Positions 1-45,724 of a DNA stretch of 45,724 nucleotides are shown here, in pieces; the stretch's first letter is position 1; every line of letters begins with the position of its first letter. The DNA is taken from positions 1 through 45,724 of the IMG/VR virus record IMGVR_UViG_3300008255_000022; one strand, 5' to 3'. The position numbers were made by a program, and so were the translations under genes. Origin of the DNA: a virus. Lineage: Duplodnaviria > Caudoviricetes. The notes under the pieces are model-generated. The model saw nothing but the letters and a program-made list of their open reading frames with translations. It made no database searches and had not been told where the DNA came from.

Positions 1-123
1 ACGACCATTAATAGATACAAGACCCTTCTTACCACTGGCTTGCGCTTCTTCTACGCTCTTAAAAGAAGGAGGAGGATTAGGACCGTTGGGCAATTCCTGC
101 ACACTCAGTCCAAGCATATCAGC
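1..123. repeat. Terminal direct repeat, copy 1 (circular assembly overlap)
   Basis: Bases 1-123 are identical to 45602-45724, and a reading frame runs through the junction. Confidence 0.95.
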
Positions 124-1170
124 CGCACCACTTTTGAGCCTATCCTGTTGACGACGATACTTCCGAAGGTCTGCTTGCGTAGCTGTAATCTGGCGATTTA
201 TAGCATCTCGCTTTTCGTCATTCTCTGCAAGATTTAATTGAGACTGCAACTTACTAACAATCTCCTGTGTCTGTAAGATAGTATCATCGTAGCTATTAGC
301 AAGCTTGATAGCTTCACCAGCACGTTTAATACCCTCATCGCTTGTAGGAGCATTTGCGTTGGTCGTACGAGCTTTCTCACCCTCAGTTTGAGCAACACGT
401 AAAGCATTGAGTACAGGTGCAGTTTGCTGTTCAAGAGCCAATGCTCCCTCAGCTACTGCAACACGACGAGCCTCGAGCTGTGTTTCATTATCAGCGCGAG
501 CATTATCAGCTTCACGATCTTGAATCTGAGATTCAGTATTCGCAATATCAGCTTCTGTCGCACGCTTTGTGAGCTGGTCACTTTGATCCTGACGAAGGCG
601 ATTACGCTCAGCTTCACGACCAGCATTGAATTCCTCTAGCACACTCTTACGACCTTCACCACTCAGACCACTGACAAGAATATCGCCAGGATTTTTACCG
701 CCTTCAAGCTGTGTACGGAAATCTTGCTGTGCTCGTTGTTCTGCGTTAGCGATAGCAAAATCACCAATACCTCGACCAGCATTAGTACCATTACCAATGG
801 CTATACCAAGATTAGCAAGCAGCTTAACAGAAGCTGGATCAGACAAAAAGTCACCCAGCTTGGACAACAAACTACCCTGTTGCTTAATCTCACTCGGCGC
901 AAGAACTCCTGGAGGAGTCAAGTTATCATCTTCCGGAGGAACAGGTAGCATATTTGGTGGAGGAGAAGTACGCATAGCTTCTGCACTCATTGGAGCAGTT
1001 TTGCCATTATTACCCTCCCCAGTAACAAGTACCTCACCAAGACGACCCTCAAATGCTACATCAGTTGTAGCATTATTTGAAATGAGTTTAACACCAGCTC
1101 TCGCAAGCTCTGGCGTAAAGTCAATAGGGCCAATAGGCTCCCGTGTATTGAATGTATCTCCTACAGCCAT
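1..1170 (-). CDS. Putative ejection/internal virion protein, about 395 aa; 5' part (continues across the junction to 45601..45584)
   Basis: Absent from the ORF track. Hand translation from ATG 1170 (MAVGDTFNTREP...SGKKGLVSINGR) stays open to base 1. Ala/Gln/Glu-rich helical protein between two other ejection-type genes. Confidence 0.75.
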   Translation of the reverse strand, partial: MAVGDTFNTREPIGPIDFTPELARAGVKLISNNATTDVAFEGRLGEVLVTGEGNNGKTAPMSAEAMRTSPPPNMLPVPPEDDNLTPPGVLAPSEIKQQGSLLSKLGDFLSDPASVKLLANLGIAIGNGTNAGRGIGDFAIANAEQRAQQDFRTQLEGGKNPGDILVSGLSGEGRKSVLEEFNAGREAERNRLRQDQSDQLTKRATEADIANTESQIQDREADNARADNETQLEARRVAVAEGALALEQQTAPVLNALRVAQTEGEKARTTNANAPTSDEGIKRAGEAIKLANSYDDTILQTQEIVSKLQSQLNLAENDEKRDAINRQITATQADLRKYRRQQDRLKSGAADMLGLSVQELPNGPNPPPSFKSVEEAQASGKKGLVSINGR

Positions 1171-1179
1171 GATCGTAAT

Positions 1180-1206
1180 AGCATTGGTTAATAATTAACC
1201 TATTCT
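1180..1206. repeat. 27-bp dyad element copy 1 (AGCATT-GGTTAATAATTAACC-TATTCT)
   Basis: Read directly; fills the gap between the stop at 1206 and the ATG at 1170. Confidence 0.95.
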
Positions 1207-2771
1207 TACTTACCGCCAGCAAAACCGCCTGACAACAAACCAGCTCCAGTCTGAATACCGATAGACGCAATCTCTCGTCCAATACTCGGCGTACCTTCCA
1301 GTGAGCCAGCCATACCAGCAGGTGCAGCCAGAATATCAGCAGCTCTACGCGCAGATGTAAAATCCCACAATGCGGTTCCGAGAGCAAGTTCATTCTCTTT
1401 TTCCTCATGCACATTAATAGCAGCTGCTCGACGTTGCTTGTACTCAAGCTGAATGGCAGTAGCTACACGCTCATACTCTAAGCGAGTCTGCAGCATACCA
1501 GCTATGTTACGCAAACCAGTAAGGTAACGTTGTTCTTTCGCTTCCTTGTTTATAGAATCTGCACGTAAGCCAAGCTCAGTACGGCTAATGTCACGTGCTC
1601 TATCGTCACCAACATTATCCTGCCGCATGAAACCAATATGCTTAAGAGCATAATCAATAACAGCAGTATTGTTGCCAACCTCAGACTGGAACATATTCCC
1701 ATAGAGGTTCATTAAGTCCGCCGGTTTGAGCTCTCCTCTATCCTGCAACGTTCCCATGAGATCAAGGGACGCATTAAGAATAGCCGTATGGTGTCGGCTG
1801 TTAGCAACTTCTGCTTCAACACCAGCACCAAGATCAGCGGCATGAGCTTGAATATAGAAACCAAGACCTTGCTGGAACATTTGCACATTAAGCTGTGCAT
1901 CAAATTCAGCAACTTCTCGCATCTGCTCGGAACGAAGAAGAGCGACACCAAACATAAAAGCGCTGCTGTTCACAGCATTAATATCGCTCATTGTACCAGC
2001 GTACTGTCCTACCTGCTGCTGATATGTAGTCTCTCTCCGAGCAGCGTACTGCGTTACAATCTCAGCTGTAATCTCCTTCGAGATAAATCTTTCAATTACT
2101 CGAATAGCAGCTTTAAGATTATCCTCCGCACTTGTAGCAGCATTCTGTAAAAGTGGAAGAATGTTAATCTCACGAGGGATAGAACAATCCTGTAAAACCG
2201 TAGTGGCCTTACTAATGATATTCCCCCAAGCTGTTGTAGCAGCAGTAAAACTTGCCTGTGCCTGCGCAGCAGAACTCGCACTCGTTACAAGACTTTCAAT
2301 CGAAGTCTCATTAGATGCTGTACTGTTCACTGCCTTGATTAGAGCAGGCAGTTGAGCAATAAGCGTTGAAGCATGGGAAGCAAAAAGTGTTGCCGGATCT
2401 TCCAGGGTTGTTGTTGGCGTACTCGCACTCAACGTACCCATTGCTGCACTCGCCCCGCTTACGGCGAGAAGAGCTTGCGTTACATAGGAAGCGATATTGT
2501 CAATATCATATCCAGTGACATTGCTGTAGAACAAATCAAACTGACTTCCAACAGAGTTAAAAGCAGTGCTCGGATCTGTTAGGGTAAAGTTAGTCCAGGG
2601 GTTTGTGTTGAATGCTGTGTTCAAAAGATTCACAACAGACTTATCAAACCGATCAAAGGTTTCGGTAAAGTCTCCTTCATTGTTCGTCACGGAACCTGCA
2701 ATGAGGTCACCGTGTACATCCATGATGTAATCAGGAAACTCTACAGCACCAGATACTCCACCACCACCCAT
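1206..2771 (-). CDS. Putative ejection/internal virion protein
   Basis: 521 aa, MGGGG N-terminus, Ala/Gln-rich helices, Gly-rich hydrophobic C-terminus; follows the nozzle genes as in podoviruses. Confidence 0.6.
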   Translation of the reverse strand: MGGGGVSGAVEFPDYIMDVHGDLIAGSVTNNEGDFTETFDRFDKSVVNLLNTAFNTNPWTNFTLTDPSTAFNSVGSQFDLFYSNVTGYDIDNIASYVTQALLAVSGASAAMGTLSASTPTTTLEDPATLFASHASTLIAQLPALIKAVNSTASNETSIESLVTSASSAAQAQASFTAATTAWGNIISKATTVLQDCSIPREINILPLLQNAATSAEDNLKAAIRVIERFISKEITAEIVTQYAARRETTYQQQVGQYAGTMSDINAVNSSAFMFGVALLRSEQMREVAEFDAQLNVQMFQQGLGFYIQAHAADLGAGVEAEVANSRHHTAILNASLDLMGTLQDRGELKPADLMNLYGNMFQSEVGNNTAVIDYALKHIGFMRQDNVGDDRARDISRTELGLRADSINKEAKEQRYLTGLRNIAGMLQTRLEYERVATAIQLEYKQRRAAAINVHEEKENELALGTALWDFTSARRAADILAAPAGMAGSLEGTPSIGREIASIGIQTGAGLLSGGFAGGK

Positions 2772-2772
2772 A

Positions 2773-3201
2773 TTACAACCTCACAAGGTTAGTAATTTTT
2801 TCCGCACCTGTTCTACGGAGAAGTTTTAGGAAAACGTCATCAGCTACGTAAGCAATAAGATCGGTACAACCAGTCTCAATAGCAAACTTCCGTAACTGAG
2901 CTATGCCCTCAATATAGTCCATTTCGTCCAGTTTGTCAACAGCGTATAAGCTATAAATGACAAGAGCACGAGTACCTGACAGTTGATCTTTGAAGAATGT
3001 AGTAACAATCATAGCCTTTGGTTTGTTTGGCTCATCACCATATAACAACCACATTTGGCCCTTCTCTAGTAACAATCCTTTCAGGACGTTTGCCATAGTA
3101 ACCGCACTAATCCTCATAACAGGAGGAAGTGTTTCAGCTATAAGTGGACGAACAATCTCCCACTTTTCCCTGATCTGCTCAGGTATAATTCTTATCAGCA
3201 T
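2773..3201 (-). CDS. Small virion assembly protein, possible GNAT-like fold (T7 gp13/P22 gp14-like position)
   Basis: 142 aa, alpha/beta pattern, located between nozzle and ejection genes. Confidence 0.45.
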   Translation of the reverse strand: MLIRIIPEQIREKWEIVRPLIAETLPPVMRISAVTMANVLKGLLLEKGQMWLLYGDEPNKPKAMIVTTFFKDQLSGTRALVIYSLYAVDKLDEMDYIEGIAQLRKFAIETGCTDLIAYVADDVFLKLLRRTGAEKITNLVRL

Positions 3202-4712
3202 TAATATTGACCTCTAACAGCCCGTTTGTCTACAAGGTTCCAGCGCAATTCAACGCTGGTAATGCGTGGATTGTTTCCAGGTGTACCAGTAATACGTAGC
3301 TTAAACTCTCTCGCAGTAAGCATCGTTGTCAGCACTCCTTCTGGCCCAACGAGTTTTGCTCCGACAGTCTTGAAAGAAGAAGTATGATCGTTACGATACA
3401 ATACCTCCACTTTCAACGCTGTTATATCACTATAGTCTATCTGCACATCGTGGAGCGTTTTAAGTGCTTGTCTACGAAGATCCAGCGCACCTGTCATAAC
3501 ACGTACATTCGTGCTTGCTCCAGTAACACCTACGCCATAAGGTACTCCATCCTTATGAATCAGTGTTGAAACCTGTTGATTATGCTCAGCCAACCTACCA
3601 TCTTTAAGAACGTAACCTTGTCCAGGTTCGCTAATGAGAAACTGCCTGTCAACAGGACTATAAACAATGGCCGTGGAGGTTGCAGAAAAGGAGGATAACC
3701 ATTCCCTGTGTCCGAGTCTCTCCAGCCCCAGATCACTACCCATTCTCCAAAGATGTCCCTCAGCGTCGAGGAAAAGGTGGGAATCACCGTCACTATCTAC
3801 TGCTCCACGACCAAGAATACCAAAGTTTGCAATTCGTCTAAACCCAACATTAGTTCCCTGTGGTATCAGAGCTTCAATACCCTCATCTCCGTAGACAATA
3901 ATTGCATCACCAAGAGGCTTCATAACCACAACATTCCCTGCGTGTCGCAAGGGTGCCCAACCAAAAGTATTCTGCTTCATCTTTTGCAGAACAGCTTCCT
4001 TACTCAGGCCAAGTGGTAGATCGCTAAACCCCTTCGGAAACATGAGCCAAAAAGGAAAATCTCCACCACCAATGCTAGACCACATAACCCAATTAGGTCC
4101 AGGACCATCATCATCAAAGGTTATTTCGTCTACGCCAGCTTCAGCTTTAAACTCTGTGAAAACATCTCCCCAAGCTGTATCCCAAATGTTGGCTTTATCA
4201 AAACCACCAAGAAAGACTCGTCCCCTGTATTCACAACCTGTCTTAATAGTAACACTACTATTTACAAACGTGGTTGTAGCAGCCCCAGTGAACAAATGAA
4301 ATCCTGGCCGGAACACCGTACAGGCTCCATTGAACGCATAAAAACTCGGACCAAGATCTATAAAGTGCCAAGCACCGCTACTGGTTATAGCTTTTGTACT
4401 TGTCGGTGCAGCTGGATCATACGTGGTTATTCCTGAAACCGTCCAAGGATCAGTGCTTACAGTAACAGCGCTAAGCGTTGTAGCCTGAAACATAAGCGTC
4501 AAATCCCTTCCACGAAATACTTGTGGAAAGGGCAAATTGACTGTTACGCCACCATCAAAGGGATCTTCGGTTAGCTCATACTCCTCAAGCCCAAACCGAT
4601 TAGGAACCATATTAAAACACTCTTCCAAAAAACCCTCGCGTGTTCTGAATGTTTCATCAGGACGAAGGCCATTTTGAAAAGGTTCTTCTATGGTTATACT
4701 AAACTCACGCAT
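3201..4712 (-). CDS. Tail nozzle / head stabilization protein (P22 gp10- or T7 gp12-like)
   Basis: 503 aa, beta-rich propeller-like repeats (WVMWSSIGG, IIVYGDEGI, LFLDAEG); directly follows the adaptor. Confidence 0.65.
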   Translation of the reverse strand: MREFSITIEEPFQNGLRPDETFRTREGFLEECFNMVPNRFGLEEYELTEDPFDGGVTVNLPFPQVFRGRDLTLMFQATTLSAVTVSTDPWTVSGITTYDPAAPTSTKAITSSGAWHFIDLGPSFYAFNGACTVFRPGFHLFTGAATTTFVNSSVTIKTGCEYRGRVFLGGFDKANIWDTAWGDVFTEFKAEAGVDEITFDDDGPGPNWVMWSSIGGGDFPFWLMFPKGFSDLPLGLSKEAVLQKMKQNTFGWAPLRHAGNVVVMKPLGDAIIVYGDEGIEALIPQGTNVGFRRIANFGILGRGAVDSDGDSHLFLDAEGHLWRMGSDLGLERLGHREWLSSFSATSTAIVYSPVDRQFLISEPGQGYVLKDGRLAEHNQQVSTLIHKDGVPYGVGVTGASTNVRVMTGALDLRRQALKTLHDVQIDYSDITALKVEVLYRNDHTSSFKTVGAKLVGPEGVLTTMLTAREFKLRITGTPGNNPRITSVELRWNLVDKRAVRGQY

Positions 4713-5455
4713 TAGTATACGCTCCTACGAACAGCTCGCACATCATCAATAAAACGATGACTATCAGCAAGTCGATCAGAGTCAACCTGCATCTGTTCTA
4801 CCACATCATTGTACAGTTCTTCAACAGCACGCTCAACCATTTGTCGAGCAGCGGCAGCACCTTCAGCGTTACGATAACTACCCTCAAGTACATATTGAGC
4901 CGCCATAACGAGAACATCTGGATGCTCCTCTGTCCAGAAGCTTTCATCCGTATCATTAACAAGGGCATTACTCTTAACCCTCGCATTGATAACAAGCGTG
5001 TAAGATTTATCTGCGGGAGGCATAGTGACCAACTTAACCGAGCCGAAAGCGGTCGTTGTGTTGTCTGTGACAGCATCACGAATCCATCCAAGAGCCCATG
5101 AGCGAGGTTCACCACTTGTCACATTAGAGAGGTTACTATTCTCATCACCATAGACCTCCCGCAGATTTTCAATATTTGTCTTGTCAAGATACTGAATAGT
5201 ATCATCACCAGTATCACGTACAGCTACTGACAAAACAGTAAGAACGTTAGCGAGTGTAGTTTCTATCGCACTTGTAGCAAGTGAAACCGAAACCTCTGCC
5301 TGATCCTTACCAAACGGAAGCATACGATCAAGCATACGCTGTCCTGCCTTAATGTAAAAGTCAGCACCGTTATCAGTAAACGTCGTAGCACTAGTCACCA
5401 GATCATAACGACCTGTTGTTCGCGCAAACTGTTCTCTTACATCAAGTAAGCTCAT
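4712..5455 (-). CDS. Head-tail adaptor (tail tubular protein A-like)
   Basis: 247 aa with MSLLDVREQF start, G-EP-xW and P-P-DKSYTL motifs and helical C-terminus typical of podophage adaptors. Confidence 0.65.
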   Translation of the reverse strand: MSLLDVREQFARTTGRYDLVTSATTFTDNGADFYIKAGQRMLDRMLPFGKDQAEVSVSLATSAIETTLANVLTVLSVAVRDTGDDTIQYLDKTNIENLREVYGDENSNLSNVTSGEPRSWALGWIRDAVTDNTTTAFGSVKLVTMPPADKSYTLVINARVKSNALVNDTDESFWTEEHPDVLVMAAQYVLEGSYRNAEGAAAARQMVERAVEELYNDVVEQMQVDSDRLADSHRFIDDVRAVRRSVY

Positions 5456-5468
5456 TGTATACCTGTCC

Positions 5469-5495
5469 AGAATTGGTTAATAATTAACCTATCCT
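5469..5495. repeat. 27-bp dyad element copy 2 (AGAATT-GGTTAATAATTAACC-TATCCT)
   Basis: Read directly; intergenic. Confidence 0.95.
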
Positions 5496-5497
5496 CG

Positions 5498-5662
5498 TTA
5501 CTTCTTCGGGCCACCCTTCATGGTGCCCTTCGGAGGGTTGTACATTTTGGAGATCTTTGCTCCACTTCCCTGCTTCGTCCCACCGGAGTTAGGAGTGTTC
5601 TTGGGATCATAGTTGCGTACTGACGTATTGCCAGACTTCGGGGTGTTTGCTGTCTTACTCAT
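5498..5662 (-). CDS. Small basic disordered protein, 54 aa (MSKTANTPKSGN...KGGPKK)
   Basis: Below the ORF-track size cutoff; fills the gap, with leader ACAGAACA-ATG identical to that of the capsid gene. Confidence 0.7.
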   Translation of the reverse strand: MSKTANTPKSGNTSVRNYDPKNTPNSGGTKQGSGAKISKMYNPPKGTMKGGPKK

Positions 5663-5679
5663 TGTTCTGTTTTTCTAGG

Positions 5680-6567
5680 TTAAACTACGGGAGTCCAGCA
5701 TAAGGCCATTTCACGAAGAGGTGCCTGACCAGCAACATAAAGTGTGCTAACTGCGCCTGCAGTAGTAGCTACTTTTACCTCATCATCATTATCATCAGCA
5801 AAATAAATTAAGCCATTGTCTACATCAAGAGCAACACCATAGGGACCTATAAAACCAAATGGTCCACCAGCTCCATCCGCAATAACTACCTCATCACTAG
5901 TACCATCAATGTTAATTTTTCTAATTCCGTTAGCGGCAGTACTATAATAAACCTTACCAGATTGGGCATCACCGTAAACATTACCAAAAGCATCAACACC
6001 AGTAGTAATTAATGTAGTAGCTCCGGCAAGTGTCATACGTAAAAGACGATTAGCTGTTCCTTTAAGTACAAGCAAATCACCATTTACTCCCATTTGACCT
6101 ATACCAAAACAAGGCTCAGATATAGTGGCAATAGTCGATACTGTAGCACCGGCAAGCGTAATAGCGTAAATAGTGCCAGCTGCGGCAGAGGAACCAACAT
6201 ATATTACACCAGTTACTTCATCAACAACAGCAGTATAAGGATCAGCAATACCTGCTGTAACCCAATTAGTCTGTCCTGAACCATCTACAGCAATACGTAC
6301 AATCTTATCTCCATCACGGTCACACACATAGACTAGATCATTTACTGAATCTACTGCTACACCTCGTAACCCAGATCCCATAGTTGTGCCATGCGTAGCA
6401 TTAGTACCGTTAGCTATACTTATTCTATATAATCTATTAAACGTAGACTCAGTATAGAATACATATCTAACATTACTATCAGCCTTACGAGAAAAGGCAT
6501 CTGAACCACCACCACTTGCTGTTGAAGCAAGGATAGGATTACCCCATATGTGAGGACCTATATTCAT
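5680..6567 (-). CDS. Beta-propeller virion protein (NHL/YWTD-like repeats)
   Basis: Repeated G-v-A-vD...g.vY blades (RGVAVDSVNDLVY, YGVALDVDNGLIY). Confidence 0.65.
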   Translation of the reverse strand: MNIGPHIWGNPILASTASGGGSDAFSRKADSNVRYVFYTESTFNRLYRISIANGTNATHGTTMGSGLRGVAVDSVNDLVYVCDRDGDKIVRIAVDGSGQTNWVTAGIADPYTAVVDEVTGVIYVGSSAAAGTIYAITLAGATVSTIATISEPCFGIGQMGVNGDLLVLKGTANRLLRMTLAGATTLITTGVDAFGNVYGDAQSGKVYYSTAANGIRKINIDGTSDEVVIADGAGGPFGFIGPYGVALDVDNGLIYFADDNDDEVKVATTAGAVSTLYVAGQAPLREMALCWTPVV

Positions 6568-6830
6568 TACTTAATAAAGGTAATGATAGAAGCACTTACT
6601 GCATTAACCCCAATCTGAGCAATACGCTCAGGATTAACACCAGCTTGAATTGGAAGGGATACTGCGGCTGTATCGAGTTTGAAAACTACATTAGCAACAA
6701 CGGCAGCAGCACATTTGAAATAACGATGATCAGGAACATCGAGTGTAACTGCACTGGTCGTAAGGTCAAGGTTAAACCCTGCCTCACCAGGAGCACTCAT
6801 TCCTGCATCACCGCGCTTGAATCCAGACAT
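6567..6830 (-). CDS. Hypothetical virion protein
   Basis: 87 aa, downstream of the capsid gene, TAATG-coupled to the next gene. Confidence 0.6.
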   Translation of the reverse strand: MSGFKRGDAGMSAPGEAGFNLDLTTSAVTLDVPDHRYFKCAAAVVANVVFKLDTAAVSLPIQAGVNPERIAQIGVNAVSASIITFIK

Positions 6831-6850
6831 GACAATCTCTATTTAGACCA

Positions 6851-6882
6851 AAGGCCAGGGGACTTTTATTGTCCCCCAGCCG
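6851..6882 (-). terminator. Hairpin after major capsid gene (probable partial intrinsic terminator)
   Basis: GGCTGGGGGAC...GTCCCCTGGCC stem followed by a short T run. Confidence 0.55.
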
Positions 6883-6900
6883 TTTTGATCAGGTGACAGC

Positions 6901-8205
6901 TTACGCTGAGGTCGTACCGTCAAGGCCGAGACCGGACAGGTAGCCCATCGTGTCAGGGTGGTGGACTTCCAACCCTGCTTCGGTGATGAACTCTTCCTCC
7001 GTTCCATCCTTGCTGTTATTCGTGTTCCGGTTATCTCGCGGATCGGAGATAAAGCGTGTATCACGATTCCGCACGTAGCGGTAACGCAAGTTAGAAGGCT
7101 CAAGAACGAGCAGGTCACGACGTAGTGCCGGACGATGGCTGAACAACGGATGCGTCTTCAGGTACAACGTACCAAAAGGCGTAATCCACTCAAGAACGCG
7201 CATCCCGTAGGCTACGGTCATTGGATTGATGTTCACGTCGGCAGACGTCTGAGCCAAACGGTTGATAGCCAGCAACCCCTGGTTGCCGATCAAACCGATC
7301 TTCTCATTCGAGCCCTTACGGAAAATGATTTCAAGCTGCTCATTGAGCCACTTTTCACCACCAGCTGCTGCTGTCCAGCCAACACTACCATAACCAACAG
7401 AGGTCTGATAGTTGTCAACATTGTCAGCAGCATGGTCCAGGATGAACTTACGTAGTCCGTAGGTTTCACGCTGAGGCTTGCCGTTTGATCCAGTACCACT
7501 AAAGCGAGCACCGAAGAGGAACGCACGCTCCATCTCCATTGCATGAATCTCAAGAGCCTCACGCTTTGCTTCTTGATACGCTTCATCCGTACGCAGACGA
7601 GTCTGCCGCGCCGTGTCCGTAATGGCCAGCGACGTACGGAAAATCTGCGTATAGTTGTAGTACTCAACCGGATCGTAAGACAATGCCGAGGGCATTGGGG
7701 CTCCTTCAGGGTTAGAGTTACCAGCAACGTCAATCGTGTCCGTAGACGTGATCGGATACGTTGTGCTGGAAGCTTCACGCAGTTTAACGGCCAGATAGGA
7801 ACTAGCACCATTCTTCACAACATCAGTCACAAGACCGATATAGGAATAATTGTGATCAGATCCTTTCTGAGCCATAGCAGTGTGTCCCTCATGGAACTCA
7901 TCAGCCACAGCTTCAGCAACCTTAAAGTACAGCGTAGTTCCTTCAGCAAAACCAGCCGTAGTTGCAGCAGACGAAAGAGCTGCGTCGGTGTAAACACCAG
8001 ACACATCACCACCCTGATCGGGCAGGTTTTTCGTCCACCAGTGAAAGACGGGATCATCTGTCGCCTCTGATCCCAACATGGACAGCATCGCCGTAAGCGG
8101 TGCCGAACCATTTGGGTACAGGCGAAGAATCATCTCGCGCCAGTTTTCAGGGCGTTGATTGGTAACCCAGTTACCATTACCCCGCATACCGAGAAAGGTA
8201 CTCAT
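6901..8205 (-). CDS. Major capsid protein (DUF5309/SU10-like)
   Basis: 434 aa with TPL-like 'SAPLTAML', NYTQIFRT, EIHAMEMERAFLFG and EEFITEAGLEV motifs; follows the scaffold. Confidence 0.85.
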   Translation of the reverse strand: MSTFLGMRGNGNWVTNQRPENWREMILRLYPNGSAPLTAMLSMLGSEATDDPVFHWWTKNLPDQGGDVSGVYTDAALSSAATTAGFAEGTTLYFKVAEAVADEFHEGHTAMAQKGSDHNYSYIGLVTDVVKNGASSYLAVKLREASSTTYPITSTDTIDVAGNSNPEGAPMPSALSYDPVEYYNYTQIFRTSLAITDTARQTRLRTDEAYQEAKREALEIHAMEMERAFLFGARFSGTGSNGKPQRETYGLRKFILDHAADNVDNYQTSVGYGSVGWTAAAGGEKWLNEQLEIIFRKGSNEKIGLIGNQGLLAINRLAQTSADVNINPMTVAYGMRVLEWITPFGTLYLKTHPLFSHRPALRRDLLVLEPSNLRYRYVRNRDTRFISDPRDNRNTNNSKDGTEEEFITEAGLEVHHPDTMGYLSGLGLDGTTSA

Positions 8206-8261
8206 TGTTCTGTTCTCGCAGTTGTTGTCAGGTTGTGAAAGTTATGTGCTTCTTATGCGGA

Positions 8262-8591
8262 TTATCCGCGAGTCAGGAACCACTCTCGTCCGTCAGACTC
8301 GAGTTCGAGCAACACGCCGGTAGTCGAGATCGTAGTCGTCAATGAAGAAGCGTTTCCATCTCCATAGTCAACGGTGATCTGAGCACCAGTAGTTGCAGGA
8401 ACAGTCGTAGCCGAGATAACGAACTTGAGACCTTCTGCTTCACTGACGTTAGGCAGGGTCACGGTAGTAACAGGACCAGATGCTCCGGCGACGAAGATAC
8501 GGCGTTTGTTGAGCGGGACAGTTTTGGTACTCCCCGCTGACACAAACAGCTTCTTATCAGGCGATTGCCGATCCATTACAGGGTCGAACAT
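8262..8591 (-). CDS. Putative capsid decoration protein
   Basis: 109 aa, beta-rich with TVTLP and SDGREW motifs; between scaffold and capsid genes. Confidence 0.5.
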   Translation of the reverse strand: MFDPVMDRQSPDKKLFVSAGSTKTVPLNKRRIFVAGASGPVTTVTLPNVSEAEGLKFVISATTVPATTGAQITVDYGDGNASSLTTTISTTGVLLELESDGREWFLTRG

Positions 8592-8632
8592 AATATGCCT
8601 CTTGCTTGTTGTGTAGGATACGGAAGCCAGAC

Positions 8633-9604
8633 TTACTCGATAGAATCGAGCATACTGTCCAGCTGTGATTGAAGCCCACTCTTGTCTACCGGGTCCTTAC
8701 CACGACGTTTGCCGCGAGGTTTCCTCGGTTGGTTAGACGTTTTCTTCCGGGATTTTTCGTCCACGTTGTCGGCGTCTGCATTCAGCTTTAGGAGAGCCCG
8801 CACCTCCTTACCAGTTTCACTGAATATCTTCTCGACAGACCATGCAGGATGTTCCTGCTGAATGTCGTTCGCAGTATCTCGTACCAAAGAAGCTACACGC
8901 TTATTACCCTGCATGGCTGTAGCCAATTCAGGATAGTTCTGGAAAAACTTGCTACGAGCCTCCGAATAAGCCTGCTGACGACGAGCCGTAGACTCGACGA
9001 GACCAGGAATATCATTGATCGTATCCTCACGTGCGCGAGTATAGATCTTTGCCCCAAACTCCCGAAGGAATTTAACTGGATCATCATTGAACGCTTCGAG
9101 ATCATCCTCTGACATAAAATCAGTAGAATCAATCTCAACACGAGCTGCTGGAGGAGTTTCAACATCCTCCGCATCTTTGCCACCAAGGGCCTTTTCAAGC
9201 ATACGCTCGAGCCGCTCGTTCTGAGCAATCAGTGCTGCGATGGTAGGGTTATCTTCCCCACCTTCATCTTCAGCATCAGCGTCATCATCATCTGAGGAAT
9301 CATCAGAGGCATCACCCTCTTCCTCCTCAAAATCATCATCATCGTACTCATCTTCGTCATCATCAGATGCATCATCATCGGCAGGCCCATCAACCTTACC
9401 ACCATCCTTGCCAGGATTACCACCCTCAAGGAACTTCTCGTGCTTGTTAGCACCATCAGTAGGTTCTTCAACCGAAGAAGAGTCGAGAAGCATATCCCCG
9501 ATCTGATCCATTTGGTTGGATTCAAGCTTTTCGCCTGTCTCCGTGATTGGCGGCATATCGCCCTTTTTTCCCTGTTCAGTAGCCATGATGTTATTCTTCT
9601 TCAA
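8633..9604 (-). CDS. Capsid scaffolding protein (start may be ATG 9586)
   Basis: Very acidic N-terminal half, coiled coil, basic C-terminus; upstream of the capsid gene. Confidence 0.7.
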   Translation of the reverse strand: MKKNNIMATEQGKKGDMPPITETGEKLESNQMDQIGDMLLDSSSVEEPTDGANKHEKFLEGGNPGKDGGKVDGPADDDASDDDEDEYDDDDFEEEEGDASDDSSDDDDADAEDEGGEDNPTIAALIAQNERLERMLEKALGGKDAEDVETPPAARVEIDSTDFMSEDDLEAFNDDPVKFLREFGAKIYTRAREDTINDIPGLVESTARRQQAYSEARSKFFQNYPELATAMQGNKRVASLVRDTANDIQQEHPAWSVEKIFSETGKEVRALLKLNADADNVDEKSRKKTSNQPRKPRGKRRGKDPVDKSGLQSQLDSMLDSIE

Positions 9605-9851
9605 TGAGACTTAAGAGAGTTTCAGGAAGGTTTAGCATTTCAAGTCCGACTTGCAATTTTCCCTGAAGCGTACGGATTTCATCAATGGTAGCAGCGTTAA
9701 CCAATGCTCGATTATCCGCTTCATTCTGACCACTGATGTATTTCTTCATGTCGTGCCAAAGAGGGCTTTGGAGAAACTGCCTAATCTCATTAACGGAGCT
9801 GTTGAGCTTCACGCTATTGGCCTCGGCAAAATCTTCAAATGGTGTTGTCAT
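9591..9851 (-). CDS. Small helical protein between portal and scaffold
   Basis: 86 aa, helical (IRTLQGKLQVG...LNLPE); conserved podophage position. Confidence 0.6.
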   Translation of the reverse strand: MTTPFEDFAEANSVKLNSSVNEIRQFLQSPLWHDMKKYISGQNEADNRALVNAATIDEIRTLQGKLQVGLEMLNLPETLLSLIEEE

Positions 9852-9878
9852 AGCATTGGTTAATTATTAACCCATTCT
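9852..9878. repeat. 27-bp dyad element copy 3 (AGCATT-GGTTAATTATTAACC-CATTCT)
   Basis: Occupies the whole gap between the stop at 9878 and the ATG at 9851. Confidence 0.95.
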
Positions 9879-10255
9879 TATGAACGCCGCTCGACAGCGA
9901 CAAATCGTTTGAACCAGCGAGCTACTTGTACACCACCATAATCGGCTGTAACAAGTAGATCATATTCTGTACCCTCCGTAATAACAGTTGTTGCAGGGAT
10001 AACTCCCTCATAAATACCAGCACTTGAGGTTACATATGCACAGGAAATTGGGAATGATGGACCAGAAACAGTTGTACCAGACACGCTCAGCAAAACGGCT
10101 TCAACTGTAGCAGCATTAAGATATGTGCCAGCAAAAGCATCTTCCCGTAAAGCGTTAACAGCTACGAGATTAGCATTACCTATGAAGAGCTTATCAAACA
10201 CAAAATTTCCTACGTAATGCGGTGCTACCCTTAATGATCCATCGTATTGACTCAT
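9878..10255 (-). CDS. Hypothetical beta-sandwich virion protein
   Basis: 125 aa, ATGA-coupled to the portal gene. Confidence 0.55.
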   Translation of the reverse strand: MSQYDGSLRVAPHYVGNFVFDKLFIGNANLVAVNALREDAFAGTYLNAATVEAVLLSVSGTTVSGPSFPISCAYVTSSAGIYEGVIPATTVITEGTEYDLLVTADYGGVQVARWFKRFVAVERRS

Positions 10256-12246
10256 TGTAGTGGCTCAAAGTTTCCTCGCTCTACCTCACGTGCAACCTGT
10301 TCATCAGGAAGTACAGTTGGCTGTTGCTGTTGTGCGCGTCGCTGAAAGTCATCAACATTCTTAACACCAGCTTGCCGAGCTATAGCCTTGAACATACGAA
10401 CCATATCAAACTGACCAGCAAGGGTTTCGTTCTGAGATATGGTCTGAAACATGTCAACCAAAGTCTGCGTATCTTCACTGCCGGGAATAGCCCCGTCATG
10501 TGCAGTAACGTCATAATTTATCACAAGGTCAAGAGGCGACACTTTTACTCTTTCGCGTCTGGGCGAAATTCCAAAGTCAGCTTCTAACCGATCACGTAGT
10601 TCACCAGTGGCCTTAACAAAGGTTTCTTCTGACATGAACTGCTGCACATTCGAAGCAAACATGCGAGCAATAGGCTGCATGAATTGCATACTGATCAACT
10701 GTGCAGGACGCTCCAAGCGTGATAAACCACTTTGACGAGTGGACTGTGCCTCACTTGCTGATACCCGTGAGGTTCTTGGTGCAAGCGTACCGCTGAGTTG
10801 GTCCATAGTGGACGTTGCGAGTTTCGCTTGTTCCATGAGGAATTGCGCTTCACTAACATTCTGTTGCGTTGCGTCCTTAACATCGAGTTGAAAGATACCG
10901 TTGTTGCGAATGTTGTTAGCTCCCCATCCCTTCTTCATGATACGGATAACCTTACCTGGCCGGTTATCATTTACATCATGGATATTGATGAGGCTTGGAT
11001 CGACTACAATATTGTCATTGATTACACGCTTGATATTCTCAACGTGACTTGTGTAGAGGAAGTCAACCAACTGTTGCATTTCCTCAATCGCCAACAAGCG
11101 TGACATTGGAGCTACACTATAACCATCATAGTCCGGTGCTCCTGCAACTACAGGAATACGGCCATGTACGAGATTGAGTGGCTCAGCCTTCAGCAAGATT
11201 TGATCTGCACCAACACAGAAGATCCATGTCTCTGGATCATCACTGGAACCCAATCCTACCTCTGCTGGAATGAGGTCAATGTACATCCAGATAGCATCTG
11301 CTGGAGTACCCTGATCCTGATGATTAATGGATTCTCGTCTACCTCGTTCTCCCTTATTACGGATAGAACCACGTAGATCTCCACCAGTATCAGCAATCTT
11401 TTTCAGGTACTTAACATTAAACATGCCAGAGGTTTCACTGGCTTCCATCCTGCGAAGTTCACTATAGCTGGTCTCATCAATCCAGCCAAAGAACTCGCTT
11501 TTATGAATCTCATGTGGACTCACATTAGGATCTGGTAGAGCTAAGTAAGGGTCAATGTTGTCAAGAGTATTTCCTTCATACAACACACCGTAAGGATTCT
11601 CTACTTTCCTCGTGCCAGTCTGTTTGAACAGGCTACGGTTAATATCGAGAAAACCAATAGGTCGAGTTGAGAACGAACGTCCCATCTGCACTTCCCAGCG
11701 AGGACTTGCGTAGCCTACTCCATAGGCAAACATATCCCTGAACGAAGTATGCAAGGCAAGAGGTACAGCATTCTTATGCACATGACCATCTACAACCTGC
11801 GTAAGCAACTGCGCACCAAGCACGTCCTCTGGACCAGTTCCCTCGTACTTGAAAACAGGAGAACGGAAAAACGCCGAACTCATGTAGGTGAGCAAAGTCT
11901 CAAGCACCACAAAGGAAACAGGCATAACAATCCGGCGACTCCCATCAATGAGATTGCCGTTTGCATCTTTACCCTTCTTATCCCTCGGACCACCGACAGG
12001 AGCGTTATAGGTATACGCCTTCAGAACTTTGTCAATCTCGTTCCAGCTATCATGCCTACCACTCATAGCTTGGTTTGAGGCATTAGCATAACGAAGCACC
12101 ATATCCACAAGGGAATCATGAAGCTCGGTTCCTGGACGCAGGTTCAAACCTTCTGGATACTCATACCCAAGATCAACAGCTCGCAAACCAGCATTACGGC
12201 CAGTAGATACTCCCTTTGTCCCGTATGGGTTAAGAATTGGAGGCAT
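10252..12246 (-). CDS. Portal protein
   Basis: 664 aa with P22/SU10-portal-like pattern (YGVGY, IDPY..PDP, GRIPVV, RPGKVI); between terL and scaffold. Confidence 0.85.
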   Translation of the reverse strand: MPPILNPYGTKGVSTGRNAGLRAVDLGYEYPEGLNLRPGTELHDSLVDMVLRYANASNQAMSGRHDSWNEIDKVLKAYTYNAPVGGPRDKKGKDANGNLIDGSRRIVMPVSFVVLETLLTYMSSAFFRSPVFKYEGTGPEDVLGAQLLTQVVDGHVHKNAVPLALHTSFRDMFAYGVGYASPRWEVQMGRSFSTRPIGFLDINRSLFKQTGTRKVENPYGVLYEGNTLDNIDPYLALPDPNVSPHEIHKSEFFGWIDETSYSELRRMEASETSGMFNVKYLKKIADTGGDLRGSIRNKGERGRRESINHQDQGTPADAIWMYIDLIPAEVGLGSSDDPETWIFCVGADQILLKAEPLNLVHGRIPVVAGAPDYDGYSVAPMSRLLAIEEMQQLVDFLYTSHVENIKRVINDNIVVDPSLINIHDVNDNRPGKVIRIMKKGWGANNIRNNGIFQLDVKDATQQNVSEAQFLMEQAKLATSTMDQLSGTLAPRTSRVSASEAQSTRQSGLSRLERPAQLISMQFMQPIARMFASNVQQFMSEETFVKATGELRDRLEADFGISPRRERVKVSPLDLVINYDVTAHDGAIPGSEDTQTLVDMFQTISQNETLAGQFDMVRMFKAIARQAGVKNVDDFQRRAQQQQPTVLPDEQVAREVERGNFEPLQ

Positions 12247-12650
12247 TAGTAGTCACCGCCTGAAGCAAAACAAGCAAAATCAGCTGTATTTGTACTAGCG
12301 CCTACACGTAATTGCCAGTCTGCTTGTAAATGAATAGGTTTAGTAGGAGTAATTTCAAGTGTTACTGCTTCTACTGTTCCACCAGGAGAACTAGCGGCAC
12401 TAACAGCCAAGTCCTCATATAGATGAAACGTGTTATTAGCTGTCATAAGAAAGACAAAAAATCGAGAAGCAATAGTATCAGACAAAGACTGAAACTTAAG
12501 ATACTCAATCTTTGAACCATTAGCCGCAGCAGTTAAAAGCGTACGCGTATTACCTCCACCTGTAACAGTAGCAGCAGTAGTAACTGCCGGTAATCTAATT
12601 GCCCAGGACTTAGGCTGTTCTACAAAGCGAGGAACAGTATTAACTGACAT
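12246..12650 (-). CDS. Hypothetical virion protein
   Basis: 134 aa, beta-rich, ending in GGDY; TAATG-coupled. Confidence 0.55.
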   Translation of the reverse strand: MSVNTVPRFVEQPKSWAIRLPAVTTAATVTGGGNTRTLLTAAANGSKIEYLKFQSLSDTIASRFFVFLMTANNTFHLYEDLAVSAASSPGGTVEAVTLEITPTKPIHLQADWQLRVGASTNTADFACFASGGDY

Positions 12651-12904
12651 TACATTCCACCTTCTTGGAAAGCGTTAAAATGTGCAGCACGATAAGCACT
12701 ATAAGCAGATGCGCTGATCTCTACATTAACAACAAGGGTATCATTATTACCCTCGGATTCTGTTTCAGCGCTACCAAGAGCTACATTCTGTGATGAAGTC
12801 TCCGGCGCAAGCTGTACACGAATAGGCACTATACCAGGATCATTTGTATAAAAGATAAAAGGTCCTTGCGAACCAATCCATATCTTTTGTTTAACTCGTG
12901 CCAT
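12650..12904 (-). CDS. Hypothetical protein
   Basis: 84 aa, coupled to both neighbours by TAATG. Confidence 0.6.
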   Translation of the reverse strand: MARVKQKIWIGSQGPFIFYTNDPGIVPIRVQLAPETSSQNVALGSAETESEGNNDTLVVNVEISASAYSAYRAAHFNAFQEGGM

Positions 12905-14472
12905 TAATCAAATAACCTAAAATTGTCAAGTGGCATTGTACTTTCGTAAGGAGCATCTTCATACATGTACTCAAGCTCGCGGAACTCAGCTTCAACATCG
13001 CTAGCAGTCTTAACATCCTCAGAACCAGGGAAGCTAAGATACCGTTCACCTTTTTCCAACAGCTCAACAACATACCCAAGAGGGTCCATCAAGCTCCAGT
13101 TCTTCGCGTTCGGAAAGCTAGCAAATTGTTGCTCCAGCACATCACACTTATTACCGTTATGATAAACAAGACCTTGCCGATAAAAAGGAACTAGTGAGCG
13201 CACACGCGCGACCTTACCCTTCTCACTAACACCCTGTCGAGCATGTAATTCAACAAACTCAACCTGAATCCCTCGCTCACTAAGGAACGTTTTCAATGGA
13301 TGTGTTATGAACTCATGCAGGCCAGTAACCTCAACAGCAAGAACACGAGCGTCCAAATGTTGAATCATACCAGCAATAGCATCAAACATCTCCTCATAAT
13401 GCATACGCCGATCTATACAGTCTCGAACATATATCCTATTCTTCGTCATGTCAAGACCAACACCTACAATACCAGTAGGAGCACTTGTAAAGTTTGCTGT
13501 CCTACTCGGATCAACAATAACCACAGTCTCAACATTCGGATCAAGGTTGATGTTATGCGAGGACTCGTCATAGTAACGGTAGTTCTTCGGATGAAATGGA
13601 GCATCATCACCAACCGGACTAGGGTTGTTACGATACTCCCTATACCATGTGTCAAGCTGTTGATCCTTTTTAAACTGCTGGTACAGTGCCCTACAGTCTT
13701 GCTCACTCATAAAGCTTGGTGCATTAGACTGGAAATGATCATCACATATCTCCAGTCGAACAGTATCCCAATACTCTGAGTCAATAAGCCGCATCAACAA
13801 GCTATCCTGGTGAAGAATGGTTCCAACCACGATGATTTCCCAGGGAGGAACCTCGCCAGCTATATGCTTTTGCCCACGATCAATACAGTTAAGAACATCG
13901 CCAAAGAACCAGTCTCTTCGTTTCTTCCTTTGCTCCTCTGATTCCGCCTCACTTGTTTTCTCAAGGTCATCAACCAGAACAAGACCAGGTCGAGAGTCTC
14001 CAAATAGGCGACCACGAATTGGCTGACCGGAACCACGAGGTTGGATCTTAATATGCCTCCCACCAATGTTGAGGACAAACTCCTCTTGGCTCCACCACTT
14101 TGTCTTTACATCCCCATATAACGAATAAATCAGCGGACTTTCAACTATCTTCCGTTTTAATTCTTCCGTTTTCTCAATAGCGTCACCAGCATTATTACCA
14201 ACTACAACAATGTAGTCTGTTCGCTGCAAAACCGCGCCAACGCTGGGAATAAGAAGCGAACTAATAGAAGTTTTACCAATACCACGAGGAGCAATAATTC
14301 CTTTCTGTGGTTTGTATAGTGGATGACCAGGCTTTCTATCAACAACCTCAAAGATTTGACGATGAATGTCATCGAAAGGCCGGTAAAACCGGCTTTGATA
14401 GAGCAATCCAGCAGCTAAGGCTGATGAATACTCCATATCAGCTAAAACTTCTATGCGTTCCTGTTTGGTCAA
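12904..14472 (-). CDS. terL: Terminase large subunit
   Basis: Walker A APRGIGKTS, IRG motif, Walker B LVDDLE, GT coupling motif, RNase H-like VVIVDPS. Confidence 0.92.
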   Translation of the reverse strand: MTKQERIEVLADMEYSSALAAGLLYQSRFYRPFDDIHRQIFEVVDRKPGHPLYKPQKGIIAPRGIGKTSISSLLIPSVGAVLQRTDYIVVVGNNAGDAIEKTEELKRKIVESPLIYSLYGDVKTKWWSQEEFVLNIGGRHIKIQPRGSGQPIRGRLFGDSRPGLVLVDDLEKTSEAESEEQRKKRRDWFFGDVLNCIDRGQKHIAGEVPPWEIIVVGTILHQDSLLMRLIDSEYWDTVRLEICDDHFQSNAPSFMSEQDCRALYQQFKKDQQLDTWYREYRNNPSPVGDDAPFHPKNYRYYDESSHNINLDPNVETVVIVDPSRTANFTSAPTGIVGVGLDMTKNRIYVRDCIDRRMHYEEMFDAIAGMIQHLDARVLAVEVTGLHEFITHPLKTFLSERGIQVEFVELHARQGVSEKGKVARVRSLVPFYRQGLVYHNGNKCDVLEQQFASFPNAKNWSLMDPLGYVVELLEKGERYLSFPGSEDVKTASDVEAEFRELEYMYEDAPYESTMPLDNFRLFD

Positions 14473-14478
14473 CGTATA

Positions 14479-14505
14479 AGGATAGGTTAATTATTAACGT
14501 ATTCT
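14479..14505. repeat. 27-bp dyad element copy 4 (AGGATA-GGTTAATTATTAACG-TATTCT, one core mismatch)
   Basis: Fills the gap immediately upstream of terL. Confidence 0.9.
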
Positions 14506-14506
14506 G

Positions 14507-15586
14507 TTATGACAAGAAAGGAAGAACAGAGAAACCAAATGAAGAACCTACAATCTCTTCTGTAGTCATGAGCTCTGGCGTAGCTGCGGCTCCATCAGCA
14601 ACAAGTATTCTATATATAGCATAGGCATTATATCCATCTACATTTAAAAACTTTATGCGCTTGTTGTAATATAGATATCCATCAAAGAAAGAAAGAAAAG
14701 GAGCTACATTCTGCCCAAAACCAAGAAAAATAGTGTCAATAGTATTATTAGAAGTTAAAGCGTAATTATATACGTATAAAGTAGCATTATCTCCATTAAA
14801 TGTTCTTATAGTATATACATTACCTGTGTCAGGATCTACCCAAACAACATTATAGTTACCTGATAAAGAAACAACAATAGAAGAATTTAAAGTATATCTA
14901 CGCTTAATAAGAAAGGGTGAAGCAGGAGAACTTACAAAATAATATGTTCCCTCAATACCAGCAGAAATATATCTACCACCCTGAGTAGTTTGAATAGCTG
15001 TTGGATTAGAACCATCAGCATTGACCAACCAGATACCGTAGTTGGTAGTAAAAGCTATTAAAAAAGCTGTTTTTGTGGCATCGTAAATGAGACAAAAACG
15101 TTCATTACTAATAACACCAGTATTCCACAGAGTTACTATCCCTGTACCGTCAGTATTAGCTCTTTTAAATAGCCACTCAGTACCTGACCATTCTCCATAA
15201 TAAATATAATTATTATCGTAATCTATATAAAAATTATTTTGAGGGAAAGCAGCAGAGCCACCATTTCTTAATATAAGTGGAGTAGAAGATAATGTTCCCC
15301 CCTCACCAAGAAGATATAGTCCAGCACCTGTACTAAAAATAAATTCAAAAGTCTGTGGTGCAGGAACAACAGTTTCACTACAACTTTCTGTATAGACGGA
15401 TAACTCCGAGAACTGCACTTTGACTACCTTTTTACTCGGTAGTTTAAAGGATGGTGCATCACCATAGATTACCCTATCAAGCAAGGGTAGTTTAGCACTT
15501 TTTCCTGCCCGTATAACGAGAGGATCACTTGCTGTAACCTTTACTTGTTCTTGCTCAACCTTATCATATTTAACTTGTTGAGGCAT
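14507..15586 (-). CDS. Putative receptor-binding/fibre protein with beta-propeller (YWTD/DUF5050-like)
   Basis: Tyr-rich blades (IDYDNNYIYY, RANTDGTG, VNADGSN); C-terminal part markedly AT-rich. Confidence 0.55.
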   Translation of the reverse strand: MPQQVKYDKVEQEQVKVTASDPLVIRAGKSAKLPLLDRVIYGDAPSFKLPSKKVVKVQFSELSVYTESCSETVVPAPQTFEFIFSTGAGLYLLGEGGTLSSTPLILRNGGSAAFPQNNFYIDYDNNYIYYGEWSGTEWLFKRANTDGTGIVTLWNTGVISNERFCLIYDATKTAFLIAFTTNYGIWLVNADGSNPTAIQTTQGGRYISAGIEGTYYFVSSPASPFLIKRRYTLNSSIVVSLSGNYNVVWVDPDTGNVYTIRTFNGDNATLYVYNYALTSNNTIDTIFLGFGQNVAPFLSFFDGYLYYNKRIKFLNVDGYNAYAIYRILVADGAAATPELMTTEEIVGSSFGFSVLPFLS

Positions 15587-15941
15587 ATGAGCGAGTATAC
15601 TTTACACGACCCTCGAGGAGACGTTTAGGGTCAACAGAAGCAGTTGATGCTGTAGGCCAAATGATAAAGGTATACTTTGCGTCATCATCTATAAGGTCTC
15701 TAATCGCGCTCACTGAGGCCGCTGGGATATTAATATCAAATTGCCCAGTTGTACCAGCAATAGTAATTTGAGAATTAGCTACGGAAGCTGTAACAAGAGC
15801 AGCAGCATCTGGATCATTCCTAATCTGAAAGATAGCACCATAACCTGTAACATCTACAGGATCACAATTATCTTCATAGAGAAGCTGTAAATCAAAATCA
15901 CTACCCTCTTCCAAGGTTATGGTCCAGAGTGCTGCTGGCAT
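15570..15941 (-). CDS. BppU/LtfC-like beta-sandwich fibre adaptor
   Basis: ITLEEGSDF...PVDVTGY.A.FQIR...LLEGRV pattern. Confidence 0.55.
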   Translation of the reverse strand: MPAALWTITLEEGSDFDLQLLYEDNCDPVDVTGYGAIFQIRNDPDAAALVTASVANSQITIAGTTGQFDINIPAASVSAIRDLIDDDAKYTFIIWPTASTASVDPKRLLEGRVKYTRSYASTS

Positions 15942-15943
15942 TG

Positions 15944-16381
15944 TTAATCCTCATCAAGCTCAAAATGACCAGAATCCCGAAATGTCTCATCACGGGTTTG
16001 AGTGTCACCGTCCCAATCTCCTCCCCAACGTAGCTGTACGTTTAGGTTTTTGGCTGAGGCGAACATAAGTCCGGCAAGTAGAGCAAACCGTTCACGGTCC
16101 TCCCAATCAACAGGGGAAACAGGAACGAGATCGACAGCGTAGGAAAGTGTGCGCCCAGATACTGGACCAACGGTGTGCTTAGCTTTTGGTCCAGGCTGCA
16201 CAGTCGAGACACCTTGCCGTACATACTCACGCTGTTGCTCATCCGTCCGAGCACCTTCCAGTACCTTGAAGTCAATAACACCCATGTTGAGTGCGCCTAT
16301 GACTACAGCAGAAAGCCGGGGATCTACAGTAGCGAGCTGGGTAAGACTATGTTTGGACCAACTGAAAGTTTGATACTTCAT
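15944..16381 (-). CDS. Endolysin, peptidase M15 (L-Ala-D-Glu peptidase-like)
   Basis: EG.RT...Q, KH...AVD, RWGGDW and D.GHFEL zinc-peptidase motifs. Confidence 0.85.
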   Translation of the reverse strand: MKYQTFSWSKHSLTQLATVDPRLSAVVIGALNMGVIDFKVLEGARTDEQQREYVRQGVSTVQPGPKAKHTVGPVSGRTLSYAVDLVPVSPVDWEDRERFALLAGLMFASAKNLNVQLRWGGDWDGDTQTRDETFRDSGHFELDED

Positions 16382-16755
16382 GAGTTGTCTGCCTTACGCT
16401 TATCACGCCAAGCTTTAGCAACCTCAACAAACTTGTCAATACCCTCGTTGAGGAAGCCCCAAGCATATTCGAGGATCTTGTGCTTGAAGGGGATGAACTT
16501 GAGCTTGCCTGTTAGCTGGCTTAGGATGACCTCGAAGATGAAGTTCTTGAGCCGGACCTGAACAGCCGGACTATCAATGATATCCTCAATGATTGACTGC
16601 TCTTTCGGCGTCATCACACCAAGAACATCCTCCGGAGAAGTCGTTGTCCGGAGCTGAGCGTTTTTAACCAGCTCTTTCCAATCAATCTTACCATCGGCAT
16701 AGCTAAGTGCTGTGTCCGGCGCAAGGAGACTTGGGCGTCTAAAAGGATCAACCAT
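16378..16755 (-). CDS. Hypothetical protein in lysis cassette
   Basis: 125 aa, overlapping both neighbours. Confidence 0.55.
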   Translation of the reverse strand: MVDPFRRPSLLAPDTALSYADGKIDWKELVKNAQLRTTTSPEDVLGVMTPKEQSIIEDIIDSPAVQVRLKNFIFEVILSQLTGKLKFIPFKHKILEYAWGFLNEGIDKFVEVAKAWRDKRKADNS

Positions 16756-17002
16756 TGTCTACCACCACTTGTTCAGAACCATTCGGACGCTTCAAGCGAC
16801 CAAAGAGATAAGCCAGACCGGCTGCAGCGAGTGTAGTAATCGCCATTTCAACATCAGCCGTTAGCGTAATGTCAATGTAGGTCAAAAGGAATGTGACGAG
16901 CTGTGCAGCGAGAACACCTGTTGCTCCACCAGCCGTAGCCGCTTGAACCTTTGGAATGGTTCGTTGGCTAGTCATTTTGAATTTCTCTTTTGAGTACGTC
17001 AT
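16748..17002 (-). CDS. Putative holin
   Basis: Two hydrophobic helices and a basic C-terminus; near the endolysin. Confidence 0.6.
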   Translation of the reverse strand: MTYSKEKFKMTSQRTIPKVQAATAGGATGVLAAQLVTFLLTYIDITLTADVEMAITTLAAAGLAYLFGRLKRPNGSEQVVVDNG

Positions 17003-17391
17003 GATTCTTTTTTACTTGCTGTGAAAAGAAGTTCAGTAAGTCTATGCACTTGTCCGTCTATACTCTTGAGGTGTATCTGCGTGTTAGTGTAGATGCTCTC
17101 AAGCCTTTGTATAGTGGCCTCCAATTCTCTTCGTGGGACATATGTTTCAGGCAGTGCTTGAAACGCTTTAGACGTGTTTACGGCCTCATATTTTTGTGCT
17201 GTCTCAACACGCTTAATATCATCAATAAGAGTTTTAATTTGGCCAGACAATTTATCTTCACGGATGATCTGGTTTTCTTGAAAAGCTTTAAGCCAAGACT
17301 TAATCAAAAATCCCACAACACCTATAATAACCGAGCCAAGGAAGCCTACGATAGGACCTAACGCGGACCACCAAGTAAAATTTTCCGGCAT
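16999..17391 (-). CDS. Membrane-anchored coiled-coil protein (lysis-associated)
   Basis: N-terminal TM helix, coiled coil, YV.R.E motif. Confidence 0.5.
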   Translation of the reverse strand: MPENFTWWSALGPIVGFLGSVIIGVVGFLIKSWLKAFQENQIIREDKLSGQIKTLIDDIKRVETAQKYEAVNTSKAFQALPETYVPRRELEATIQRLESIYTNTQIHLKSIDGQVHRLTELLFTASKKES

Positions 17392-17933
17392 TACTCGTCA
17401 TCATTAGAGATTATGATAGCATCTTCAATGTCCTTTTGTGGAGCAATAATACCGGCAGAAATAGCACGATCACGAGCAAGTTGTCTGGCCTCAGCCAGTT
17501 CATCGCCTGTGGCCATTTTGTGTGTGACTGTAACGTTGCTATTCCTCCCTACTCCCTGGCTGGCAAGAACACCCTCAGCTGCACGCAGCCGGGTTTCGTC
17601 CTTAGAGCCTGGACTGGTTAGAATATCTTCATAAACACCAACAGCGAGTGGTCCGAGGTTAGCTAACTCTGCCATTATATCAATGGTATGAGCGTCCGCT
17701 TCACCCCTCAACACTTTCAGCTTCTGTTTCCCCAGGTCGCTATTAACAGTGTATGAGACCATCTGTTCTGTCACACCCAAAGACTTAGCCACAGTCTTCT
17801 GATCATCTCCTCGCGCGATCATGCGTAGGATAAGATGGTGTCGATCCCTGAGTTTTTTAAGCTCATATGAGCTGCTACTCGGCTGTGGAATCGTGAAACT
17901 CGGCGCGGAAGCCTGTGGCACTGGAGCTGACAT
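17391..17933 (-). CDS. Putative terminase small subunit (HTH); start reassigned to ATG 17933
   Basis: HTH (QKTVAKSLGVTEQMVS) and RLRAAE.VL motif; first gene of the virion arm. The ORF-track start at 17990 lies inside the promoter. Confidence 0.6.
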   Translation of the reverse strand: MSAPVPQASAPSFTIPQPSSSSYELKKLRDRHHLILRMIARGDDQKTVAKSLGVTEQMVSYTVNSDLGKQKLKVLRGEADAHTIDIMAELANLGPLAVGVYEDILTSPGSKDETRLRAAEGVLASQGVGRNSNVTVTHKMATGDELAEARQLARDRAISAGIIAPQKDIEDAIIISNDDE

Positions 17934-17980
17934 ATAACAAGCTAGGTGTGCAGTAGTAGAGAGGGGTCCTAACCAGCCCA

Positions 17981-18009
17981 AATATACCAAACCACTAGTT
18001 GTGTGTCAA
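17981..18009 (-). promoter_or_regulatory. Sigma70-type promoter for the virion/lysis arm
   Basis: TTGACA-17 nt-TATATT with extended TG. Confidence 0.75.
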
Positions 18010-18035
18010 CCAGCTCACCAAACAACCGCTTTACG

Positions 18036-18062
18036 AGAATGGGTTAATTATTAACCTATCCT
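18036..18062. repeat. 27-bp dyad element copy 5 (AGAATG-GGTTAATTATTAACC-TATCCT)
   Basis: Read directly; just upstream of the virion-arm promoter. Confidence 0.95.
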
Positions 18063-18257
18063 TTATTACTGGGTGCAAATGGGGGCAATGTAGAAATAGC
18101 TAAAATTTCTGCTGTTTGGGGATAGTAATAGACTATCATCGTGTTTCCCCAAGGCCACCCCCAGCACACATGTATAGTATAGTGGACAGCATGACAATTT
18201 AGCATAAACGAGTCTGTCATTTTGGCATGAAAGTTTGCTGTTATGTACATATAAAGG

Positions 18258-18277
18258 TGTGGATAAGTTGTGGATAT
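18258..18277 (-). promoter_or_regulatory. Tandem DnaA-box-like pair
   Basis: TGTGGATAA (perfect TTATCCACA) at 18258-18266 and TGTGGATAT (8/9) at 18269-18277. Confidence 0.45.
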
Positions 18278-18431
18278 GTTTCTCTGTAATTGGCTTTGTT
18301 CATGGTATTAATAGCCGTATTTTGTTGGTGCCGGTCGAGGTTTAGTCCGGTTGTACTTTGATATTATGGTGACGGTTAACGCTCGTGTCCGTTCAATGCC
18401 TAACCAACGTTTCAATCAATAGGTAAAAATC

Positions 18432-18986
18432 ATGAACGCTATTAACAAAATGCTCACCGAACGTATTAATGGAGTGGTAACATACATCGGCAAGCGCCGA
18501 TTGCGCCACTCAAGTGAGCCTAACGTGAAACAGGAGGAATTGTCGGCACTGGTGCCGGAAGCTGTTCCCCATGTTTTTGTTGATTTCACTGGTGCGCGTT
18601 TGTCAGATGTTTTTGATCAGGCAGGCGGCAAACAAGGTTGCGTTGTGGATATGCAAAAAGTCATCCGTGACGGTTCAACTCTCGCGGAAGTCAGTGCATG
18701 GAGATCATCATTTGATCCGATCCAGTACGCGAACCTGACGATGGAAGCAAGTGGCGTAACGGAGAAAGTTTTGGACGGTATCGCAGCAGGTGAACCGTTC
18801 GTGATGATCCGGTTCGTTACAGCTGGACAAAGCTTGGATGTCCCAATGCAACCAGCAGATATGCTGAACAGTATCCAGGAGAATGCTCCGGCGGTTTACG
18901 CTGCAATTTTCGGCAATATGTCGGAGGAAGATGCACTGAAAGCCGTACCGGACGTTTTCCATCAATTGCAGGCCGCAATGTCCTAA
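18432..18986 (+). CDS. Hypothetical early protein (stand-alone unit)
   Basis: 184-aa ORF followed by a strong terminator; codon style differs from the rest of the genome. Confidence 0.75.
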   Translation: MNAINKMLTERINGVVTYIGKRRLRHSSEPNVKQEELSALVPEAVPHVFVDFTGARLSDVFDQAGGKQGCVVDMQKVIRDGSTLAEVSAWRSSFDPIQYANLTMEASGVTEKVLDGIAAGEPFVMIRFVTAGQSLDVPMQPADMLNSIQENAPAVYAAIFGNMSEEDALKAVPDVFHQLQAAMS

Positions 18987-18990
18987 ACCT

Positions 18991-19028
18991 AGGTCCCCAG
19001 CTCTTTTCGGAGGGTTGGGGACTTTTTT
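18991..19028 (+). terminator. Rho-independent terminator
   Basis: AGGTCCCCAGCTCTT-TTCG-GAGGGTTGGGGACTT followed by a T tract. Confidence 0.85.
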
Positions 19029-19110
19029 GTACTCTAGTTTCCATATGCTAACCATGTGTTTCTAACGAGATACTCACCAAATGATCTGTTTTGGGTGGTT
19101 TTAACGAGCA

Positions 19111-19452
19111 AAAAACGTAACAATGGCGTAACCACGAAACGTAACCATACCACCCATGTTTGGTGAAAAGTAGTACCAATCTCCCGAGCTTAAACAGCAG
19201 CTTTTGGGCTTTATAATCCTGCTCTCTGTCTCTTAATTAGTTAAAAAAAATATAAAAAAAAGAACTATAGAGAGTAGGAGGAGAGTTTATAGATAGGAGT
19301 TTTGAGCTGCACTTTCAAAAGCCTAAGCACTTCCAACTCTAGCCTGTAACAGTTATGAGATTGGTACTAGATTTCGCCGTGGGGGGTGGGGTTGGTTACG
19401 TTTTACGGTTACGCGTTTGTTACGCTATTTGCTGATCGTTACGGGTGTTACG
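19111..19452. other. Putative replication origin: inverted iteron arrays around an A-tract core
   Basis: CGTAAC x3 (19116, 19127, 19140); GTTACG x5 (19395, 19408, 19419, 19438, 19447); perfect 13-bp IR 19171-19183/19357-19369; A-tract at 19243-19261; non-coding. Confidence 0.5.
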
Positions 19453-19477
19453 CTGGACCTATGGGCCATTTTAACTG

Positions 19478-19504
19478 AGGATAGGTTAATAATTAACCAA
19501 TTCT
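19478..19504. repeat. 27-bp dyad element copy 6 (AGGATA-GGTTAATAATTAACC-AATTCT)
   Basis: Read directly. Confidence 0.95.
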
Positions 19505-19523
19505 TACTCTCAATAACATAATG

Positions 19524-19550
19524 AGGATGGGTTAATAATTAACCAATTCT
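19524..19550. repeat. 27-bp dyad element copy 7 (AGGATG-GGTTAATAATTAACC-AATTCT)
   Basis: Read directly; 46 bp centre-to-centre from copy 6. Confidence 0.95.
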
Positions 19551-19805
19551 GGTGTTTTTGGTCGTACTTGGCTGTTTAAGGGCACTATAATGAGAGCTAT
19601 AATGATGTGCTAAATAAACGGGTCGTGAGATGATGTAAATGCCCGTTCGAGTGTATCATTGCCCGATTCGATTTGTTAAAACGGGCACTTTTTTAGACCA
19701 TTATACAGCAAGGTAATCTGAACAATTCTTCACAACTATAATCTACACGCGACACGCGAGTAGCATGTTGAGTCAGCGCAACGTTGGTTATGTTACTATG
19801 CTGGG

Positions 19806-19834
19806 TTGACTTTTTGAGGATTGTTTCGTATATT
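19806..19834 (+). promoter_or_regulatory. Sigma70-type early promoter
   Basis: TTGACT-17 nt-TATATT. Confidence 0.7.
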
Positions 19835-19882
19835 ATAGATGTGTGAGAGATCATACTATTGCCTAACCAACAAACCAGCGAT

Positions 19883-20326
19883 ATGAATAACCCAACCTAT
19901 AACGAGCTGATCACAGATCGTAGCTTGAGCGTACTGAAAAGTGTGTTTAAGAACGAACGAAACAGCGAACATGTGAGGTATTTGGCCCTCATGGAGTATA
20001 CAGCGAAGTTCTACAATGCCAATAATAGGGCACTGCTTCCTGGCTATAATACTTGTCAATATAATAAAACAGCAAGTTCACAAGGCTGTGCCATTGGCCA
20101 GCACTTAACCGGGCCAGTTCCTCAGGAGCACAATACAAAGATTATTACCATGCTACTCAACCATTGTAGCTGGTTAATTCCAAGCTGGATGTACTCATTA
20201 GATAAATACTTTCTAATGTCAGTGCAGAAACTGCATGATATTCCACAGCATTGGGATGCTAAAGGTATCACACCCTACGGCAAACGCTATTTTGAGATTC
20301 ATATGAACAAATGGCTAAACTTATGA
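19883..20326 (+). CDS. Hypothetical protein (start reassigned to ATG 19883)
   Basis: ORF with C.Y...GCAIG and Q.LHD motifs common in small phage proteins. Confidence 0.7.
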   Translation: MNNPTYNELITDRSLSVLKSVFKNERNSEHVRYLALMEYTAKFYNANNRALLPGYNTCQYNKTASSQGCAIGQHLTGPVPQEHNTKIITMLLNHCSWLIPSWMYSLDKYFLMSVQKLHDIPQHWDAKGITPYGKRYFEIHMNKWLNL

Positions 20327-20529
20327 ACAGTTACATCATGCTATCCAGTCTTGGCTTAGCCATTAACAAGGAGACACGGATGCTGCATCTCATTGGAAGC
20401 GATGGGAAAGGTAGTGAAGTTCAGAAAAAACCACTTTGTCATATGTTCAGCAAAGATGCTAACTGGATACAGCACGCTGATACTGACGAAATCTGGTTTG
20501 TAGTAGAAATGCTAGCAAACCCAACCTAA
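20311..20529 (+). CDS. Hypothetical protein (start may be 20323)
   Basis: Fills the gap in the operon. Confidence 0.55.
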   Translation: MAKLMNSYIMLSSLGLAINKETRMLHLIGSDGKGSEVQKKPLCHMFSKDANWIQHADTDEIWFVVEMLANPT

Positions 20530-20550
20530 AACCGCCTAACCAACAGAACA

Positions 20551-21219
20551 ATGAGTATACACAATAATGATAGGAGAGATATGGAAATGATATCCATAAC
20601 TGAATACATTCTCAAAAATCCTGAAGAAATGAGTACTTTAACCCATGAGTTAGATAAGGTTATTTACAAACATATAAAGGATAAATTTAATGAGGATACA
20701 ATTAATCCTCATGCTCTTCACGCAGCTCTTATTGTTTTGAAGAGTTCTGTGTTAGATGCTATGCCTGCGCACAGAAAACAGTTGGAATTGTTTGAGGATA
20801 TGTGTGGAACGTTTTCTATTAACCGGGCTACCGTAGTTGATAGTTTCCTTGAAAAAATTAGAAATCAGGAAAAATTATCAGGCAAAGTAGATTCTGATCG
20901 TACTTTTGTCATGTTGGACGAAGAATTCCAAAAAAAGAGTCAACAGAAAATTGTTCAGGAAATGTCTACACTATTGATAGATAATATGACAGAGTTTGTC
21001 AATAGTATTAGCAATCATGCTTTTGTCATGGGCTATAAAGCAGAAATTATACCTATGGTATTGATGACACTCTGCATCAGCGGACTTATGTCATTGGCTC
21101 GACCTAAGTATAACACAGTTGGAGCATTTGTTGCCTATGATTTCTTAGTGTGCATGTCAAGAATGTTTGAAATGTATATTCGGGACCTACCAGAAAGTCC
21201 TAAGATTAACTTGAACTAG
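20551..21219 (+). CDS. Hypothetical helical protein
   Basis: 222-aa ORF with ACAGAACA-ATG leader. Confidence 0.7.
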   Translation: MSIHNNDRRDMEMISITEYILKNPEEMSTLTHELDKVIYKHIKDKFNEDTINPHALHAALIVLKSSVLDAMPAHRKQLELFEDMCGTFSINRATVVDSFLEKIRNQEKLSGKVDSDRTFVMLDEEFQKKSQQKIVQEMSTLLIDNMTEFVNSISNHAFVMGYKAEIIPMVLMTLCISGLMSLARPKYNTVGAFVAYDFLVCMSRMFEMYIRDLPESPKINLN

Positions 21220-21236
21220 CATAACTAATCGCTTGG

Positions 21237-21338
21237 TTAGGCGAAGATCCACTCAACTATCTGTGCAGTGAAAGGATAGGTTAATAATTAACCAATGCTT
21301 AATAGCTCACAGATATGTTGATGTGGATTTTAACCTAA
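21237..21338 (+). other. Long imperfect hairpin enclosing dyad copy 8 (possible RNase III site or sRNA)
   Basis: TTAGG..AAGATCCAC-TCAAC-TATCTGTG pairs with CACAGATA-GTTGA-GTGGATTTT..CCTAA, with two bulges and a G-U pair. Confidence 0.55.
21273..21299. repeat. 27-bp dyad element copy 8 (AGGATA-GGTTAATAATTAACC-AATGCT)
   Basis: Read directly. Confidence 0.95.
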
Positions 21339-21430
21339 ACAACATTCATTAGAAAGAAGTAGGAGGTGGATTGTAACGTTTTCGTGACGTATATTGCCTT
21401 TCCTTAAGACGTTACATTTAGTTATAGCAT

Positions 21431-21883
21431 ATGAAACAGTTACCGAGAATTAGTATTGCCGGTCGAGCTATGCCTCAGGACGTTTGTCTTGTGGCTTTGT
21501 ACCTTAATAAACTTGGCTACGTGCTGAATACCAGGAGTGATCTGGTTAATGCGACATTTGATGCTATGGCTAACCTAGCCAGACAGCTTGACACAGATTT
21601 GCCAAATGAGGTAGATAATCATGATAGTATGCTTATGCTGCAATCTCTTGACCTTGAGTGGCCTAGTAAACGTGGTAAGAATGATTGGCGATCAGCCCTT
21701 CAACTGGACACACTCAAGGATTTATCTCCTGAACAAATTGAGCAGGTGAATAACTATGCTGCATCTCTTTCTACTGGTGCTAGTTCTGAGTCTAATTCTC
21801 TGGTGGCAAACGGTTTGGACTTTCTTGATGAACTGGAAGAACTTGACCTTTCACTTAGAGGAGAAAGTGAAGAAAATGAATGA
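21431..21883 (+). CDS. Hypothetical protein
   Basis: 150-aa ORF with acidic tail. Confidence 0.7.
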   Translation: MKQLPRISIAGRAMPQDVCLVALYLNKLGYVLNTRSDLVNATFDAMANLARQLDTDLPNEVDNHDSMLMLQSLDLEWPSKRGKNDWRSALQLDTLKDLSPEQIEQVNNYAASLSTGASSESNSLVANGLDFLDELEELDLSLRGESEENE

Positions 21884-22139
21884 AGTTGAAATCACTCTAC
21901 GCTTCTCTGTAAATGTAGAGATGTGGACAGAATACGAAGATCCTGGTGAATCCGGTTTATCCCTATCGCAGGGAAAAATTGGTTATCTTGAGTTTAATGA
22001 ACCTGATCTTCATACAGCTATTGCTGATGCCCTCATGAAGTTTATAGGTAAGGATTACCTGTTATCCGGCAACGGTGAGGGATTTTTCAAAGCTGTACAG
22101 GATACTGAAGTATTGCTTGATGTGAAGGTTGTTATTTAA
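21876..22139 (+). CDS. Hypothetical protein (start reassigned to ATG 21876)
   Basis: MNEVEITLRF...; short overlap with the upstream stop. Confidence 0.6.
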   Translation: MNEVEITLRFSVNVEMWTEYEDPGESGLSLSQGKIGYLEFNEPDLHTAIADALMKFIGKDYLLSGNGEGFFKAVQDTEVLLDVKVVI

Positions 22140-22232
22140 TAAATAAAGCGTTATAAACCTTGCTAATCAATTTTCTCATAAAATCCCTTTCATTGTTACT
22201 GACATAGACCCTGTTCATAAGACTAAGCCGAA

Positions 22233-22847
22233 ATGTTAAAACCACATATCATAGTTAGAAAGAATCAAATAGCTGTACGATTTCCTTTTGATTTAACTGT
22301 GAAAGATGAACTAAAAGCAGCTGTCCCATTTGCTCAAAGAAAATGGGAGCCTAGCACAAAGTACTGGGTTCTATCCTCTACAAAGGAAAACTTTGAACAC
22401 GCAAAAAGGATCCTCAATAAAAAATGGGGACCAGATGTTATTGTGCTGAATGAAACAGGTAATCCGCAGATTACATTTGATACCAGTATAGACACTTCAT
22501 CTTATTACACTATTCTTGAAATCAGTGAGGATGCTTCTGCGAAGGAGATTAAAAAAGCTTACCGCTCTCTCATCGTGCAGCTACATCCAGACAAGGCACA
22601 AGGGGAGGTTGACACGAAGTATTTTCATCTTGTTCAGCGTGCCTATGAAACGTTGAAGGATGAAAAGCGTAGAAAAGCGTATGATCTCTCTCGCTCCGTT
22701 ATGTACAATCATAAGGAGCATGTTATCAGAGCAAAGGCTAAACAACCACCTCCGCCAGTTAACCGAGAGTACACTAAAAAAGAGCAACCAGAACAGCCAG
22801 AAGATGACTGGCTCGGGCCAAACTACTCAGGCTCATTCAGCACCTAA
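22233..22847 (+). CDS. J-domain (DnaJ) protein with N-terminal HARP-like domain
   Basis: YYTILEI...EIKKAYR...LHPDK...AYETL.D...RKAYD; N-terminal FPFD...K...RKW.P..K.W. Confidence 0.85.
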   Translation: MLKPHIIVRKNQIAVRFPFDLTVKDELKAAVPFAQRKWEPSTKYWVLSSTKENFEHAKRILNKKWGPDVIVLNETGNPQITFDTSIDTSSYYTILEISEDASAKEIKKAYRSLIVQLHPDKAQGEVDTKYFHLVQRAYETLKDEKRRKAYDLSRSVMYNHKEHVIRAKAKQPPPPVNREYTKKEQPEQPEDDWLGPNYSGSFST

Positions 22848-23092
22848 CTTCTCTCCAGGTAGCAGTACGTATGGTATGGGCTCCGCAAGTGCACACGCTT
22901 TCAATTTACCTAATTTTGGTATTGTACTTAATCCGTTTATTAGTTTATTTGGTCAAATGAAAATATTTACCAATAAAGTAAACCTTACACATTTAAGTGT
23001 AGGTATTACGGTAATGGTAGAGGGTATATTGAAGCTATAGATAAGAAAGATATTTTGGAAATTCAAAAAATCTAACCAACATAACCAAGCCG

Positions 23093-23674
23093 ATGAGTAA
23101 CTTAATTAAGGATAACAGTAACCTTGCTGAAGGATCTGTTTTCGACACCTCAAACAGTCAAGGCGTAAAGCCGGAAGATGTTTTAGCCAACTGCGATGTG
23201 ATCGTAATGCTAGACATTAGTGGAAGCATGGATGCTTTCGTTTACGGAGCTAACAAGAATCGTTGGGAAGCTGCTGTAGACCAACTTCGACTTATTCAAC
23301 GTACCTTTCCAGGTCGTGTAGCCCTTATCCAGTTCGGAGGAATGGTTACAGGATTTCGCTTCAACGGAATACCAGATCGACCTACTGGTTCTACTCCTAT
23401 GCATGAAGCTATGGCTATAGCTCATGATTTTGATAATCAAGGCAAACAGTTTTACCTCATCAGCGATGGTCAACCAGATCGAGTAGAAATAGTTCATCAA
23501 TGGGCAAAGGCTTTTGTATCCCCTATTAATACTATCTTTATTGGAGATGATAACGATATTAGTGGTATTAGGCTGTTAGGGGAAGTCAGTCGATTTAGTG
23601 GAGGTGAAGCTTCTGGTAAGCTTGAACCGCAGATGCTCGGTGAAGCAATGAAACTTCTCATCACAAGACAGTAA
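23093..23674 (+). CDS. von Willebrand factor A domain protein
   Basis: MIDAS DISGSM, GSTPM, ISDGQP. Confidence 0.85.
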   Translation: MSNLIKDNSNLAEGSVFDTSNSQGVKPEDVLANCDVIVMLDISGSMDAFVYGANKNRWEAAVDQLRLIQRTFPGRVALIQFGGMVTGFRFNGIPDRPTGSTPMHEAMAIAHDFDNQGKQFYLISDGQPDRVEIVHQWAKAFVSPINTIFIGDDNDISGIRLLGEVSRFSGGEASGKLEPQMLGEAMKLLITRQ

Positions 23675-23676
23675 AC

Positions 23677-24153
23677 ATGGATATTCTCAAACGCCTACTC
23701 GGAGAACTGGAATTCAGGCCAGAATCCCTTCCCTCTGCACGCAACAGATATGCAGATGCTGTTGAAAAGATCTACAATATAGGCCGAATTCGTGCAGGTA
23801 TGGAGGACTCTCCTCACTTGAATCGAGATAATGTTTTCGACTTTGATACTGGTCTACGTATAGTCATTAGCATTGACTACGCTCCTCTCAATCCCGTTAA
23901 GGATCGTGGTCCTTTCGAGCATGTTCAAGGTGTATTTCTCCCTGAACAATTGCATCGTTTTAATAGCAAGCGGACACCGTTTGAGGAGTTTATGCGAGTC
24001 TATTATTACATGGCTAGACTCGATCACACTAGCCCTCTTCCTGTCCTACAAGACATAGATAAGTTCGGTACAATCCACATGCTTTTTCCTCGTCGAGATA
24101 AACTGGACGAAGCAAAGCGACTTTATGAACTAGACCTACCAGACAATGTTTAA
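23677..24153 (+). CDS. Hypothetical protein
   Basis: Operon-packed ORF. Confidence 0.65.
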   Translation: MDILKRLLGELEFRPESLPSARNRYADAVEKIYNIGRIRAGMEDSPHLNRDNVFDFDTGLRIVISIDYAPLNPVKDRGPFEHVQGVFLPEQLHRFNSKRTPFEEFMRVYYYMARLDHTSPLPVLQDIDKFGTIHMLFPRRDKLDEAKRLYELDLPDNV

Positions 24154-24391
24154 TCACTTCCTCTACATAGGTTCAACCTATTTCGCTATAGGTATTTTAC
24201 TCTACGCTTACATTCTTGTTCATAGAGCGTTTTACGTTCGTAGAATAAAAAAAGAGCGTCCACGTAGTAGTAGTAAAATGAAATATCTGCCTGAAGGTTA
24301 TATTCTTGACGGAATCATCCTTACTATAGCTTGGTTCATTATAGCTATAAATAGCATGATGACTGAAATCAAGGATATCATTGAAGATTAA
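24146..24391 (+). CDS. Hypothetical membrane protein
   Basis: Two hydrophobic segments. Confidence 0.6.
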   Translation: MFNHFLYIGSTYFAIGILLYAYILVHRAFYVRRIKKERPRSSSKMKYLPEGYILDGIILTIAWFIIAINSMMTEIKDIIED

Positions 24392-24392
24392 C

Positions 24393-24419
24393 AGAATTGG
24401 TTAATTATTAACCTATCCT
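24393..24419. repeat. 27-bp dyad element copy 9 (AGAATT-GGTTAATTATTAACC-TATCCT)
   Basis: Fills a 37-bp intergenic gap. Confidence 0.95.
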
Positions 24420-24428
24420 CATAACAAC

Positions 24429-24773
24429 ATGCAAACGAAATACTTTGAAATGCGTAGCCCAGGAACCTGTGTTCCTTTAATAGCTACCAGGGTAATGACA
24501 GTATCGTATAATATGCTTTCTGACGAGGTTAGTGAGCGTGTTTATAAGCTACTTAGACGTGCAGGATATGGTCAGGGAAGTCAGAATCTTGTCTTGATCA
24601 CATTCTTAATTGGTAGCGTTAAAGCTGAGTATGATCCCTACAAATGGCCTACAAATGATATGAGAATTGCTCATATTTACATTGAAGAAAATTGGGATAG
24701 TCTCAAAACTGGCGATCTCATTGATGTAGAAAAAATTCTTGGAAAGCTGCCTCTCGGCACTGACCTAAAATAA
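24429..24773 (+). CDS. Hypothetical protein
   Basis: 114 aa; YDPY.W...M..AH.YI..NWD.L..GD.IDV pattern of a recurrent phage protein type. Confidence 0.7.
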   Translation: MQTKYFEMRSPGTCVPLIATRVMTVSYNMLSDEVSERVYKLLRRAGYGQGSQNLVLITFLIGSVKAEYDPYKWPTNDMRIAHIYIEENWDSLKTGDLIDVEKILGKLPLGTDLK

Positions 24774-24796
24774 TTACATATACGTGCGGACAAGGT

Positions 24797-24825
24797 TTGC
24801 TTTTCCGGTTATCGTTTTGTATATT
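24797..24825 (+). promoter_or_regulatory. Sigma70-type promoter
   Basis: TTGCTT-17 nt-TATATT. Confidence 0.6.
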
Positions 24826-24853
24826 GTAGCTACATTCAAACTCGCCTAACCCT

Positions 24854-25198
24854 ATGAGTGACATTAGAGAACTTAAAAAGATTCTTGCCGCTGCAGGTGT
24901 AGCTATGGCCGACACCAAGCAAAAGTCCATAATCGCTGGACTTGATCAGTGGGAGCAAGAATATTTAGAACGTTCAATTATAGTGATTCAGTCTAACCGC
25001 ATAACAGTTAGTTTGGATCACTTTTATCTTCGTGTGAGCCTACCAGACAAGACAGTTGAAGTGTTGAAAGATGGTAAATGGATAGACGTTCATTGTCAGT
25101 ACAATGACCTTGCTGTCCATCATCTTGCTGTTGCTATGGCTCAGGTAGAAGCCCTCATCAGCGCAATCTCATTTCATACTGCCTCTAACCATGCTTAG
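24854..25198 (+). CDS. Hypothetical protein
   Basis: Operon-packed ORF. Confidence 0.65.
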   Translation: MSDIRELKKILAAAGVAMADTKQKSIIAGLDQWEQEYLERSIIVIQSNRITVSLDHFYLRVSLPDKTVEVLKDGKWIDVHCQYNDLAVHHLAVAMAQVEALISAISFHTASNHA

Positions 25199-25694
25199 GT
25201 CCGAACGTATAGCAAAACTACGGGATGAGCTACTCCCATACCTTGAGAGTAAAAAACTCAGCTCATTAATGGCTAAAGCTCTTGCGCAGGAATTTGCGAA
25301 GAAGCTTGATAAAGCTATGCACCCTGTCAATGTTACCATTACAAAGGTAAATATTGAGGATACATTCAACAAGAATCGTAAAATCCTCATCACTCTCCGT
25401 GATCCAGCTAGTACAGATGTTAAGAAAGTACTGGAGGATTACCTCGAACGTGTTCGTGGCTACCCATCTATTGAGTATTGGGATATACAGCAACGAACCG
25501 GAGGGCCAGCTTTTCTCGGCACTCCATTCCTCTGTCACGCACCTGATTTTACGCAGATAGAAACAATTCCGCCTAGTCAACGTGCACGACAGCAAGAAAA
25601 AGTCAAGAAAAATATCATGAACAATCTGGACAGTATGTCCTTAGAGGATCAGTTAGCTTTTATAGAAAAAGTTACCGGCCAGAAAAAAGATTGA
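25191..25694 (+). CDS. Hypothetical protein
   Basis: Operon-packed ORF. Confidence 0.65.
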   Translation: MLRSERIAKLRDELLPYLESKKLSSLMAKALAQEFAKKLDKAMHPVNVTITKVNIEDTFNKNRKILITLRDPASTDVKKVLEDYLERVRGYPSIEYWDIQQRTGGPAFLGTPFLCHAPDFTQIETIPPSQRARQQEKVKKNIMNNLDSMSLEDQLAFIEKVTGQKKD

Positions 25695-25712
25695 TTTTTT
25701 CGTGTATTGCCC

Positions 25713-25741
25713 TTGACTGTCTCCATCCGGTACCGTATTAT
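25713..25741 (+). promoter_or_regulatory. Sigma70-type promoter
   Basis: TTGACT-17 nt-TATTAT; shares GGTACCGTAT with the promoter at 30458. Confidence 0.7.
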
Positions 25742-25785
25742 TCGGTCCGTTCATTCACGAACACCTATTCACAAGAAACAATCCT

Positions 25786-26259
25786 ATGGAAAACGATCCT
25801 ATCATCCCCGAAGGCACTGATGCTGACGGTGACGCCGAAGTCACAACTGATTCCTTCGAGCGCGTAAGTGCTGGTACGTCCTACGGCGAAGGTGCTGACA
25901 AGCAGAAGGTTGAAGCCGAAGTCAATCTCAAAGTCGGAGCCGACATTACGGAGGCTATCGAGCTGTACGGCGAAGAAGTGGTCTACGAACGCTACCGTCG
26001 TGGCGTTGTCAAGGACTGCGGAAATGCTATCCGTTCAGCCCTTAACAAGCATCTCAACGACCCGAATACTGACCCTGAAGAAGTGGCCAGTATTGTAGAG
26101 AAGGAGTTGGCTGGCTGGCGTCCTGACGTTACGCGGAAGCGTGCTGCCAAGTCCACTGAGGAGGATATCTTCTCGAAGTTTGGTTCCTTGTCTGCCGAGA
26201 AGCAGGCCGAGATCCTGGCTCAGCTTCGTGCGAAGGCGGAAGCCGCAACCGAAGGTTAA
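25786..26259 (+). CDS. Hypothetical acidic protein, probably highly expressed
   Basis: 157 aa with its own promoter and capsid-like codon usage. Confidence 0.75.
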   Translation: MENDPIIPEGTDADGDAEVTTDSFERVSAGTSYGEGADKQKVEAEVNLKVGADITEAIELYGEEVVYERYRRGVVKDCGNAIRSALNKHLNDPNTDPEEVASIVEKELAGWRPDVTRKRAAKSTEEDIFSKFGSLSAEKQAEILAQLRAKAEAATEG

Positions 26260-26322
26260 GGCACAAAAATCCCTGGTTAACGGGGGTTAGGCGCGGAAGA
26301 GGGAGGACCAGCATAATCCAAG

Positions 26323-26949
26323 TTGGTTCTCCCTCTATCCGTTTTATGGCACACATACTCTCTCCTAATCGTGCGCCCCTACATCTACATTCATGTTCCA
26401 CAGACAGGCGGTACTTCCCTCGAGCATATCCTTAACGGTACCCCACATAAAAAATCTGCAGCTGAGTTATACCCTGAGTATACAGACGCTGAGTGGAAAC
26501 AACTTTTTGTATTCAGCCTCATTCGTAATCCATACGACAGGGCTGTAGCATTGTACCTCGAACGCTACTATGCGAATGCGTACGGTATGCTTGAGGATGA
26601 TGTATCGTTTAGTGAGTTCTTAGAACTTACGCTGATTCTGCGTAGATCGCCGTACTTTGACAATTGGTCTTTTTACGCTCCGCAGAAATACTGGCTGGAA
26701 AATAAGTTTGGTAGAGTCGTAGTCCCTCACCTCTATCCCTTCGAGCAGTATGATAAATCTGTTCGTAGGATTCTTAAAAAACTCGGTCATCCCTCTCCAG
26801 ATGATGTTGAAATTCCTCACATTCGCAATGTAGGACAACCTGACTGGAGACCTTACTACCTAGGTGAGGATGGACGTAAGGCTGCACACATCGTGCAGAC
26901 AGTTTGGGAGGACGACTTCAAATATCTTAACTACACAAGGAAGCTATGA
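26323..26949 (+). CDS. Sulfotransferase family 2-like protein (start may be GTG 26371)
   Basis: IYIHVPQTGGTS, FSLIRNPYDR, PQ..W, V...DF..LNY. Confidence 0.75.
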   Translation: MVLPLSVLWHTYSLLIVRPYIYIHVPQTGGTSLEHILNGTPHKKSAAELYPEYTDAEWKQLFVFSLIRNPYDRAVALYLERYYANAYGMLEDDVSFSEFLELTLILRRSPYFDNWSFYAPQKYWLENKFGRVVVPHLYPFEQYDKSVRRILKKLGHPSPDDVEIPHIRNVGQPDWRPYYLGEDGRKAAHIVQTVWEDDFKYLNYTRKL

Positions 26950-27335
26950 GCAACGAACCCAACAAACTCGATGGAACCTCTGACAATGAATCTTCTCCTG
27001 CTCGTGACCTCAGCAGGTCTCCTGTTTCTGGTAAACCGGAAACGAGTAAAAGCTCTGAAACTAGAGGCGGAAGCTCTGGAGATGCTTCAGACAGTAACAC
27101 GACAAAGCCACTTAGCTCGAAAGGATCTGGCAGAAGCTCTGAAGTACATGGAGACAGCAGAAGTACACCTCAACAAGTCTCGTCAAATCCAAGTGGAAGT
27201 GAAAAAGGACCTGGAGATCGTGCTTCCGAATCGGATGACAGAGACCAAGAAATTGAACGATTGAAGACGACTATCCTGCGTCAAAGAGTTCAGATCTCCC
27301 GGCTGCAAGCACAGCAGAGACTCGGGAAACGGTAG
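26946..27335 (+). CDS. Ser/Gly-rich disordered protein with C-terminal coiled coil
   Basis: ATGA-coupled to the upstream stop; ends just before a terminator. Confidence 0.5.
   Translation: MSNEPNKLDGTSDNESSPARDLSRSPVSGKPETSKSSETRGGSSGDASDSNTTKPLSSKGSGRSSEVHGDSRSTPQQVSSNPSGSEKGPGDRASESDDRDQEIERLKTTILRQRVQISRLQAQQRLGKR
26971..27264 (+). CDS. Nested +1-frame protein: TM anchor plus coiled coil
   Basis: 97 aa; hydrophobic N-terminus followed by RKR and a heptad-like helix. Confidence 0.5.
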   Translation: MEPLTMNLLLLVTSAGLLFLVNRKRVKALKLEAEALEMLQTVTRQSHLARKDLAEALKYMETAEVHLNKSRQIQVEVKKDLEIVLPNRMTETKKLND

Positions 27336-27348
27336 CCCTGCGACAGTT

Positions 27349-27387
27349 ATAGTCCTCCCCACCATACGGGGAGGGCTATTTCTGTTT
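27349..27387 (+). terminator. Rho-independent terminator
   Basis: ATAGTCCTCCCC-loop-GGGGAGGGCTAT then TTCTGTTT. Confidence 0.75.
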
Positions 27388-27400
27388 AGTTAACTTTTTA

Positions 27401-27427
27401 AGAATGGGTTAATAATTAACCAATGCT
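27401..27427. repeat. 27-bp dyad element copy 10 (AGAATG-GGTTAATAATTAACC-AATGCT)
   Basis: Abuts the ATG at 27428. Confidence 0.95.
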
Positions 27428-27754
27428 ATGCACAAAAAATCAAACTTTCCTGTGATGGAAGGTAACTTTTCAAAGGTTGATCAGTACCTCATCAATAACT
27501 TATGGTGGTTTAATAGAAAAACGGTAGACAAATTTCGTGACGATCTTCCTATTTACACTATTCGTATATCTTCATGTAAGCTACGATATAGTTTCGGGTC
27601 AGCTGTTATGAAGGAAGTTGGGATCAAGGATGTGTTGCTTCTACTTGATGCTACTATTCTCACAGTTGATGGACTTGATCCTATTCAGTTAAAGGGAGCG
27701 GAGAATGGTCTTGGTTGGAGGTTTACCTTTCAGATTATCTTTCCTGAGCCATGA
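27428..27754 (+). CDS. Hypothetical protein
   Basis: 108-aa ORF. Confidence 0.6.
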   Translation: MHKKSNFPVMEGNFSKVDQYLINNLWWFNRKTVDKFRDDLPIYTIRISSCKLRYSFGSAVMKEVGIKDVLLLLDATILTVDGLDPIQLKGAENGLGWRFTFQIIFPEP

Positions 27755-27803
27755 TGACAGAAGAACAAATTCTTGAGATAGCTAATAAAAAAGGTAAACT
27801 ATA

Positions 27804-28031
27804 ATGGACAACACCACCGAACAGATTATCCTCAATGCGCAGTCTCGTTTGCGTTTAAGCATAGAGGCTCTTGAAAAACGATGTGACAGGCAGGATGCTG
27901 TCATTCGTGAGCTTGTAAAGAAGGTTCAGGAATCCAACATCATGGCTGAACTTTCAGATGATGATGACATTGCCCATAAGCTCGATTTGCTTGGCGACAA
28001 CAACAAATGGAATGACGAGGTTCCGGTATGA
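27804..28031 (+). CDS. Hypothetical coiled-coil protein
   Basis: 75 aa, ATGA-coupled to the nuclease gene. Confidence 0.65.
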   Translation: MDNTTEQIILNAQSRLRLSIEALEKRCDRQDAVIRELVKKVQESNIMAELSDDDDIAHKLDLLGDNNKWNDEVPV

Positions 28032-29101
28032 GTATATTGAATAGTAACGAGCAGTTGTTTGGTTCAACTCCTATCAAGCCTCGTGAGACATGGGGAGTTC
28101 TGGATTCAAGTAAGATTCAGAGTTTCCAGAGTTGTCCACGAGACTTCTTCTACAGCCATATTCTTGGCTGGAGATCAGAGGGTAATTCCATCCACCTCGC
28201 TTTTGGTAGTGCGTGGCATGAAGCAATGGAAATTATCCTAACAGAGGGTTGGGAGCTTGATATTATACAGAAAGCGTACTACAGATTCGTGGAGATCATT
28301 GTAGAGGAAATGGAGCTGAGTCCTGAACAACTCAATTCTTTTCATGACGCTAAGAATCCTGCCAATGCTCTTCGTGGCCTGGTTGAATACACTAACCTGT
28401 ACAAGGACAATCCAGCCGATACCCTGTTCGTGGAGATAGCCGGAACTGCTCCTATCGCTGATGATAGAGTCATCCATGTTAAGCTCGACAGCGTTCGTCG
28501 GCACAACGCAGGACATTCTAACTCCGGTCAGATCTATTCCCTCGAGCATAAAACAACTGGCCGTAGAACAAGTGCTTGGGAAGAGCAGTGGCATTATATG
28601 TTCCAGATCGGAGCATACAATCATTTCCTCCACTGCATTTTTGGAGAGAATGAGCGCATCGACGGTGTGACTATCAACGGTAGCGTTTGGCGGAAGGCTA
28701 GTCGTGATTTCGTACGTTTCCCTGTCAGCCCTAGTCTTGACATGTGGGAGCTATGGGTTAACGAGGCTAACCATTGGTGGGATCAGATTGAGTGGAACAT
28801 GAAGCTCCTGCATGATACGAAAGAAAGTGATCGAGTAATGGTAGCTTTCCCTCGTAACAGTGCGAGCTGTAGTAAGTTTGGCTGTCGTCATCCTCATCTG
28901 TGCAGTGTGCAGGCTAATCCGTTGAAGCGTTGTCACCAGCCACCACTTGGCTACGTGCAAGAGTTTTGGGACCCTCGTAGACGGGCCGAAGAAGCGAAGT
29001 ACATTGTCAAGCCAGATGGTAGCAGGGCTACTATGGAAGCTAACCCAGTGTCACCAAAGAATAAACCAGCCAATGACAGCGAGGTAAGCAACAATGGGTG
29101 A
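28028..29101 (+). CDS. PD-(D/E)XK (Cas4/RecB-like) exonuclease
   Basis: S.I.SF.SCPR, FGSAWH, KLD...EHKTT, Q...Y and C-terminal C...GC....LC cluster. Confidence 0.85.
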   Translation: MSILNSNEQLFGSTPIKPRETWGVLDSSKIQSFQSCPRDFFYSHILGWRSEGNSIHLAFGSAWHEAMEIILTEGWELDIIQKAYYRFVEIIVEEMELSPEQLNSFHDAKNPANALRGLVEYTNLYKDNPADTLFVEIAGTAPIADDRVIHVKLDSVRRHNAGHSNSGQIYSLEHKTTGRRTSAWEEQWHYMFQIGAYNHFLHCIFGENERIDGVTINGSVWRKASRDFVRFPVSPSLDMWELWVNEANHWWDQIEWNMKLLHDTKESDRVMVAFPRNSASCSKFGCRHPHLCSVQANPLKRCHQPPLGYVQEFWDPRRRAEEAKYIVKPDGSRATMEANPVSPKNKPANDSEVSNNG

Positions 29102-29171
29102 GATAGCAGACGCAATGATAAATGGAGAAGACTGCCAGCTGTGTGGTCAACACCTATCCATCCAATTCTAG
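29094..29171 (+). pseudogene. Truncated small zinc-finger protein (MGEIADAMINGEDCQLCG...)
   Basis: 25-codon ORF with a single CxxC; start overlaps the nuclease stop. Confidence 0.4.
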
Positions 29172-29203
29172 TCATGATTTTGTAGGCTGGGAGGAAAAAA
29201 ATA

Positions 29204-29800
29204 ATGTCTGAGTTTTACAAAGACACCCTCATCGAGAAAGTCCCTAATATCTATCGTAAAAAAGATGGTTGGGTAGTGAGAGTAGAAAGGAATCGTGTAG
29301 TTAAATATGGTTCTGCTCGTGATAAAGATTACCATAACTCAAAACTTCTATCCTTTGGTAGAGCGGCGCGTATAAAGGAGCGATTAATAAAAGAGATGGG
29401 CGAATCACAGAAATCTGTTGATCCAATTCATACATTGAAAGCTAGATTGATGCAGCAAAGAAGCGTGAGTATTACTGGGGTACATGGGATTGGCTTTATA
29501 TTAGCTAAAGGTAAAACCAAACTTGAGCCTAGGATACTTGTAACCTATTATGTCAACGGTAAGAGGAGACAAAAGTCATACAGCATAAATAAGTGGGGAT
29601 TTAATCTTTCTTTAGTCTGGGCCTGTAAAGATAATATGGATAATAGAAGAAACGGTTTTGCAGCTAAAAATAAAGACCTTATCTTATACAATCCTCATCA
29701 ATCTGCTGAGTCTATGTATAACGTAGCTAAACGAAACCTCTCCTGCCATCTACGTAGTATTGGAGAATCGTGGGTATTGAAGTGTAAGGCTCGACTGTAA
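29204..29800 (+). CDS. AP2-like DNA-binding domain protein (homing-endonuclease-associated type)
   Basis: Very basic; NIYR...GW.VR and TGV.G......YY.NGKR.QKS.S..K.G patterns. Confidence 0.5.
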   Translation: MSEFYKDTLIEKVPNIYRKKDGWVVRVERNRVVKYGSARDKDYHNSKLLSFGRAARIKERLIKEMGESQKSVDPIHTLKARLMQQRSVSITGVHGIGFILAKGKTKLEPRILVTYYVNGKRRQKSYSINKWGFNLSLVWACKDNMDNRRNGFAAKNKDLILYNPHQSAESMYNVAKRNLSCHLRSIGESWVLKCKARL

Positions 29801-29931
29801 CGTCCCATATTTGCCGTGTACGGCGTCCAAATTGAACCCACACCGATACCCGTATAACGGGATTCATGTCCGTACAACGAACGTCAGGCATCAATCCCGG
29901 CCCCTATCACATTTTCCTCCATCCCGTCCCG

Positions 29932-30437
29932 ATGAAAACAACTCAACCATTAGCGGTGTCATATGCAGGTGTGCAATGCCACTTCACACATATGAACCAG
30001 ATAAAGCTAACTACGGGCTGTTGTATGCTAATAAGGCATTGAATAAAGTATCCGGCTTTGTGTTCCGTTTAGGTGTAGGAGTTGGTCAAGGCAAATGGGC
30101 TGAAATTATCGCCAACACTTCTAACAACAGCGGAATGAAGAGGTTGGTGGAAGTAGAAGAGCCTACAGATACAAGTATACAAATTATTAGCCTTGACAGT
30201 CATATCACTGTACTATCTGTCAATGGACCTGTTGGGTTAATCAAGATAGATGTTGAAGGTAATGAGGTTGACGTAATTCTTGGAGCTAAAAAACTTATAT
30301 CTACACAGCGCCCAGTGATCGCTATTGAAACTGATAAACCTAATATAGTTCAAGAACTTCTTCCAAGTGGTTACATTAGACAAAAGACCAAGAATGCTAC
30401 GGATACATACATATTCTGGCCACTCCCATTGATATAA
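29932..30437 (+). pseudogene. FkbM-family methyltransferase lacking the SAM-binding motif (apparent deletion/frameshift)
   Basis: YEP...N, LIKIDVEG.E..V..GA and RP.I.IE present; DxGANxG absent; a plausible N-terminus (ATG 29932) is in another frame. Confidence 0.6.
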
Positions 30438-30457
30438 GAAATTGGGAATAAAGTCTG

Positions 30458-30487
30458 TTGACATTGACCCAAATGGTACCGTATATT
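30458..30487 (+). promoter_or_regulatory. Sigma70-type promoter of the recombination/replication operon
   Basis: TTGACA-18 nt-TATATT. Confidence 0.65.
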
Positions 30488-30510
30488 AAGACAACAATCC
30501 AACCAAACCT

Positions 30511-31338
30511 ATGCCCGAACAACCTAATCAGGCTATCGCACCTGTAGATCCGAAGCTCGCAGCTACTGCTGAGCAATTTCGGAAAATGCGAGAGAAGTAC
30601 CAGAGCGACCCTAAGACCAATACCTTCAACGCCCTGATCTGTGGCGAAATGGGTACGGGCAAAACACATCTCCTCAAGACCGCTCGTCTACCTGTCCTTG
30701 TCCATATGTTTGATCCAGGTGGAGAGAATACTCTCCGTGATGAGATCCAAGCTGGCAAGGTAGTTGTAGAGAAATTCGCACCGGACAATCCTCACAAGCC
30801 CTGGGCCTTCGATCAATGGCGCAGACGTTTTGATGAGCTTGATAGACAGAATTTCTTCGAGAACTTCGGAACGTTCGCTCTCGACAGCTCAACCATATGG
30901 GCTGAAACAATCCTCAACTACTTCGTGGCTAAGCGTAACCCAGGTGGTGTGCCTGATGGTAAGCTCGATTACATGCCACAGAAGAATGAAATCAGAAACT
31001 GGATCGACCGTATCCTTTCTCTCCCCTGCGACGTGATTGTTACAGGACACTTGGAGGCTACGGAAGATCAAGTAACAGGGCGAGTAACTTACCGATATGC
31101 TACTACCGGCAAGGGTTCGCTCATGATTCCAGCAAAGTTTGATGAAGTATATGTTGCTCTTGCTGACGATTCAGCGAAGGGAGTTAACTATAAACTTCAA
31201 ACTGCTGGAGCTGGACGTTATGCAGCTCGCTCTCGTCTGGCACAGGGAGGCAAGCTTGATCAGTTTGAAGCTCCCGATCTCAAGGCTCTCCTGAAGAAAG
31301 TCGGCTACTCAACCGAAGATAAGCCTCTGTTCCTTTGA
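30511..31338 (+). CDS. AAA_24 / Sak4-like ATPase (recombination)
   Basis: Walker A GEMGTGKT, Walker B ALDSST, VIVTGH, FDEV, A.SR. Confidence 0.8.
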   Translation: MPEQPNQAIAPVDPKLAATAEQFRKMREKYQSDPKTNTFNALICGEMGTGKTHLLKTARLPVLVHMFDPGGENTLRDEIQAGKVVVEKFAPDNPHKPWAFDQWRRRFDELDRQNFFENFGTFALDSSTIWAETILNYFVAKRNPGGVPDGKLDYMPQKNEIRNWIDRILSLPCDVIVTGHLEATEDQVTGRVTYRYATTGKGSLMIPAKFDEVYVALADDSAKGVNYKLQTAGAGRYAARSRLAQGGKLDQFEAPDLKALLKKVGYSTEDKPLFL

Positions 31339-31343
31339 GCCAA

Positions 31344-31370
31344 AGGATAGGTTATTTATTAACCCATTCT
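31344..31370. repeat. 27-bp dyad element copy 11 (AGGATA-GGTTATTTATTAACC-CATTCT, one core mismatch)
   Basis: Read directly; intergenic. Confidence 0.9.
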
Positions 31371-31397
31371 CATTTCTAACCTAGGAAAGAACAACCA

Positions 31398-31832
31398 ATG
31401 GACAACAATCCTACTTACGACGACGGGCAAATGTCTGTCGATTACGACACCACCGATGCTGTTGAAATGTCAGCAGTTGTGGAGGGTGAGTACAAACTTT
31501 CTGTCATTAAGGCAGAATGGAAGCACCCCAAGCCGGAATCGGATAAGGAATGGGTCGGCATCCAGATGATGCTTGACATTCCTGACGAGATCTCTGCTGA
31601 TTTCTTCAGCCACCTGCACTTCTTGCCTCACAAGAGTCAGGAGCCGAAGAACTACCAGCGGGCGCTTGGCGACCTCAAGGTGTTCAAGGAAGCCTTTGGC
31701 TTCGCACCGGATGAGCCGTTTACTCCTGACCAGCTCGTTGGCCGGGAAGCATGGGCTTACTTGACGGTACGCGACGATCCTCAGTACGGTCGTAGCAATC
31801 AGGTCAAGAAGTGGATTACTGGTCCTCAGTAA
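31398..31832 (+). CDS. DUF669-like single-stranded DNA-binding protein
   Basis: EGEY.L.V..AE, LK.F..AFG, LVGRE and N.VKK; usual partner of Sak4. Confidence 0.7.
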   Translation: MDNNPTYDDGQMSVDYDTTDAVEMSAVVEGEYKLSVIKAEWKHPKPESDKEWVGIQMMLDIPDEISADFFSHLHFLPHKSQEPKNYQRALGDLKVFKEAFGFAPDEPFTPDQLVGREAWAYLTVRDDPQYGRSNQVKKWITGPQ

Positions 31833-31874
31833 GCTATGAGCGGTTTCCCTGTTCCGTACAAAAACAGGGGATAT

Positions 31875-31948
31875 TGCGGGGTAGAGCAGTCTGGCAGCTC
31901 GTTTGGCTCATATCCAAAAGGTCGCTGGTTCAAATCCAGCCCCCGCAA
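31875..31948 (+). tRNA. tRNA-Met (CAT), initiator-like body, no encoded CCA
   Basis: Full cloverleaf: TGCGGGG/CCCCGCA acceptor, GAGC/GCTC D stem, TTTGG-CTCATAT-CCAAA, GCTGG-TTCAAAT-CCAGC. Confidence 0.9.
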
Positions 31949-32004
31949 CAAATGCTTGCGCAGAGCATGTTTATGACCACGAAGGCCAAGTGGTAACTGC
32001 GCGT

Positions 32005-32074
32005 GAACCAGTTAGCTTAATGGTAGAGCAGGGCTATAAACCCGTTGTGTAGGTTCGACTCCTATCTTGGTTCC
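32005..32074 (+). pseudogene. Degenerate tRNA-like element (3-bp anticodon stem, loop CTATAAA)
   Basis: Canonical D arm (TAGCTTAATGGTAGAGCA), T arm (GTAGG-TTCGACT-CCTAT) and GAACCA/TGGTTC acceptor; shortened anticodon arm. Confidence 0.6.
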
Positions 32075-32130
32075 TATAAATATGTCTCTATTTTTTACGA
32101 CACGCTCAGAATGATCAAATAGCACACCTC

Positions 32131-32346
32131 ATGCGGATAGTGATTAAGTTTTCTAAGGAAAGCCGAGAAATGGTAGAGGTCTGGAGGAAAGGGAAGCTCT
32201 TCACGGTTCTTCCCTTTACCTTCTTTGTGGATGAACATGAAGATCCGGCCAATCAGCTCATTCGTAAGCTTGCAGAAGGTAAGACAATTCATATGGAGTT
32301 GCATTATCAATCAGAGCTTCCTACGAAAATAGAACATGAACTTTGA
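32131..32346 (+). CDS. Hypothetical protein
   Basis: 71-aa ORF in operon. Confidence 0.55.
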   Translation: MRIVIKFSKESREMVEVWRKGKLFTVLPFTFFVDEHEDPANQLIRKLAEGKTIHMELHYQSELPTKIEHEL

Positions 32347-32617
32347 TGATATATTAGGGTTTCATAAACCTAAACCTCCAAAGGGGAAAGACCCCAAGTT
32401 CATAGAGTATTGGATGACCATACCTTTTATACAATACTCAGCCAACGTTCCGATAGTAAATAGGTACCATCCTACTTGGCTCTGTTACCCTTGGATACAA
32501 GAAGGAATACAAACATTACTCAGTTTATCAGATGGATTCAAAACCAAAGTATCAGAGGAAGCTTTCGCAACGGCTGTCCGAGAGACAGTACGAAGCGTTG
32601 AGGAAACATATACCTAA
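32336..32617 (+). CDS. Hypothetical protein
   Basis: 93 aa; overlaps the next ORF by 86 bp, so the 3' part is uncertain. Confidence 0.45.
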   Translation: MNFDDILGFHKPKPPKGKDPKFIEYWMTIPFIQYSANVPIVNRYHPTWLCYPWIQEGIQTLLSLSDGFKTKVSEEAFATAVRETVRSVEETYT

Positions 32618-32771
32618 TCAGCTTCGTCAGCGTATTATTGATAAGCTTCTTGACGGACTAATTGACTTGTATGAAAGCCCACAGGGAGAGTTTGTGAACT
32701 CCGCTATCCTCAGCGGTCACCTGACAGTAACGGATCTACTTGATCGTAACAAGGAGAAAAAACATGACTGA
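32532..32771 (+). CDS. Putative ribbon-helix-helix-like DNA-binding protein
   Basis: RKLSQRLSERQYEAL...RQRIIDKLL strand-helix-helix pattern. Confidence 0.5.
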   Translation: MDSKPKYQRKLSQRLSERQYEALRKHIPNQLRQRIIDKLLDGLIDLYESPQGEFVNSAILSGHLTVTDLLDRNKEKKHD

Positions 32772-33033
32772 GTTTGATGACAGTGTTCGATTAGGTTCGT
32801 TGCGTAAAAACATGTCTGAGATGAGCGATGATGAGCTTCGTGCTCTCATAGGTGAGTCTCGAAACAATCGTGTGCCTAAGCCAAAGGCAAAGCGTGTAAA
32901 GGCTAAGGCAGATACAAAGGCAAAAGCGAAAGCGAAAAAAGCTGCGCCCAACCTTCTATCCTCTGATTCTCTCGAATCCATGAGTCCAGAAATGGCAGCA
33001 ATGCTACTCAAACAATTAGGCGACAATGGCTGA
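32764..33033 (+). CDS. Small Lys/Ala-rich protein (start reassigned to ATG 32764)
   Basis: KPKAKRVKAKADTKAKAKAKKAA histone-H1-like tract. Confidence 0.65.
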   Translation: MTEFDDSVRLGSLRKNMSEMSDDELRALIGESRNNRVPKPKAKRVKAKADTKAKAKAKKAAPNLLSSDSLESMSPEMAAMLLKQLGDNG

Positions 33034-34423
33034 ACGCAAAATACAATATCGTCTCGAGGACGTAAACATACACGATATAGATCCTGGTGTACGTGTTCGC
33101 AAGGACATGGGAAACATTGATAGCCTTGCAGCTAACATACATCAGTTTGGTCTACATCATCCTATCCTTGTTGTAGATAAAGAATGCTTACCAGAAAAGC
33201 ATGAGGCGAGAACAGATGCTCGCCCATTCCTACTGGTCGCTGGTGAGCGTAGATTTCGTGCCTGTGAATCTCTTAAGCATGATAAGATTGCTGCGAAAGT
33301 AACAGAACATCTCCTTGATGAGTGGGAGATTCGTGTTATCGAGCTGGACGAGAACCTTCGCCGGAAAGAAATGACTCCGGTTGAAGAGGCCCTCGCCAAG
33401 AAGCACATCCACGATCTATACGTGGAACGGTATGGTAAGGCCAGTCCAGGTACTGGAGGTGGCGGACATAGCGTAAAGGACACAGCCGAAATTCTTGGCG
33501 AGTCTCGTGCTAACGTTTCCCATGATCTCAAGATCGCAGAATACTCAAATATTATTCCTGAGTTAAAGGATGCGAAAACGAAGAGCGAAGCTCGTAAGCT
33601 CATTTCTCAGCTTGAACAGAAAGTTGCTCGCGAGGAGCTTGCCAAACGTGCGAAAGCTAAGGCTGAAGCTAAGGGTGCACAGCGTACAGAAACGAGGAAA
33701 GAACTCCTCTTCAAACGTTACGTAACCTGTGACTATTTCGACGGTTTGAAAAAGCTGCAGGACCGTAGTGTAGATTTCATGGAACTCGATCCAGACTGGG
33801 GAATCATGTTCAAAGAACGTGTCCTATCTCGTGGGTCCCTCACTGCTGCTGAGTATGATACTCTCCAGCCAGAGGATTATGTCGAGGGTATTAATGAAAT
33901 CATGAAGGCAGCGTACGATGTTCTTAAAGATAATAGTTGGATCATTGTTTGGTATTCTCTTGAAGAGTGGCATAAAGAAACAAGGGAAGCAATTGAGGCA
34001 GCTGGCTTTACAGTGTGTGCTATGCCAGCGTTCTGGATTCATACTAGTAACTTCACTGCGACGCCAGCTTATAGACTTGGGCAACGGACAGAGTCTTTCT
34101 TTTACGCTCGGAAGGGATCTCCCAGAATTGGTGCAATGGGACACCCTAACACCTTCACAGCGAGGACACTCAACCAGAACGAACGCGATCATCCAGCAGA
34201 AAAGCCCATTGAGTTATACGAGGATATTATCAAATGTTTTCTTGGCGACACGAAAGGAAAACTCTGTGTTACGGGATTTGCCGGAAGCGGAAATTTCCTA
34301 CTTGCCGCCGATAACCTTGAGCACAACTGCATCGGATTCGACACCTCGAAAGCATACCAAGATAACTTTGTTCTCAAAGTAAACAAAGGTAATCCCGGTC
34401 AATTCAAATCTTACATCTCATGA
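33026..34423 (+). CDS. ParB-like CTPase + HTH + N6/N4 DNA methyltransferase-fold fusion
   Basis: LA.NI...GL.HPI, LVAGERRFRA, ELDENL.R, HTH SVKDTAEILGESRANVSHDL; MTase motifs DPDW (for DPPY), HPAEKP and FAGSG. Confidence 0.85.
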   Translation: MAERKIQYRLEDVNIHDIDPGVRVRKDMGNIDSLAANIHQFGLHHPILVVDKECLPEKHEARTDARPFLLVAGERRFRACESLKHDKIAAKVTEHLLDEWEIRVIELDENLRRKEMTPVEEALAKKHIHDLYVERYGKASPGTGGGGHSVKDTAEILGESRANVSHDLKIAEYSNIIPELKDAKTKSEARKLISQLEQKVAREELAKRAKAKAEAKGAQRTETRKELLFKRYVTCDYFDGLKKLQDRSVDFMELDPDWGIMFKERVLSRGSLTAAEYDTLQPEDYVEGINEIMKAAYDVLKDNSWIIVWYSLEEWHKETREAIEAAGFTVCAMPAFWIHTSNFTATPAYRLGQRTESFFYARKGSPRIGAMGHPNTFTARTLNQNERDHPAEKPIELYEDIIKCFLGDTKGKLCVTGFAGSGNFLLAADNLEHNCIGFDTSKAYQDNFVLKVNKGNPGQFKSYIS

Positions 34424-34761
34424 TATATTTAGCTTCCCCATACAGCGATAAGGATAAGAGGGTAGTTGTTTCCAGATACAATGAGGTGCTTGAGTTCTGT
34501 GCGAATAGGATAAAGGAAGGACATATTGTGTTCAGTCCTATCGTACACTGTCATGTAATGGCTCAGCGTTTCGAGATGCCTGGAAATCATTTATTCTGGT
34601 GGAAGTATGATACCAGTATGATTGATATTGCTGATGAGGTATGGATTCTTTGTCTACCGTACTGGCAAATGTCTATTGGTGTTGGAAAGGAGATAGCTTA
34701 TGCCGAAAAGATAGGAAAGAAGGTACGCTATTTTAACCCTCTTGGAGCTGAAATATCATGA
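34420..34761 (+). CDS. DUF1937 / nucleoside deoxyribosyltransferase-fold protein
   Basis: MIYLASPYS, VFSPIVHCH, W..S.GV..EI..A...GK.V. Confidence 0.75.
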   Translation: MIYLASPYSDKDKRVVVSRYNEVLEFCANRIKEGHIVFSPIVHCHVMAQRFEMPGNHLFWWKYDTSMIDIADEVWILCLPYWQMSIGVGKEIAYAEKIGKKVRYFNPLGAEIS

Positions 34762-37190
34762 GCTATGTACGAGCAACAGGGCCTCGCAACGCTAAGATAG
34801 TTTTCGTTGGTGACAATGCTTCCATTGAAGATGGTAAATCTGGTAAACCCTTCTCTGGCAGGAATGGTAAAATGTTTACGCATTTGCTGGCGCAAGCTGG
34901 CTTGTTGCGAGAGATATGTTACCTAACCAACGTTATTAAAGAATCCTGCACCTACAATAACGTAGGTAATTTTATTGATCTGAGCAAAAAAATCCCTGTC
35001 GTTAGTGATGAGGGGTATAACTACATTCAGATCCTCCAACAGGAGTTAATGGACCTCAGGCCCAACGTTGTTGTGGCTGTTGGTAATGTAGCACTCTGGG
35101 CACTCACTGGTGAACGTGGAATAAGCAAATGGCGGAATAGTGTTCTTGAGGGATTTAATGGTATGAAAGTTATTCCTATTCTCCCTCCAGGTTTCGCTAT
35201 GAATGATTATGTTGCACGCCACCTAATCTACCATGATCTGCAAACAGTAGCACTTCATCAAAATGATCCTACTGTTCCAAAGGATGAAAGGGAGTATATC
35301 ATATTTCCGGGCTATGCGCAAACACTTGAATTCCTCGACGAATGTTTGAATCATGAGCATATAGCTTTCGACATTGAAGTTGGTGGCGATGATGATGGGA
35401 GGGAGGTATCCTGTATAAGTTTTGCTTATAACAACAAGCGCGTTATAAGTATACCATTTTCCAATGGACCTGATCCATATTTCTTACCTCCACAAGAAAT
35501 AGAAGTATGGTTACGGATTGAGCAGTTGCTTGAAAGTTCTAAGGTTATAAAGATAGCTCAAAATGCTTCATTTGACGTAACCTTCCTTTACCGTAAGTAT
35601 GGAATCAGGACAAAAAATATCCGTGATACTATGATCGCGGAAGGTATTATTCATCCTGACTTTAAAAAGGGTCTTGGTGCTATCACAGCATGGTACACCA
35701 CTATGCCGTACTATAAGGATGAGGGTAAGACCGGCTTCAAGAGTCAGTATAATGAGGGATTCTTCCTCTACAACGCGAAGGATAGTATTGTCCTAATGGA
35801 AGCATATCCTCGCATGGTTGCTGAGCTGAAAAAGTTAGGAAATTATGACACGTTCTTAAGCCAGTGCGAACTCATTGAACCCCTTACCTACATGAGTGAG
35901 CGTGGCTTTCGCGTTGACAAAGAAGGTATGGAGAAAAAGAGCAGAGAGCTTGGATTATCCATTGAGGAGGATCGGTTAAAGATTCAAGCTCTTGCTGGTT
36001 ACGACATTAATCCTGCTAGTCCAGCACAACTTATTGAATATTTTTATGAGGAGAAAGGATATCCGGTCTATAAGAACAGAAAAACAGGCCGACCCACAAC
36101 AGATGAAATGGCCCTCAAACGTTTGTCTCGTAAAGGTGCAAAGGAAGCGTCACTTATCCTCGACATGAGGGAAAAGGCCAAGCTCAAGTCTACATACCTC
36201 GATGTAAAGCTTGGCAATGATGATAGGTTACGTGGTAGCTTCAATCCAATCGGAACAAGCACACTTCGTCTATCCTCCAGTTCAGACATATTCGGTGTAG
36301 GAACCAACCTTCAAAACCTGCCACCAAGGATGAAAGCCAACATCTTACCAGATGAAGGCTATGTCATGTTCGAGATTGACCTTGCACAGGCAGAAAATCG
36401 TGTGGTTGCATACATAGCACCAGAGCCAAAGATGATGGCAGCTTTCGAACAGGGTCTTGATATTCATAGCCAAACAGCCGGTATGATGTTTGATATGGAT
36501 ATTAATACTGTCATCCGGCTGAATAAAGAGTACAGTCTAGCAGGCTCCCCATCTATTCCCGAGTACTGTCCTCCCATTGGGCAAGGTAATAAGCCATTTC
36601 GTTATTGGGGGAAGCAAGCGAATCATGCCCTCAACTACGGCCTTGGCCCAAACAGTGCGGCACTTCGATGGGAGATTCCTCAGAATGATGCCAAGTTTAT
36701 CTACGAACGATATCATACTGTCTATCCAGGTGTTCGTCAGATGCACAGATGGATTGAACATGACCTCCGAACTAAGCGTTGTGTGACTAACCTTTTCGGT
36801 TTCAGCAGATATTTTCTAGGACGTTGGGAGGATATAGTTAAACAAGCTTACGCTTTCGTAGCACAGTCAACCATAGGCGAAGTCCTCAATCGTCGTGGAG
36901 TTAAGTATATCTATTACCGCACTGACCTCTTTCCTGAAGTACAACTCCTCAATCAGATCCATGACAGTGTTGTATTTCAGATCCCTCTTGAGGTCGGATG
37001 GGACAGGATCAATCGTATCATCAACCTCATCATAGCTAATCTACAAAACCCTCTTGAGTTTCGTGGTAGGATATTTAGCACACCAGCCGATGTAAAAGTC
37101 ATAGGTGGTAGTATGACTGATGGTGTAGAAGTTAAACAAGTCAACCCAGCCTCTCTCCAAAAAGCATGGGAAGAATCGGTTAATAATTAA
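34758..37190 (+). CDS. polA: DNA polymerase family A with N-terminal UDG-like and 3'-5' exonuclease domains
   Basis: UDG fold (KPF.G..G, YLTNV.K); ExoI FDIE, ExoII QNASFD, ExoIII YNAKD; motif A DLAQAENR, B K..NHALNYG, C HDS. Confidence 0.93.
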   Translation: MSYVRATGPRNAKIVFVGDNASIEDGKSGKPFSGRNGKMFTHLLAQAGLLREICYLTNVIKESCTYNNVGNFIDLSKKIPVVSDEGYNYIQILQQELMDLRPNVVVAVGNVALWALTGERGISKWRNSVLEGFNGMKVIPILPPGFAMNDYVARHLIYHDLQTVALHQNDPTVPKDEREYIIFPGYAQTLEFLDECLNHEHIAFDIEVGGDDDGREVSCISFAYNNKRVISIPFSNGPDPYFLPPQEIEVWLRIEQLLESSKVIKIAQNASFDVTFLYRKYGIRTKNIRDTMIAEGIIHPDFKKGLGAITAWYTTMPYYKDEGKTGFKSQYNEGFFLYNAKDSIVLMEAYPRMVAELKKLGNYDTFLSQCELIEPLTYMSERGFRVDKEGMEKKSRELGLSIEEDRLKIQALAGYDINPASPAQLIEYFYEEKGYPVYKNRKTGRPTTDEMALKRLSRKGAKEASLILDMREKAKLKSTYLDVKLGNDDRLRGSFNPIGTSTLRLSSSSDIFGVGTNLQNLPPRMKANILPDEGYVMFEIDLAQAENRVVAYIAPEPKMMAAFEQGLDIHSQTAGMMFDMDINTVIRLNKEYSLAGSPSIPEYCPPIGQGNKPFRYWGKQANHALNYGLGPNSAALRWEIPQNDAKFIYERYHTVYPGVRQMHRWIEHDLRTKRCVTNLFGFSRYFLGRWEDIVKQAYAFVAQSTIGEVLNRRGVKYIYYRTDLFPEVQLLNQIHDSVVFQIPLEVGWDRINRIINLIIANLQNPLEFRGRIFSTPADVKVIGGSMTDGVEVKQVNPASLQKAWEESVNN

Positions 37191-37198
37191 CCTATCCT
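37172..37198. repeat. 27-bp dyad element copy 12 (AGAATC-GGTTAATAATTAACC-TATCCT)
   Basis: Encodes the last codons and stop of polA (ESVNN*). Confidence 0.95.
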
Positions 37199-37211
37199 TA
37201 TAAAACAACTA

Positions 37212-38417
37212 ATGGCTAAGCGAGGAGATTGGCTCAAACTTTATCTCGAATACGTCGAGAACACTGAACCACCTATCTTATACAAAGAATGGGTAGCTAT
37301 CTCTGCAATAGCTTCAGTGTTGAAACGTAAGACCTGGCTTGATTGGGGACTAGATTCTCGTATATTTCCCAACATGTACATAGTCTTAGTCGGACCTCCT
37401 GGTCGCTGTAGAAAGGGTACAGCTATGGCACCAGCAGCTTTACTGATTCGTAAGATAGGTGTGAAAATGTCTGCCAGTTCTATCACACGTGAGGCACTTA
37501 TCAAAGAACTGGAGGAGTCGTCTGCTCTTGATGATATAAACGGAGATATAGTAGTTCATTCTTCCCTCACAGTTAACAGTCCAGAGCTTACCGTTTTCCT
37601 GGGACAGGATAATAAGGAAATGCTCATGACCTTAACTGACTGGTACGACTGCGCAGGTGAATGGGAGTATAGAACAAAAACTCAGGGTACTAACACAGTC
37701 ACTGGAGTTTGGGTCAACCTCCTCGGAGCCACTACGCCACATCTTATTCAGAATGCACTTCCTCTTGATGCAGTAGGTGGAGGTTTAGCTAGCCGTATGG
37801 TGTTTGTTTATGAGGATCGTATTGGCAAACGAGTCCCTGCACCATTCCTCACACAGTTACAAAAAGATCAAGCAGAACAACTGTTGAATGAGTTAACAGA
37901 TATTAGTAAGTTGAATGGTGCTTTCCAACTCACTGCAGATGCTATGGATGCTTGGGTAGATTGGTACATGAACATGGAGAAAACTAATCCAAAAATGCCT
38001 CCGACATTTGAGGGTTATCTCAATCGCCGTCAGACGCACCTGCGTAAGCTCCTTATGATCCTGAGTGCAAGTAGATCCAACGACATGATTATCAATGTAG
38101 ATGATTTCACTCGTGCTCTCGATCTACTACAACGGACAGAACGTAAGATGCCACGTACCTTTGCTGGCATGGGTAGTAGTCGGAATAGTCAGACCATTAC
38201 TATCCTCCACGAATACATATCAGAAAAAGGTCGTGTTACTATTAAGGAACTCTACAGTGACCTATACGGACACGTTGAATCACCTCAACAATTCCAGCAA
38301 CTTCTCAGTATGCTGATCACACAGGGTTTCTGTAAAACAGAGAAAGCTGGCAATGACACGTTCATCGTCTATCAGAAGAACAACAAGCTCAATACGCAGT
38401 ACGGACAACAGCCCTAG
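37212..38417 (+). CDS. DUF3987/YfjI-like P-loop protein (putative replicative helicase)
   Basis: NMYIVLVGPPGRCRKGTA, T.EAL, L...YD, LLGATTP, GGLASR; winged-helix-like C-terminus. Confidence 0.7.
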   Translation: MAKRGDWLKLYLEYVENTEPPILYKEWVAISAIASVLKRKTWLDWGLDSRIFPNMYIVLVGPPGRCRKGTAMAPAALLIRKIGVKMSASSITREALIKELEESSALDDINGDIVVHSSLTVNSPELTVFLGQDNKEMLMTLTDWYDCAGEWEYRTKTQGTNTVTGVWVNLLGATTPHLIQNALPLDAVGGGLASRMVFVYEDRIGKRVPAPFLTQLQKDQAEQLLNELTDISKLNGAFQLTADAMDAWVDWYMNMEKTNPKMPPTFEGYLNRRQTHLRKLLMILSASRSNDMIINVDDFTRALDLLQRTERKMPRTFAGMGSSRNSQTITILHEYISEKGRVTIKELYSDLYGHVESPQQFQQLLSMLITQGFCKTEKAGNDTFIVYQKNNKLNTQYGQQP

Positions 38418-38439
38418 CATCTTTCCCACAACGTCTAGC

Positions 38440-39222
38440 ATGAACAGTAACAAGAACAAAATCATCATCGGTGTAGCAACTGTTTACACTCGCAGAAAAT
38501 TCTTCACACAGAAAGTGCTTCCTGGACTTGTTGAAGCATCTGCTCTTGTCCATGTGTTTAGAGACTTTGACGCTTCTGTAACAGTGCTGCCGGACACTAA
38601 CAAAGGAGTACAGTATTATACAGCTACTGAATTTTCTCGTAATCTTGGAGACAGCGGAAAATTCCTTGGTTACGAAAGTGAGCTGTTTGACGGAACAGAT
38701 GAGTTCTATTACTTCTCATGTGACGATGACCTCATCTACGCTCCAGAGTATTTTGATTACATGATCGCAGCCATTGAACGCTTCGATAGGAAGGCTGTAG
38801 TATCACTGCACGGAAACACCTTTCATAAATTCCCTATCAATAGCTATTATGGAGATAAGAAAGGTTATAGTTGTTTACGTCCGAACAGGGTTGATCGCCG
38901 TGTTCTATTCCCTGGTACAGGAGTTATGGCCTTTCACAGCTCTCTCATCAGAGATTTTATCCTCGCAGACCTGATGCCAGTGCCTAATATGGCAGATATA
39001 TGGATGGGACTGGAGCTACAAAAAAGGAAAATTCCCGCAGTGACAATTAAGCACAACGGGAATCTCCTTACCTACCACGACAAACTACCTGTCCAGCAGA
39101 CCATCTGGGGTCAAGCCTTCAACAACGACTTTATTCAGACTGCTCTGGTGAATCAGTTTTCCTTGAATCCGGGATTTGCTCTTTACCCTCTTGTCCAGCC
39201 TCATAATCCTCAATCGGAATGA
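38440..39222 (+). CDS. GT-A fold glycosyltransferase (start reassigned to ATG 38440)
   Basis: GDSGKF, YYFSCDDDLIY.PEY, GTGVMAF, NMADIW. Confidence 0.8.
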   Translation: MNSNKNKIIIGVATVYTRRKFFTQKVLPGLVEASALVHVFRDFDASVTVLPDTNKGVQYYTATEFSRNLGDSGKFLGYESELFDGTDEFYYFSCDDDLIYAPEYFDYMIAAIERFDRKAVVSLHGNTFHKFPINSYYGDKKGYSCLRPNRVDRRVLFPGTGVMAFHSSLIRDFILADLMPVPNMADIWMGLELQKRKIPAVTIKHNGNLLTYHDKLPVQQTIWGQAFNNDFIQTALVNQFSLNPGFALYPLVQPHNPQSE

Positions 39223-40324
39223 TAGCGTCATATAAACGCTGAATCTTCGGATCATTCGGATAACGTCTGAGATAGTCTGCGAACAGTGTTTTCGCTTCTC
39301 CTAACCTGCCAAGTTTGAGAGCACACTCTCCTGCAGGTCCGCAGATATAAGCATGGTCAAGCTTGTAACTGAACTCCTCGTTGAGGTACTGCTGAAGAGC
39401 AAGCGTACTTCCGAGGAAAGTGTATGCTGCAGCCCACTTCTCTAACAGCATATACGACATACCCATGAAGAGGAAACTCATAGCCTCTTCTGGTTTGAGT
39501 TCAAGCATAGCTTTCGCATACTTGAGACCCTCAACGTATAGCTGCATGGTGTAACAAGAATGTGCAGCAATGATAAGAGCTGAGTAGCCATTCTGACTTG
39601 TGAGCTTATCCAAGTCAGTAACACGTATCCAAGCCAAACAAGTATCATACTCCTTCATCATGAAGTAAGCATTGGCTACTTGAAAGTTGTAGTACTCAGC
39701 TCGATCAATGTGGCCTGCTTCTCTGTTTGCAATGACCTCATCCTTCATGGCTTGCACACGCTTGCTATACTTCTCCTTCAATTCTTCCGGAGACAGGTTA
39801 TAGCCATGATGCCGAAACTCAAGAGGTACTTTGATTATTTTCGCATCCTTACCATCGAGAGGGTTTTGCTTGATTGGTTCAGCGATTTGGTTATGTACCT
39901 TACCAATGTAGCGAAACTCTGGACAGCTACGAAACAAGCGTATCTGCCAAATAACATCTCCTTCTAGAAGTTGATTCTGCGGAAGAAGATTGTTAATACG
40001 GACAGTAACTGCGTCCGCTTTGTTCTGCTCAATTTCTGTCTGCGCAACACCGAGGAGCTCAGGGTTTGTAATCTCCTCATCGGCGTCGAGTATAAGGATC
40101 GTATCATTTGTAGCTAGATCTATTGACCTATTACGAGCATGGGAAAAACCCTCCCATTCAATGCACTCAAGCACTGTAGCGTACTCAGTAGCAATTTCAA
40201 TCGTTCCATCAGTAGACCCGGTGTCTACAATAATGATTTCATCAACGTGATCTTTCACGCTCTCCAAACAATTGCGAAGATGTTTTTCTTCATCCTTCAC
40301 AATCATACATATTGAGATACCCAT
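39131..40324 (-). CDS. GT2 glycosyltransferase with TPR repeats
   Basis: ISICMIVKDEE, VDTGSTDGT, FS.ARN, LDADE, RLFR, H.GY followed by TPR-like helices. Confidence 0.9.
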   Translation of the reverse strand: MGISICMIVKDEEKHLRNCLESVKDHVDEIIIVDTGSTDGTIEIATEYATVLECIEWEGFSHARNRSIDLATNDTILILDADEEITNPELLGVAQTEIEQNKADAVTVRINNLLPQNQLLEGDVIWQIRLFRSCPEFRYIGKVHNQIAEPIKQNPLDGKDAKIIKVPLEFRHHGYNLSPEELKEKYSKRVQAMKDEVIANREAGHIDRAEYYNFQVANAYFMMKEYDTCLAWIRVTDLDKLTSQNGYSALIIAAHSCYTMQLYVEGLKYAKAMLELKPEEAMSFLFMGMSYMLLEKWAAAYTFLGSTLALQQYLNEEFSYKLDHAYICGPAGECALKLGRLGEAKTLFADYLRRYPNDPKIQRLYDAIIPIEDYEAGQEGKEQIPDSRKTDSPEQSE

Positions 40325-40347
40325 AACAGCCCTGTTTGTTTCTCGTT

Positions 40348-40376
40348 AAAGTAAGAAAAAATTTCGTGAAAAGCAA
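40348..40376 (-). promoter_or_regulatory. Sigma70-type promoter for GT2-TPR
   Basis: TTGCTT-17 nt-TACTTT. Confidence 0.5.
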
Positions 40377-40404
40377 GTGCCTGCACACTTATAATTACTA
40401 CGAA

Positions 40405-40431
40405 AGGATAGGTTAATTATTAACCAATTCT
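40405..40431. repeat. 27-bp dyad element copy 13 (AGGATA-GGTTAATTATTAACC-AATTCT)
   Basis: Read directly; intergenic. Confidence 0.95.
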
Positions 40432-40432
40432 A

Positions 40433-40512
40433 ATAAAAAGTACCGGAGACCCTCACCATCAATCAGCAGTCGGAGTGGGCATGAAAGATGGACAGGGCTG
40501 AGAGCCTCCGGA
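40433..40512 (-). terminator. Long interrupted hairpin plus T tract at the end of the virion operon
   Basis: CCGGAG/CTCCGG, CCCT/AGGG and CCATC/GATGG nested stems followed by TTTTTA. Confidence 0.45.
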
Positions 40513-40514
40513 TT

Positions 40515-43500
40515 TTAATAGTCAAACTCGATCCAGTCCCTTGCTCCGAGTTCTACTTGATTTGTTCTGTCCTTAGTAACACCAGCCTCTTTAAAGATTC
40601 CTTCAATGGTAGATGGTTCAAGACCTAACCGATAAGCACCTTCATAGGTTCGACGCATTTTTTCAAATGCTCGTCCATAAGAATCATTAGCAGCTCTATC
40701 TGCTTTGTACAAATCCCTCAGCGTTGAACGTGGATCACCTTTCGCTTTGTTAAAAATGGTGCGAGCATCACGTACCTCTTTTTCAAATTCAATAGCACGG
40801 AAACGAAGTGAGATAGGAACATTGAGTTCATTAGTCCTGAACCCAAAGAATGATGCGAGAACTTCTGATTCCAGATCAAGCTGTTTTCCACTACGTTCTG
40901 GTCTACCAACTGCACTACGATAAAGACGCTGTGTAGAATTGATTACACCAGGCTCTAGGCCATTCCACATGTGAGCAGTAATAGTCGCAGCTTGTTCACC
41001 TAGACTTTGTCCGGGATTGTAGACTGGTCCTCCAAATGGTATGCGTTTATTACTCGCTACCTCCCTAACTTTCTGCAGCATGATTTCTTCACTAAAGAAA
41101 CGTGAACCAAGCTGTTTCCAGGCTTCCAGATAAGTTGGAATAAACTCCTCCTCTTTACCGAGGATAAGAGCATTGATCGGATCAGATAACAATGAGTAAG
41201 GATTGTATTGAGATGGATTAATATACCGTCTACGAAGCTTGTCATCGTTGAGATATATGAGAGGAGAGTTAGCATCCCACGGTGGAGTGAATTGCTTAAT
41301 ATCTTTATCCTCTTCTTCATCCGTGCCGGTGAGGAACATACCAACACCAGCAGCAATAGTATTAACAGCTATCATAGCCGTTACGCCAGCCATACGACGC
41401 CAACCAATCTTTCTCAACTTCGGATTGTCAGAAGCGATTTCAAGTTTAGCTCGCTCGATAGTATTGAAGGTAGTCCGTATAACCTCTGATTGGAAGGATA
41501 CGAATGTACCAAAAAGAGGAAACTTTGAAAGATTCCTAATCCTAGCTGGCACACGACTATAATCCTGATAAACTCCCTTAATAACCTCTGCTGCTTCAGC
41601 TTCAATATCTTCTCGTGTCCGACCACTACCCTCATACGCGTCTTGCAAACGAGCATTCTCTGCCTCGAACATAAGGATACGAAGGGCTACATCCTCTGCG
41701 CGATAGATGTCAGCCATTTTCTCCGAACCGTAACGAAGCTTGGAAAAAATTGATCCAGGCTTTGTAAGTACGTGGTTGAAGCTATCTAGGAACTGATCGT
41801 TAGATCCTTTTGATCCGGTAATGGTAGCATTAATCACTCCCTGAAGTTCACCAGCTTTTGCTCCCTCAACATCGAGGCCAAGTTCAGCATAGCGTCGCAT
41901 CTTTGCAGCAAACTTAGCTGGCGTCTTATTTGCTGATACAACCCAGAATGCTTTAAGGGCATCCTTCATATGCTGCTTCGTCACATTATGCCCATTGGCA
42001 AGCATGAAAAATCCACCACCAGCAATATTGCGTACATGAGTAATCTGATTCAACACAGTCTTACTATACTTTGCAATACTATTTATACCAATAGCCCATT
42101 GCGCTAATCCACCATAGGTATCAGCATCACGGTAGCTCTCACGGAATGCTTCCGCAATTTCTGGATGAGTGTAAAGGCCAGCCAATGCACCGAAACTCTC
42201 ATTGTTCGTAGCAGAGATTCTCTGCGTGAAGCCGAATGGAGCATCCTTCACATCATCAAAGAAATAGATGCCCTTATATTGCTCTGCTACTTCTCGCAGA
42301 TGCAATCCGTTATGTACAATGTTAGCAACCTTTCCTAGCGTCCGTACATAGTTCGCTAATGGATTCGTATATTCTCCCATAAGGGCACGAATCTCAGGTG
42401 CAATATCACCACGCTTTTTCAGTGGACTAGTATCCACACGACCAAGCTTTTCTCCAGCAATAATAGCAAACTCAGAATTACTCGTATTACCGAGAATGTC
42501 TTGGATGAGGTTGTTAATTGCTGTATCACTCAACTCCGTACCAGCAGCTTTATACTGATCTCGAATAAAGTCATAGGCTTTAATCATTACATCTTCAGGA
42601 ACATTACGTGCCCACTTAGGATCCTCATTCTTTTTATAAGCACGATGCAAGTAAGTTCCAATGTTCTTGCTAATCGCTAGCTCAAGAGGACCCTCTGCCA
42701 AACCTTCCCGAACGAGTGTACGAGATAGTTTGTCGATGTGCAGACGTGCTGCTGTTAACGCACCCCATAGCTCGTCGTTAATAAGCTCAGCCGTAATCCC
42801 AACTTTCTGTGTTTGTCCGGCTACTGGAGGAAGCATCCTTACTCCATCAAAGTAGGGTTCTCTAGGACCAGCCCGTAAAGCAGGTACATTTTGCATACGC
42901 TCAGCATTTCCGCGAAGCACATGATCCATAGCTTCCCAGACAATATCTGGAATACGACCAATCTCGTCAGTAGCAAAGAATCGCTTAATATCAATTCCAC
43001 TATCCTTTCCAAGATGCTGAATGCGAAGAGCATTGATAATGTTCTCAAGATTCTGATTAACAGTAACAACCTCTTTCGCCAATTGTCCTTGACGAGTGCG
43101 ATCCTTTTTCAAAATACTTTTAGGTGCACCTAACCGAAGATCAAGCCAACGCATAATCTTCTGTCGCCAAGTACCAATGCCTTGATCCTGGGATAAGTCT
43201 AACGTAGGATCGTCGGGTGAAACGTCGGACGGTTCTGACGGTGGCAATTGTTTGCGCGTGAACCCGCCAAACTCGGTCCCAGATGTGTTTTGTCGGGGTG
43301 GTGGGGGCATAGTGCCCGTTCCATCGTCGGTCGTTTCAGGGGTCGTTACGTTGCGTTGCACTCCAGTATTTTGAGTAGCAGGTAGATTATTTCTAACCGC
43401 AGGAAGGTTGCGTCCTTCTGCATTATCTGTTGGAGGAGGTGTTGGTGTATCTGGAGCAGCTTGTCCCTCAACTTCAAACTTACTGTAGTTTGGAGGAATA

Positions 43501-45584
43501 GTTTTGTACTTTGATCCCTCAGGGATTATGATAAAGATTGGCTGACCATTATCCGTCTCATTAAAAACAGTACCACCACTTGATGATTGATATGCCTCAT
43601 CATTTTTGTATACAGCAAAACCACGACGAGCAAATGCTTCATATATACGCTGAGCGTGTTCACTAACAGTCGTGTCACTGGCGAGGTTTTTACCTTCTGA
43701 TGAAGCCTGTTCAAGCATAGCTTGATATGCAACAAAGCCAAGACCTGTTCCGCGAATCTTGTCCTCAAGATGCGAAGTCCTTATTTGTAGATAATCTACT
43801 TCTATGTTACTAGCATATAAATCACCAAGTACCTCATCGGCACTGTTAAGATAACCTAATCTAATATAGTCACCAAAATTAATAATCTCTGCTTTAACAT
43901 CAGTAGGGTTATACAAACCTTCAGCCACATTCAAACCGAACGCTTCCATAAGCTCAGTGTTCGGCAACCGAAGCTTACCTGTGGCCACAGCATGTTCTAG
44001 ATACTTTGCATAGGTATCTTGCAGATCACTCATTGGCTCCAGACCAAACCAAGTAAGTGCATCTCGCATCAATCCAGCATCATCAGTAGATACAACAAAG
44101 ATAACAGTACCATTAATCCCATCAGCAGTAATACTCTCTCCATCATTAAAGATATTAATAGCAAACTGTGGATTATCCGTGTTGTTGAAAACAGCAACAG
44201 GACTATCCGGCACTCCTATATTCTGTGGCATGAAGTCTATGAAGCCAGGAGCAGTAAATGCCTCTTCATAGGTTGCTTGCGCAGGACCACGAACTTCTGT
44301 TAGCTGTTCATTAAGCTGTGCAGCATTCTCTTCTGCATCTGGACTCAGACTAGGTTCATCCAATCTGGCTGTTAATCCAGTGTAACCAAGCTTCTCAAGC
44401 ATATCACGAAGTTCAGCCTCCGTGTTATCTCCTTCTGGTAACCTACCACGCAGACCACGAATACGCTCAACAGCAATGGTTGCAGCTTTCAGTGTACCTG
44501 GATCATTGATTTGCTCCTCAGTAATAGGAGCATCTTTGAACGTTTGAACAAACTCATTAACAGGCTCAGCTTGAGCTTTTGCCTGAAACTTATCTACATA
44601 CTTACGAGCTTCTTCAAGCGAAGAAATAAGTTTCGGATCTTCAGTCGCTTTAATCCTATCATTAATGGCACCGAGAGTAGCATTAGACGCACCACCAAGG
44701 ATACCTCCAATTAAAGCACTCTCAACCACATCATCCATATACTTTCTGGAAGCATCATACATATCCTTCGCAACAATGTTGCTCATGTATGTCTGCGTTC
44801 CTTCCTGTATGAACTCCTCCAAACTACCAGCAGCAATACGACCAACAGCTTTTTTAAATGAACCACCTGTAACCTCGTCCAATCGACGAAGTGTGCGGCC
44901 TACAGGAATTGCGTCCGTAGCACCAATTGGGAGGTTCAACAAGAAGGTATTAAACGCTGTATCCTCATCACCAGTAGCTTGAAGAGCAGCATCAAATTCA
45001 CTCGCTGCTTGTGTCAATGCACCCTGACCAAGAGCCAATGCAGGTCCGGCATAGGGTATAGCTGCCACACCAATGGTACCAGCAAGCTGACCACCACCAG
45101 TGAGTAGTTTCATCAGGAACTCATCCTGGAACTCAGGGTTTGTAGGAAACACTTCATCCAGACCACGACCAAGCTGTTCGCCAAATTGATACACCTTACT
45201 ATCCTCTATCGAGGTGAAGGAATCAATTTCCTCTTGTGGGATTTGATTAACCTTAGCCAATCCCTCCACACTCTGATCGAGTAAGATAGCTGCTGATTTC
45301 GGAAGTTGTTCTGCGAAAGGACGAAGAAAACCTTTGGCCGCTGAACTAAAGCCACTAAAAAACCTACCAACATCACTGTTATCTTCCTGGGGCTGCGTAG
45401 GAGTTGTGGGACCTCCATCCAGGAATTTAACAGTGCTGTCAGTAGGCTGTGGTGCAGGTTCGTCAAGAAACCGTACAGTTGACTGAGTGCTCTTTTCAAG
45501 CTCCTCGTCGAGAAAACGTACCTTACCTACATCAGTTGTAGACTGAGATACAGTTGGTGCTTCATCGAGAAAACGTACAGGCAT
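40515..45584 (-). CDS. Large ejection / polyvalent protein with internal GNAT-like domain
   Basis: 1689 aa; hydrophobic Gly/Ala helices with E..QE..Q motif; RGTGLG GNAT motif A; LPD38-like C-terminal region (DYS, PLFGTFVSF); last gene of the virion arm. Confidence 0.7.
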   Translation of the reverse strand: MPVRFLDEAPTVSQSTTDVGKVRFLDEELEKSTQSTVRFLDEPAPQPTDSTVKFLDGGPTTPTQPQEDNSDVGRFFSGFSSAAKGFLRPFAEQLPKSAAILLDQSVEGLAKVNQIPQEEIDSFTSIEDSKVYQFGEQLGRGLDEVFPTNPEFQDEFLMKLLTGGGQLAGTIGVAAIPYAGPALALGQGALTQAASEFDAALQATGDEDTAFNTFLLNLPIGATDAIPVGRTLRRLDEVTGGSFKKAVGRIAAGSLEEFIQEGTQTYMSNIVAKDMYDASRKYMDDVVESALIGGILGGASNATLGAINDRIKATEDPKLISSLEEARKYVDKFQAKAQAEPVNEFVQTFKDAPITEEQINDPGTLKAATIAVERIRGLRGRLPEGDNTEAELRDMLEKLGYTGLTARLDEPSLSPDAEENAAQLNEQLTEVRGPAQATYEEAFTAPGFIDFMPQNIGVPDSPVAVFNNTDNPQFAINIFNDGESITADGINGTVIFVVSTDDAGLMRDALTWFGLEPMSDLQDTYAKYLEHAVATGKLRLPNTELMEAFGLNVAEGLYNPTDVKAEIINFGDYIRLGYLNSADEVLGDLYASNIEVDYLQIRTSHLEDKIRGTGLGFVAYQAMLEQASSEGKNLASDTTVSEHAQRIYEAFARRGFAVYKNDEAYQSSSGGTVFNETDNGQPIFIIIPEGSKYKTIPPNYSKFEVEGQAAPDTPTPPPTDNAEGRNLPAVRNNLPATQNTGVQRNVTTPETTDDGTGTMPPPPRQNTSGTEFGGFTRKQLPPSEPSDVSPDDPTLDLSQDQGIGTWRQKIMRWLDLRLGAPKSILKKDRTRQGQLAKEVVTVNQNLENIINALRIQHLGKDSGIDIKRFFATDEIGRIPDIVWEAMDHVLRGNAERMQNVPALRAGPREPYFDGVRMLPPVAGQTQKVGITAELINDELWGALTAARLHIDKLSRTLVREGLAEGPLELAISKNIGTYLHRAYKKNEDPKWARNVPEDVMIKAYDFIRDQYKAAGTELSDTAINNLIQDILGNTSNSEFAIIAGEKLGRVDTSPLKKRGDIAPEIRALMGEYTNPLANYVRTLGKVANIVHNGLHLREVAEQYKGIYFFDDVKDAPFGFTQRISATNNESFGALAGLYTHPEIAEAFRESYRDADTYGGLAQWAIGINSIAKYSKTVLNQITHVRNIAGGGFFMLANGHNVTKQHMKDALKAFWVVSANKTPAKFAAKMRRYAELGLDVEGAKAGELQGVINATITGSKGSNDQFLDSFNHVLTKPGSIFSKLRYGSEKMADIYRAEDVALRILMFEAENARLQDAYEGSGRTREDIEAEAAEVIKGVYQDYSRVPARIRNLSKFPLFGTFVSFQSEVIRTTFNTIERAKLEIASDNPKLRKIGWRRMAGVTAMIAVNTIAAGVGMFLTGTDEEEDKDIKQFTPPWDANSPLIYLNDDKLRRRYINPSQYNPYSLLSDPINALILGKEEEFIPTYLEAWKQLGSRFFSEEIMLQKVREVASNKRIPFGGPVYNPGQSLGEQAATITAHMWNGLEPGVINSTQRLYRSAVGRPERSGKQLDLESEVLASFFGFRTNELNVPISLRFRAIEFEKEVRDARTIFNKAKGDPRSTLRDLYKADRAANDSYGRAFEKMRRTYEGAYRLGLEPSTIEGIFKEAGVTKDRTNQVELGARDWIEFDY

Positions 45585-45724
45585 TAGTCAATGATAGCCA
45601 TACGACCATTAATAGATACAAGACCCTTCTTACCACTGGCTTGCGCTTCTTCTACGCTCTTAAAAGAAGGAGGAGGATTAGGACCGTTGGGCAATTCCTG
45701 CACACTCAGTCCAAGCATATCAGC
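45584..45724 (-). CDS. 3' end of the ejection gene that starts at 1170 (ends ...INGRMAIID*)
   Basis: Stop TAA at 45586-45584 overlaps the ATG of the 1689-aa gene (TAATG). Confidence 0.75.
   Translation of the reverse strand, partial: ADMLGLSVQELPNGPNPPPSFKSVEEAQASGKKGLVSINGRMAIID
45602..45724. repeat. Terminal direct repeat, copy 2
   Basis: Identical to bases 1-123. Confidence 0.95.

Follow-up and report, generated by a model that had tools for sequence, protein, structure and literature searches.

Fusions of ParB to a methyltransferase are among the commonest ParB fusions of phages, and no DNA target has been assigned to them in the literature that we found. The combination of a ParB CTPase domain with an N6_N4 methyltransferase was published as phage-enriched, with its role unassigned (PMC12704722); the string 'palindrom' does not occur in the main text of that paper, and we found no DNA target given there for the fusions. 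Two ParB-N6N4 constructs were cloned for the panel of that work, and its section 8 names none among the NTP binders in an assay that was run without cognate DNA. The ParB partner of a phage T-dioxygenase is described as functioning without its NTP-binding residues (PMC13229309). The only characterised ParB-methyltransferase that we found, the prophage protein BCE_0392 (M.BceSVII), behaved as a promiscuous m6A enzyme when cloned (PMC3526280); its signal in E. coli was weak, and a second-hand report states that it had no activity on lambda DNA in vitro (PMC3459991). By analogy, this behaviour fits a loosely specific enzyme that would need a loading site. Since methylation by M.BceSVII took place in E. 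coli in the absence of known sites, such gating may be partial. Our literature search, which took in few subscription journals, returned no paper that connects ParB-methyltransferase fusions with dispersed dyads or a recognition code.

The phage genome and its fusion gene

The window, i.e. the whole stretch of 45,724 nucleotides that was analysed, is a complete podovirus-like phage genome of 45.6 kb with a terminal redundancy of 123 nt, and the record is classed as 100% complete with direct terminal repeats. Its gene set includes an SU10-type capsid and portal, a terminase, a UDG-fused PolA, a DUF3987 primase, Sak4 and an exonuclease. The same layout is seen in Desulfofustis phage LS06-2018-MD01, on which the literature search found no paper, and more distantly in PaMx41-like phages. 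One binned genome contains a relative on a phage-sized contig, and that bin need not be the host. The features are collected in Table 1.

Table 1. Features of the window, with positions counted from its first nucleotide
Feature	Position	Strand	Remarks
Dyad 1, 27 bp	1180..1206	.	consensus AGVATNGGTTAAT-W-ATTAACCNATBCT
Dyad 2	5469..5495	.	
Dyad 3	9852..9878	.	
Dyad 4	14479..14505	.	one mismatch to consensus
Dyad 5	18036..18062	.	a leftward sigma70-like -35 box stands at 18009, with the dyad about 27 nt upstream of it
Dyads 6 and 7	19478..19550	.	in tandem, 46 bp apart, between the divergent arms of the genome
Dyad 8	21273..21299	.	
Dyad 9	24393..24419	.	
Dyad 10	27401..27427	.	
Dyad 11	31344..31370	.	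at the Sak4-SSB junction, where the nearest relatives carry a variant of their own
Dyad 12	37172..37198	.	at the polymerase-primase junction, where the nearest relatives carry a variant of their own
Dyad 13	40405..40431	.	
ParB-HTH-methyltransferase fusion, 465 aa	33026..34423	+	core gene; the UDG-PolA polymerase and primase genes follow just downstream
ParB N-terminal CTPase-fold domain, aa 1-135	33026..33430	+	R23xR25, G73-E-R-R76, E106-L-D-E-N110, R113
Helix-turn-helix, aa 147-172	33464..33541	+	recognition helix G158-E-S-R161...H166; co-variation with dyad bases at residues 160, 161 and 166
Long Lys/Arg/Ala-rich helical linker, aa 186-231	33581..33718	+	in the place that the linker and C-terminal dimer domain occupy in canonical ParB
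Beta-class amino-methyltransferase domain, aa 232-463	33719..34414	+	DPDW 255-258 (motif IV), HPAEKP 389-394, GFAGSG 417-422 (motif I)
RHH-like small protein, 79 aa	32532..32771	+	conserved core gene two ORFs upstream of the fusion
Lys-rich protein, 97 aa	32740..33033		directly upstream of the fusion; core gene in 69/72 family genomes
DUF1937/deoxyribosyltransferase-like gene	34420..34761		precedes the polymerase gene
Family A DNA polymerase	34758..37190		uracil-DNA-glycosylase-like domain at N-terminus
tRNA-Met gene	31875..31949		between the SSB-like gene and the operon of the fusion
DnaJ-domain protein adjoining vWA-domain protein	22233..22847, 23093..23674		early region
Glycosyltransferase-like pair (one GT2-TPR), sulfotransferase, FkbM methyltransferase fragment	38353..40324, 26323..26949, 29811..30437		possible surface or virion modification set

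The preliminary description had read the gene as a ParB N-domain and helix-turn-helix (HTH) joined to a methyltransferase, and this architecture was confirmed: the C-terminal part has the motif order IV-TRD-I and the fold of a beta-class N6/N4 methyltransferase, and the N-domain carries the GxRR and EN..R motifs, as in ParB-family CTPase clamps. Residues of the CTP pocket are near-invariant among full-length homologues, R113 being present in 226 of 227 and the GxRR stretch likewise retained; residues 73-76 read GGRR in 116/227 and GERR in 100/227. In the HTH, R161 is in register with the arginine of ParB GKSR when GESR is laid on it, and the Pfam KorB match to this region lies below the cut-off. 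No match to a ParB C-terminal domain was found in the fusion.

It had also been suggested that DPDW and TGFAGSG hint at unusual catalytic chemistry. The published consensus of motif IV is (D/N/S)PP(Y/F/W), from which the DPDW of the window departs at position 3; the first residue of the motif acts on the amino group and the last stacks on the base, both being required (PMC7544214). DPDW keeps these first and last residues, and we therefore read it as drift in one clade and not as new chemistry or decay. Among the 227 full-length homologues, motif IV is DPPY in 136, DPDW in 29, DPPW in 26 and DPPF in 13, and motif I reads PFAGSG or PFLGSG in 109 homologues, with GFAGSG in 25, while D255, P256, G420 and G422 are each conserved in at least 90%. 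As most of the family has DPPY and PF(A/L)GSG, we read both deviations as drift at the level of the clade, and the suggestion was rejected. Judging from the sequences, the Pro-to-Asp change would probably be harmless.

ParA is absent, as was first described: PF13614 gave no matches in the complete window genome, and PF01656 gave none above the cut-off in 34 relatives, with two weak matches. The ParA-binding peptide (motif as defined in PMC12704722) was absent from all 75 fusion N-termini that were searched. Similarly, no cognate restriction endonuclease lies beside the methyltransferase, its neighbours being small ORFs of no assigned function, the DUF1937/deoxyribosyltransferase-like gene and the polymerase.

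At E < 1e-30, 685 relatives of the fusion were found among 50%-identity representatives, and the phage family that carries it is large and mostly uncultured. In 77 of 80 viral loci the gene precedes the polymerase. When records were collected by way of the primase or polymerase, all 32 that were at least 90% complete carried the fusion gene, as did 35 of all 39.

Co-occurrence and co-variation of the fusion and the dyads

We scanned 72 family genomes, namely 71 under our own handles, including the window, and the Desulfofustis phage. A dyad family was accepted at a score of at least 27 bits with at least four copies, a threshold that was chosen after seeing the data. Of the 71 family genomes that carry the fusion gene, 65 had an accepted dyad family, the six without one being G007, G024, G026, G037, G060 and G063; none of seven relatives without the fusion had one. 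Each phage has dyads of its own sequence, built on a common plan in which two arms flank an A/T spacer. With the first detector, no more than 2-5 copies were seen in Markov shuffles, against 7-21 in most real genomes; this control covers the copy counts of that detector. Scans of viral contigs with the exact dyad and with the single protein gave no matches, and a wide alignment (A2) was too divergent for scanning.

The seven relatives comprise six syntenic GenBank phages (PaMx41, Tiera, EBPR podovirus 3, Aeromonas P5, vir526 and Kuura), which scored 18.8-26.1 bits, the 26.1 bits of EBPR podovirus 3 being close to the threshold, and G067 (79% complete), which has no fusion, polymerase or dyads and keeps the RHH gene and the small terminase. 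G067 (L173, L371, L372) is a mosaic in which the family's virion genes, primase and RHH gene are joined to a lambdoid replication and recombination block. Among more distant fusion-bearing GenBank phages, Mel-JY34, VS-ABTNL-3, ctMlz233 and ctLwi270 reached 18.7-24.9 bits, all below the threshold, and in ctMlz233 a 7-copy dyad is recognisable by eye only. A still more distant ParB-HTH-methyltransferase with DPPY (L404; G074:C313, 10744-12039), which adjoins the same polymerase and primase, had no accepted dyad in 19 kb. At L380 and L401 dyads are present at lower density, with six copies in a whole contig of 42.6 kb. In G010, G022 and G023 the dyads are of even length and their spacer is shorter by one base, which implies a changed dimer geometry.

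The fusion is not the only widespread gene of the family. The RHH-like gene is found in 69 of the 72 family genomes and the small terminase gene in 58, so that co-occurrence alone cannot tell them from the fusion. Another protein, such as the RHH-like protein, the HTH small subunit of the terminase or a host factor, could read the dyads, with the fusion as a bystander core gene, and we regard this as improbable on the evidence that follows. This evidence includes the match between residues of the HTH and bases of the dyads. Three near-duplicates and a genome in which the contig end truncates the gene were set aside, which left 61 protein-motif pairs for this comparison.

Position 9 of the half-site is G in 16 of the 20 pairs with Arg or His at residue 161, and in 3 of the 41 pairs with other residues, a rule that was first spotted by eye and that 54/61 pairs obey. 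In C. crescentus ParB, R173, which is equivalent to residue 161 of the fusion, hydrogen-bonds a guanine of parS (PMC7383237). Fifteen independent pairs drawn on a FastTree phylogeny of polymerase, primase, capsid and portal changed in the same direction in 11.7 cases, in the opposite direction in 0 and remained unchanged in 3.3 (p ~0.0005); on the tree of the fusion without its HTH, the corresponding numbers were 6.1, 0 and 0.9 of 7 (p ~0.03). In addition, G at position 11 accompanies D160 and K166, with 5-6 independent pairs in the same direction and none in the opposite one. A further candidate, residue 151 with position 7, failed this test (4 same, 2 opposite) and was rejected.

Each dyad base was also predicted by leave-one-out from 18 core proteins with 5,071 alignment columns. 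For G9, residue 161 ranked first among the predictors with 0% and with 15% of the nearest genomes excluded, and it was no longer first once the nearest 30% were excluded. Residues 166 and 160 were the top two predictors of G11 under all three exclusions. In a blind scan of 4,656 windows of 24 residues from the same proteins, the stretch aa 138/139-163/164 of the fusion came first in all six settings, with scores of 20.7-22.1 against 17.5-18.4 for the next best at the core positions and 37.3-38.6 against 33.5-35.6 at all positions. The per-base prediction took over from partial Mantel tests on whole motifs, which were noisy, pointed to aa 136-145 and 268-280 and did not single out the recognition helix.

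Held-out partial loci, which are kin of the training set, had an accepted motif in 21 of 54 cases and none in 33; the 161 rule was obeyed in 20 of these 21 and the 160/166 rule in 18. The nearest relatives of the window (55-58% identity, with DPDW, K161 and M166) have AT(Y)YGTTCAAT-W-ATTGAAC dyads, six copies of which lie in one 42.6-kb contig, so that the same Sak4-SSB and polymerase-primase junctions carry GTTCAAT in these phages and GGTTAAT in the window.

These data speak against the RHH-like protein as the reader of the dyads. Its strand R-L-S-I-E is near-constant while the dyads vary, and in the window scan it scored 14.6-16.7, against the 20.7-22.1 of the fusion HTH. When two phages agree in five RHH strand residues, their dyads nevertheless differ at about 3 of the 7 core positions, whereas pairs that agree in 4-5 HTH residues differ at 0.75-1.65 of 7, the residues for this comparison having been picked after the fact. 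G067 also argues against both candidates, since it keeps the RHH gene and the small terminase and has no dyads; the small terminase was too patchy for the window scan and is excluded by G067 only. The RHH protein could instead be an autoregulator or a KorA-like lock of the clamp.

Co-occurrence and the co-variation between HTH and bases together make the dyads very likely parS-like sites of the fusion, and the link between protein and dyads that had been proposed is thus strongly supported. From the sequences, the HTH of the fusion binds the dyads with high probability.

Dyad spacing and the proposed mechanism

The preliminary description had also proposed that a clamp loading at the 13 dyads could cover the whole genome, and their spacing supports this. 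In the window, the largest gap between dyads is 6.5 kb and every point lies within about 3.2 kb of the nearest one; across family genomes the medians are 12 sites and a largest gap of 8.1 kb, with a CV of 0.5. Compared with randomly chosen gene junctions, the spacing was more even in 37 of 48 genomes by largest gap and in 41 of 48 by CV (window, p 0.001), and with a uniform null the dyads were over-dispersed in 31 of 48. No centromere-like clustering was found in these 48 genomes with either null. Even spacing together with the absence of ParA fits a clamp that would have to cover the whole genome.

Since 427 of 555 sites are no further than 100 nt from a gene junction, and a dyad stands just 3' of the capsid gene in 47 of 60 genomes, we considered that the dyads could be hairpins in RNA or single-strand DNA, such as terminators, processing sites or promoters of a virion polymerase. 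At variable positions, however, the arms are complementary in 577 of 1,635 cells against 792 expected for independent draws, with lower values in 55 of 61 genomes. Perfect dyads make up 43 of 675 sites, folding energies range from -1 to -7.6 kcal/mol, and a consistent U tract is absent. As the arms are less complementary than independent draws and folding is weak, the dyads are not hairpins in our reading, and we rejected this explanation as very improbable. At arm positions 3 and 6 of the window dyads, the arms match in 1 of 26 cases (8.7 expected). Avoidance of perfect palindromes possibly reflects selection against cruciforms or recombination.

A role as promoter operators was likewise rejected. 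A strong sigma70-like match lies within 60 nt of 25 of 675 dyads, against 83 of 1,411 control gaps, so that such matches are no commoner near dyads than elsewhere and the dyads are not typical operators.

The mechanism that we favour is as follows. The fusion very likely reads the 13 private palindromes of the phage through its ParB HTH, after which a CTP-gated clamp would close and slide a few kb each way. Beta-class methyltransferases act as dimers (PMC7544214), and an obligate dimer of this domain likely stands in for the ParB C-terminal dimer domain; it would close the ring and place the active sites on the trapped DNA. The enzyme would then likely write N6-methyladenine on the DNA that it passes, with little sequence preference, and phage DNA, not host DNA, would be marked and shielded from restriction enzymes. 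We give this self-restricted marking of the genome against host restriction a probability of about one half. The palindromes co-vary with the DNA-reading helix and are thus likely loading sites, which would likely permit selective methylation of the phage's own genome. By analogy with the biochemistry of ParB, KorB and BisD, nucleotide binding stimulated by the site, clamp closure and sliding are probable. Motif conservation and the example of M.BceSVII put the overall chances that the domain is an active, promiscuous m6A methylase confined by loading at about even.

The same evidence of binding would serve a fusion that loads at the dyads and slides from them to coat or silence the genome, in the manner of KorB and BisD, with the methyltransferase acting mainly as a dimer module or writing a regulatory mark. 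KorB slides from its OB sites and represses distant promoters (PMC11790492), and BisD slides about 50 kb and activates (PMC12409273). Tandem dyad pairs like that of the window stand in the control region between the divergent arms in G012 (40-bp pairs) and G023 (a 35-bp pair) as well, and the conserved RHH-like gene two ORFs upstream could encode a KorA-like partner. Against this stand the catalytic and SAM-binding residues, which are among the best-conserved of the C-terminal half, and the scarcity of sigma70-like matches near the dyads given above. We hold a coat or silencer to be unlikely.

Slightly less likely again is that binding of the HTH to the dyads organises the DNA for replication, recombination, packaging or a tether to host ParA or SMC, with the methyltransferase as a solitary, sequence-specific enzyme independent of loading. 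The gene does lie in the replication block, beside the polymerase at the 77 of 80 loci mentioned above and beside the primase in 66 of 80, and a part in phage replication or packaging has been suggested for BCE_0392 (PMC3459991). CTAG, CATG and GATC are under-represented family-wide, as in phages still facing restriction, which speaks for an independent methyltransferase. Partition or tethering is opposed by the lack of ParA in the window and above the cut-off in the 34 relatives, by the 75 N-termini without the ParA-binding motif and by the even spread of the dyads without a centromere-like cluster; moreover, the two domains remain fused family-wide.

Taken together, the evidence on mechanism favours self-restricted methylation over a coat or silencer, DNA organisation, another reader and hairpins. 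A family-wide system of a CTP-gated sliding clamp with a promiscuous methylase and private, co-evolving, evenly placed loading sites would amount to self-recognition by position, not by target sequence, with anti-restriction marking of the whole genome that leaves the host chromosome untouched; we advance this tentatively, at odds a little short of even.

The dyads provide exact candidate sites and a residue-to-base rule that can be tested by one substitution, and the roughly 60 natural pairs of protein and site form a much wider specificity series than ParB versus Noc. If loading gates the methylase, the fusion would be a clamp that delivers an enzyme and a new means by which a phage tells its own DNA from that of the host. 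If true, it would also offer a reprogrammable tool with which kb-long domains could be methylated around a 27-bp tag of choice.

Comparison with known systems

The fusion and its dyads resemble ParB-parS and Noc-NBS in the N-domain with GxRR and EN..R, in the register of the HTH, in the arginine-to-guanine rule and in the palindromic site (PMC7383237). They differ from these in that the fusion comes without ParA or a ParA-binding motif and has a methyltransferase in place of the C-terminal dimer domain, while the window sites are 27 bp long, have a 5-bp A/T spacer and are spread evenly round the genome, with a specificity that varies from phage to phage. The system would work like a ParB clamp system and is not a member of ParABS.

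In KorB-OB of plasmid RK2 and BisD-bisS of ICEclc, too, a protein of the ParB family has sites dispersed over the mobile element that encodes it (PMC11790492, PMC12409273), and in both the protein is used beyond or apart from partition. A count of 12 sites for KorB is given in a title cited in the former source. KorB has IncC (ParA) and KorA as partners and represses; the dyads described here are not enriched at promoters. BisD has an activator domain (PMC12409273), and neither protein, as described in these sources, carries an enzyme.

The published phage ParB-CTPase-N6_N4 fusions and M.BceSVII share the same two Pfam domains with the fusion (PMC12704722, PMC3526280, PMC3459991). Compared with the beta-class methyltransferases CcrM, M.BceJIV, M1.HpyAVI and M.EcoGII, the clade of the window has Asp, not Pro, at the third position of motif IV (PMC7544214), and a separate ParB HTH appears to supply its targeting.

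Finally, the 17-bp dyads of Cluster O mycobacteriophages are likewise many, dispersed and independent of promoters, with a dimeric binder predicted and ParB-like proteins present (PMC4351075). In the text of that report their function is left open by the authors. Those phages are unrelated to the family described here, and their dyads differ from ours in occurring as 34 invariant copies, a third of which lie inside genes (PMC4351075).
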